Assembly: GCA_030390025.1 (NCBI GenBank)
Contig: CM059431.1
Location: 134,046,001 to 134,110,000, forward strand
Direction of reading: 5' to 3'
Length of the DNA: 64,000 nt
Origin: Squalus acanthias
Lineage: Eukaryota
Positions 1 through 64,000 of this stretch are shown piece by piece (within the stretch, counting starts at the first letter, position 1; each line of letters starts with the position of its first letter). The position numbers and the translations under genes are program-made. The notes beneath the pieces are model-generated. The model did not search any database. It saw nothing but the letters and a program-made list of their open reading frames with translations, and was not told where the DNA came from.

Positions 1-346
1 TACCTTAGTAAAGGAGCTGAAGCTTGTGCTAGGAACAGCTGCTCAGAGGACCCATCCCCAGCCTTACCTTTAACTGCTGTGAGCATTGGCCCTTCCCTTT
101 AAGGGAGGGAAGGAGCCTGCGAATCCGGCAGCACTGCATGCAACATTGACCAGCACTCTGCCGATACCACCCCCTCACTCCCTTTAGCGCTCTAAGGGAA
201 GTGGTAGCGCTTGATTTAGCGCTCCCCTTCCCTCTTGGAGCGCTACAACTGAATTTCGCGGGAGCCTCTCATCATTAGCACCTGGCTATAATTTTTCTGC
301 TTCTGAAGTTTTAGCGCCCCAAAAGGGGCTATAATGAATTTCTCCC
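1..346. mobile_element. Right end of a non-autonomous PIF/Harbinger-like DNA transposon, inserted into Gypsy pol
   Basis: Ends GAATTTCTCCC (346), the reverse complement of the GGGAGAAATTC TIR seen at 49241. It interrupts the Gypsy ORF: the last residues of ORF 286-1647 (GEIHYSPFWG...) are read from this insert. Confidence 0.65.
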
Positions 347-1647
347 ACAATGTTCTCAGTTTCTAGTCTTTTGAGTTCTTGCTCAACTTTCTCCTCGAGT
401 GCGTATGGTACAGGATGTGGCTTGTAGTAAACTGGTCTTGTGTCCTTCTGCATTCTGACACTCACCTTGAAGTCTTGGATCGGACTACCCGTTTCGCTGA
501 ACACCTTCGGATACTGCTTGATGACATCATCTTTCGAGGCAAATTTCGCTTCCGCATGAAAAATCTCATTCCAATCCAGCTTCAGTGATCCCAACCAACT
601 TCTACCTATCAAGGCAGGCTTGTCTCCTGCCACTACTATGAGAGGCAAGCTCTGACACTGATCCTTGTATTTCACTGGTATGGTGACACTTCCTACTACA
701 GGGATTTGCTCTCCCGAGTAGTCTCGCAGCTCTACCTTCGATTCCTCTAGTCGATAATCATGCAACTTGTCGTAATATAGCGATTCCAGTACTACGCTTA
801 CGGATGCACCAGTGTCGATTTCCATGGGTATCCTGGTTCCTGCAACATCTACTTGGATGACGATACCTCGCGAATCGCTGTTAGATACCTTCGTGCTCCT
901 GATGACGTGAATCTCCAGAAACTCCTCGTCCTGCTGCTGCTCTGCAACGGTATGTAGTGTCTGGTGATTTCTACTTCTAAGATTGCCAGTCGGTTTACTC
1001 TGCTTTCGGCACGCCTTCGCAAGATGCCCAGTTTTCTTGCAGTTGAAACACTCTGCCTTCACATATGGACAGCTTTGAGCAATGTGTTGTCCCAGGCACT
1101 GATATGACACTGATAGGCACGACTTCAATGCACTGTTACCTTGGCCAGTTGCTGAGACCTTGGGGCCCAACTGCCTTTTACTTTTAGCCTGCAGTCGATT
1201 CACCTCGGTTGTCTGATAACTGGAAATGGCGCGAAACTCTCGGGAGTATCGGTCAGCCATATCCATCGACATAGCTGTCTGAAAAGCTAAGTCAAAAGCT
1301 AAGTTATGGGTTGTCAACAATTTACTTCTGATATGTTCATTTTTCAACCCACAAACAAAGCGGTCACGCAAAGCTCGGTCCTGAAAGTTTCTGGAATGAC
1401 AGTGAATGGATGGCTTGGTGGGAACAAGCAAGTTTTTCAGGGTTTCATACACCTCGGGGCCTGCTTCAGTCAAAAAAATAGCCCTTTTCCTTTCTAAAAC
1501 CGCCCGGTTACAGGTGACATCATCGGGGACTTCGACGATACTATTCGCGGTGAAAAACATTTCTAGCCGCTTCACATACGCTCCGAAAGTCTCTCGGTCA
1601 CGATCGAACTCACCCAAGCGCCCTATTATTCCCCTAGGCGCGGCCAT
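347..1647 (-). pseudogene. Gypsy/Ty3 (Mag-like) gag-protease-start of RT, truncated
   Basis: Gag motif LRDRFVCGL, CCHC knuckle CFNCKKTGHLAKAC, aspartic protease IDTGAS and LIGRSWL, RT N-terminus PVPYALEEKVEQELKRLE. Gag looks internally deleted, and the ORF is cut by the MITE at 346. Confidence 0.9.
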
Positions 1648-1799
1648 CTGGACTCTGGCAACATCGACAGTTCAACCACGTGTGCTCGAAATTACCTCGG
1701 ATGTTTACGTTTTTTCTGCAAAACGAAGAACATCTAACAGTCCCTCCATCGGTTGGCAGGAATATCCTCCAACAAAAATTTCAGCTAGGGAATCTGCAG

Positions 1800-1816
1800 T
1801 CCCATCCTCATCGCCA
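1800..1816 (-). promoter_or_regulatory. Primer-binding site, tRNA-Ser(GCT)-like
   Basis: Minus strand TGGCGATGAGGATGGGA lies 4 nt inside the LTR. The plus strand TCCCATCCTCATCGCCA matches the vertebrate tRNA-Ser(GCT) 3' end as I recall it (TCCCATCCTCGTCGCCA) with one CpG-type change. Confidence 0.75.
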
Positions 1817-1820
1817 ATTC

Positions 1821-1962
1821 TGTGATATCTTGCATTTCATAGGCTGCAGTGTGGTCCCAGCATATATATACACAACTGCATAACATGGCTTCCAGTAAGA
1901 ACTGCACTGCCCATGTGCTTTATTACTATATGCATCAGTAGTCACCAGGTGGTGCTATTACA
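1821..1962 (-). repeat. Probable 5' LTR of the left Gypsy element
   Basis: TGTAAT...ATCACA termini on the minus strand, directly upstream of the PBS. No partner LTR in the window to confirm the boundaries. Confidence 0.55.
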
Positions 1963-2179
1963 ATCAGGACAAAAGAACATTACAAGTCAGATACTATAAT
2001 CCAACTCAGATCTTAAGGGTGATTAACCCAAAACTGTCCATGTTACACAACCAAAAAGAAAACATGATCTCAACAGTTCAACTAAAGAAAGTATGTTTTC
2101 AAATCAAACTTAGAGGACATAGAACAATGAAATGATCAAACTGGACTGAGAAAGACCTTAATCAAAAAACAGAGGAATT

Positions 2180-2539
2180 GTGTATCACATTAGAAAGACA
2201 GGTGAAAAGGGTAAAGAGAAACAAAACGAGTCTGAAACCCCTTGTTCCAAATTCAAGGAAAATACACGTGAAGAAGCAGCAGAGGAAGAGGCTGAAAAAG
2301 CAGAGAACAAAGCTGACCAAGAAGCTAAATCTGATGAAGAAGCTGTGAAAGAAGAGGACACAAAGACAGAAAAAGCTGAGGACGAAGATAAAGCAAAATC
2401 AACTGTAGAAGAGAAAGCCAAAGAAAAAATAAAAGTAGAGAAAGAGGATGTGAAAAAGGGAGGAAAGGAGCAACCAAAGGAAAAGCAAGAAAAAGACCCT
2501 ACCAACAACCAAAAAGAACCAGTGAAAAAGGTCGATTAG
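2180..2539 (+). other. Lys/Glu-rich open frame of unknown origin
   Basis: 119-aa frame with protein-like K/E/A composition (EEAAEEEAEKAENKADQEAKSDEE). Non-ATG start and no convincing splice sites. Confidence 0.3.
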
Positions 2540-2574
2540 TAAAAAAAAACAGTTGAAACTAAAGTAAAAGATTA

Positions 2575-3192
2575 GGGCCTAGAAATTGGATAGTGCTTAA
2601 AAATGGGCGCGGGCACCACAAAGTAAGATATTCCCGCACCCGTTGACGTGAACTTCATGCTGCCTGCTAATTATAATGATTGTAGCACACAGCCTAGCGC
2701 TCAAAGTGCTGCTGACAGGCTGTGCGCTCAGCAGGGGGCCTAAGTTTGCGTTGTTCGAGCAAGGCTAGCTTTACTTAAAGCTAGCCTGCTCCTCTTAAAG
2801 GCAGTCTGCACCTCTTAAAGGTGAGCTGCCTTCTGCAAATGAAAAATTTTAAACGTGCTTCAGCACAAGGCAGTCTACATCTCTGAAAGGTGAGCTGCCT
2901 TCTGCTGATGAAAAATGGTAAATGTGCTTCAGCACTAACCCAAATATCTCAACAGACCAGGGAAAGGGCACCAGGGTCTCGGATGCAGCACTCGAGCTTT
3001 GTGCAGGGGGTCAACACTGGAAGAGAGGTCCTCTACCCACAGGGGACCAGGAGGCGCTCCAGAAGGAAGGATGTGGGACCAGATCGCCGAGGAGGTCACT
3101 GCCAGCATTTTCGCCCCCAGGACCTGGCTCTAGTGCCCAAAGAAGTTTCATGACCTCAGACGAGCGATCAAGGTCAGTGAATGCATCTTCAA
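2575..3192 (+). mobile_element. Harbinger element 5' part with decayed Myb/SANT-like exon 1
   Basis: Starts GGGCCTAGAAATTGG (TIR type). 2955-3172 reads across frameshifts RERAP.SDAALE..VQGVNTGREVLYP...WDQIAEEV...PRTW.*CPKKFHDLRRAIK, followed by a GTCAGT donor. Confidence 0.75.
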
Positions 3193-5865
3193 CGGCAATG
3201 GTAGCGTAGTGGTTATGTTACTGGATTAGTAATCCAGAGGCCTGGACTAATGATCCAGAAACATGAGTTCAAATCCCACCACGACAGCTGGGCAATTTAA
3301 GTTCAGTTAATTAAATAAATCTGGAATATAAAGCTAGTATCAGTAATGGTGACCATGAAACTATCGGATTGTCGTAAAAACCCATCTGGTTCACTAATGT
3401 CATTTAGGGAAGGAAATCTGCCGTCCTTACCTGGTCTGGCCTATATGTGACTCCAGACCCACAGCAATGTGGTTGACTCTTAACTACCCTCTGAAATGGC
3501 CTAGCAAGCCATGCAGTTATAAAAAACCGCTACGAAAAACTTTAAGAATAAAACCGGACCTCGGCACCGGCTACGGAAACAGCAACGGCACACCCTGCAA
3601 AGTCCTCCTCACCAACATCTGGGGAATTATGCCAAAATTGGGAGAGCTGTCCCACAGACTAGTCAAGCAAACAGCCTGACGTAGTCATACTCACAGAATC
3701 AAACCTTTCAGCCAATGTCCCAAACTCCTCCATCACCATCCCACCAGCAGGACAGACTTGCCAGGGGTGGCGGCACAGTGGTATACAGTCGGGATTCCTC
3801 AACATTCAGTCCGGACCCCATGAAGTCTCTTGGCTTCAGGACAAGCATGGGCAAGGAAACCTCCTGCTGATTACCACCTACTGCCCTCCCTCACCTCAGC
3901 TGATGAATCAGTACTCCACTTGGAAGAAGCATGGAGGGTAGCAAGGGCACAGAATGTACTCTGGGTGGGGACTTCAATGTCCATCACCAAGAGTGGCTTG
4001 GTAGCACCACAGCTGGCCAAGTCTTGAAGGGCGACAGGTGGAGAACCAACACGAGGGAAAAACTTACTTGATCTACCTGTCGCAGATGCATCTGTCCATG
4101 ACAGCATTGGTAGCAGTGACCACCGCACAGTCACTGCGGAGATGAAGTCCCGTCTTCACACTGAGGACACCCTCCATCGTGTTGTGTGGCACTACCACCA
4201 TGCCAAATGGGATAGATTCAGAACAGATCTAGCAGCTCAAAACTGGGCATCCATGAGGCGCTGTGGGTCATCAGCAGCAGCAGAATTGTATTCCACCACA
4301 ATCTGTAACCTCATGGCCCGGCATATCCCTCACTTGACCATTACCATCAAGCCAGGGGACCAACCCTGGTTTAATGAGTGTAGAAGAGCATGCCAGGAGC
4401 AGCACCAGGCGTACTTAAAAATACGGTGCCGACCTGGGGAAGTTGCAACACATGCATGCTAAAAAGCAGAAGCAGCATGCAATAGAGAGAGCTAAGCGAT
4501 CCCACTATCAACGGTTAAGATCAAAGCCCTGAAGTCCTGCCACATCCAGTCGTGAATGGTGGTGGACCATGAAAAATCTAACAGGAGGAGAAGGCTCCAT
4601 GAATAGCCCCATCCCCAATGATGGTGGAGCCCAGCACGTGAGTGCAAAAGACAAAGCTGAAGCATTTTGCAACCATCTTCAGCCAGAAGTGCCGAGTGGA
4701 TGATCCATATCGGCCTACTCCTGAGGTCCCCACCATCACAGAAGCCAGTCTTCAGCCAACTCGATTCACTCCACGTGATATCAAGAAACGGCTGGGCACA
4801 CTGGATACAGCAAAGGCTGTGGGCCCCGACAACATCCCGGCTGTCGAGCTGAAGACTTGTGCTCCAGAACTAGCCGCACCTCTAGCCAAGCTGTTCCATT
4901 ACAGCTATAACACTGGCATCTACCTGACAATGTGAAAAACTGCCCAGGTATGTCCTGTCCACAAAAAGCAGGACAAATCCAATCCGGCCAATTACCGCCC
5001 CATCAGTCTACTCTCAATCATCAGCAAAGTGATGGAAGGTGTCGTCAACAGTGCTATCAAGCAGCACTTACTCATCAATAACCTGCTCACTGATGCCCAA
5101 AATGGGTTCCGCCAGGACCACTCGGCTCCCGACCTCATTACAGCCTTGGTCCAAACATGGACAAAGGAGCTGAATTCCAGAAGTGAGGTGAGAGTGACTG
5201 CCCTTGACATCAGGGCAGCATTTGACCGAGTGTGGCATCAAGGAGCCCTAGTAAAACTGAAGTCAATGGGAATCGGGGGGAAAACTCTCCACTGGCTGGA
5301 GTCATACCTAGCACAAAGGAAGATGGATGTGGTGGTTGGAGGTCAATCATCTCAGCCCCAGGACATCGCTGCAGGAGTTCCTCAGGGCAGTGTCCTAGGC
5401 CCAACCATCTTCAGCTGCTTCATCAATGACCTTCCCTCCATCATAAGGTCAGAAATGGGGATGTTCGCTGATGACTGCACAGTGTTCAGTGCCATTCGCA
5501 ACTCCTCAGATAATGAAGCAGTCCATGCCTGAATGCAACAAGACCTGGACGACATTCAGGGTTGGGCTGATAAGTGGCAGGTAACATTCGCGCCACACAA
5601 GTGCCAGACAATGACTATCCCCAACAAGCGAGCATCTAACACCGCCCCTTGACATTCAACGGCATTACCATCACCGAATCCCCTACCATCAATATCCTGG
5701 GGATCACCATTGACCAGAAACTTAACTGGACCAGCCACATAAATACTGTGGCAACAAGAGCAGGTCAGAGGCTGGCTATTCTGCAGCGAGTGTCTCACCT
5801 CCTGACTCCCCAAAGCCTTTCCACCTTCTACAAGGCACAAGTCAGGAGTGTAATGGAATACTCTC

Positions 5866-6074
5866 TGACATGAATCTTGTATGAAGTAATACTGGACGAC
5901 CTGCTGGTGGCGCTGTCCAGGGAGAGTATAAATACTCGGGCATGGGCCCAGCTTGCTTAGGACATTCCTCAACAGGAACTAGTAAAAGACACAACTAGAT
6001 CTCCATGTTGTAAAACAGTTGATTAAAGCTTTGTTTAACACTTAGACCAAGTGCCTAGTAGTTTTCTTACGTCA
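5866..6074 (+). repeat. 5' LTR
   Basis: Direct repeat of 9987-10195 with 9 substitutions counted by eye. Contains TATAAA and ATTAAA (6022-6027). Confidence 0.97.
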
Positions 6075-6174
6075 ATTTAATCAACTGGACCTGCTCCACG
6101 CTCTGAGTGGTTTTGGGAACAGACGGCTACGACTCAAACGGTAGAAGGGAACCAGGTATAATAATCAATCCATC

Positions 6175-9100
6175 ATGGAGAAACTACTCCAACCCGCCCG
6201 TCTCGACCTGGACCCGAATTCACCTACAACTGCTAAGGTATGGAAACACTGGTATCGTACCTTCAGCAACTACCTCAGGGCATGTGGTGAGAATGTTCCT
6301 GATAAGTTAGAGATACTTGCCAATTATGTATCCCCTTATCTGTTTGACTGTATCGAAGACTGTGTAGACTATGACTCCGCTATCCGAATACTATAGCAAC
6401 TATATGTTAAGGCCCCAAACGAAATTTTTGCTCGGCATCTACTGGCCACAACTCGACAACAACCCGGGGTATCACTTGACGAATTCCTTCAAAAGCTTCG
6501 CAGGCTCAGCAAAGATTGTAATCTCAAGGCTGTCTCAGCTGAGCAGTACCAGGAGGAGTTAATTCATGATTCTTTTATTAATGGAATTGCGTCTCCCTTC
6601 ATACGCCAGTGTCTGCTGGAGAATAAAACCCTCGAGTTACAAGCTGCCTATGACCAGGCATATTCTCTGGACTTGGCAAAAAAAAATGCAGATGCCTATC
6701 TTTTACCACATGCACGGACTGCTGCTATCACTTTTAGTGACTCCTCCGATAAGCCTCAGGCGGAAGCCCTCACTGATGATGACTCTATCCTAGCTGATGA
6801 CGACCCTACCTTAGCAGCATCTTGGCAATCTAAAAGGAAGTGTTTCTTCTGTGGAGGTGCATTTCATTATAGGAAATTTTGTCCTGCCCGTAATGCAATC
6901 AGCAATCATTGCAGTAAGAAAGGTCACTTCTCGAAAGAATGTCAGTCAAGAGCCTCTTCTAGGGTTACAGCTGCTCCCTATAAAACTGCTCCTCCCCCAA
7001 GAGTTACTGCTAATGTTACAGCTGTCATCTATAAAACTGCTCCTCCCCCAAGAGACACTACTAATGTTACAGCTGTCAAGGATAAAACTGCCCCTCCTCC
7101 CATCACAGCTGTTTTTCCCCAAAGCCTGTCCCATGCAGCCACGAAAGTTTCGGTAAATGGGCACATTTTTAGTGCATTAATCGACTCATGCAGCTCTGAC
7201 AGCTTCATCAGTGAGTTAAAACTGCGTATTTACCCCTCGGACAGGGAAATTGCAATGGCTGACGACACTGACCACTAACTCTTCCGGCTTTTGTCTTGTC
7301 GACCTTATTCTCAATGGCCGCACTTATTTCTCTACCCGGCTCGGGGTGCTCAAAAACCTATGCAGTGATGTGCTCCTGGGACAGGATTTCCAGAAACAAC
7401 ACAAAAGACTCACTTTCGAGTTTGGAGGATCAAAGCCGGAGCTTACTATTTCCAAAGTACCGTTTTGTGCACTTTCGGCGGCTTTGCGAGCCCTCCTTGT
7501 TTGCCAATCTTTCCCCCCGATATAAGCCCATAGCCACTAAATCACGATGTTTCAGCCAAGATGACCTATCCTTTATCGAGGCAGAGATCTCTCGCCTTCT
7601 AGCTGACGGTATCATTGAGCCATGTTCATCTTCCTGGCGGGCTCAAGTCGTCGTTGTTAAAAATCCTCTGAAGCAACACAAGAAACGTCTTTGCATCGAT
7701 TACTCGCAAACTATTAACCAGTATACCGACCTGGATGCCTACCCACTACCACGCATCGATGACATGGTCAATAACCTTGCTAACTACAAGGTATTTTCAA
7801 CTTTTGACTTAAAGAGCGCATACCATCAAGTACCGTTAAAGGACTCTGACAAAAAGTATACGGCTTTTGAGGCCAATGGTCGGCTTTACCAGTTTCGTCG
7901 CCTTCCATTCGGGGTCACCAATGGGGTGGCCGTCTTTCAATGGGCAATGGATAGCCTAGTCAAACAGGAGAACTTAACAGACACTTTTCCATATCTGGAT
8001 AATATCACCATTGCTGGTCATGACCAGAAGGAGCATGATGCCAACCTCCAGAAATTTCTTGACGTTCTCCGTCGTCGCAACTTAACCTTAAATGAGTCCA
8101 AGTCTGTGAAATCAGTACCATCAGTACCTCGGAATGTTCGCCTATTATGCGAAGTGGATACCTCACTTTTCTGACAAGATCCAGCCTCTGCTTCACGCAA
8201 AGTCATTTCCATTGGAGGCGAGGGCTATTTCAGCTTTCGACCTCTTCAAGCAACAACTGGTAAAAAGCCACGCTTCATTCCATCGATGAAAATCTCCCTT
8301 TCGTGGTCGAGTGCGATGCATCGGAGGTGGCGATCTCGGCTGCCTTGAATCAAGACGGTCGACCCGTTGCATTTCTGTCTAGAACTTTGCAAGGTAGCGA
8401 GCTCCATTATCCTCCTGTCGAGAAGGAGGCTATGGCTATCATCGAAGCAGTACGTAAATGGAGTCATTTTCTCGCTCGTTGCCATTTCACGCTCATAACT
8501 GATCAGCGCTTGGTGGCCTTTATGCTAGATAACCAGAAATCAAGAATAACAAAATACAGCTCTGGAGGATGGAATTGGCCGCCTTTGGCTACACCATACA
8601 GTATCGACTCGGCAAGGAGAATGTGGCCTCGGATACCCTCACGCGTGCATTCTGCTCTTCCATGTCAACTTCGACTCTTGCGGATCTTCATACTGACTTA
8701 TGCCATCCTGGCGTTACCCGTATGTTGCACTTTGTGCGATCTAAAAATCTCCCATTTTCTACTTAAGATGTGAAAAGAACATGCTCCACTTGTAGAATTT
8801 GCGCGGAATTAAAACCGCAATTCTTCCGTCCGTCGGATGGCTCGCTCATACACGCTACACAGCCTATGCAGCAACTCAGCATTGACTTTAAAGGGCCATT
8901 GTCTTCCTCAACGCGAAACACCTACTTGCTTACTATGGTGGACGAATATTCACACTTTCCCTTTGCTTTCCCCTGTCCCAATATGCTTACTTCCACAGTG
9001 ATCAAATGCCTCGATCAGGTCTTTTCCCAATGCGGTACGGCCAATTTCATCCACTCTGATCGGGGTCCCTCCTTCATGTCAAGCGAACTCAAAAGTTATC

Positions 9101-9946
9101 TTTCCCAACAGGAAATCACCACAAGTAAAACAACACCGTATCATCCTATTGGAAATGGACAGGTTGAGAGATACAACACTATCATTTGGAACGCTGTTCG
9201 TCTTGCACTGAGGTCACGCAATCTACCAGACCAGCAGTGGGAAACTATGCTCCCTGACGCGTTGCATTCCATCAGGTCTCTTCTTTCTACATCCATCAAT
9301 GTTACTCCTCACGAACGATTCTTCGGGTTCCAGCGTCGCTCCACTCATGGGACGTCCCTACCATCATGGTTGGCAGCTCCTGGCTCCGTGCTGCTCCGAA
9401 GATTTGTATAATCCTCCAAGAGTGATCCCCTCGTTGACGAGGTGGAACTAACGGATGTCAATCCTACATACGCGTACGTGTGGTACCCTGATGGCCGGGA
9501 GTCCAGTTTCACTTCGGGATCTGGCTCCCTGCCCAACCGGTCCCACGGACCCAATCGATAGAGAGATCCATATTAACGACGCCGATACTCCGCGCTCCTC
9601 CGAGGATGACGCCCTACCCGGGACATCAAGGGATCTGCCAGCTACTCCGCTGGATCAACCCGGGGAACAGAGCGCTCCCCGCGGGATGGCCACCCGAAGC
9701 CAGGACGCCGGTCAATTACCGGCTACTGAGCAGGATGAAGCCAGCTCTGCGCCGGTGGGGACCCGCACCCGGAGCCACGATCTCCCCAGTCCCCCTCAGG
9801 TCGATCAAGGCGACACGGACTCTGCCAGCCCGCCGGTACGAACCAAGCGACCTAGTGACCAAAACACGGTCCGAGGAGACGTGCCTTCCGGCCTCCAACG
9901 GAAATCCAAACAACTGCGTCTATTCTTAGTCCGGCTAATTCGGTAG
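6175..9946 (+). pseudogene. gag-pol of the Gypsy element, multiple stops and frameshifts
   Basis: Gag PARLDLDPNSP..WKHW, CFFCGG..H...CPA knuckle, protease LIDSCS, RT LCIDYS / FDLKSAYHQ / YLDN, RNase H VECDAS, integrase SIDFKGP / HSDRGPSF / NGQVER. Confidence 0.93.
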
Positions 9947-9986
9947 AAGGAAGCAGCCGGACTTCCAATCTTTCAGGCGGGAAGAA

Positions 9987-10195
9987 TGACATGAATCTTG
10001 TATGAAGTAAGACTGGGCGGCCTGCTGGTGGCGCTGTCCATGGAGAGTATAAATACTCGGGCATGGGCCCAGCTTGCTTAGGACATTCCTCAACAGGAAT
10101 TAGTGAAGGACACAACTAGATCTCCATGTTGGAAAACAGTTGATTAAAGCTTTGTTTAACGCTTAGACCAAGTGCCTAGTAGTTTTCTTACGTCA
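9987..10195 (+). repeat. 3' LTR
   Basis: Preceded by the polypurine tract and followed by TSD CTCTC. Confidence 0.97.
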
Positions 10196-11964
10196 CTCTC
10201 CACTTGCCTGGATGAGTGCAGCTCCAACAACACTCAAGAAGCTCGACACCATCCAAGACAAAGCGGCCCGCTTGATTGGCACCCCATCAACCATCTTAAA
10301 CATTCACTCCCTCCACCGCCGGTGTACTGTGGCTGCAGTGTGTACCTTCTACAAGATGCACTGCAGCAACTCGCCAAGGCTGCTTCGGGTGCACCTCCCA
10401 AACCCGTGACCTCTACCACCTAGAAGGACAAGGGCAGCAGATGCATGGGAACACCACCACTTCCAAGTTCCCCTCCAAGTCACACACCATCCTGACTTAG
10501 AAGTATATCGCTGTTCCTTCATCGTCGCTGGGTCAAAATCCTGGAACTCCCTCCCTAACAGCACTGTGCGAGTACCTTCACCACACGGACTGCAGCGGTG
10601 CAAGAAGGTGGCTCACCACCACTTCTCAAGGGCAATTAGGGATTGGCAATAAATGCTGGGCTTGCCAGCGACACCCACATCTCATGAACGAATAAAAAAA
10701 AAGTCCCTCATTGGCTGTAAAGTGCCTTGGGACATCCAGTGGTCATGGAAGGCGTTATAAAAAGTTTTTCTTTCTTTAACTGCAGGTGAAGATTTAGATG
10801 TGTATAGGGTGCATGCTAATGGAGAGAGTTTAAAATTTAATGCAGGCTAAATTGAAAAGAAATGAGAACAATTAAAGGAAAGGGGCAGAAAAGAGGGACA
10901 AACATCCTTGCAGTCTTATGAAAGGCTCAAAATGCATTTCAACACATCGGCAGTTTTTGCCAAGGCCAAAGCAGGACAGTCAAAAATGAATTGAAAGGAA
11001 ACCCAGTGTGCAGGCACGAGTCTGCAGGCAACTGATGGAGCAGCTCAATACCCAACCCCTGAGTAAAGATGGTGCTGCAGGACGTGATTGTGAGGAGGAT
11101 GGCCCTGGTTGGCAATCTTTGGTACCATTCTCACAAATGAGGTTTGCAGTAACCTGAAGGTCGGTGGAGGCAAATTTAACACCTGGATGTGCCAGCCCTA
11201 TCATGCATGGTAATTACAGGTGCTTCAGCAGATGGATAGCTCTGCATCTGCCTCTTTGCTTATTCAGGCCCAGCGAAGACAGTTTCAACATTTGTTGCCA
11301 GATATTGTTGACGGCATCTCTGTTGGTGTAACCAATTAGGCTGTGCTGGCTACTGATCACCTTGGCGTGCCTTCTTTCATGCAACACCATTTAAAGCATG
11401 GTACTTCTGTAAATGCAGCCAAAGCACAAAATGGGTGGAGATCTGGCATTACGGATCTCCAAACACTTTTCCAATCAGGTTTACCTGATCGTAAATATAA
11501 TTGCAAAGTGTACCTCGCTGTCTCTTTTTGTGTTCTTTACTCAGTGCGTAGTATCTCACTATGGTCAATATAAAGAATAATTTTATGAATGTGTGTTTCC
11601 AGCAGGGAGCCTTGCCAAGAAACTGTGGATGGACTGCCAATCAGGAACATGTGACAATTTCCCAATATGTGATCCTGACAAGCAAAACTCCTCATCAGAA
11701 GCACATATTTATACATCAGTCATATATAGTGTGCAATTAATCTGCTTCACCAACTGCATAATGTCTCTCTTTAGTGTGTGCTACTTACTACAGTGCCCAT
11801 TTTTGGTATGCTTTATTCAGTACTTTGTGTCATCAAGGGAATTGTATACTCACATCAGTCATGTTGCTGACTTACCAGCAAGTTTCATACTTCATAAAAT
11901 CGTACAATGTTAGTAGATGATACAAGTATCTTAGATACCAGTTACTGGGAAGGATCTACATCTG

Positions 11965-12520
11965 ATAGAATCATAGAATCATAAAATACTACAGCACAGA
12001 AGGAGGCCATTCAGCCCATCGAGTCTGTGCCGGCTCTTTCAAAGAGCAATCCAGTTAGTCCCACTCCCGCTCTTTCCCCATTCCCTGCTATTTTTTCTCC
12101 TTCAAATATTTATCCAATTCCCTTTTGAAGGCTACTATTGAATCTGTATCCACCACCCTATCAGGAAGTGCATTCCAAATCCTAACCACTCATTGTGTAA
12201 AAACGTTTTTCCTCATGTTGCCTCTAGTTCTTTGCCAATTACCTTAAATCTGTGCCCTCTCATTATCGACCCTTCAGCCATTGGAAACAATTTCTCTTTA
12301 CTTACTCCGTCTAAATCCATCATGATGTTAAACACCTCTATCAAATCTCCTCTTAGCTTTGTCTGCTCCAAGGGGAACAACCCCAGCTGCTCTAGTCTAC
12401 CCATGTAACTGTGTTCCCTCATCCCTGGAACTATTCTAGTAAATCTCTTCTGTACCTTCTCGAAAGCCTTCACGTCCTTCCTAAAGTGTGGTGCCCAGAA
12501 TTGGACACAATACTCTAGCA
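11965..12520 (-). mobile_element. CR1 LINE 3' fragment
   Basis: LEYCVQFWAPHFRKD...RGHRFK and the (TATGATTC)n tail in reverse. Confidence 0.9.
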
Positions 12521-13613
12521 TTGTTTCTATAACTGCCACCTGAGTGCTTTCTACCTGATACAGATGTTAATATTATTTTGATCAAAGTGATTCAACAAGG
12601 AAAGATCTGACCAATGCTAGGCTTTGATAACTGATAATGAATTCATAGAGAGAAGTGCATCAGTTATTTACAATAGTGATAGCTTCAGAAGATCAAAACC
12701 TTGAAAATAATACAATTAAATCATATAACTTCTGAAAACAAAACAACCACAACTGCAAGTGCAGAAAAACCAATTAAAGGGAAAAATATACATATAGAAG
12801 AGTTGTAATTACTAGCTAGTAATAGGAGAAAAATATTCAGGTTCAGACCCACAGGCTTTACATACAAAGTAGCATGAAAAATACCTTACATTATCATCAC
12901 CCTTCCAAGATCATAATGTATGGTGCAAAACTCATCACCGACATAATGTACTTGCCAGATGATGCAGTATTTATTTGCATGTAGAGATTAACTAAATGTG
13001 GAAGAATAAGTGACGTAGGCAGAATGGGAATAATGACCTCGGGAGAAGCTGGATGCCTAAGTTCTTCAGTGGTCCAAACCCTTGCGAGTTGTTGGTGCCA
13101 CTGGTTTACCTTTGACCCTGAGCTCATCTTGTAGCAGAGTCTCATCTGGAGGGTGGCCTCGAGCACTACAAGTGAGCCTGTCTTGTCCATGTGGAAAAAC
13201 CCAGGCATTTAATCAGGATGCCATGTTTTGGTTTAAAGAAATGTACCACGGGTGTTGCTCATGAGCACAGGGCTCAAGAGCACTTAATACACTTACAGCA
13301 TCTTCTCCCATTACAGAGGCAAAGAAAAAGCTGAAAACCAGAACTTTCGGCAACAAAAAAGTTATCAAGCAGACAACAATCTACATTGTTCCAATAGGCA
13401 TATTAATTTAACATTAACCCAGAGGAGGCAATTCAATTCAGCCTGGGAAGGGATAAGGTGTTGTTTCAGTGTTACAATATCACCAACATCAGAAGTATCT
13501 TGTACCCAACACAGAAATAAGTCCTAGGTTCAACTCAGAGATTGGACAAACTTCCCAGATCATTATTGCATATATGTAGCAGTATATGTAAGATTAAGCT
13601 AAAGGGATCTAAC

Positions 13614-13754
13614 CTCTTCCTTCTGGCGAGTTATGATTTGATGCTGATCGTGTAGTCTTTGACTTAGTTCTTTAATTTTTTTCTTGTAGTAGCAGGAGCT
13701 TGCCTTCTGATTTTTTGTAATTGATGACATCAAACTTTCAATTTCAAGCTGGAG
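13614..13754 (-). CDS. Internal exon of unidentified host gene, coiled-coil-like
   Basis: tttctttgtgccttttag acceptor, GAG|gttag donor, 141 bp, phase 0-0, open: LQLEIESLMSSITKNQKASSCYYKKKIKELSQRLHDQHQIITRQKEE. Confidence 0.8.
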
Positions 13755-14075
13755 CTAAAAGGCACAAAGAAATAAAATTGACGAAGAATTCTTTTAAGAA
13801 ATGCTTTAACTTGTTTGAATAGTATAAATGATTTATCAATCATTATTCAGTTTTTAAGAAAAAATGCAAGGTTAAGTATGCTTTTCCATATTAATTCTAA
13901 TCTGCCTTATACAAATTATAGAAAATTATGAAATCAATTCAACAATATTCATTTTTGTCCAGTTATTAAGGGTATATTTTGAAATATCCAAAAAATTCTA
14001 TGAGCTAGCTATTTGGAGAAAGGATAACACAATTTTTCAGGTCCTACAACCTTTAACCTTGCTCGGAACACTAAA

Positions 14076-14595
14076 GGGTTGATTTTAACTTTTCCCGCCT
14101 CATGGAAACCGGGCGGGCAATTAAAATGCCCACAGCGATTTACCCCTTATGATCCCACTGCCTTCCCTGTGGGTTGTAATTTTAACCTGCTCTTTTGAGC
14201 AGGCAAGAGGGACACCCACATGAAGCCAGCAGAGTCCTTCTTTAAATATGCAAATAAGGCTCATCTGCAATTTTTAAACCGAGGCCTGCACAGGGAAGCT
14301 GTCATGGTTGGCAGGCCATGCTGGTGGCAAGAGAAGCTGAGGCCAGAATTATTTTTTTGCTTTCCTTGGACCTCCCCTGGGTTTCCCTCCCCTCCAACCG
14401 CCAACCCAAGCACTTACCCGAGTGCCGGGGATAATTTCTTCAGGTCTCTGGCGGCAGCCTCCTGCCACCTGAAATACCACTCCCAGCCACTGCCCAGCTA
14501 ATGCTTCCCACCAGGTTCAGATGCAAGACTAATGCAAATGAGGCCCAGGAGTTTAAATCCGCACGATTCCCACCAGCAAGTTAAAATTGGGGCTT
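14076..14595. mobile_element. Old MITE-like element
   Basis: GC-rich island bounded by degenerate inverted termini GGGTTGATTTTAACT / AGTTAAAATTGGGG. A similar end occurs near 39895-39910. Confidence 0.5.
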
Positions 14596-14846
14596 AAAAG
14601 TTAACCAGAGGCTCAATTGTTAGCTGATGTGTATGTGAGAACCATATGAATTAGAAAATCCACACCAGAGAGTCATACAGGAGGGGAACTAGCTTCTGGA
14701 ATGATTCTTCTGTAACTCTATTACAAATCGTATATAAAATATATATATTCTCTTGCATTTGGACTAATGTTGTTAAAGATTCCAAATAAGGAATTGTCAA
14801 GGCACCATCTTCAATAAGCCTATTTGCACAAGCTTATATAAGTATT

Positions 14847-15608
14847 GGGCCAGAAATTCGGGTCTCCACGGGCGAGTACGCGCTGGGTACTCACCCGTAG
14901 ACCCAATGAAAGTGCCGGTTTTGCGCGTGCACTGCGCATGCGCTGGAAACCGGAACTTCCGTTCCCCTGAAGGAACGGGTTCAGAGGTCGAACGCGTGCG
15001 CCGGAGAGGCAGCGCGCACGCAGCGAACTTCGGTTTTTTTTTTCCGGTTTCTCCGTGAGGGTAAGTACGGAGAAGCTGCGCGGGAAAAAAGGAGGCGCAA
15101 GGCCTGCTTTTAACAAGGTAAGTGGTGAATTAAATACAATTTAAACATTTTTTCAACAGGTTTATCTTTTTTACATACTTTAAAGAAAGGTAAGTTTATT
15201 TTTAGCACCGTTAAAAAGTGTAATTAATTTTTTCAAAAATTTAAATTTTTGTTTAAAGTAGTTAATTTATGTAATTTATAGTTATTTTGAAAATGTGATA
15301 TTTTGTTATTTATTTGAAGTTTTAGTGAGGTTTTGGGACCGATCTCTATTCATAGATTTGACAGGTCTTCCTGTCAAATCTATGAATGGAGATTCCCTGC
15401 TCCGATTGGCTCTCCATGGCCCACGTGATCCCAGGGGACACTTCGAACTAACTGCGCCCCTGGGATACGCAAGCACTGCGCGCCGGCAGCTGCAGGAGGC
15501 CCAGGAGCCGAATTCCACGCGGGCCCGAAGCACAACGGCAGGCGCGGTATGCAAGTACGCGCGCGATTCTTGCACCCGCGGGAAGCCGGAGAGCCGAATT
15601 TCTGGCCC
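14847..15608. mobile_element. Young Harbinger-type MITE
   Basis: Perfect 15-bp TIR GGGCCAGAAATTCGG, 3-bp TSD ATT, CpG-rich. Confidence 0.9.
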
Positions 15609-15825
15609 ATTATATTTATAAATTAAAATCACTGGGTGGATCACAACATTCCATTTCAAAAGGCATAGAAACCCCATACATCAACCTTCCCTGTGGGATT
15701 TTCTTTCATTTTATAAGCATCCACATTTACCTGCAATACCAGTTATAATTTTAGATGGCACTTTGATGGGAGTTTACAATGTTAAATTTCCTTTATTGAT
15801 TCCAAAACAATAGATGGAGGTGTGT

Positions 15826-16000
15826 ATAACATAGAACATAGCACAGTACAGGCCCTTCGGCCCTCGATGTTGTGCCGAGCATTGTCCGAGACCAAGATCA
15901 AGCTATCACACTCCCTATCACTCTGGTGTGCTCCATGTGCTTATCCAATAACCGCTTGAAAGTTCCTAAAGTGTCCGACTCCACTATCACAGCAGGCAGT
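15826..16000 (-). mobile_element. Short CR1-type 3' tail fragment
   Basis: AACATAGAACATAG tail repeat and CAGGCCCTTCGGCCC stem-loop typical of CR1 3' UTRs in this window. Confidence 0.65.
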
Positions 16001-16149
16001 ATAGAACATAAGCATGCATTTTCACACTAAAACCACCTGATGGCTTTGCAGCAATTATGCCATCGCTGATTCCGCAATGACTTAATTTTAAGGATGATTT
16101 GTAAGTCTTTTCTGAGTTTTAATAATTAATGTTGAAATGATGCGCTGCT

Positions 16150-17018
16150 CATAGAATCATAGAGAGTTACAGCACGGAAGGAGGCCATTTTGGCCCATCG
16201 TGTCCGCGCCAGCCAACAAAGAGCTATCCCGCCTAATCCCACTTCCCAGCTCTTGATCCGTAGCCCTGAAGGTTAGAGCATCCCAAGTGCACATCCAAGT
16301 ACTTTTTAAATGTGGTTAGGGTTCCTGCCTCTACCACCCTTTCAGGCAGCGAGTTCCAGACCCCCACAACCCTCTGGGTGAAGACATTTCCGCTCAAATC
16401 TCCTCTAAACCTTCCATCATTTATTTTTATTTTTGTGCCCCCTGGTTTTTGACCCCTCTGCTAAGGGAAATAGGTCCTTTCTATTCACTTTATTTAGACC
16501 CCTCATAATTTTATACACCTCAATAAGGTCTCCCCTCAGCCTCCTCTGTTCCAAGGAAAACAGACCCAGCCTATCCAGTCTTTCCTCATAGCTAAGATTC
16601 TCTACTCCTGGCAACATCCTTGTAAATCTCCTCTGTACCCTCTCTAGTGCAATCACATCTTTCTTGTAATGCGGTGACCAGAACTGCACGCAGTACTCTA
16701 GCGCAGGCCTAACTAGTGTTTTATACAGTTGAAGCATAACCCCCCCTGCTCTTGTATTCTATGCCATGGCTAATAAAGGCAAGCATTCCGTATGCCTTCT
16801 TAACCACCTTATCTACCTGGCCTGCTACCTTCAGGGATCTGTGGACATGCACTCCAAGGTCCCTTTGTTCCTCTACACTACTCGGTGTCCTACCATTTAA
16901 TGTGTATTCCCTTTCCTTGTTAGCCCTCCCCAAATGCATTACCTCACACTTCTCCGGATTGAATTCCATTTGTCACTGTTCTGCCCACCTGACCAATTTA
17001 TTGATATCTTCCTGCAGT
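16150..17018 (-). mobile_element. CR1 LINE 3' fragment (family C)
   Basis: MEFNPEKCEVMHLG...LEYCVQFWSPHY; closely similar to 47798-48615. Confidence 0.92.
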
Positions 17019-18853
17019 GTACAGCAGGAAGATATCAATACTCATGTAACTGTAATAAATTACAAATTACAAGGGACATGGAAGATCCAGTTGGCGTGGT
17101 CCATGTTGGAACCAATGACATAAGTAAGAACAGGGAGGAGGTCCTGCTAAAGGAGCATCAGAAGAGCGGTGTGGGAAGGAGGGGTTCCACTCATGGGACA
17201 CTAGCTTCAGTACTGGGACAGGAAGGAGCTGTACCGCTGGGACTGGCTGCACCTGAACCAGAATCGTAGCGGAAAGGATAAATAAGGCTGTGGATAATGC
17301 TTTAAACCAATAAGATGGGGGAGGGATCTGGTAGAAATAACAGCAGCCTAAAGATAAAAGAAACAGGAGGTGAGAGTAAAGATCAAACCAAGGTAAGGAA
17401 TAAAGATAACATAAACAATTAGCGAACAAATACAGTTATAGAACATAATTATAAAAAGACTATTAAAAATAAAGTGAGAGGAACGACTAATAAAAGCCTA
17501 TACAGCAATGTACACAGCTTCCAAAGTAAAATAGGGGAACCAGAAACAATAATTTGTAGCGAAGGACCAGATATCGTAGGGAAAACTGAAAAATGGCTAC
17601 ACAGGGAGCAGGAATGGCAATTAAATATTGCAGGTTATAACATATTTAGAAACAAATATGATGTCTTAGCGATAACGGAGACTTGGCTCAAAAAAGGGCA
17701 GGATTGGGTACTAAATATTCCTGGATATAAGGTATTCTGGAAAGATAGGAAATGAAAGAAAGGAGGTGGGGTGGCAGTATTGATTAAGGAAAATATTACT
17801 GTGCTGGAGAGAGAGGATGTCCTGGAGGGGTCAAGGACAGAATCTATTTGGTTAGAGTTAAGAAACAATAGAGGTGCCATTACACTACTAGATGTATTCT
17901 ATAGGCCACCAACTAGTGGGAAGGATATGGAGGAGCAAATTTGCAGGGAAATTACAGAGAGGTGCAAGAACTATAGAGTAGTGATAATGGGGGACTTCAA
18001 TTATCCTAATATAGACTGGGATAGTAATAGTGTAAAGGGCAGAGAGGGGGAAGAATTTCTGAAGTGTGTTCTAGGGAACTTTCTTGATCAGTATGTTTCA
18101 AGGAAGGAGGCATGCTGGCTCTGGTTCTGGGGAATGAGGTGGGTCAAGTGGAGCAAGTGTCAGTAGGGGAACATTTAGGGAACAGTGATCACAGTATCAT
18201 AAGGTTTAGAATAGCTATGGAAAAGGATAGGGAGCAAACTAGAGTAAAAATACTTAATTGGAGGAAGGCCAATTTCAGTGGGTTGAGAATGGATCTGGCC
18301 CGGGTAAATTGGAATCAAAGATTGGCAGGCAAAACTGTAATCGAACAATGAGCTGCCTTTAAAGAGGAGATGGTACGGGTACATGTCGAGGTACATTCCC
18401 ATGACGGGGAAAGGTAGGGCAACCAAAGCCAGAGCTCCCTGGATGACGAAAGAGAGAGAGAGAGTAAGATGAAGCAGAAAAAGTGGGTGTATGACAGATG
18501 TCAGGTTGAGAATATAAGTGAGAACCAGGCTGAATATTGAAAGTTCAGAGGGGAAGTGAAAAAGAAAATAAGATGGGCAAAGAGAGAGTATGAGAATAGA
18601 TTGGCAGCTAACATAAAAGGGAATCCAAAAGTCTTCTGTAGGCATATAAATAGTAAACGGGTAGTAAGAGGAGGGGTGGGGCCGATTAGAGACCAAAAAG
18701 GAGACCTTCGCAAGGAGGCAGAGGGCATGGCTGAGATACTAAATTAGTAATTTGCATCTGTCTTTACCAAGGAAGAAGATGCTACCAAAGTCATAGTGAA
18801 AGAGGAGGTAGTTGAGATACTGAATTGGATAAAAATTGATAAAGAGGAGGTAC

Positions 18854-19708
18854 ATATATATAGATACATAGAAGATAGGAGCAGGAGTAGGCCATCCGGC
18901 CCTTCGAGCCTGCTCCGCCATTTAATGAGATCATGGCTGATCCTCCAATTCAGTATCCCGTCCCCGCCTTCTCTCCGTAACCCTTAACCCCTTTTGCCTG
19001 TAGAAATATATCTAATTCCCTCTTAAATATATTTAATGAGCTGGCGTACACTGCCCTCTGTGGCAATGAGTTCCACAGGTTCACCACCCTCTGAGTGAAG
19101 AAATTCCCCTCATTTCTGTCCTAAATGGTTTAGCCCTTATCCTTAAATTATGTCCTCTAGTTCTGTTCTCACCCGCCAAGGGAAACATTCCTTCTGCATC
19201 TAGTCTGTCTAGACCTGTCAGAATTTTATACACTTCTATGAGGTCCCCTCTCAATCTTCTAAACTCCAGTGTGTACATCCCTAAACTACATAGTCTCTCC
19301 TCATAGGTCAATCCCGCCATTCCTGGTATCAGCCTGGTGAATCGCCGCTGCACCCCCTCCATGGCAAGAACATCTTTCCTCAGATGAGGCGACCAAAACT
19401 GTACACAGTACTCGAGGTGTGGTCTCACCAGTGCCCTGTACAGCTGCAGCAAGGTATCCCTGTTCCTGTATTCCAACCCTTTTGCTATGAAGGCCAGCAT
19501 ACCGTTTGCCTTCTTGACCGCCTGTTGCACCTGCATGCTCGCCTTCAGTGACTGGTGTACAAGAACACCCAGGTCTCTCTGTACTTCCCCCTCTCCCAAT
19601 TTATTGCCATTTAAATAATAATTTGCCCTCCCGTTCCTGCACCCAAGGTGGATAACTTCGCACTTGTCCACATTATAGTGCATCTGCCATTTATCCGCCC
19701 AATCACCC
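18854..19708 (-). mobile_element. 5'-truncated CR1 (family F)
   Basis: RT C-terminus in ORF 19081-19683. TSD AGGTAC at 18848-18853 and 19709-19714. Confidence 0.92.
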
Positions 19709-20742
19709 AGGTACTAGAAAGGCTGGCTGTACTTAAAGTAGTTAAGTCACCAGGACCGGATGGGATGCATCCTAGAATGTTGAGGGAAGTAAAGGTGGAA
19801 ATTGCGGAGGTACGGGCCATAATCTTCAAATCCTCCTTAGATACAGGGGTGGTGCCAGAGGACTGGGGAATTGCAAATGTTACACCCTTGTTCAAAAAAG
19901 GATGCAAGGATAAACCCAGCAACAAAAGGCCAGTCAGTTTAATCTCAGTAGTAGGGAAGCTTTTAGAAACGATAATATGGAACAAAATTAACAGTCACTT
20001 GGACAAGTGTGGATTAATTAAGGAAAGACAGCACGGATTTGTTAAAGGCAAATCATGTTTGACTAACTTGTTGAGTTTTTTAATGAGGTAACAGAGAGGA
20101 TTGATGAGGGCAATGTGGTTGATGTGGTGTACATGGACTTCCAAAAGGCATTTGATAAAGTGTCACATAATAGGCTTTCCAGCAAAGTTGAAGCCCATGG
20201 AATAAAAGGGACAATGGCTGCATGGATATGAAATTGGCTAAGTGACAGGAAACAGAGAGTAGTAGTGAATGGTTGTTTTTTGGATTGGAGGAAGGTACAC
20301 AGTGGTGTTCCCCGAGGGTCAGTACTAGGACCACTGCTTTTCTTGATATATATTAATGACTTGGACTTGGGTATACAGGGCACAATTACAAAATTTGCAC
20401 ATGTCACAAATCTTGGAAGTGTAGTGAACAGTGAGGAAGATAGTGATAGACTTCAAGAGGACAAAGACAGGCTGGTGGAATGGGCGGACATGTGGCAGGT
20501 GAAATTTAACGCAGAAAAGTGTGAAGTAATATTTTTTGGTAGGAAGAACGAGGAGAGGCAACTAAAGGGTACAATTCTAAAGGAGGTGCATGAACAGAGA
20601 GACCTGGGGGCATATGTGCACAAATTGTTGAAGGTGGCTGGGCAGGTTGAGGAAGCGGTTAAAATAGCATACGGGATCCTGGGCTTCATAAATAGAGAAG
20701 TCGCACAACACCAGGTTATAGTCCAACAGATTTATTTAAAAT

Positions 20743-20778
20743 TACAAGCTTTCGGAGCTGTACCCCCTTCCTCAGGTA
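20743..20778 (-). ncRNA. Minimal type I hammerhead ribozyme motif (left pLTR copy)
   Basis: Minus strand UAC-CUGAGGA-A-GGGGG-UACA-GCUCC-GAAA-GCUU-GUA. Confidence 0.65.
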
Positions 20779-21173
20779 GAGTAGCTGTGAGAGAATCTCC
20801 CAGAATTCACAATATAAACACAGAAAAAATGTATTCAAATCTTTCCCTACATCAAAGACACACTAAGAGCACAGCCAAGACAATGAGATGTGTCCCAGGG
20901 GGTCCAACGTATCAAAACACCTGCTGGCTGCATATCCTCTGCAGTTGAGTTTGGTTCTTGTGTTGCTTTTTTTTTAAAAACTGGAAAGACCGGCCATGAT
21001 GTCAAGTCACGTTCTGTATCGTGACATGAACCCGATATCGCGATTGAGGCCATCCTCATGAGTGCGGAACTTGGCTATCAGTTTCTGCTCTATGATTTTG
21101 CGCTGTCGTTTATCCCGAAGGCCGCCTTGGAGACACCGCCAAACAGACGAGGCAACAGAACTACGCTGCCTAC

Positions 21174-23491
21174 ATGCGCATCAAGAACAGGAAGCTTGAG
21201 AAACTCGGCGTAACCACCAGCTGCAACCAAGCCTCCCCCGGTACCACGGTTGCAACCACAGGGAAGTCCATCGTCAACCTGTCGGACCACACCCTTCAAC
21301 CAGACGAAATCGAAGTTCTCGCCCTAGGGCTCAAGTTCTGCCCCACCACCAAAATGGACCCCATCGGTCTCGCGGCGGACACAGAGGAATTCATCAGGAG
21401 AATGAGGATCCGGGAATACTACCACAAATCCCAAGATGTCAGCAACATTCCTAATGAGACAATCAATGATCCGGAACAGCAGACAGAGGGAACCGCAGTG
21501 CTACAACCGAGGAAGAAAGAGTCAAATTGGACCCCTCCGGAGGGTCGCTGCCCTAAGCTTGACATGTATGCTCAAGCTGTCAGGAAATGCATCAACGCCA
21601 GATTCATCAGCCGTACTCACAAGACAGTCCAGAATGTCACCCGAGCACAACGCAACGCCATCCACGCTCTCAAGACCAACCGCAACATCGTCATCAAACC
21701 AGCGGACAAAGGAGGAGCCATCGTCATACAGAACAGAATGGACTATTGCAAAGAAGCATACCGACAACTGGACAACCAGGAACACTACAGACAGCTACCC
21801 GCAGATCCGACCAAAGAACACACCCGCCAACTCAATAGACTGATCAAGACCTTCGATCCAGACCTTCAAAACATCCTACGCGCTCTCATCCCACGTACTC
21901 CCCGCGTAGGAGACTTTTACTGCCTCCCAAAGATACGCAAAGCCAACACACCCGGACGTCCTATCGTATCAGGCAACGGAACCCTGTGTGAGAACCTCTC
22001 TGGGTACGTCGAGGGCATCCTGAAACCCATCGTACAGGGAACCCCCAGCTTCTGTCACGACACTACAGACTTCTTGCAGAAACTCAGCACCCATGGACCA
22101 GTTGAACCAGGAACACTCCTCGTCACGATGGACGTATCAGCACTCTACACCAATATCCCCCACAATGACGGCATCGCTGCGACAGCCTCAGTACTCAACA
22201 CCAACAACAGCCAATCTCCGGACGCCATCCTACAACTCATCCGCTTCATCCTTGACCACAATGTCTTCACCTTCGACAACCATTTTTTTACCCAAACACA
22301 CGGAACAGCCATGGGGACCAAATTCGCACTCCAATACGCCAACATCTTCATGCACAAGTTCGAGCAAGACTTCTTCGCTGCACAGGACCTCCAACCAACG
22401 CTGTACACCAGATACATTGACGACATCTTCTTCCTTTGGACCCACGGCGAAGGATCACTGAAAGGACTACACGATAGCATCAACAGGTTCCATCCCACCA
22501 TCAAACTCACCATGGACTACTCCTCAGAATTGGTTTCATTCTTGGACACACGAATCTCCATCAAAGACGGACGCCTCAGCACTTCACTCTACCGCAAGCC
22601 CACGGACAACCTCACGATGCTCCACTTCTCCAGCTTCCACCCTAACCACGTTAAAGAAGCCATCCCCTATGGACAAGCCCTGCGAATACACAGGATCTGC
22701 TCAGACGAGGAGGAACGCGATGGACACCTACGGACGCTGAAAGACGCCCTCGTAAGAACGGGATATGACGCTCGACTCGTCGATCGACAGTTCCGACGGG
22801 CCACAGCGAAAAACCGCATAGACCTCCTCAGAAGACAAACACGGGACACAACCAACAGAGTACCCTACGTCGTCCAGTACTTCCCCGGAGCGGAAAAACT
22901 ACGCCATGTTCTTCGCAGCCTTCAACATGTCATCGATGACGACGAACACCTTGCTAAGGCCATCCCCACGCCTCCACTACTCGCCTTCAAGCAGCCGCCT
23001 AACCTCAAAAGTACCATCGTTCGCAGCAGATTACCCATCTTTCAGGAGAACAGCAACCACGACACCACACAACCCTGCCACGGCAACCTCTGCAAGACAT
23101 GCCAGATCATGGACACAGATACCATCATCACACGTGAGGACACTACCCACCAGGTACATACTCATGTGACTCGGCCAACGTTGTCTACCTGATACGTTGC
23201 AGTAAAGGATGCCCCAGAGCATGGTACATCGGCGAGACCATGCAGACACTGAGACAACGTATGAACGGACACCGCGCAACAATCGCCAGGCAGGAGGGTT
23301 GCCTCCCAGTCGGGGAACACTTCAGCAGTCAGGGGCATTCAGCCTCGGATCTGCGGGTAAGCGTTCTCCAAGGCGGCCTTCGGGATACACGACAGCGCAA
23401 AATCATAGAGCAGAAACTGATAGCCAAGTTCCGCACTCATGAGGATGGCCTCAATCGCAATATCGGGTTCATGTCACGATACAGAACGTGA
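21174..23491 (+). pseudogene. Penelope RT + GIY-YIG endonuclease, 5'-truncated, one frameshift near 23155
   Basis: IKPADKGG, YCLPKI.K...PGRPIVS, MDVSALYTNI, GTAMG, RYIDD, FLD, YRKPT; Cys linker PCHGNLCKTC; shifted frame reads NVVYLIRC..C...YIGET...RMNGHR. Confidence 0.95.
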
Positions 23492-23720
23492 CTTGACATC
23501 ATGGCCGGTCTTTCCAGCTTTTTAAAAAAAAACTAACACAAGAACCAAACTCAACTGCAGAGGATATGCAGCCAGCAGGTGTTTTGACACGTTGGACCCC
23601 CTGGGACACATCTCATTGTCTTGGCTGTGCTCTTAGTGTGTCTTTGATGTAGGGAAAGATTTGAATACATTTTTTCTGTGTTTATATTGTGAATTCTGGG
23701 AGATTCTCTCACAGCTACTC

Positions 23721-23756
23721 TACCTGAGGAAGGGGCGACAGCTCCGAAAGCTTGTA
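23721..23756 (+). ncRNA. Minimal type I hammerhead ribozyme motif (right pLTR copy)
   Basis: UAC-CUGAGGA-A-GGGGC-GACA-GCUCC-GAAA-GCUU-GUA: both core boxes, 5-bp stem II, palindromic AAGCUU stem III, UAC/GUA stem I. Confidence 0.75.
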
Positions 23757-23926
23757 ATTTTAAATAAATCTGTTGGACTATAACCTGGTGTTGTGCGACT
23801 TCTCATTTTTGTCCACCCCAGTCCAACGCCGGCAACTCCACTTCATAAATAGAAGCATAGAGTACAAAAGCAAGGAAGTTATGATGAACCTTTATAAAAC
23901 ACTGGTCCGACCTCAACTGAAGTATA

Positions 23927-24618
23927 GGGCTGGATTTTGATACTGGGGCGGGCTGGGGTCGTGTCATCCACTTTTCGTGTTATCCACCCGACTGCAATTG
24001 GATGTGGGAGATTGATGCGATTTTCACCTAATTGGGCAATTGAGTTCCAGCATGTGGGAACCCATGACCCAATTAGTGTTTTCAGTCTAAAAGTCGCCTC
24101 TGATGATGTCATCATTGCTGCTGCCTTGAAGGTCTGCAAAGACTGCCTGGCCTTTGCTGTGAGAGGACCTGGAGGCAAAATGAGCAACAGTAGCCCTAAG
24201 TCTGCTCCCAGATATTTTTGTACCACCACCACCACTCCCAGATATTATTATTATTTCTTCTCCTTCTCCTCCTCCTCATCATCTCTCCGTTGTAATAGTG
24301 AACCTGCAGCTGATAGTCAGCTATCGAAATGTGCTCCCGCCAGGTTTCACATTCGTGGTTCAGAACAGGCGTGCTTCACGTAGAAAAAGGGTTAAAATCA
24401 CAAAGGCCTTTCAAAATGGCTTTATAGAGGCAATTTAGTGCTTGTTAAGGGCCTTAACAGCCTATCCCACCTCTTAGAGGCGGGACGGAGTCGGGACCAG
24501 CAGACACTATTTAATGAAAATTGCGTGGAGGCGGGCTTGTGCCCACCCGCCAGTTTTTGCAATTTAACCCCCCACACGCCTCCAAACCCACCTCCATGGG
24601 TCAATTAAAATTCTGCCC
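23927..24618. mobile_element. Harbinger-type MITE inserted in CR1
   Basis: Termini GGGCTGGATTTT / AAAATTCTGCCC. The CR1 sequence AAGTAT..TGTGTCC rejoins across it. Confidence 0.8.
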
Positions 24619-27384
24619 ATTGTGTCCAATTCTAGGCACCGCACTTTAAGAAGGATGTGAAAGCCTTAGAGAGGGTGCAGAAAAGATTTACAAGAACGGT
24701 TCCAGGGATGAAGGACTTCAGTTATTTGGATAGACTGGAGAAGCTGGGGTTGTTCTCCTTGGAGCAGAGAAGGTTGAGAGGAGATTTGATAGATCTGTTC
24801 AAAATCATGAGGTGTCTAGACAGAGTAGATAGGAGAGAAACTGTTCCCATTGGCAGAAGGGTCGAGAATCAGAGGACACAGATTTAAGGTGATTGGCAGA
24901 AGAACCAAAGGTGACATGAGGAAAAACTTTTTTACGCAGCGAGTGGTTAGGATCTGGAATGCACTGCCTGAGAGGGTGGTGGAGGCAGATTCAATCGTGG
25001 CTTTCAAAAGGGAATTGGATAAGTACCTGAAGGAAAACAATTTGCAGGGCTACGGGAAAAGGGCGGGGGAGTGGGACTGGCTGAAGTGCTCTTGCAGAGA
25101 ACTGGCACGGGTTCAACAGGCCGAATGGCCTCCTTCTGTACTGTAACCATTCTATGATTCTCTGATTCTAAGGTGAGGGATGGAAGGAGCGGTGGATCAG
25201 CTATATTAATTAGAGATAATATAATGGTAGTAGAAAAAAGGGACATAACTAACAGAAAAATAGAAACAGAATCCATATAGGTAAAGATAAAAGATAAGAA
25301 AGGATCAATCATGCTAATGGGTATTGTACAGACCATCTAGTAGTGAAAGAGAGATGGTAATACTGAGGCAAATTAACTATTCAATAGTTCTGGCATTTCG
25401 TTGTCGTTACCTGTGAGTTTATCGTGTGCATCTCTTCGTGGCCCTGTCCCCATCTGGATTTTTCTTTTGTTATTTATGTGTCTGTCAAATACTTTACTAT
25501 TTCTTTTTATATTCCTTGATAATTTAATTTCATAGTTCTGCTTTGTCTTTCTAATTGTTTTTTGACATCTTTCCTAACCTCTTCCTATTCTCTTTTGTCA
25601 TCCTCTCCTTTGTTGTCTATATATTTAGTGTATACCTCTTTCTTTAGTATCAATTTTTGCCCTTATGTCTTTATTCATGCATGGTGTTTCATTATTGGCT
25701 AGTTTTTTCTTGTTTTTTAGTGGAATATCTTTCTCTTGGACTCTATTGATCACCGGTTTAAATATTTCCCATTGCTGTTCTATCTCTTTGTTTGCTGTTC
25801 TATCTCTTTGTTTGTCAATATTATTTTCCAGTTTATTTTCCCGAGTTACATTCTCATCCTCCCAAAATCAGTTTTTTTCCAATCTATTACTTTGGTCTCT
25901 TTCTTACTCATGTCGTTCTAAAACTTTATCTTGAACCTTATTATGTTGTGATCGCTATTGCCTAGATGTTCCATAATGCTTACTGTTCGTATCTACTCAG
26001 ATTCATTTCCCATTAGTTGATCCAGCCGTGATTCCTCTCTTGTTGGGTTTCTTACATACTGGGTAAGAAAGCAGTCCTGTAAAGATTGTAAAAACTCTAT
26101 TCCCGTTTCCTCTTTACCTGCTTCTTCTTGCCAGTTTATTTGGGGGGTAGTTGAAATCTCCCATGACCTTTATTCTATGTCTTTTATTCATTTAATTGAT
26201 TTACTTACATATTTCTTCCACCACCTCTCTTCACTATTAGGTGGTCTGTACAAGGATTGGTTTACAACTTACATAAATGATTTGGACTCGGGAATTGGAA
26301 GTACAATTTCAAAATATGCGGACACACCAAATTGGGGGGCATAGTTAAATACTGAGAAGACTGCGACAAAATACAAGAGGACATTAATAAACCTGCAGAA
26401 TGGGTGTGTAATTGGCAAATTAATTTCAATATAGATAAGTGTGAAGTGTTACACACACTGTAAGGTAATTAAGAGTCTAAACAGAGAAGAGGAGCAAAGG
26501 GATCTAGGAGTACAAACACATAAATCACTAAAAGTAGCGACGCAGGTTAATAAAGCCATAAAAAAAGCTAACAAATTACTGGGGTTCATTTCTAGAGGGA
26601 TAGAATTGAAAAGCAGAGAAGTTATGTTAAACTTGTATCAAACCTTGGCTAGACCACAATTACTACAGGTGCACAGTTCTAGTCTCCATATTATGAAAAG
26701 GATATAAAAGCACTGAAGAAGGTGCAAAAAGATTTACTAGAATAATACCAGAACTGAGAGGTTGTACTTATCAAGGATGGCTGAACAGGCTATGGCTCTT
26801 TTCTCTAGAAGGCCAGTTGGGCTGAATGGCCTGTTTCTGTGCTGTAAATTCTATGTAAGTCTATGTAAATTCAACTTTCAATTACAGTTTCTTTTTGAGA
26901 ATTCTGGAATGTTACGCTGCATTCGGCAGTGGAGGTATTATTTTCTATCATAAGACAACTACAAGCACAAAACTCCTTTTTCCTCTCTTGCCTTTAAAAA
27001 CCCATCTGATTAAAGGAACAATTATTATAAGCCCCAAGAATTTCCTTACTTTTTTGCAGACTCAGAGCTGTAAGAGTCAATTTTCTTCGATTTAGTGCCC
27101 CAGGAGCACCTGAATGAGAGTTGCAGTTCTCCAGAAGTATAGGTAGAGACACAAAATGCCGGGTCTCCACTCTCAAAACACTTCCCTGAACATATTGCAA
27201 CGTTACTTTAAGAGGACCTTTTCGCTGTAATAGAATCATGTACTGGAATGAAAACTAAAGAGTTATGTTGCATTTCTTTCTTGTTTTTGTGATGGTCATG
27301 AGTCATGTGCAAACTAATCATAAAAAGAGGGTGCTACCAAAACAACAATGAGCATTTTGAATTTTTTTTATATTACTGTAGTTC

Positions 27385-29795
27385 CTGGGATGTGGGTGTC
27401 GCTGGCAAGGCCAGCATTTATTGCCCATCCCTAATTGCCCTCGAGAAGGTGGTGGTGAGCCGCTTTCTTGAACCACTGCAGTCTGTGTGGTGAAGGTACT
27501 CCCACAGTGCTATTAGGTAGGGAGTTCCAGGATTTTGACCCAGCGATGATGAAGGATCGGCGATATACTTCTACATCAGGATGGTGTGTGACTTGGAGGG
27601 GAACTTGGAGGTGGTGGTGTTCCCATGTGCCTGCTGCCCTTGTCCTTCTAGGTGGAAGAGGTCGCGGTTTTGGGAGGTGCTGCCGAAGAAGCCTTGGCGA
27701 GTTGCTGCAATGCATCTTGTAGAAGGTACACACTGCAGCCACGTTACGCCGGTGGTGGAGGGAGTGAATGTTTAAGGTGGTGGATGGGGTGCCAATCAAG
27801 CAGGCTGCTTTGTCCTGGATGGTGTCAAGCTTCTTGAGTGTTGTTGGAGCTGCACTCATCCAGGCAAGTGGAGAGTTTTCCATCACACTCCTTACTTGTG
27901 CTTTGTAGATGGTGGAAAGGCTTTGGGGAGTCAGGAGGTGAGACACTCGCCGCAGAATACCCAGCCTCTGACCTGCTCTTGTTGCCACAATATTTATGTG
28001 GCTGGACCTGTTAAGTTTCTGGTCAATGGTGACCCCCAGGATGTTGATGGTGGGGGATTCAGCGATGGTAATGCCGTTGAATGTTAAGGGGCGGTGGTTA
28101 GACTCTCGCTTGTTGGTGATAGTCATTGCCTGGCACTCCTGTGGCGCGAATGTTACCTGCACTTATCAGCCCAAGCCTGAACGTCGTCCAGGTCTTGTTG
28201 CATGGGGCATGGACTGCTTCATTATCTGAGGAGTTGAGAATGGAACTGAGCACTGTGTAATCATCAGCAAACATCCCCACTTCTGACCTTATGATGGAGC
28301 GAAGGTCATTGATGAAGCAGCTGAGGATGGTTGGGCCTAGGACACTGCCCTGATAAACTCCTGCAGCAATGTCCTGGGACTGAGATGATTGTCCTCCAAC
28401 AACCACAATCATCTTCCTTTGTGCGAGGTATGACTCCAGCCAGTGGAGAGTTTCCCCCCCCCCCCACCCCCCGATTCCCATTGACTTCAACTCTACTAGG
28501 GCTCCTTGATGCCACACTCGGTCAAATACTGCCTTGATGTCAAAGGCAGTCACTCTGACCTCACCCCTAGAATTCAGCTCTTTCGTCCCTGTTTGGATCA
28601 AGGCTGTAATGAGTTCGGGAGACGAGTGGTCCTGGCGGAACCCAAACTGAGCATCTGTGAGTAAGTGCCACTTGATAGCACGGTCGATGACCCCTTCCAT
28701 CATTTTGCTGATGATTGAGAGTAGACTGATGGGGCGGCAATTGGCTAGATTGCATTTGTCCTGCTTTTTGTGGACAGGACATACCTGGGCAGTTTTCCAC
28801 ATTGTCGGGTAGATGCCAGTGTTGTAGCTGTACTGGAACAGCTTGGCTAGAGGCACAGCTAGTTCTGGAGCACAAGCCTTCAGCACGATAGCCGGGATGT
28901 TGTCGGGGCCCATAGTCTTTGCTGTATCCAGTGCGCTCAGCCGTTTCTTGATATCACGTGGAGTGAATCGAATTGGCTGAAGACTGGCTTCTGTGATGGT
29001 GGGGACCTCAGGAGGAGGCCGAGATGGATCAATCACTCAGCACTTCTGGCTGATGATGATTGCAAACGCTTCAGCCTTGTCTTTTGCACTTGCGTGCTGG
29101 GCTCCACAATCATTGAGGATGGGGATATTCATGGAGCCTCCTCCTCCCATTAGTTGGTTAATTGTCCACCACCATTCACGACTGGATGTGGCAAGACTGC
29201 AGAGCTTTGATCTGATCTGTTGATTGTGGGATTGCTTAGCTCTGTCTATACCATGCAGCTTTCACCAGATTAGCACCTCATTTTTAGGAATGCCTGGCTG
29301 CTGCTCCTGGCATGCTCTTCTGCACTCCTCATTGAACCAGGGTTGGTTCCCTGGCTTGATGGTAGTGGTAGAGTGAGGGATATGCTGGGCCATGAGGTTA
29401 CAGATTCTGGTGGAATACAATTCTGCTGCTGCTGATGGCCCACAGCGCCTCATGGATGCCCAGTTTTGAGCTGCTAGATCTGTTCTGAATCTATCCCATG
29501 TAGCATGGTGGTAGTGCCACACAACACGATGGAGGGTGTCCTCAGTGTGAAGACGGGCTTTCGTCTCCACAAGGACTGCAATAGGTAGATTGGTGAGGAT
29601 GAGGTCAAGTAGGTTTTTCCCTCGTGTTGGTTCTCTCACCACCTGCCGCAGTCCTAGTCTGGCAGCTATGTCCTTCAGGACTCGGCCAGCTCAGTCAGTA
29701 GTGGTGCTACCGAACCACTCTTGGTGATGGACATTGAAGTTCCCCACCCAGAGTACATTCTGTGCCCTTGCCACTCTCAGTGCTTCTTCCAAGTT
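27385..29795 (-). mobile_element. LINE family A copy, decayed
   Basis: ORFs 28098-29036 and 27431-28162 match the 4142-5873 and 10212-10409 peptides; ends HHLLEGN*. Confidence 0.92.
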
Positions 29796-29799
29796 GAAT

Positions 29800-30300
29800 G
29801 CTCCGAAGCCTGAGCCAGCAAGAACTAACTACATTGATGTCCAGCTTGTGTGCGAGCAACGGGACAAAACTTTGCTGATGAATGCCGGTTTCACTGGCAG
29901 TACGCATGATACCTTCATCTTCAATCAACCATTTCACCGTGGTTTGAAGAAAGGCAAGGATTGAAAGGAGCTGGCTGGTAAAGGGCCTTAGTTACGCACT
30001 GTTGCCATAGTTCATGACACTCTTGAGGGTTTCGTCTAATGAAGTGGAGCAGCCATAAAATGAAACTCATGCTTCCACTAGAGTGAGCAGTGAGAACAGC
30101 ATTTATATTTTGAAGAAGAGTTTTTGATGCTCGAGTTGCTCTGGGATGTCCTGCAAGAGAATCTACAGAAGGTACGTAGGATATAGTTGCATGCTGTGTG
30201 CTCTACAGGAAAGCAATTGACAGGGGCAACCATGTGGCAGTATAAGAAGCGGAGTGGTCAGAGAAGGTGCAGGAGGATGAGAGAGATGAGAGACCACAGG
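29800..30300 (+). pseudogene. Harbinger (HARBI1-type DDE) transposase remnant
   Basis: IDVQLVCE...NAGFTGSTHDTFIF, then WLVKGLSY...FMT and NETHASTRVSSE....LKKSF*C, matching the NVQLVCD / PGSxHD / WLLGDxGY / HxxTRxxIE...LKxRFRCL blocks. Confidence 0.7.
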
Positions 30301-31359
30301 GGACGATTCCATTGGTCAAATCACCTGGAGATATCTCATCCTGCAAACAGTCTCTTAAACATATAATCCTGTATTACACCTAGATTCAATCGCTTGACCT
30401 TCCTGTGCAATAAAAGCATCCCTGATGAGCATTCCTCCTATGACATACTTCTCAACTCCCAGCAACATCATATAGGACCTTGCGCACAGCATAATCTGCC
30501 GTCAACACATTTATTGCAGATATTCAAATTGTTATTTTTAAGCCTATTTTTTTTCCCACCCTGCTGCTTCCCCTTTCTAACAGTGGGTGCCTTTTGTGCA
30601 TGGCTAAGTAGTCTGTTGCCTCATCTGAATGCTTGCTTTCAGGCAGAAACAGGACAGGATGATTGCAGTATGTCAGTGTAAGTCTAGGGATCCGTGGTGC
30701 CTCTAAATCATTGTGAGCTAGGACACCAGCTTAAGGCTGCAAATTATCTGCTGCTGTGGGACAGCTTGTTAGCCCTGCCTGAAAGGGTGGGGTGGTGAGA
30801 AGGATATCTGTGGACGTGGAGCAATCTGGAGAGAGAGCACCAACATCAACTGTCTGTTCCAACCTGCCCCTTCTCCCAGCCTCTGTAACACTCAGACCAG
30901 TAATAAGACACCATGACAGGAATGGTATTAACCAAGCCAACCCCTATTTCTCTCCTGGTTTGAGCAACCTCTTCTGTAAGGATGTCCCTTAAGGATGCCA
31001 TAGTGCAGCCAAAACTTGTATTGCAGCAGTCTGAAGGTACTGATTCTTGCTGGGCTATGGTTCTGGAAATTCAGCATGTGATTTTCTGGTCTGAGTGATC
31101 TATTCCCTCAGCTGTGCCTTAAGCCACTTGGACATTGTGAAGCTATCGAGTTCTTTTTAAGCTTTACGATTTAGCATCTCAATTCTTTTTAAACTTTGTG
31201 CTGATGGGATGGTCAGCCCTTTTCTAATTGGATGACTGAATATAGCTACGTTAATGCGTTTAAAATAATCACCATGTATGTTTTCAAGGAAAGAGCATAA
31301 TAGCCATGAATAATGACATAACTTTTAACGGCTCAATCTTTGTAAAAGATTACAAAATG

Positions 31360-32732
31360 ACCCGGAATTTACTGGGGCGGGAAATCTTGCGGTGTGCCAC
31401 ATTAGTTAGACTTTTTCCCTCATCCTTGATCGTGAAAAAATTTCGCACTGCAAGATGCTGGAAGTACGAGCTGATCACGGCACGGCAAAGGCAAAAGGGC
31501 ATTTGGGACCTTGGTGAACGACGGGACCAACAGTCCTTAACCAATGAGATTTAAGGATTGAGAAAGAAACAGAGGATCGATGGAGAAGGAAATAGAGTAA
31601 TTAATAGTCAAATCATGTACAGAATAAGAAATAAAGAAAGGGAAAGAAAGATTGGATTAAGAGAGGGAGAAAAAAAAGACAGAAAGGAAAAGCAGGATAA
31701 ACAAATTAAAATAAAAACTTCTCTAACAGCAATTTACAACTTGTAGGAATGAGATGTAACAGTTTCAATTGTTCCCTTTCTCGGCGGAGAGGTTGAGTGA
31801 ACATAACATACATAACATAAGAAATAGGAGCAGGAGTAGGCCATTTGGCCCTTCGAGCCTGCTCCTCCATTCAATAAGATCATGGTTGATCTTCTACCTC
31901 ATCTCCACTTTCCTGAACTATCCCCATATCCCTTGATTCCCTTAATATTTAAAAATCTGGTATTGCAGGAACATAAAACTCCTAATTAAAAAGGTACTTA
32001 TGCTGTTAAGTTCCACACATAACTTTCTGCGGCGAGTTTAATTGCCAATTAATGTGCAAAAGCAGCAATTTCTTGACACCCATGGGGAGGTTGAGGGCGA
32101 GATGTCATTTTCGCAAGGCTAACAGTAAAGCAGCACAAATTGTCCAGCAATATGTAACAATTCGCAATTCACTGGGTATCTCTTCCTTCTCACCAATTGC
32201 TGGACAATTTACATGTTAATAACGGTGTGCGCCATTAAGGAAGAAAGACTTGCATTTATATAGTGCCTTTCATGACCTCGGGACATCCCAAAGCGCTTTA
32301 CAGCCAATGAAGTACTTCTGACGTGTAGTCACTGTTGTAACATAGGAAAGGTGGCAGCCAAGTTGCGCACAGCAAGGTCCCACAAATAGCAATGTGATAA
32401 TGACCAGATAATCTGTTTTAGTGATGTTGATTGAGGAATAAATATTGGCTTGGACATCAGGGATAACTCCCCTGCTCAGGGCCACAGGGTCTTTTATGTT
32501 CACTTGAGAGGGCAGACAGGGCCTTGGTTTAACATCTCACCCGAAAGACGGCACCTCCAACAGTGCAGCACTCCTTCACTACTGCACTGGAGTGTCAGCC
32601 TAGATTTTTGTGCTCAAGTCTCTGAGAGTGGGACTGAAACCCACAACATTCAGACTCAGAGGCCAGTGTGCTACCAACTAAGCCACAGCTGACACCATAA
32701 CGTGCCATTATTTTGGCAGCAAATTCTGTCCC
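31360..32732. mobile_element. Old non-autonomous DNA transposon carrying SINE and CR1-tail inserts
   Basis: Ends CCATTATTTTGGCAGCAAATTCTG, the reverse complement of the start of the element at 42041. Internal segments also match 42041-42420 in reverse. Confidence 0.6.
32243..32695 (-). mobile_element. tRNA-derived Deu-domain SINE (SacSINE1-like)
   Basis: Minus strand head GTGTCAGCTGTGGCTTAGTTGGTAGC, central GGAGGTGCCGTCTTTCGGGTGAGATGTTAAACC, tail TATATAAATGCAAGTCTTTC. Confidence 0.85.
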
Positions 32733-32858
32733 ATTATAAGAAAACAAAGACACTTACAGATTCAGTTCCAGTCCCTTTTACGACATTTAAAAATTAATTT
32801 ATATATGCCATTATGTTTAGATGAATATTCTTAAATATTTTAAAATAAAGTAAAATAC

Positions 32859-32921
32859 CTGATGTTTCTCATGGTCATGTCTTTCAAAAAGGTTGTTTAT
32901 TTCTGAAGTCCACTTAAGTTC
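32859..32921 (-). CDS. Internal exon of unidentified host gene
   Basis: tttcatttatag acceptor, CAG|gtatt donor, 63 bp, phase 0-0: ELKWTSEINNLFERHDHEKHQ. Confidence 0.75.
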
Positions 32922-33047
32922 CTATAAATGAAAGTATAAATAAATCATGCTAAATTTCTGATATTTAAGTAGTATGGATATATATATATATGCTGACTGC
33001 TGTTTATCAGCAAGTGAACAGTACATGATCACTCTAAGTGTGCAATG

Positions 33048-33360
33048 CATCAGCTTGGCTCAGTTATTAGTACTCTCCCCTCTGGATCAGAGCCGAACAC
33101 TGGGACATAATCTGGGCTGATATTCTTTTGCAGCACTAGGGGAGTGCTGCATTGCCAGATAAGATGTCAACCCTGCCATATCTGCCTGTTTAAGTGGATA
33201 TTAAAATTGAATTGCACAATTGAAAATGTTGCAGGAAGTTCTCCCGATGTTACATCCAACATTCCTCCCTCAATTAGTATTATGAAAAAGGCAGACTGCT
33301 GCTTGCATGATGTTGCAGATGTAGAATAGCTTCTAGATTTGTTTACATAACAATCACTTT
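33048..33360 (+). mobile_element. Decayed Deu-domain SINE
   Basis: TGGCTCAGTT head and GGGAGTGCTGCATTG core similar to the 32243 and 34454 copies. Confidence 0.6.
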
Positions 33361-34332
33361 GTGGGTGGGGAGCATTGAGTGGCAGGGGTCATGATGTTTA
33401 GGTGCAGCATGACTGTAATGAACAGGCTTGATGGACCAGCTGGTCTTTGCTTGTCCATCAGTTTTATATGTTCGTGACAGCCGTTTGATGTTTCAACAAT
33501 AACAACAAGATGCTATATAAATAAAAGCACCTTAATGATAAAAACAACTCTCCCAATTACATCAGAATAAAGGCATGGGAATGTAGGTGGAGGCAGGCGT
33601 AAAGGTCAAGTTCAACAAGGCGGTAGAGATTGAGGCCAGGACAAGGACGGGGGCTGAGGCCTGCAACGGAGTGGAGGATTGAAAGCCTGTTGAAGAAGGA
33701 GGCAGGTGAAAAGGGGCTGAAGTTGTATTGGAGTGTAGTTGGAAGTTGAGCTGAAAAAGTGTCAACTGAAAAAGGAGCAGTATGTATTTATTTAAATATT
33801 GAATGGTAAAGAAAGGAACCCAGAGCAAGAGAGAAAGAAGGTGGCAGAGTTTCAGATGGGTGGGAAGACCAGGGACCAGTAAGGTAGCATCAGGATCAGG
33901 CATAGTCTGGGGAGGGCAGCTGAAAAAATGGGGAACGTCAACAGAATAGCACCGCATTGTCACAGGGTAGAGATTGGGGAGTGGGCCAAGGAACCAGCCC
34001 GAGGGTGACAACAGGAAGTTGGAAGTTAGCATTTTTGTCTAACATTTAGCATTGTATGGGCACTTTTAATTCTGTCATGGTATACAAGAGGATAACAACC
34101 AGCTTCACACACAGAAAACAAGCCCTAATTTACTTTGATTCAAGTGTTACAGGATTTTCATTGTCTTGTCACAGCTAGGTATCTGAGGGAGCCAAGCAAT
34201 TCAATTCAATAACAATATTTTATGGGATTTGGACAAAACATATGGTTGGCAGCTTTTTTTTTCAACATGACATTATTTAAACTTATTTGATCCCATTTTC
34301 TCAGCCTGGCTAATTCAAATTGGAAAATCTAC

Positions 34333-34370
34333 CTGAAGTCTTTGAGAGTGATAGTGAGACCAACTAGCTA
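34333..34370 (-). CDS. Probable micro-exon of host gene
   Basis: ttttctttttctcattatccacag acceptor, CAG|gtaga donor, 38 bp, phase 1-0: xASWSHYHSQRLQ; in frame with 32859-32921. Confidence 0.6.
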
Positions 34371-34453
34371 CTGTGGATAATGAGAAAAAGAAAATAACTA
34401 CCACCTAAGAATACATAGTTTAGCACAACAGTCCTGACTATTAGTATATATTT

Positions 34454-34895
34454 GTGTTAGCCTTGGCTCAGCAATAGCACTCTTGCCTCTGAGTCACAAA
34501 ATCATGGGCTCAAGCCACACTCCAGGACTTCAGCACTTAACCTCAGCTGACACGGCAATACTGATGAAGTACTGTCGTGTCAGAGGTGGTGCCTTTCAGT
34601 TGACCTCCCTCTGACCTCTCAGGTAGATGTAAAAAATACCAGGGTAGTACTCGAAGAAGAGCAGGGTGTTCTCCCGGTGCCCTGGCCAACATTTATCCCT
34701 CAACCAGCATCAATAAAACAAGTTTAATTGGTCATTTATCTCATTGCACCTTGTCGGCTCTTGCTGTGTGCAAATGGGCTGCTGAGATTCCCTACATAAC
34801 AACAGCGATGACAAAAGTACTTCAATGGCTGTGAAGTGCTTTAGAATGTCCTGAGGTTAGAAAAGGCACTATATAAATGCAAATTCTTTCTTTCT
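34454..34895 (+). mobile_element. tRNA-derived Deu-domain SINE
   Basis: TGGCTCAGCAATAGC A box, GGCTCAAGCC B-box-like motif, and tail GCACTATATAAATGCAAATTCTTTC. Confidence 0.85.
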
Positions 34896-35094
34896 GCCTC
34901 TGTGGTCATATCAGAAGTCAGAATGTTCGTCCAGCCACACTAGACCTGACAAATAGGTTTTCCAGTACAAAGAACCATCTATTTCTCTTCAAAGCTTTGA
35001 CTGTATTCACAACCTCCAAAAAAGCGGCAGGTAAGTTTTCAAACCATCAACAAATGGGAGGATGCTAAGAGTAAACATACATTAGTCGTGAATT

Positions 35095-35390
35095 TGAAAC
35101 TATTGGATTGTCGTAACAACCCAACTGGTTCATTAATTTCCTTCAGGGAAGGAAATCTGCCGTCCATACCTGGTCTGGCCTATATGTGACTCCAAACCCA
35201 CAGCAATGTAATTGACTCTTAACTGCCTTCTAAAATGGCCTAGCAAGCCACGCAGTTGTATCAAACCGCGATAAAAAATTATAATAAGAATAAAACCGGA
35301 CGGACCACCCGGCATCTACCTAGGCATTGGATTCAGATGCAATAAAGTTATATCCAGCCCAGTTGACCCTGCAAAGTCCTCCTCACTGAT
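35095..35390 (+). mobile_element. Second copy of the family A LINE 5' region (SINE body to EN junction)
   Basis: Matches 3356-3612, including AGGGAAGGAAATCTGCCGTCC through CCCTGCAAAGTCCTCCTCAC. Confidence 0.85.
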
Positions 35391-35588
35391 CTGTGTGCGT
35401 ACAGAGCTGGAAGAATCTACTAAATGGAGTGGCTTGCTAACCGAAGTGACAACGAAATTTGGAGAGAGTGGAAATTCGGTGCAGAGGGGGAAGGAGGTGC
35501 TAACTGCTTTCAACCAAGGGGGCAACTGTAAATATATAAATAATCAGAGTAATTAATTAGGTCTAAAGGGATTTGTTTAAGCAAAACA

Positions 35589-36885
35589 ATGGGGCAGCTG
35601 AGAACCACTGCCTGCAATTCCTGTGCCATGTGGGAACTACAGAAGGTGTCATGTGTCCTGGATAACTACATGTTCCTTAGCAGGGAGGTCAATAACCAGG
35701 GGGCATGGAGTTAAATTAATTGGTAGAAGGATTAGAGGGGAGTTGAGGAGAAATTTTTTCACCCAGAGGGTGATGGGGGTCTGGAACTCACTGCCTGAAA
35801 GGGTGGTAGAGGCAGAATCCCTCACCACATTTAAAAAAGTACTTGGATTTGCACTTGAAGTGCCGTATCCTACAAGGCTATGGACCAAGAGCTGGCAGTG
35901 GGATTAGGCTGGATAGCTCTTTTTCAGCCATCACAGACACGATGGTCCGAATGGCCTCCTTCTGTGCCATAAACTTCTATGATTCTATGTACATGAAGTG
36001 CCTTCAGCTGCTTGAACTCAAGCCCAGGATTTCGGCGCTTGTGGAGTGGCTGGAGTCACTACAGGGCATACGGGAGGCTGAGAATCTCATGGAGGATACT
36101 TTCCAGGAAGTGGTCACCCCACAGCCTCAGAGGGTTCAGGAGAATATTAAATGGGTGGCCATCCGGCAGGGTAGGAAGATGCAGACAGTGCAGGAATTCT
36201 CCAGGAGTGTGGCACTCTCAAACTGGTTTTCAGCAGTGAATACTAATGAGGGCGACGACACACTGGGGGAGTGCAGTCTAGAGCACATCCACGGCAGTGA
36301 GGCTAATGACTGCACGGGGGGGGGGCAAAGCAAAGTGTAGAAATGCAGTGGTCATAGGGGATTCGATAGTCAAGGGGATAGACAGACGTTCCTGCAACTG
36401 CCGACGTGAGTCCCGCATTGTGAGTTACCTCCCTGGTACCAAGGTAAAAGGACATCACTGAGAGGGTGCAGAACATTTTGAGGTGGAAGGGGAACAGCCA
36501 GAAGTCAGGACATAGGAAGGAAAAGGGTTGAGGTCCTGCAATCAGAGTTTCAGGAGCTAGGTAGGAAGCTAAAAAGCAGGACCTCAAAGGTAGTAAACTC
36601 TGGATTACTCCCAGTGCCACGCGATATAGAAATAGTAGAATAAAACAGCGTGGCTGGAGAAATGGGGCAGGAGGGAAGGCTTCAGATTCCTGGGGCATTG
36701 GGACCAATTCTGGGGCAGGAGGGACCTGTTCAAGGTAGACGGGTTGCACCTTAACAGAGCAGAAACCAATGTCCTCGCAGGAAGGTTAACTAGTACTGTG
36801 GGGGAGGGTTTAAACTAATTTGGCAGAGGGATTGGCACAATCATTGGGATTGGGAACTTAATATTCCTGGTTACAAGGTATTCAT
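35589..36885 (+). mobile_element. CR1 ORF1 (zinc finger + esterase) remnant with a short CR1 3' insert at ~35670-35990
   Basis: MGQL...CNSCAMWEL, KCLQLLEL, VIGDSIVKGID and LPGTKVK; homologous to 53020-54013. Confidence 0.8.
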
Positions 36886-37069
36886 GTCAGGAATGGATAT
36901 CCCTTGTCGCCCAATAGCCAGCCTGTAACTTGGTGGCCTGTTTAGAATAAAGGTAGCAGAGAGGACTGGCGCAGGATGAAAGATTCATGACTACTGCAAG
37001 GTTAGTGTACACAGACCTGCATAATGTGTTGCCTATGGTCGCAAACAAGCTGTACGTTGAGGGAGTGAA

Positions 37070-38362
37070 ACATAGAAAAAAACATAGAAACATAGAAGAT
37101 AGGAGCAGGAGTAGGCCATTCGGCCCCTCGAGCCTGCTCCGCCATTCAATGTGATCATGGCTGATCATCCAAATTCAGTACCCTGTCCCTGCTTTCTCCC
37201 CATATCCCTTGATCCCCTTAGTCTGAAGAAATATATCTAACTCCTTCTTGAATATATTTAATGAATTGGACTCAACTGCCTTCTGTGGTAGAGAATTCCA
37301 CAGGTTCACCACTCTCTGGGTGAAGAAATTCCTCCTCATCTTAGTCCTAAATGGCTTACCCCTTATCCTTAGACTGTGACCCCTGGTTCTGGACTCCCCC
37401 ACCATCGGGAACATCCTTCCAGCATCTAGTCTGTTAGTCCTGTTAGAATTTTATAAGTTTCAATGAGATCCCCTCTCATTCTTCTAAACTCTAGCAAATA
37501 CAAGCCCAATCGACCCAATCTCTCTTCATACGTCATTCCTGCCATCCCAGGTATCAGTCTGGTGAATCTTCGCTGCACTCCCTCCATGGCAAGAACATCC
37601 TTCCTCAGATAAGGTGACCAAAACTGTACACAATACTCAAGGTGTGGTCTCACCAAGGCCCTGTACAACTGCAGCAAGACATCCTTGCTCCTGTACTCGA
37701 ATCCTCTCGCTATGAAGGCCAACATACCATTTGCCTTCTTAACCGCCTGCTGCACCTGCATGCTTACCTTCAGCGACTGGTGCACAAGGACACCCAGGTC
37801 TCGTTGCAGTTCCCCTTTTCCCAATCTATTGCCGTTCAGATAATAATCTGCCTTCCTGTTTTTGCCACCAAAGTGGATAACCTCACATTTATCCACATTA
37901 TACTGCATCTGCCATGCATCTGCCCAATCACCCAACCTGTCCAAATCATACTGGAGTTTCTCTGCATCCTCCTCACAGCACACATGCCCACCCAGCTTTG
38001 TGTTGTCTGCAAACTTGGAGATATTACATCTAGTTCCCTCGTCTAGATCATTAATATATATTGTGAATAACTGGGGTCCTAGCACTGATCCCTGCGGTAC
38101 CCCACTAGTCACTGCCTGCCACTCGGAAAAAGACCCGTTTATTCCAACTCTTTGCTTCCTGTCTGCCAACCAGTTTTCTATCCAAGACAGTACCTTACCC
38201 CCAATCCCATGTGCTTTAACTTTGCACGCTAATCTCTTATGTGGGACCTTATCGAAAGCCTTCTGAAAGTCCAAATACACCACATCCACTGGTTCTCCCT
38301 TATCTATTCTACCAGTTACATCCTCAAAAAATTCCAGTAGATTAGTCAAGCATGATTTACCT
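37070..38362 (-). mobile_element. 5'-truncated CR1 (family F)
   Basis: 307-aa RT piece LDFQKAFDKVPH...GVPQGSVLGP...; AAACATAG tail repeats. Confidence 0.93.
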
Positions 38363-40846
38363 TTACCTTTAATGAGTGGAATCCCCTTTGATTGATAAAG
38401 ATGCCAGGCTGGTGATAGGGAGCATGCATGACAATGTGCACGCAGTCAATGGTATCTTTCAGTGTAGGAAAGCCTGTAAGGCATGCAAAACCTAATGCTC
38501 TCTAATCTCTCATTCGCTCTGTCCCTAGGAAAGGAGATGTGTTTCTCCTGGTGTAGGGAGCTTCAGTGACATCCTTGATGCATGCAAACTGTGAGATGCT
38601 GCTAATGTCACCTGTTGGAGCCTGAAAGAAGCCCGTGGCATAAAAGTTGAAGGTCACCACCGCCTCCCCCCCCCCAACCAACCACTGCAACCTCGACCCC
38701 CTCCACCTGATCTATGCCATTACCCCCACCCCGCCCTCCCCAGCCCTGCCTCTCCCCTCCCCGATTGTCACCGTCAGCTAACCCCCCCCCCCCCCCAACT
38801 CGGATTACCACTACACTCCCTCCAAGTCAGCCACCTTCCTGGACGTTCCCTAACCAGACGCTCCATTTCCAATCACTCCCTTCTCAGTCGCCCCCTCTCA
38901 GATTGCCCACCTTCCTGGTCCCCTTTAATGAGTTACCCGAGGTCCGCTGCTGGCATTGCAGCGGCCCCACTTTCGAGTGCTCTTCACAGGCAAGCTGCCT
39001 GGGGATGTCTATTATATGCCCGCAGCTTGCCGGCTCAGTGATGAGGCCTGAGGCGCAATATCATGTGCACCTCAGGTCTATGGATTCAGACATGGGGACT
39101 GTTCCCTGCATCCCCATCGCTCGAATATCTAGATGCTTGTGTCTGTAATTTTGGATCTACAACACATGCATGAACACAAATCATCTAATGATGTTGATGT
39201 TGTCACAATATTACACCATGAAAATCAGCCTTTGTATTACCTTACAAGTAAACCAGTTTAACATAATGATCTCCCTCAGCATTTAAAATAAGAAAAAAAT
39301 CACAAGTTACTTGCCTGACCTGGAGCCATTGGAAGCTAAAAGGATCAGAATTTCATCTGCTGTACTGAGCAGGCAACAAGGACTTATTTTTAACATATGC
39401 ATATCCAGTCACGGTGATGTTATCAAGACCCAATTGCAATCTATAATAGTTTGGTTGAGTAGAAGACAGCATTGAGTTTCCCACTTAGGCCAACCTAATG
39501 GCGAAGAGGATCGGGGCCAGAAGAGGCCAAAAACAAGTTTTTTTGATTTATGTTTTACTTTCATTGTGAGGCCAGGAGGAGCAAAAGTGCCCCAGAAGGA
39601 ATGCTTAGACCTCTCCTGTCATGACCTCGCGTCTCCACCGTCCCCCCACCCCCTGATCGCGGCACCCCCGCAAAACGGCCAGGCAGCCGATCCCGTTGCT
39701 TCTCTATTGTTGGCAGATCACCTGTGGGCCACATGATTTGACGTCACTTAACGTTGTAGTTCCACCCAGAGCGGGTGAGAAATCGGCTGGCAGGATTTAA
39801 ATGAGGCCTCGGAGTTAAAGTACCTTGGACCCAATTTCTGGAGCAGTGGTGTTTCTAACTCACACTTCTGCTCATCTGTAGAAAACTGGCCCCGAGTTAA
39901 AATTGTGACTTTAAATTATATTAGGACCTTAAATTCTGTATTAATGTTGATCTCACTGTGATATAATAAGACAACAAATATCACCAAATGCAAAAGATAC
40001 AGCACACTAAACTTAAAAAAAAGTACGAAAACAACCACTGCTTATACTGTACTACACATTTAGGATTTCTGCGTAAGTTTACATCTGTCATGCGGTATGA
40101 TTCCTGTGCAGTACAATTAGTAAAAATCAACGAGAAGCCATAGGTTATCTAAACAGTTTACCATACCAGTTATTGCTTTGATACAAGGAGGAGCAGAATG
40201 TTAAAATAGGCACGAACATATTAAAAATCATGCTTTCCAAATCATTATTGAGCTTAGTTTACAGAGTTTTACAATCCAGTTGTAAAAATTTGATTAAGTA
40301 TGAATTCTCATTGAAAATTGATTTTTAAAAGTTTATAGACAACAGGAACAACTATCATGTAGAGAACTACCAGCAAGACAATAAGGGATCCAAAGGTTAT
40401 TTTCTAAATCAAGTTGGTGGACATAATTATTGTTGCAATCATAGCCTCAATGTTGATGTCCTATAATTTAATATTACCAAGATTAAAAATAGCTTTGCCA
40501 GCAGTTATCTTAGATGACATGAAAATATAAATATTTATAACTTTCCTTTCTCTCCCCACAAAAAAGTCTCAAATTAATCTTAAAAATGGCTCAGGATGTG
40601 GGGGAGAGGGAAATCAAATCTCTGGTTTTAAAATTTATATTTTTCTATGTTAAATGCAAATTATATTGATTCCAATTGGTAGGCCATAAATTTAAATGCA
40701 ATATAAATACTCTATTAGAGGATACATATTAGTAACATCATTATGGAGGAAACAACCATTTAGTTCCAACTAGTTTATAATCTTTACTTCTCCATCACAT
40801 AGCCCATGAGCAGATAAATAAATGCAGGCTTCTGTTGCTCATCTGT

Positions 40847-41068
40847 ACATAAGAACATAAGAAATAGGAGCAGGAGTAGGCCATTCGGCCCTTCGAGCCT
40901 GCTCCGCCATTCAATGAGATCATTGGTGATCTTCTACCTCAACTCCATTCACCAGCCCCATTGCCATATTCCTTGATGCCTTTACTAGTCAGAAATCTAT
41001 CGACTTCTGTTTTGAATATTCCCAATGACTGAGCCTCCACCGCCCTCTGGGGTAGAGAATTCCAAAGA
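40847..41068 (-). mobile_element. CR1 3' tail fragment
   Basis: ACATAAGAACATAAGAAATAGGAGCAGGAGTAGGCC, also seen at 31801 and 37090. Confidence 0.8.
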
Positions 41069-41233
41069 TGTACTCAAGTCATATGATCTCAAGGGATTGT
41101 GACAAAAGTAAATCACATTTTGGCTCATTACTGTGGAAGCTAATCTAGTAAAATCCTAAACATCTTCATAAACAAGTCTTTTAGTTGCAGTAACTCTCCT
41201 TTTGACCACTGACTTTCAAAATGCCCTTCTTAC

Positions 41234-41278
41234 TGTTTCACTATCTCGAGCTGTCATCAAATCAAACTGAATTGTTTT
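41234..41278 (-). CDS. Probable internal exon of host gene
   Basis: ttttattatattcag acceptor, ACA|gtaaga donor, 45 bp, phase 0-0: KTIQFDLMTARDSET. Confidence 0.65.
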
Positions 41279-41574
41279 CTGAATATAATAAAACAAATTT
41301 AAATTGAACATTGAAAGAAGAATAGCAACTCGGTAAAGAATAATTAAAATAAACAGATAAACATGGAAATCGACAACAGTAGATACAGCATGCACTCCAG
41401 ACATATATTTACAAAGTTATAGTGCAATTTATTTGGACTTCTAATAGCGGAGTTCCAAAAATCTGAATGGAGGAATTCAAGTGACTACCTACTTGAAATA
41501 GTGTTCCCACTAAATGAAAAAAGCTTCAGGATCATTGTAACAGTGCTTCAAAGAAAGTTACATATCTAACTTAC

Positions 41575-41666
41575 TGCCTCTCGTTTGGTATCAAAGGTTA
41601 TTGTGACCCATTTGACATTTGTTTGGTCATTACGCATGTTTTCAGCTTTTTTAACTGGTGAGAAAT
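41575..41666 (-). CDS. Probable internal exon of host gene
   Basis: ttttatatattcag acceptor, GCA|gtaagt donor, 92 bp, phase 1-0: xFSPVKKAENMRNDQTNVKWVTITFDTKREA; in frame with 41234-41278. Confidence 0.7.
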
Positions 41667-43531
41667 CTGAATATATAAAATGATTTCCTATATAACAGAG
41701 CAATGTGCACCACATAAATGCTGTTATTTGAAGGTACTTCAGTTTTAATTAAACACTCAATCCAGCTGAAAGAAAAAAGTTTTTGGATACTGAACATAAT
41801 CTAATACTTCCACTAAGCCTTGCAAAATGTAGCAAGAAAAAATGAGTAAGCTACTGAATTGATTTTACAATTTAACATTCTGCACACATGCCATTATATG
41901 ATAACAAAATTTTCAGACTTTGAAATGGAAAACTGATTGCTGGATATACAGATAGTATATGATGTTCAAACAGAATTCAGTACACAAGAAAAAGATGCTC
42001 AGTGTTGTTAGGACAGTTAGTGAAATCTGGCATGTTAATTGGCCCAGAATTTGCTGCCAAAATAATGGAGAGTTTAATGGTCCTAGGCGTTATTCATGTA
42101 AATCGTCTAGCAAGTTATGGTGAGGAAGAGATACCCCATGAATTGCGAATTGCCACAAGTTGTTTGATTAGCCTCGCGAAAATGGCAGCTCGCCCTCAAC
42201 CGCCCTGTGAATGTCATAAAGTTGCTGCATTTGCACAATAATTGACAATTAAACTCACCATAGGAAGTTAGGGCTAGTACTTAACAGTGTAAGTACCCTT
42301 TTAATCAGGAGATTTATGTTCCTGCAATGTCAATCAACCTCTTCAGCCCAGAAAGGGAATAATTTAAACTGTGGAGTCTCATTCCTACAGGTAATAAATT
42401 GCTATTAGAGATTTTTTTTACAATTTCACACCACCCAATGGGCAGAAGAGGGTTGGGTGGGTGTTTAAAATGTAAAAATCGGTTAAACCACCCCCAACCC
42501 AAAGCCGACACAGCTGCCGCAATTGTTATAGCGCCTGTCACCTGGTCCAATGAGTGTCCTACTATGGATAGGCTGGATAGTCATTAATATATTTAAATCG
42601 GGGTCCTTTACTGCAATAAAGATCCCGAATTTAATTTAACTACTGAGCAAGGCTTTCCCACGGGTCGGCAAGGTCGCCAAAGAAAGGGAGATGGAATTGG
42701 CAGGATATTTATTTAAGTGCTTAAATATAAGTTCCCAGAAAGCTTCTGCACATACAGGTGCTTCCTCAGTTCTTTGTGGGCTTCCGTTTTGTTACAGTAC
42801 CTGGCTTCAGATAGTGATTTTGAGACTCTATAGAGTTGACAAGAGAGAAGTCCATTATGGGTGCTGCATTTGCTGCAGGGTTCTAGACTAATGAAGAGGA
42901 GGTGGAAGAGGATCACCAGCAGCAAGAATGAACTGAGGGGGGAGCTACACATTGGCAGCAGAGAGGGCAGCAACATAGGGTCTATGCTTGCAGAAGGTTT
43001 GCAACCATCTTCAGCCAGAAGTGCCGAGTGGATGATCCATCTCGGCCTCCTCCTGAAGTCCCCACCATCACAGAAGCTAGTCTTCAGTCAATTCAATTCA
43101 CTCCATGTGCTATCAAGAAACAGCAGAGTGCACTGGATACAGCAAAGTCTATGGGCCCCAACAACATTTCAGCTGCCGTGCTGAATACTCCAGAACTAGC
43201 CGCACCTCTAACCAAGTTGTTCTAGTACAGCTACAACACTGGCATCTACCCGAAGATGTGGGAAACTGCGCAGGTATGTCCTATCCACAAAAAGCAGGAC
43301 AAATCCAATCCAGCCAATTACAGCTCCATCAGTCTACTCTCAATCATCGGCAAAGTGTGGGCTAATTAAGGAAAATCAGCACAGATTTGTTAAAGACAAA
43401 TTGTGCTTAACTAACTTGTTACGGGAAGGTCGTGTCTGACAAACTTGATTGAATTTTTTGAGGAGGTAACAAGGAGGGTAGAGCGTTTAATGGACTTTAG
43501 CAAGGCTTTCGATAAGGTTCCACATGGCAGA

Positions 43532-46500
43532 GAGGAGAGGAAACTGGGGGAGAAAGAGCAAAGGATGGCAACAGATGGCAAAGGAGCTCCCTAGGGAGCT
43601 GCCAGCCCAGGAGCCATCTTGTCATGTGACGCAAGGTTAAAGTTACCTGAGCCCACTGCCCATCCCCCGACCATGCCTGTTCTTTGTTCTCATTAGTGAG
43701 CACTGGCTCTTCACTTAAACTTAGCTTCCAAATTCCCAGACCTCTCTGCCATCAAGACTACGCTTCTCCACTGGACTAGTAATCTAGCGACTAGTGGATC
43801 GCGAGTGGAGCTCGGGGCCAGGGATCGCGAGAATATCAGTGCTAATTTAATCCTGTGAGAGACAGCATCACTCATGTCCGAGGCCAGAAACCAAGAGCGC
43901 TCAAAGACCAGCAGCAAGGTCAAGACCCAGGAGTGGCGCAGTGTGGACCAGCAGCGGGGTTGGGGCCCAGGGAAGGTGCGGCACGGACCAACAGCGAGGG
44001 CGGGAGGACCACAATGCATCCTACGGAACCCAGGCAGAGAGGACCTGCGGGAAGGAGGGAGGAGGACAGTAGGAGTATGTTTGTGTGTGTGTGTTAGGCC
44101 ATTGTAGCAGAGCCTGGTCTCCAATCGTCTTGGATCCCCTTGCCATTGGACCAAGACCTTGCTCTGTCAAGCCCGTGTGGTAGCTGGTGTGCAACGGCCA
44201 CCCCACGTTAAAATTCACGCACAGGCATCTTCCACCCTTTAAAATGAAGTTCGGGACCTGGAACGTCAGGACCCTCATGGACAACCCCAACAGTGACAGA
44301 CCGGAATGCCGTACTCCTATCGTTGCCCGGGAGCTCAGACGTTTTGACATTGACATCGCCGCCCTAAGTGAGACCCGGCGGGCAGGGGAAGGACAGCTCA
44401 AGGAGCAAGGTGGTGGCTACACCTTCTTCTGGAAAGGCAAACCTGAAGAAGTACGCCGCCCCCATGGGGTAGGCTTTGCCATAAAAAATGAACTAGTTCG
44501 GCGTCTCAGAGACTCCCTTAGCAGTATAAACGAGTGCCTCATGACTCTTCAGCTCACCCTAGCCCGGAACCAGTGTGCTATGGTCATCAGTGCGTACGCC
44601 CCAACACTGGAAGCCACAGACGAGACCAAAGAGGAATTCTACTCCAGCCTCGAACAATCCCTGTCCCGAGTTCCAACGGGCAACAAGCTGATCCTCCTTG
44701 GCGATTTTAACGCCAGAGTTGGAAAGGACACAGACCTCTAGGGAGGTGTGATCGGCAGAGAGGGGGTAGGGAAAGCCAAGTCCAACGGTACCCTCCTCCT
44801 GACGAAATGCTTAGAACATGGCCTTGTCATAACCAACACCTTGTTCCGGCAGAGAGACAAGTACAAGGCTTCATGGCAGCACCCTCGCTCCAAGCACTGG
44901 CATCTGCTGGACTATGTCATCGTCCGAGCGAGGGACCGCAAGGACATCCGCATTACCACAGGAGCTGACGACTGCTGGACAGACCACCGCCTAATCCGCT
45001 CTGTCATCTCCATCAATGTAGCCCCAAAACAGCAGCGGCAACAGAAACAATGCCGCAGGAAAATCAACGCTGGAGCACTCAAAGACCCCGCTAAGAAAGC
45101 CCTATTCAGCCTGCGCCTCACAAACAACCTGACGACTCCCAGTGATTCAGAGACACAGAGTGTCCACAGCGCCTGGTCTGTACTCAAGGCCTCCATAATC
45201 AGTACCTGTGAAGAGACGCTCGGTCACTCGACCAGGAAACACCAAGACTGGTTCGATGATAACGACCAGGAGATCCAGGAGCTAATAAGCCGCAAGCGCA
45301 AGGCATTCCTGATCTGGAAACAGCAACACAACTCAAGAGCAAGAAAGCAGCTCTACAGACGCCTGAAGGCCGAGGTCCAACAAAAAACTCGCGACCTAAA
45401 GAACAGATGGTGGGTGGAGAAAGCGCAGGAGATCCAGCAGCTAGCCGACAACCATGACGTGCGTGAATTCTTTAGCGCAGTCAAGACCATCTACAGCCCA
45501 AGCACCCAAGGTCCTACCCCACTGCGGGCCAAGAACGGATAGGTACTCATCAAGGTCAGGGAGGCAGTCAATGCCCGCTGGAAGGAGCACTTCGAAGATC
45601 TCCTTAACCGAGACTCTGTCTTCGACGCGAGTGTCCTCAACTCCATCCCGCAGCATGCTACCCGCCACCATCTCAGCACAACCCCAGCCCGGCTTGAGGT
45701 TGAAAAGGCCATCCGACAACTGAAGAACAACAAGGCCTCAGGAGCAGATGGAATCCATGCCGAGGCGCTAACGCATGGCGGAGAAGCACTACTGGCGTGA
45801 ATTCAGGAACTCATTTCTCTTATCTGGAAGGAGGAGAGCATGCCAGGGGATCTCAGAGACGCCGTAATTGTGACCATCTTCAAGAAAGGTGAAAAGTCCG
45901 ATTGCAGTAATTACAGAGGAGTTTCCCTGCTGTCTGCCACAGAGAAAGTCATCGCAAGAATCCTCCTCAATCGCCTTCTCCCAGTGGCTGAAGAGCTCCT
46001 CCCAGAGTCGCAATGCGGATTCCGCCCACTAACGGGCACAATGGACATGATTTTCACCGTGCGCCAATTACAAGAGAAATGCAGGGAACAGCACCAACCG
46101 CTGTACATGGCCTTCTTTGACCTCACAAAGGCCTTCGACACTGTCAACCGTGAGGGATTATGGAGTGTCCTCCTCAAATTCGGCTGCCCTCAAAAGTTTG
46201 TCACCATCCTCCGCCAGCTTGACGCTGACATGCAAGCCGTGATCCTGACCAACGGTTCCACCACAGACCCAATTCATGGATGGACCGGGGTCAAGCAAGG
46301 CTGTGTCATTGCACCAACGCTCTTCTTGATCTTCCTTGTTGCAATGCTTCATCTCACCCTCAGTAAGCTTCCCGCTGGAGTGGAGCTAATTTACAGAACA
46401 AACGGGAAACTGTTCAACCTCCGTCACCTCCAGTCCAGATCCAAGGTCGTCCCTTCCTCTGTCATCGAATTACAGTATGCAGACGACGCTTGCGTCTGCA

Positions 46501-47471
46501 CACACTCGGAGGTCGAACCATCATTAACACCTTCACCGAAGCGTACGAGAGCATGGGCCTTACATTAAACATCCGTAAGACAAAGGAACTCTACCAACCT
46601 TTCCCCCGCCATACAGTACTGTCCCCCGATTATCAAAATCCATGACAAGGCCTTGGACAACGTGGACCACTTTCCATACCTCGGTAGCTTACTGTCAACA
46701 AGGGCAGACGTCGATGACGAAGTCCAACACCGCCTTCCATGTGCCAGTGCAGCCTTCGGTCGCCTGAAGAAGAGAGTGTTTGAAGACCAGGACCTCAAAC
46801 CCGGCACCAAGCTCATGGTCTACAGAGCAGTAGTAATACCCGCCCTCCTGTATGCCTCAGAGACATGGACCATGTACAGCAGGCACCTCAAAGTACTGGA
46901 GAGGTACCACCAACGCTGCTTCCGCAAGATCCTGAAAATCCATTGGCAGGATAGGCGCACCAACGTCAGTGTTCTTGCTCAGGCCAACATCCCCAGCATC
47001 GAAGTTTTGACCACGCTCGATCAGCTCCGATGGATGGGTCACATCGTCCGCATGCCCGATACGAGACTCCCAAAACAAGCGCTCTACTCAGAGCTCCGAC
47101 ATGGCAAGAGAGCCCCAGGTGGGCAGAGGAAACGCTTCAAGGACACCCTCAAAGCCTCCTTGAAAAAGTGCAACATCCCCACCGACACCTGGGAATCCCT
47201 GGCCCAAGACCGTACAAAGTGGAGGAGAAGCATCCGGGAAGGTGCCGAATACCTCAAGTCTCTTCGCCGGGAGCAAGCGGAAGCCAAGCGCAAACAGCGG
47301 AAGGAGCGCACGTCAACTCAAGCACCCCACCCACCCGCCCCTTCAACCACCATCTGCCCCACCTGTGACAGAGACTGTAGGTCCCGAATTGGACTCATCA
47401 GTCACTTGAAAACTCATTTTTAATGTGGAAGAAAGTCATCTTCGGTTCCGAGGGACTGCCTAAGAAGAAGA
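43532..47471 (+). mobile_element. Full-length RTE-clade LINE, decayed
   Basis: TSD ACATGGCAGA (43522-43531, 47472-47481), (AAG)n tail, single EN-RT ORF. Confidence 0.95.
44244..47423 (+). pseudogene. RTE endonuclease-reverse transcriptase ORF with stops and frameshifts
   Basis: MKFGTWNVRTL, ALSETR, YAPT, LGDFNARVG, TDH, QCGFRP, FDLTKAFD, GVKQGC, QYADD, FPYLGS, C-terminal CPTC...H...H finger. Confidence 0.95.
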
Positions 47472-48621
47472 ACATGGCAGACTGGTCACGAAGTTAAAAG
47501 CCCGTGGGATCCAGGGCAAAGTGTCAAGTTGGATTCAAAACTGGCTCGGAGACAGGAAGCAGAGGGTAATGGTTGATGGTTTTTTTTGTAACTGGAAGGC
47601 TGTTTCCAGTGGGGTTCCGCAGGGCTCAGTACTAGGTCCCTTGCTTTTATATCAACGATCTTGACTTGAATATAGGGGATATGATTAAGAAGTTTGCAGA
47701 TGATACTAAAATCGGCTGTGTGGTTGATACTGAAGAAGGAAGCTGTAGACTGCAGGAAGATATCAATAAATTGGTCAGGTGGGCAAAACAGTGACAAATG
47801 GATTTCAATCCGGAGAAGTGTGAGGTAACGCATTTGGGGAGGGCTAACAAGGAAAGTGAATACACATTAAATGGTAGGACACTGAGCAGTGTAGAGGAAC
47901 AAAGGGACCTTGGGGTGCATGTCCACAGATCCCTGAAGGTAGCAGGCCAAGTAGATAAGGTGGTTAAGAAGGCAGACGGAATGCTTGCCTTTATTAGCCG
48001 TGGCATAGAATACAAGAGCAGAGGAGTTATGCTTCAAATGTATAAAACACTAGTTAGGCCTCAGCTAGAGTACTGCGTGCAGTTCTGGTCACCACATTAC
48101 AGGAAAGATGTGATTGCACTAGAGAGGGTACAGAGGAGATTTACAAGGATGTTGCCGGGAGTAGAGAATCTTAGCTATGAGGAAAGACTGGATAGGCTGG
48201 GTCTGTTTTCCCTGGAACAGAGGAGGCTGAGGGGAGACCTTATTGAGGTGTATAAAATTATGAGGGGCATAGATAAAGTGGATAGAAAGGACCTTTTTCA
48301 CTTAGCAGAGGGTTCAAAAACCAGGGGGCACAGATCTAAAGTAATTGGTGGAAGGTTTAGAGGGGATTTGAGGGGAAATTTCTTCACCCAGAGGGTTGTG
48401 GGGGTCTGGAACTCACTGCCTGAAAGGGTGGTAGAGGCAGGAACCCTAACCACATTTAAAAAGTACTTGGATGTGCACTTGGGATGCTCCAACCTGCAGG
48501 GCTATGGACCAAGAGCTGGGAAGTGGGATTAGGCTGGATAGCTCTTTGTTGGCCAGCGCGGACATGATGGGCCGAAATGGCCTCCTTCCATGCTGTAACT
48601 TTCTATGATTCTATGAACTTG

Positions 48622-50326
48622 ACGAGTTTTTTGATGAGGTAACAGAGAGGGTTGATGAGGTTAATGTGGTTGACGTGGTGTATATGGACTTCCAAAAGGC
48701 ATTTGATAAAGTGCTACAGATAGGCTTGCCAGCAAAGTTGAAGCTTATGGAATAAAAGGGACAGTGGCAGCATGGATACAAAATTGGCTAAGTGATAGGA
48801 AACAGAGAGTAGTGGTGAACGGTTGTTTTCGGAATGGAGGAAGGTACACAGTGATGTTCCGCAGGGTCGGTACTCGGACCACTGCTTTTCTTGATAAATA
48901 TTAATGACTTGGACTTGGGGAGTAAAGGTCACAATTTCAAAATTTGCAGATGACTCAAAACTTGGAAGTGTAGTGAACAGTGAGGAGGATAGTGATGGAT
49001 TTCAAGAAGACAAAGACAGGCTGGTGAATTGGGCAAACATGTGGCAGATGAAAGTTAATGCAGAAAAGTGCGAAGTGATACATTTTGGCAGGAAGAACAA
49101 GGAGAGGCAATATAAACTAAAGGGTACAATCCTAAAGGGGACCTGGGGGTATATGTGCACGAATCATTGAAAATGGCAGGGCAGGCTGAGAAAGAGGTTG
49201 TAAAAGCATGCAGGATACTGGGCTTCATAAATAGAGACATGGGGGAGAAATTCAGTATCGCCCCATTTGGGGCGCAATTATCGGCCGGGCGCAAAGATTA
49301 GCGCCTGGCGCTAATTATCGCCTCCGACTGCAAACTTGACTATTATCACCCCTGGAGGTGATTGGAGTGCTAAATCAGGCGCTTCATACCTGTCTTCAGG
49401 CGCAAAGGACGAGGAGCGAGGCACTACCTCAGAGCGCTGGCGAAGCTCATGTGATGTCAGTCAGCAATGGAACACACACACAATGGCGCCAGCCAGTTCT
49501 TAAAGGGGAGGGTTGATCTTGCTTTCCATCCACATCCTGCGCATTGCAGCCTTGAATCTCGGCCTGGAGAGACCTGTACATCAAATCTGCTGGAAAGAAC
49601 AATGGAGGCGCCCAGGGAAAGAGCTCAGAGTGCAGCCCCCACAGTCTCTTCTAAATCGATACAAGGAAGGGCAAATCAAAATGAACCTGCAAAGTGCTGC
49701 TCAGTACCCAAAACTCCTTCACACAGCGTTGAATCTCTTCAGAAGTCTCTCTCTCTCTCGCTCTCTCAGAATGCGTGGTTCAAAAATGTCACCAACAATA
49801 AAAGGCAGGAAGCGGTCGCCTTTAAATAGCGCTCCCCCTTTCCCTTCATGACTGCAGAACGCTCCCCTCAACCTGTCGTTGCTAGCGGCAGGCGGTAAGG
49901 CAGGGGGCGCCACTCAATATCCGCTCCGGGGCGCTACTGGGGTGATGCGCACTCGACTGACGTCACGATCTGCCGGTACAGGAGATCGTGGCGGTAGTGT
50001 TTAGCGCCGCCGCAAACTGTCTAGTTAATTTCGCGAGCGGCGCGAACATCGCCGCGCCCGGGCGCTAGTTGCTTTGCGCCCCATTAGTGCCCTCTTAAGG
50101 CGCTAATAGGAGACGCAAACAACTGAATTTTTCCCCCATAGAGTGCAAAAGTAATGCTTTATAAAACACTGGTTCGGCCTCAACTGGAATATTGTGTCCA
50201 ATTCTGGGCACCGCACTTTAGGAAGGATGTGAAGGCCTCAGAGAGGCTGCAGAAAAGATTTACAAGAATGATTCCAGGGATGAGGGACTCCAGTCACGTG
50301 GATAGACTGGAGAAGCTGGGGTTGTT
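48622..50326 (+). mobile_element. CR1 family B continuation (starts 43358; split by MITE 49241-50137)
   Basis: Near-colinear with 20066-20696 plus 23854-23925 plus 24619-24756. Confidence 0.88.
49241..50137. mobile_element. Harbinger internal-deletion derivative (MITE)
   Basis: TIRs GGGGGAGAAATTCAGT / ACTGAATTTTTCCCCC with a 2-3 bp TSD ((C)AT). Retains the Myb/SANT start MEAPRERA at 49601. Confidence 0.88.
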
Positions 50327-53019
50327 CCTCCTGCCCCTTACCTTGAAACTATGCCCACTGGTTATTGAGCCCTCTACTAAGGGGAAAAGTTCCTTTCTAT
50401 CTACCCTATCTATGCCCCTCATAATTTTGTACACCTCAATCAGGTCACCCCTCAGCCTTCTCTGCTCTAAGGAAAACAACCCCAGCCTGTCCAGTCTCTC
50501 TTGATAGCTGAAGCAGTGCAGCCCAGGTAACATCCTGGTGAATCTCCACTGCACCCTCTCCAATGCAATCACATCCTTCCTATAGTGTGGCGACCAGAAC
50601 TGCACACAGAATTCCAGCTGTGGCCTAACCAGCGTTTCGTACAGCTCCATCATAACCTCCCTGCTCTTATATTCTATGCCTCGGCTAATGAAGGCAAGTA
50701 TCCCATATGCCTTTTTAACCACCTTATCTACCTGTCCTGCTGCCTTCAGGGATCTATGTACATACACACCAAGGTCCCTCTGATCCTCTGTCCTTCCTAG
50801 GGTCCTACCATTCATTGTGTATTCCCTTGCCTTGTTAGTCCTCCCAAAATGCATCACCTCACACTTTTCAGGGTTAAATTCCATTTGTCACTGTTCTGCC
50901 CATCTGACCAACCCGTCTGTATCGTCCTGTCGCCTGAGGCTTCCCTCCTCGCTATTTATCACCCCACCAATTTTCGTGTCATCTGCGAACTTACTGATCA
51001 TACCTCCTACATTCATATCTAAATTATTAATGTACACTACAAACAGCAAAGGACCCAGCACCGATCCCTGCAGTACACCACTGGACACAGGCTTCCAGGC
51101 ACAAAAACAATCTTCGACCATCACCCTCTGCCTCCTGCCACTAAGCCAATTTTCGATCCAATGTGCTAAGTTGCCCTGGAGCCCATGGGTTCTTAGCTTC
51201 TTGACCAGTCTCCCATGCGGGACTTTGTCAAAAGCCTTACTGAAGTCCATGTAGACCACATCAACTGCACTACCCTCATCCACACACCTAGTCACCTCCT
51301 CGAAAAATTCAATCAAATTGGTTAGACATGATCTCCCCCTGACAAAGCCATGCTGACTATCCTTGATTAATCCTTGCCTCTCCAAGTGGAGACTAATTCT
51401 GTCCCTCAGAATTTTTTCCAATAATTTCCCTACCACTGATGTTAGGCTCACTGGCCTGTAATTCCCTGGTTTATCCCTACTACCCTTCTTGAATAATGGT
51501 ACTATGTTAGCTGTTCTCCAGTCCTCTGGCACCTCCCCTGTGGCAAGAGAGGTTCTGAAAATTTGCGTCAGAGCCCTTGCAATCTCCTCCCTTGCCTCAC
51601 ACAGCAGCCTGGGATACATCTCGTCTGGGCCTGGGGATTTATCCACTTTTAAGCCCGCTAAAACCGCTAGTACCTCCTCCCTCTCAATACTAATTTGTTC
51701 AAGTATATCACAATCCGCCTGCCTGATTTCTATGCCAACATCGTCCTTCTCCATATTGAACACAGATGCAAAATATTCATTTAAAACCGTACCTACATCT
51801 TCTGGCTCTACACACAGATTGCCACTTTGGTCCTGAATGGGCCCTACTCTTTCCCTCTTACCCTTAATATACTTATAAAACACCTTGGGATTTTCCTTTA
51901 TTTTGCCCGCCAGTGTTATTTTATGCCCCCTCTTCGCTCTCCTAATTTCTTTTTTAAGTACCCCCCTGCACTTTCTATACTCCTCTAGGGCTTTCAATTT
52001 TTTTTAGTCCTTTGTATCTGCCAAAAGCCTCCGTTTTTTTCCTAATCCATTCTCGTATATCCCTTGACATCCAGGGTTCCCTGGACTTATTGGTCCCACC
52101 CTTGACCTTTACGGGAACATGTTGCCGTTGTACTCTCTCTATTTCCTTTCTGAAAGACTCCCATTGCTCTGATGTGGATTTTCCTACAAGTAGCTGATCC
52201 CAGTCCACTTTGGCCAGATCCTGCCTTATCATATTAAAATCGGCCTTCCCCCAATTTAGAACCTTTATTTCCGGTCCATCTTTGTCCTTTTCCATGACTA
52301 CCTTAAATCTCACCAAATTATGGTCACTGTCACCAAAATGCTGACACTTCTACCACTTGCCCGGCTACATTCCCTAGAATTAGGTCCAGTACCGCCCCCT
52401 CTCTTGTAGGACTTTCTACATGCTGGCTCAAAAAGCTCTCCTGGATACACGTTAAGAATTCCGCACCCTCTAAGCCTTTCACACTCTGACTATCCCAGTT
52501 AATATTGGGGAAGTTGAAATCCCCTACTATTATTACCCTATTATTTCTACACTTCTCTGAGATTTGCCTACATATCTGTTCCTCTATCTCCCCCTGACTG
52601 TTTGGGGGCCTTTGTACACTCCCAGCAAAGTGCTTGCCCCCTTTTTGTTTTTAAGTTCTACCCATATGGCCTCATTAGAGGAACCTGCTGAGATATCATC
52701 CCTCCTTACAGCAGTAATTGACTCCTTGATTAATATTGCGACACCCCCTCCTCTTTTACACCCCCCTCTGTCGCGCCTGATGATTCTATACCCCGGAATA
52801 TTGAGCTGCCAGTCCTGCCCCTCCCTCAACCATGTCTCTGTGATAGCAACAATATCATGCTCCCATGTGTTCATCAACACCTTCAATTCATCAACCTTAC
52901 TCGCAAGACTCCTTGCATTAAAATAAATGCCATCCAGCCTTGCCATACTCCTTTGTGCCGTTACATATTTGCTCTGCCTGCCAGGCTGACTTGTTTTTTC
53001 CTCTATATTTGGCTGTGCA

Positions 53020-54013
53020 TCACCCCCTACTATAGCTCCACTCCGTATCCCATCCCCCTGCCAAGTTATTTAAACCCCCCCCAACAGTACTAGCAAACCT
53101 CCTCACAAGGATGTTGGTCCCGTTCCGGTTCAGGTGCAACCCGTCCGACTTGTACAGGTCCCACCTTCCCCAGAAGCAGACCCAGTGATCCAGGAAACTA
53201 AAGCCCTCCCTCCTGCACCAACTCTTTAGCCACGCATTCATCTGCTCTATCCTCCTATTCCTGTACTCACTAGCACGTGGCACCGGGAGTAATCCAGAGA
53301 TTACAACCTTTGAGGTCCTGCTTTTTAATCTGCTACCTAGCTCCCTAAATTCTTGTTGCAGGACCTCATCCCTCTTTCTACCCATGTCGTTGGTACCAAT
53401 GTGAACCACGACCTCTGACTGTTCGCCCTCCCCCTTCAGAATGACCTGCAGCCGTTCAGTGACATCCTTGACCCTGGCACCAGGGAGGCAACATACCATC
53501 CTGGAGTCACGTCTGCGGCCACAGAAAGGCTAATCTGTTCCCTTACGATAGAATCCCCTATCACTATTGCTCTCCCACTCTTTTATCTCCCCTCCTGTGC
53601 AGCTGAGCCAGTCGTAGTGCCACGGACTTGGCTCTTGCTGCATTCCCCTGAGAAACCCTCTCCCCCATCAGTATCCAAAACGGAAAATCTGTCGGAGAGG
53701 GAGATGGACCCAGGGGACTTCTGCACTACCTTCCTAGTTCTTTTACTCTGTCTGGTGGTCACCCATTCCCTGTCTGCCTGTGCACTCTTTACCTGCGGTG
53801 TGACCACCTTGTTAAACGTGCTATCCACGAAGATCTCAGCTTCGCGATGCTCCACAGTGACTCCAGCTGCAGCTGCAGCTCCGAAACGTGGATTTCGAGT
53901 AGCTGCAGCTGGAGACACTTCCTGCACATGTGTTTGCCCTGGACACCTCAAGTGTCCCTGACTTCCCACATAGCACAGGAGGAGCACTCCACGCTGCCGA
54001 GCTGCCCTGCCAT
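53020..54013 (-). pseudogene. CR1 ORF1, zinc finger plus SGNH/GDSL esterase-like domain
   Basis: ATG at 54013 gives MAGQLGSVECSSCAMWEV...CRKCLQL; later VIGDSIV, CLPGA, HIGTND and DGLHLN. Frameshifted. Confidence 0.9.
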
Positions 54014-54226
54014 GTCCTACCCTTAATTTACTCCCTTTAAATTAAAGAATATTAAATACACTAGGGACCTTACTTCCCTTTAAACACTACTTACTCTAAA
54101 CTAGAGACCTTACTTTTACTTTAAATACCATAGAAATACTCACCACTGGTTCTCTGTCCCCTCTTGTGCAGCTTTTTAGCTCCTGCTCTCCTGGAAGCTG
54201 ACAAAGATGGAAAAAGAAAGGAACAC

Positions 54227-54449
54227 CTCCCACCCTCCCACCCCCCTCCCTCCCACCCCCCTCCCTCCCTCCCCCCTCCTCCCTCCCTCCCCCCCTCCTC
54301 CCCCCCTCCTCCCCCCTCCTCCCTCCTCCCTCCTCCCCCCTCCTCCCTCCTCCCCCCCTCCTCCCTCCTCCCTCCTCCTCCCTCCTCCCTCCTCCCTCCT
54401 CCCTCCTCCCTCCTCCCTCCTCCCTCCTCCCTCCTCCCTCCTCCCTCCT
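54227..54449. repeat. (CCTCCCT)n / C-rich microsatellite in the CR1 5' region
   Basis: Nearly pure pyrimidine tract with a 7-nt period in its right half. Confidence 0.95.
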
Positions 54450-55949
54450 CTCGCAGTTTAACACTCTGTTCCGATCTGCACTCCGTGACAAACTGCAATC
54501 TAGCCTCCCTTATTTATACTGCTGAGATTTAAATAAGTGAGCTCTCTGGCAGTTACAGAACCAGATTAGACCACTTAATTAATTAATTACTCTCACCTGC
54601 TCTCCAGCACAGAGCTTGCTAAGCCCTGCCCAAGCCTGGAAGAAATTTAAATGCTAATTGCAAGCATACAAGACTAGAATTTATAAAAATAAGAGATTAA
54701 CCTTTAAGATTCACTCCCTCACTCACCAAACTCGCAGCTTAACACTCTGTTCCGATCTGCGCTATGATTCTACAAGTGATGGACGGTGTCATCGACAGTG
54801 CTATCAAGTGGCACTTACTTACCAATAACCTGCTCACCGATGCTCAGTTTAGGTCCAGACCTCATTACAGCCATTACAGCCAAACATAGACAAAAGAGCT
54901 GAATTCCAGAGGTGAGGTGAGAGTGACTGCCCTTGACATCAAGGCAGCATTTGACCAAGTGTGGCATCAAGGAGCCTTAGTAAAATTGAAGTCAATGGGA
55001 ATCGGGAGAAAACTCTCCACTGGCTGGAGTCATACCTAGCATAAAGGAAGGTGGTTGTGGTTGTTGGAGGCCAATCATCTGAGCCCCAGGACATCGTTGC
55101 AGGATTTCCTCAGGGCAGTGTTCTGAGCCCAACCACCTTCAGCTGCTTCACCAAAGACCTTCCCTCCATCATAAGGTCAGAAGTGGGAATGTTCGCCGAT
55201 GATTGCATCGTGTTCAGTTCCATTTGCAACTCCTCTGATAATGAAGCAGTCCATGCCTGCATGCAGCATGACCGGGATGACATTGCAGCTTGTGCTGAGA
55301 AGTGGCAGGTAACATGTGTGTCACACAAGTGCCAGGCAATAACAATCTCCAACAAGAGCGTCTAACCACCGCCCCTTGACATTCAATGACATTACCATCA
55401 TCAAATCCCCCACCATCAACATCCTGGGGTCACCATTGACCAGGAACTTAACTGGACAAGCCACATAAATACTGTGGCTACAAGAGTAGGTTAGAGGCTG
55501 GGTATTCTGTGGCGAGTGTCTCACCTCCTGACTCCCCGAAGACTTTCCACCATCTGCAAGGCACAAGTCAGGAGTGTGATGGAATACTCTCCACTTGCCT
55601 GGATGAGCACAGCTCCAACAACACTCAAGAAGCTCGACACCATCTATGACTAAGCAGCCCATTTGATCGGCACCCCATCCACCACCTTAAACATTCACTC
55701 CCTCCATGGCTGCAGTGTGTACCATCCACAAGATGCACTGCAGCAACTCGCCAAGGCTTCTTCGACAGCACCTCCCAAACCCGGGACCCCTACCACCTAG
55801 AAGGACAAGGACAGCAGGCGCATGGGAACACCATCACCTGCAATAACCTCACTTTACCCTACATTATACTCCATCTGCCACCTTACTGCCCACTCACTTA
55901 ATCTACCTCTATCCCTTTGCAGACTCTTTGTGTTCTCCTCACAGCTTAC

Positions 55950-58900
55950 TGAGAGGGAGGGATTCAGAGGGGGGAGAGACAGAGGGAATCGGAGGGGGGC
56001 GGGAGAGGGGATCGGAGGGGAGAGAGCGAGGGAATCGGAGGGAGGAGGGAGATAGGTAATTGGAGGGGGGAGAGGGAATCGGAGGGGGTGAGAGAAATGT
56101 AGTCAGAGTGGGAGAGAGAGGAAATTGGAAGGTGAGAAAGAGAGATGGAATCGGAGGGGAGAGAGAGAGAGGGAATCGGAGGGGGTAAGAGAGTAGGAAT
56201 CGGAGCGGGAGAGAGAGAGAGAATTGGGGGAGAGAGAGGGAATCAGAGAGGGGAGAGAGAGAGGGATTCAGAGGAGGGAGAGACAGAGGGAATCGGAGGG
56301 GGTAAGAGAGTAGGAATCGGAGTGGGAGAGAGAGAGAGAATTGGGGGAGAGAGAGGGAATCAGAGAGGGGAGAGAGAGAGGGATTCAGAGGGGGGAGAGA
56401 CAGAGGGAATCGGAGGGGGGAGAGAGAGAGCTGGTTGGAAAGTGAGAAAGAGAGAGGGAATCGGAGGGGAGAGAGAGAGAATCGAAGAGCGGAGAGGGGA
56501 GAGGGGATCGGAGGGGGAGAGAGAGGGAATCGGGGGGGAGAGAGAGAGAATCGAAGAGCGGAGAGGGGAGAGGGGATCGGAGGGGGAGAGAGAGGGAATT
56601 GGGGGGGGAGAAAGAGAGAATCGAAGAGGGGAGAGGGGATCGGAGGGAGGAGGGAAATAGGGATTCAGTTGGGGGAGAGAAGAAATCGGAGGTGGAGAGA
56701 GAGGGTCAGAGGAAGAGAGAGAGGGGGATCGGAGGGAGAGAAAGAGAGAATTGGTGGAGGTGGAGAGAGAGGGAATCGGGGGAGAGAGGGGGCACCGGAG
56801 GGAGCTAGAGGGAATCGGAGGGTAGAGAAAGAGGGGATGGGAGGGGGAGACAGAGGGAATCTGACGGGGAGAGAGAGGGGAATCGGAAGGGGGTGAGAAA
56901 GAGTGGGAATATGGGAGAAAGAGAGGGGATCGGAGTGGGAGAGAGAGAGTGGGGATCTGAGAGGGAGAGAGGGAGAGGATCAGAGGGGGAGAGAGAGAGA
57001 GAGAATCGGAGGGGGGGAGAGAGAGAGAGAGAATCGGAGGGGAAGAGAGAGAGAGAGAGAATCGGAGGGGAGAGAGGAAATCGGGGGAGAGAGGGGTAAT
57101 CGGAGGCAGGGAGAGAGGATCGGAGGGTGGAGAGAGAGAGAATCGGAGGAGAGAGAGGTAGGGGAGAGAGGGATTGGAGAGGGAGAGAGAGGGAATCGGA
57201 GGGGGAGAGGGAGGGGAGAGAGGGATTGGAGAGGGAGAGAGAGGGAATCGGAGGGGGAGAGGGAGGGAATCGGAGGGGGAGAGGGAGGGGAGAGAGGGAT
57301 TGGAGAGGGAGAGAGAGGGAATCGGAGGAGGAGAGGGAGGGAATCGGAGGGGGAGAGGGAGGGCATCGGAGGGAGAGAGAGCCGATCGGATGGGGAAAGA
57401 GAAGGAATTGGAGGGGGAGGGAGAGGGATTCTGATGGGGAGAGAGAGAGGGAATCGGAAGGGGGCGAGAAAGAGTGGGAATCGGGCAGAAAGAGAGGGGA
57501 TCGGAGTGGGAGAGAGGGAGAGAATCGCAGGGAGAGAGAGAGGGGGAATCGGGGAAGATAAAGAGGGGTCGGAGGGGAAGAGAGAAAGGGAATCGGAGGG
57601 GGGAGAGAGGGAATTGGGTGGAGAGAGAGAGGATCAGAGATTGTAGAGTTTCGCAATTATCGCGATTCAAAATAACATGAGAGAAGCAGATTCAATTGAT
57701 CATTTTTATTAAACGAAATGCTGTCCTGATAATAAAGGACACAGAAGCCTGTAAAATGGCCACCGCGCATCGTGGCAGAAGCTTCCAGAGACACAGTGGG
57801 CAGACAAGATGGCGTCGAATACACATTCAGTATGAGATCGGATCATACTCGGTACACATTGTAAAGACAGGATGCAACCCGTTCGCATCTTGAACAATAG
57901 CAATGATATAAGTGCTGGAATCGTTTCCTACGCACAGTAAGGATCATTGAACTGGGCCATCGAGAACCCATCCAGACACATCAATACACAAATACCCCCC
58001 CGGCTCAACAATGAGAGAGACATTGGCGGGTGATTAAGCCAGTATTCGGGGGGCCCCAAAACCAGTCGAGGAGACGATTCATACACATCCTGGCTGGCTC
58101 AACAATGGAGAAGGTATTAATGGATAGTTGGTCAGTTTCAGGTGCTACCGAAACCCGTTAAGATAATCGCCCCATGCTGGGAGTTTTGAGCGCCAAAATC
58201 ACACAAAGAATAACATTTAGATTTGAGCGGGAGATAAGGCCGACAAAGCAGTATAACTATAGGGGACAAATGTCCATCAGTCGCTTGACTCGCTCTCTCG
58301 CTTCCTGGCCTCTCTCTCTTGACTCTTGCTGAACTCTTCCTTGACTCTGGGCTCTGGATTCTCTTGACTCTCGCTTCCTGGCCTCGCTTTTGACTCTTCC
58401 TGAGCTCTTGCTGGACTCTTTTGACTCTTGACTCTTAGCCGTGCTGGTCGGTTATTCGAGTGTTGGGTGGAGCTCAATCGGAACGAGCCGCCTCGACAGA
58501 GCAAGTAACAGGGTACACCATCCCGAGTGTCGGTAAACGGTGTCCGGACCCGGAGGCCCGAGTGACGAGAAGAAAGACGAGAAGAAAGACGAGAAGAAAT
58601 TCCACGTGCCGCCGCGGTCAGTAAACCCCGACCGCTCCCGAAGATATAACGACAGAACTCATCTTTGAATTCTACCGACTACTACATGTACCGTTTCTTT
58701 TGAATTCTACGGATTACTGCACGATCCGGTCTGAAATCCATCGACTGCTTCGTGACATCAGGGAATCTGGCTTACCTTTCGCGGCAGCGAGAGTAAACAA
58801 GTGGGGTGCAGAAACCCTCACAACCACGTGACAGTCAGGCACTGCAGCGAAACGAGCTGAGTGCCCCACTTTAAATTTCCGAAGTAAGCCGAGTGGTGAG

Positions 58901-61900
58901 CATGTTTTCCGATCCTACAAATCCAGACGTAGTTTAGGTATATTGAGGGAGGGTGGTTTTTCTAAGGTTAATGTATAATGTGTTCCCCCTTTTACGATGT
59001 GTCGTGTGTTCCTCATTTCCATAGACCAACTTTTATGAACGTGTGTATACTTGTACTCTCTTTGATCTGCGCCTATGACATGTATTTCATGATTTTAGAC
59101 GCCATGCAATAAAGATATTCATTTTGTGCTATTCAACCGAGTCTATTTGAGTTTTCTCTGCATTACTGCTCCTTGCATCTAAGTCCAGGTGTCAGAACCG
59201 TAAGGGCAGAGTGGGTCGAACCACTCACAGGTGCTTATTGCAAAAGTCTGGCCGGAGACCAGAGCAAGCAATAGTATAGGCAACGAAGGCCTCACCTCGC
59301 ACCAGTACCGTGACCCCTTACAAGATGGAGAGAGGGAATCGGAGGGGGCAAGAGAGAGGGAATCGGAGGGGGGAGAGAGGGAGTTGGGCGGAGAGAGAGA
59401 GGATCAGAGATGGAGAGAGGGGATCAAAGCGGAGAGAGGGAATCAGGGGAGAGAGAGGGAATTGGAGGGAGGGAGAGAGAGAGTGTGGGAATCGGGGTAG
59501 AGAAAGAGGGGATCGGAGGGGGAGAGTGAGAGCGAATCGGAGGCCAGAGATAATCAGAGGGAGAGAAAGAGGGGTTCGGAGGGAGAGAGAGGAAATCGGA
59601 GGGAGAGGAGGGAGAGGGAATCCGAAGGGGAGAGAGAGGGGGAATCGGAGGGGGGAGAGAGAGAGAGAGAGGGAATCGGAGGGGGGAGAGAGAGGGAATT
59701 GGAGTGGGGAGAAGAGGGGATCAGAGGGAGAAGAGAGGGGATCGGAGGAGGAGAGAGAGGGGATCGGGGAGGAGAGAGAGGATCAGAGTGAGAAGAGAGG
59801 GAATCAGAGGTGGGAGAGAGAGGGGAAGTCGGAGAGTGGGAGAGAGAGGAGGAGGAGAGAGAGAGGAGGAGGGGAGAGAGAGGAGGAGGGGAGAGAGAGG
59901 AGGAGGGGAGAGAGAGAGAGGAAGGGAGAGAGAGAGAGGAGGGGGAGAGAGAGGGAATCGAAGGGGGGAGAGAGAGAGAGGGAATCGGAGGCCAGAGATA
60001 ATCAGAGGGAGAGAAAGAGGGGTTCGGTGGGAGAGGGAATCAGAAGGGGAGAGAGAGGGGGAATCGGAGGGGGGAGAGAGAGGGAATTGGAGTGGGGAGA
60101 AGAGGGGATCAGAGAGAGGAGAGAGAGGGGATCGGAGGAGGAGAGAGAGGGGATCGGAGGAGGAGAGAGAGGGGATCGGAGGAGGAGAGAGAGGGGATCG
60201 GGGGGGAGAGAGAGGATCAGAGTGGGGAGAGAGCGGATCAGATTGGGGAGAGAGGGAATCAGAAGTGGGAGAGAGGGAATCAGAGGTGGGAGAGAGAGGG
60301 GAAGTTGGAGAGTGGGAGAGAGAGGAGGAGGAGAGAGAGGAGGAGGGGAGAGAGAGGAGGAGGGAGAGAGAGAGAGAGGAGGGGGAGAGAGAGAGAGGAG
60401 GGGGAGAGAGAGAGGAGGGGGAGAGAGAGAGGAGGGGGAGCGAGAGGGAATTGGAGGGGAAGAGAGAGGGAATTGGAGGGGAAGAGAGAGGGTATCGGAG
60501 GCGGAAGAGGAGAGCGGATCAGAGGGGAAGAGAAAGAGGGGGCCGTAGGGGGCAGAGAGTTGTAATCGGGGAGTGAGAGAGGGAATCGGAGCGGAGAGAG
60601 AGGGAATCGGAGGGGGAAGAGAGAGAATCAGAGGGAAGAGAGGGAATCGGAGGGGGAAGAGAGAGAATCAGAGGGAAGAGAGGGTATTGGAGGGGGGAGA
60701 GAGGGGGAATCAGAGGGGTGAGAGAGAGGGGAGAGAGGGAATTGGAGGGGAGAGAGGGAACTAGAGGGGTGAGGGAGAATTGGAGGGGCGAGAGGGAATC
60801 GGAGGGGATAGTGAATCGGAGTGGGGAGCGAGGCTCAGAGAGCGGAGAGGGGGAGGTGGGAGAGAGGGAATTGGAGGGGGGAGAGAATGGGGAAATCGGA
60901 GCAGGGGAGAGAGGAGGGGAGAGAGAGAGAGGAGGGTGAAAGAGAGGGCATTGGAGGGGAAAAGAGAGGGTATCGGCGGGGGGAGGGAGAGAGAAGGTAT
61001 CAGGGAGAGAGAGGATATCGAGGAGAGAGAGTTAGGGAATTGGAGGGGCAGAGAGAGGGGGAATCGAAGGAGAGTGGGGGAATTGGAGGGGGAGAGAGAG
61101 GGAATCGGAGGGGGGAGAGAGTGGGAATCAGAGAGGGGAGGGAGAGAGAGGGTATCGGGGAGAGAGAGAGAGAGTATCGAGGAGAGAGAGTTAGGGAATT
61201 GGAGGGGGAGAGAGAGGGAATCGGAGGGGGGGAGAGAGTGGGAATCAGAGAGGGGAGGGAGAGAGAGGGTATCGGGGAGAGAGAGAGAGAGTATCGAGGA
61301 GAGAGAGTTAGGGAATTGGAGGGGGAGAGAGAGGGGGAATCGAAGGAGAGAGTGGGAATTGGAGGGGGAGAGAAAGGTAATCGGAGGGGGGAGAGAGAGG
61401 ATCGGATGCGGAAAGAGAGAGAGGGAATTGGAGGGGGAGAGAGCGTGGGCATTGGGGCGAGAGAGAGAGGGAATCGGAGCGGGGAGAGAGAGAGAATCGG
61501 AGGGGGAAGATAGGGAATTGGAGGGGGAAGAGGAGCGGGGATCGTAGGGGGAGAGAGAGGGGATCAGAGGGGGGGCAGAGAGAGGGTATCAGAGGGGGGG
61601 CAGAGAGAGGGTATCGGGTGGAAGGAGAGAGGGAATCGGAGGGGAGAAAGAGAGAATCGGACGGGGAAGAGAGAGAGCGGATCGGAGGCGGGGAGAGAGT
61701 GTGAATCAGAGGGGAGAATCTGAGGGGATAGAGGGAATCGGGGGGGGAGAGAGAGGATCAGATGGGTGACAGGGAATCGGAGGGGAGGGAGAGCGAATCG
61801 GAGGGGAATGAGAGAGAGGGTCGGAGGGAGGGGAGAGAGAGGGGCAAGAGGGAATCGGAGTGGGGAGAGAGGGAATCGGAGGGGAGAGAGGGAATCGGAG

Positions 61901-62222
61901 GGGTGAGAAAGGGAAGTAGAGGGGTGAGAGAGAGAATCGGAGGGGAGAGAGGGAATTGGAGGGGAGAGAGGGAATCGGAGGGGGGCGAGAGGGAATCGGA
62001 GCGGGGAGAGATGGAATCGGAGGGGTGAGAAAGGGAAGTAGAGGGGTGAGAGAGGGAATTGGAGGGGAGAGAGGGAATCGGAGGGGAGAGAGGGAATCGG
62101 AGGGGAGAGAGGGAATCGGAGGGGAGAGAGGGAATCGGAGGGGAGAGAGGGAATCGGAGGGAGAGTGAATTGGAGTGGGGAGGGAGGATCAGAGAAGGGA
62201 GAGAAGGAATCAGAGGTGAGGG
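55950..62222. repeat. GA-rich degenerate satellite (core GAGAGAGGGAATCGGAGGGG), split by a solo LTR
   Basis: Recurrent GGAATCGGAG/GGAATTGGAG motif spaced by G/A runs, with local higher-order duplications. All ORFs here are low-complexity artefacts. Confidence 0.95.
57642..59322 (+). mobile_element. Solo LTR, 1681 bp
   Basis: TGTA...TACA termini and 4-bp TSD AGAT (57638-57641, 59323-59326). The empty site GGATCAGAGATGGAGAGAGGG is present in the satellite at 59401. TATA-like at ~58252 and AATAAA at 59108-59113. Confidence 0.85.
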
Positions 62223-62438
62223 AATGCTTCAAAAACCTCGACATGCCACCATCTCAACCTGTGCACACACTGTATAAACCGCCACATCCCCAACACTCAC
62301 CCACCAACTTTGCCCACCAACCATAAGTCACATCCACATCTCACGCCCTGCATACATTAACAGCTATTCAACTATGGTAGGCACATCTGCCAAACACATA
62401 GCTGCACACTCACTCACACGCTTTCCTTTTTCTTGGAG

Positions 62439-63838
62439 GCCAAGCTTGCTCACAACAGGAGGGAGCAGGTACGAACGTGAGGAGGTGAGGCGGACCTGCA
62501 CCCCCTTACAGACCTGGAGGAGCGAGTGGGGCGTATCATTGGGGCCCAGGTCGTGGGCGCTGTGGCCGTCGGAGACGTCGACCCCCTTGGGGACAACAAC
62601 GGTATGTTCATCACCTCTCCCTCTTCTCTCATACCACTTCCCCCTCACACCACAAGCCTTTCCTACTTTCCATCTAAGTATACTGTCTCCATTCCTTGCT
62701 CCCTTCCTGCCCCCCTCCCCTGACCTTAACCCCACTCTTGTGCCTTTATGCTTTCAGATAATCAGCCACCAGCGACAGTGGCAGTGACACGGGAGAGGAG
62801 GTGGAAGAACCAGCCAGAGCCTCACTGCCTGTGTTTCCTGAAGATGCGAGGTCCGATAATGGGGCCACGCGGTCGCTGGAGGGGAGCAGAGGAAATGGCT
62901 CTGATGTGGGTGAAGCTCCGGGACCCAGCGGGCTGCAGCAACGCCACGGGGAAAGGGAAGCTCGGGGGCCATCTCCCCGGAGGGTGAGTTCGCGCGCGAG
63001 TTCTGCTGCACAGGACTCAAATGACGACCTCGATGTGGAGGCATTGACCAGACGGGCGATGGGCATGTACACCGAGCTCATGCATGCAATGGCAAGGGTG
63101 CCCGAGAGCATGGATGCACTGGCAAGGAGCGGGGAGGAGTCCGCCTCCACCACTGCACTCAGCTCTGCTCACACCATCGAGCCCATCCTTGGCAGTTTGC
63201 AAAGAATGATCGACTCGCAGAGAGACCGTGGGGACCCAGACCTCATGTCGCGTGTCATGGGTGAGGTGGCAGCAGCTGTTGCAGCACAGGCCGAAGCAAC
63301 GCAACGGCTTAGTGCTGTAATGAAGTCAATGGTTGCTGGCATCCAGTTTCAGACTGCTCTCATGCAGTCTCAGATTGATGCCACGCAAGCGCTGACTGCT
63401 GCCATCATCGCTGGGTCGCACACAGTCCACCGGGGATCTCATGGTGCCGCAGCAGGCCAGCAATCTGTGCTCGAGCAGATTGCTCCGGATGCTGAGGGTA
63501 TGCCCCAGGGGAGTGGCAATGTGTCGGTCAAGCAGGAAGGTACTGTCCTCTCTCAGGATGACAGCATTCCTGCTCCCACCAATGCCAAACCGCCACTGCA
63601 CTTGTCACAGCCTGTAACCCAGCCATTCCAGACTGCTGCCGCCCATGCTGAGGTGGTGCAGTCTGCAGCCAGGCCTTCCAGGCCCAGAGCTGGTCGAGGG
63701 CGTCCTGCAAGGCCATCTGCAGTCTCTGGCTCCCAGACTCAGCAGCCTTCCACCAGCCTTGCTGCAGCCATGGGGCCACATTACGGAGGAGCAGTAGGGT
63801 TGGGAGGGGAGAACTCAAAAGGGGAGGGAAATCATTGA
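62439..63838 (+). pseudogene. Harbinger Myb/SANT-like DNA-binding gene, exons 2 (62439-62601) and 3 (62758-63838), inactivated
   Basis: AKLAHNRREQVRT*GG..DLHPLTDLEERV (TGGG motif with GGA>TGA), GT-AG intron 62602-62757, an apparent 1-nt frameshift near 62770, then a 345-aa acidic/helical ORF. Confidence 0.7.
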
Positions 63839-64000
63839 AGAAGGGGGAGTAAAGAATACTTTAAAAGCAAATGGGGGTAGTGTGTGTTAATAAATTGATG
63901 TGAACAAATAGTTATGCTTGTAAATAAATGTGTGTTTGTTGATAAATGGTTGTGTTTGTTTATGAATAGTTGTGTTTCATAAGAGAGAGTTGTGTTCGAT

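Follow-up and report, generated by a model that had tools for sequence, protein, structure and literature searches.

How does a Gypsy retrotransposon start minus-strand DNA synthesis when the primer-binding site (PBS) that follows its 5' long terminal repeat (LTR) is not of the tRNA type? An element of the spiny dogfish, Squalus acanthias, raises this question. It occupies positions 5866-10195 (4.33 kb) of a 64,000-nucleotide stretch of the 3.7-Gb host genome, which we refer to as the window; all coordinates are window positions, and all features lie on the + strand. A first-pass annotation had noted that the PBS is complementary to the element's own LTR across the poly(A) signal, and had suggested priming of the kind known from Tf1. 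There, according to passages of PMC7175516, bases 1-11 anneal to the PBS, and RNase H cleaves between bases 11 and 12. Self-priming with a three-duplex structure is presented as a common feature of the Tf1/sushi chromoviruses in portions of PMC10085805, PMC4600332, and PMC5341516. From comparisons of sequences, we conclude that the helix between LTR and PBS is real, conserved, and very probably the self-primer for minus-strand DNA synthesis.

The element has the anatomy of Ty3/Gypsy (Metaviridae), with TG...CA LTRs, a target-site duplication, a polypurine tract, and the domain order PR-RT-RH-INT. A 5-bp duplication, CTCTC, lies at 5861-5865, and the same letters follow the 3' LTR at 10196-10200. 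The two 209-bp LTRs (5866-6074 and 9987-10195) are 95.7% identical by BLASTN (200/209), and the polypurine tract precedes the 3' LTR at 9975-9986. The coding region keeps the order Gag-PR-RT-RH-INT in pieces split by stops and frame changes. Its ORF pieces and the Gag profile of the clade identify a Mag-like gag with two zinc knuckles and the start of the protease at 6175-7275, where the frame is interrupted by a stop at 6394-6396 and then by a frame change further on. The reverse transcriptase (RT) at 7482-8120 matches Pfam RVT_1, and its catalytic motif reads YLDN, not YxDD. RNase H, the putative primer-cutting enzyme, follows at 8288-8557 (Pfam RT_RNaseH, E 4.5e-25), and the integrase, with a zinc finger and core in two frames and no chromodomain, is recognized from ORF pieces and Pfam at 8533-9408.

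The element is inserted in a partial copy of a repetitive, RT-encoding (LINE-like) element that covers 4936-5865 and resumes from 10196 onward, and further copies of that repeat lie at 27871-28035 and 55427-55591. Long ORFs tested in the window were mostly RT fragments, and those at 44742, 46569, 62278, and 62762 had no Pfam match. The single ARAGORN call in the window and the loci then examined is a tRNA-Thr-like sequence at 3195-3286, probably the head of a SINE, and long GA-rich degenerate tandem arrays with units of ~19-25 nt extend over 54000-62300. The LTR is ~100-fold deeper than the internal region in contig sets, suggesting many solo LTRs, although contig depth is a poor measure.

The 12-nt complementarity of the first-pass annotation is exact. 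After a one-base spacer (A6075), which is also present in aligned relatives, the PBS at 6076-6087 is the reverse complement of an LTR segment at 6016-6027, the candidate self-primer arm in R. No TGG occurs 0-5 nt past the LTR end, confirming that a TGG tRNA-type PBS is absent. The arm is the same in both LTRs, as had been claimed, with none of the nine LTR-LTR differences falling inside it, and it ends with ATTAAA (6022-6027); the 3' part of the LTR has no other canonical poly(A) hexamer. A perfect 12-mer at any of six offsets against a 209-nt LTR of the given composition has a chance of ~1.6e-4, and when the 280-nt region was dinucleotide-shuffled, 12 bp was reached in 0/40 trials. The helix has a mean pair probability of 0.97 in folds and is confined to the 5' LTR, again as proposed, since the arm copy at 10137-10148 in the 3' LTR has no PBS partner downstream. 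Regional folding energy alone is not significant (z -0.64, and z -1.6 in a second test). Both 12-mers are unchanged in 30/30 of the best genomic copies, which is weak evidence alone at the ~96% identity of these copies.

The arm and the PBS across the lineage

We listed 120 homologues with RTs 59-75% identical, the full-length ones being single ORFs of ~1,200 aa. Among the matches listed, named homologues come from crustaceans, a soft coral, a sea cucumber, a leafhopper (insect), and a ray. The test set consisted of the 34 of 80 metagenome loci with a Gag start and enough upstream DNA, together with the window and one sister-family copy, giving 36 loci in 24 families. Of the 24 families with a testable 5' end, 18 have one or more copies with a perfect helix of 11-18 bp, and each of these 18 beats 40/40 shuffles. 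One of the remaining six families reaches 9 bp, and five fail the automatic inverted-repeat test. Reading by eye, which was not blind, found a 15-bp helix at another copy of one failing family (L058), a PBS-like stretch kept with the arm absent in two (L068 and L080), and no visible LTR end in the last two (L047 and L109). A set fetched later, with 7 testable among 11 loci from about four families, one of them already in the first set, yielded five helices of 13-14 bp, one of 10 bp, and one decayed copy with 7 bp. Scans of viral contigs recovered no relatives of the clade. Lineage elements also occur in contigs filed under bacterial MAGs (L134-L144), most likely as host DNA carried into the bins.

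The two sides of the helix follow one another from family to family. Across 19 LTR-end-anchored representatives, an arm and its own PBS pair on average at 10.8 of the inner 11 positions, versus 7.3 for cross pairs, with 15 different arm 11-mers among them. Pairing often reaches 16-19 nt in relatives; helix positions 12-16 are paired above background, in 18, 16, 11, 15, and 11 of 19 representatives, respectively. Among the first 11 pairs, conservation is lowest at the innermost (16/19). The register, one base past the LTR end, is fixed in most families, and TGG is found within 5 nt of the LTR end in 0/23 representatives. A Mag-type family of the same genome served as a control: in copies with both LTRs identified, TGG follows the LTR, and the self-match of the family is at most 7 nt. 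The PBS thus follows each family's own LTR, making a tRNA or half-tRNA primer very unlikely.

Compensatory change, the check suggested in the first-pass annotation, is evident in a 21-row alignment, where 13 of 16 pairs have changed on both sides, a count to be read with the knowledge that kinship among sequences inflates such covariation and that the rows were picked for having the helix, leave out the failures and three one-mismatch rows, and come in part from one family. None of 500 shuffles of these 21 rows reaches the observed covariation score, and slid controls pair at 26-48%, versus 92% in the true register. L048 and L034 are separated by one change that affects the two LTR arms and the PBS in concert.

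Chimeric genomic copies and the 3' end of the primer

We searched the host genome for copies in which the PBS is followed by the complement of LTR sequence that normally lies upstream of the arm. Among 245 exact LTR-end/PBS junctions, 11 are chimeric, running into the inverted upstream LTR without a leader. Other junctions continue with AAA (13/245) or GAA (9/245), probably the leaders of other subfamilies. The inverted LTR continues past 5959 to the end of the fetched sequence, at 5931-5933, in 11/11 chimeras, and we therefore rejected the idea that the inverted copy stops at the transcription start site (TSS). When a gap of 0-30 nt was left free, 8/8 matches joined at the arm end plus the spacer complement. 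This arm-side join proves nothing alone because the arm/PBS homology itself fixes it.

Five of the chimeras are informative (L154, L157, L159, L160, and L163). Their minus-strand U5 copy begins at or near the LTR terminus, and they fold back into the sense strand at differing points near 6048, 6054, and 6055, represent two subfamilies, and have unrelated flanks and no leader. The minus-strand end, which the search pattern left unconstrained, falls at 6027-6028 in four copies and at 6025-6028 in one. If all five are independent, a uniform null over a 100-nt range gives a probability of ~2e-6 that the ends cluster within 3 nt. Such a common end at the arm edge is expected if the RNA is cut there to make the primer. 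The putative cleavage site that frees the primer 3'-OH thus lies within 6026-6028, between 6026 and 6027 or between 6027 and 6028, and microhomology leaves the last base ambiguous in one or more of the informative chimeras. The cut may be between 6026 and 6027, because the complement of A6027 is present in all five copies and helix conservation is lowest at the innermost pair. Retroviral integrase trims two bases beyond CA, and a cut at this position may leave two such bases for trimming. The simplest reading of the five copies is that minus strong-stop DNA ran off a template cut at the arm edge; it would then have turned back on itself, copying its own start together with the attached primer, before jumping to 3' R.

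The other six chimeras are palindromes compatible with several routes. Four of them (L158, L161, L162, and L164) have a common left end at 6006 within four different flanks, this being a cryptic TG/CA end on which a 4-base palindrome is centred, and the allele at variable position 6011 is common to both arms in 5/6 palindromic copies. One exact search pattern retrieved 0 chimeras from the sister family, and a pattern search for poly(A)-tailed retrocopies likewise returned 0.

The most serious alternative accepts the helix as real and selected but attributes the chimeras to host DNA template switching at the inverted repeat, which would make them uninformative on priming and leave the mechanism to rest on covariation alone. 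Two 12-bp repeats inverted 48 nt apart can drive fold-back at the DNA level, the six palindromes need no RNA step, and a left end centred on a short palindrome fits the same route. Template switching fits the informative copies poorly, however: all five end at the LTR terminus amid unrelated flanks, without a leader and with the PBS-side spacer base present, and they share the same minus-strand end despite different fold-back points, so that two separate events would be needed per copy. We consider this account unlikely and favour a cut at the arm edge that frees the self-primer.

Transcription start and poly(A) signal

The length of the self-primer depends on where the transcript starts. The first-pass annotation had linked Tf1-style priming to a TSS at ~6016-6017 and had viewed a start ~30 nt after the TATA box as contradicting it. 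The TATA box (5927-5934) lies 90-92 nt before the arm 11-mer in the window family and in the sister family (L112), and it points to a TSS at ~5958-5959. Since it is kept in 29/30 copies and in the sister family, a start near 5959 appears at least as likely as one at ~6016-6017. An upstream TSS would lengthen the primer, not refute self-priming, because a long 5' tail would not stop the cut that yields the 3'-OH. TATA at this spacing is absent in 17/19 family representatives. TATA ~30 nt before the arm is absent in 19/19 families, unlike in our control chromovirus, L150, which has TATA 35 nt before its 9-bp arm as read by eye; the primer of the lineage may accordingly carry a long 5' tail. Pairing that often reaches 16-19 nt also speaks for an upstream start.

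In favour of a start at the arm, an (A/T)GY motif that resembles the initiator consensus follows a T-rich run and lies 11-9 nt from the helix's inner end. The G ten bases from the inner end (18/19) was considered as an initiator fixing an 11-nt primer and was rejected, as pairing extends beyond it and the G therefore does not fix the TSS. There is about an even chance that a TATA-driven start near 5959 yields a primer of about 68-70 nt, with only its 3' 12 nt paired. A start at the arm, giving a primer of about 11-12 nt, is a reasonable possibility that falls short of even, and both start sites may be in use. Four contig sets of guessed RNA type have no apparent start, end, or poly(A) tail and are uninformative either way.

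A canonical hexamer ends the arm in 14/23 representatives in all (11/19 in the first set) and lies 10-32 nt downstream of the arm in three more, with none in L046 and L097. The helix is kept without a canonical hexamer in the arm in L043, L045, L046, and L097. Masking of the poly(A) signal is thus not the general purpose of the helix, because several helix-bearing families lack such a hexamer in the arm. The helix might nevertheless also hide the signal at the 5' LTR while leaving the 3' LTR free, as the first-pass annotation had suggested, a secondary role for which the case is evenly balanced.

These observations bear on a reading in which the sole function of the helix is to mask the 5' poly(A) signal and a tRNA fragment or another small host RNA primes. 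The frequent hexamer at the arm end and a helix that can form only at the 5' LTR would suit this reading, Copia half-tRNA primers are described in the accessible part of PMC6317226, and our host tRNA comparison was limited to one tRNA-like sequence. Yet the PBS letters vary and track each family's own LTR, as reflected in the diversity of arm 11-mers, which a conserved tRNA cannot do, and the four families noted above keep the helix with no hexamer in the arm to mask. A foreign primer would also leave the arm free and provide no reason for minus-strand DNA to stop at 6025-6028. We regard priming by a foreign RNA as very unlikely. Priming from the other end of the transcript is more improbable still. 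Here, the arm copy in the 3' LTR, at the RNA 3' end, would pair with the PBS and prime after trimming at the poly(A) signal. The arm does end at the hexamer, and the inverted copy passes 5959 to at least 5931-5933 in all 11 chimeras, entering RNA sequence found only at the 3' end. This U3 part is equally explained by a jump to 3' R via arm homology or by fold-back of plus-strand DNA; uncut 5' RNA predicts run-through of the arm, yet 5/5 informative copies stop at its edge, and the local 5' helix is stable in folds. Chance complementarity in AT-rich sequence, to which the nonsignificant folding z-scores and the occasional 10-11 bp (once 15 bp) reached by shuffles of relatives' regions might be credited, is refuted by the family shuffles, the excess of own over cross pairing, and the two-sided changes, besides the rarity of the window match and the register fixed in most families.

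The proposal of self-priming has thus been strengthened by lineage-wide covariation, the lack of TGG, and chimeras that end at the 3' edge of the arm. In the proposed mechanism, the R-region arm of the 5' LTR anneals to the PBS over the 11-18 bp seen in the sequences, and the RNA would be cut at the 3' edge of the arm, a step that the chimeric copies support. By analogy to Tf1, the element's own RNase H would make this cut. The freed 3'-OH would prime copying of the spacer and U5, and the resulting strong-stop DNA would end at the cut and jump to 3' R.

Placement of the lineage and comparison with known systems

The first-pass annotation described the element as Mag-like with no chromodomain seen. 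No chromodomain is present in near-full-length relatives (0/39 and 0/16, or 0/55), and the Tf2-type SH3 module is likewise absent; the positive control, L150, matches both Chromo and SH3_Tf2-1. The Mag-like label holds for Gag, as the Gag profile of the clade matches Mag-type loci down to E 2.5e-25 and matches neither L150 nor the errantivirus-type loci at E 1. It does not hold for RT-RNase H (RT-RH), which forms a separate clade outside Mag. Two RT-RH trees, both quick trees, unite the lineage as a single long-stemmed clade (SH-aLRT 100) that is not nested in the Mag group (94-99). The names of the outgroup clades, including the "Mag" label of the references, are provisional assignments from RT motifs. 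Helix-bearing loci are spread over the 36-row core of the clade, which is the part that the helix data cover; the deeper 12-14 proteins are known from protein alone. The single chromovirus reference, L150, falls outside the clade in a quick tree, and an AU test did not reject joining the two (p 0.5). A sister tie to the chromoviruses is therefore not rejected, and self-priming may have originated independently. The host genome, when searched, yielded no usable chromovirus reference, the ESM Atlas returned generic RT clusters only, and PDB matches were to Ty3 and caulimovirus RTs, which are not clade-informative.

The YxDN motif occurs in 91 of the 120 homologues listed, with 17 carrying YLDD and 12 unmatched. 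It is also present in the young sister family (L111 and L112), which has LTRs that are 99.5% identical and an open frame, and helix-bearing YxDD members exist too. A literature search on the YxDN RT motif found nothing. Two further observations concern other elements. A retrovirus-like host family (L131-L133) has a second RNase H-like domain before the integrase and presumably resembles the lokiretroviruses, and a 2,387-aa single ORF (L145) joins gag-pol to a baculovirus-F-type envelope domain.

We found no publication on self-priming in a non-chromovirus animal Gypsy lineage, nor any on a primer ending in a poly(A) signal or on integrated fold-back copies, in a literature search whose scope lay outside the primary Tf1 papers, the original Cigr-1 paper, Butler 2001, Repbase, and GyDB. 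The accessible sections of PMC6238403, PMC8220671, PMC3670739, and PMC10680173 contain nothing on priming in such a clade, and a term search on priming in PMC2774666 gave no matches. That self-priming in this lineage has been described before is conceivable, if not likely. Whether hairpin priming is ancestral or has arisen repeatedly is discussed in part of PMC3601003, where an ancestral state is considered possible, and a second large Gypsy lineage with self-priming bears on this question. Retroviruses copy the primer into the PBS, according to an excerpt of PMC7472051, and such copying could also couple arm and PBS in the window lineage. If the elements do self-prime, they would be independent of tRNA, their PBS would be out of reach of silencing by 3'-tRNA fragments, and "no PBS" calls in annotation would be accounted for. 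Aberrant integrated copies would then also offer a general genomic way to map primer cuts without RNA data. A fuller scenario, which we offer tentatively and think doubtful as a whole, is that an animal-wide lineage gained self-priming independently of Tf1/sushi, that its primer is a long 5' fragment, capped and with the poly(A) signal as its paired 3' end, that one helix serves both to silence the 5' poly(A) site and to mark where RNase H cuts, and that most members use a natural YxDN RT.

The closest functional parallels are Tf1 and Tf2 of Schizosaccharomyces pombe and the Tf1/sushi group, which likewise belong to Ty3/Gypsy, lack a tRNA PBS, and have a PBS complementary to R, as described in portions of PMC7175516, PMC10085805, and PMC4600332. 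The window lineage resembles Tf1, as far as passages on Tf1 describe it, in its paired core of ~11 bp and in a predicted cut at the 3' boundary of the paired region. It is unlike Tf1/sushi in having neither chromodomain nor Tf2-type SH3 module, in its Mag-like Gag and long separate RT-RH stem, in a putative primer that ends in a poly(A) hexamer in most families, and in the YxDN motif of most of its RTs. The three-duplex "pretzel" of Tf1, as depicted in parts of PMC10085805, is not evident in minimum-free-energy folds of 19 representatives, which contain variable local hairpins and were computed without pseudoknots. Stem length gives no support for a conserved hairpin after the arm, being no better there (3.9) than in shuffles (3.7). 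A 4-base stem motif recurs in 9/12, versus 2.5 expected.

Outside Tf1/sushi, self-priming is likewise predicted from LTR-PBS complementarity for Tcn1 chromoviruses of non-seed plants and fungi and for the Copia elements TAR, Houba, and Osr-1, in sections of PMC6317226. TAR indicates that the trait occurs outside the chromoviruses too, and both Tcn1 and TAR differ from the window lineage in superfamily or clade and in hosts, on the evidence of the same sections, where we found no mention of an animal Gypsy lineage that lacks the chromodomain.

The Mag clade (Mag, SURL, and Gulliver) shares with the lineage a homologous Gag, a single compact ORF, short LTRs, and the lack of a chromodomain. Unlike Mag, the lineage has an RT-RH that is 23-35% identical to that of the same-genome Mag-type family, which carries a TGG tRNA PBS. 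Cigr-1 of Ciona intestinalis, about 4.2 kb long with short LTRs and one ORF of ~1,210 aa, matches the lineage in these features and in combining an echinoderm-Mag-like Gag with a non-Mag RT. By this general description, the lineage is probably Cigr-1 or a close relative. The Cigr-1 clade is also reported from molluscs in the accessible text of PMC6238403. The lineage very probably works like Tf1, but it fails the chromodomain test of Tf1/sushi and is not Mag by its RT.
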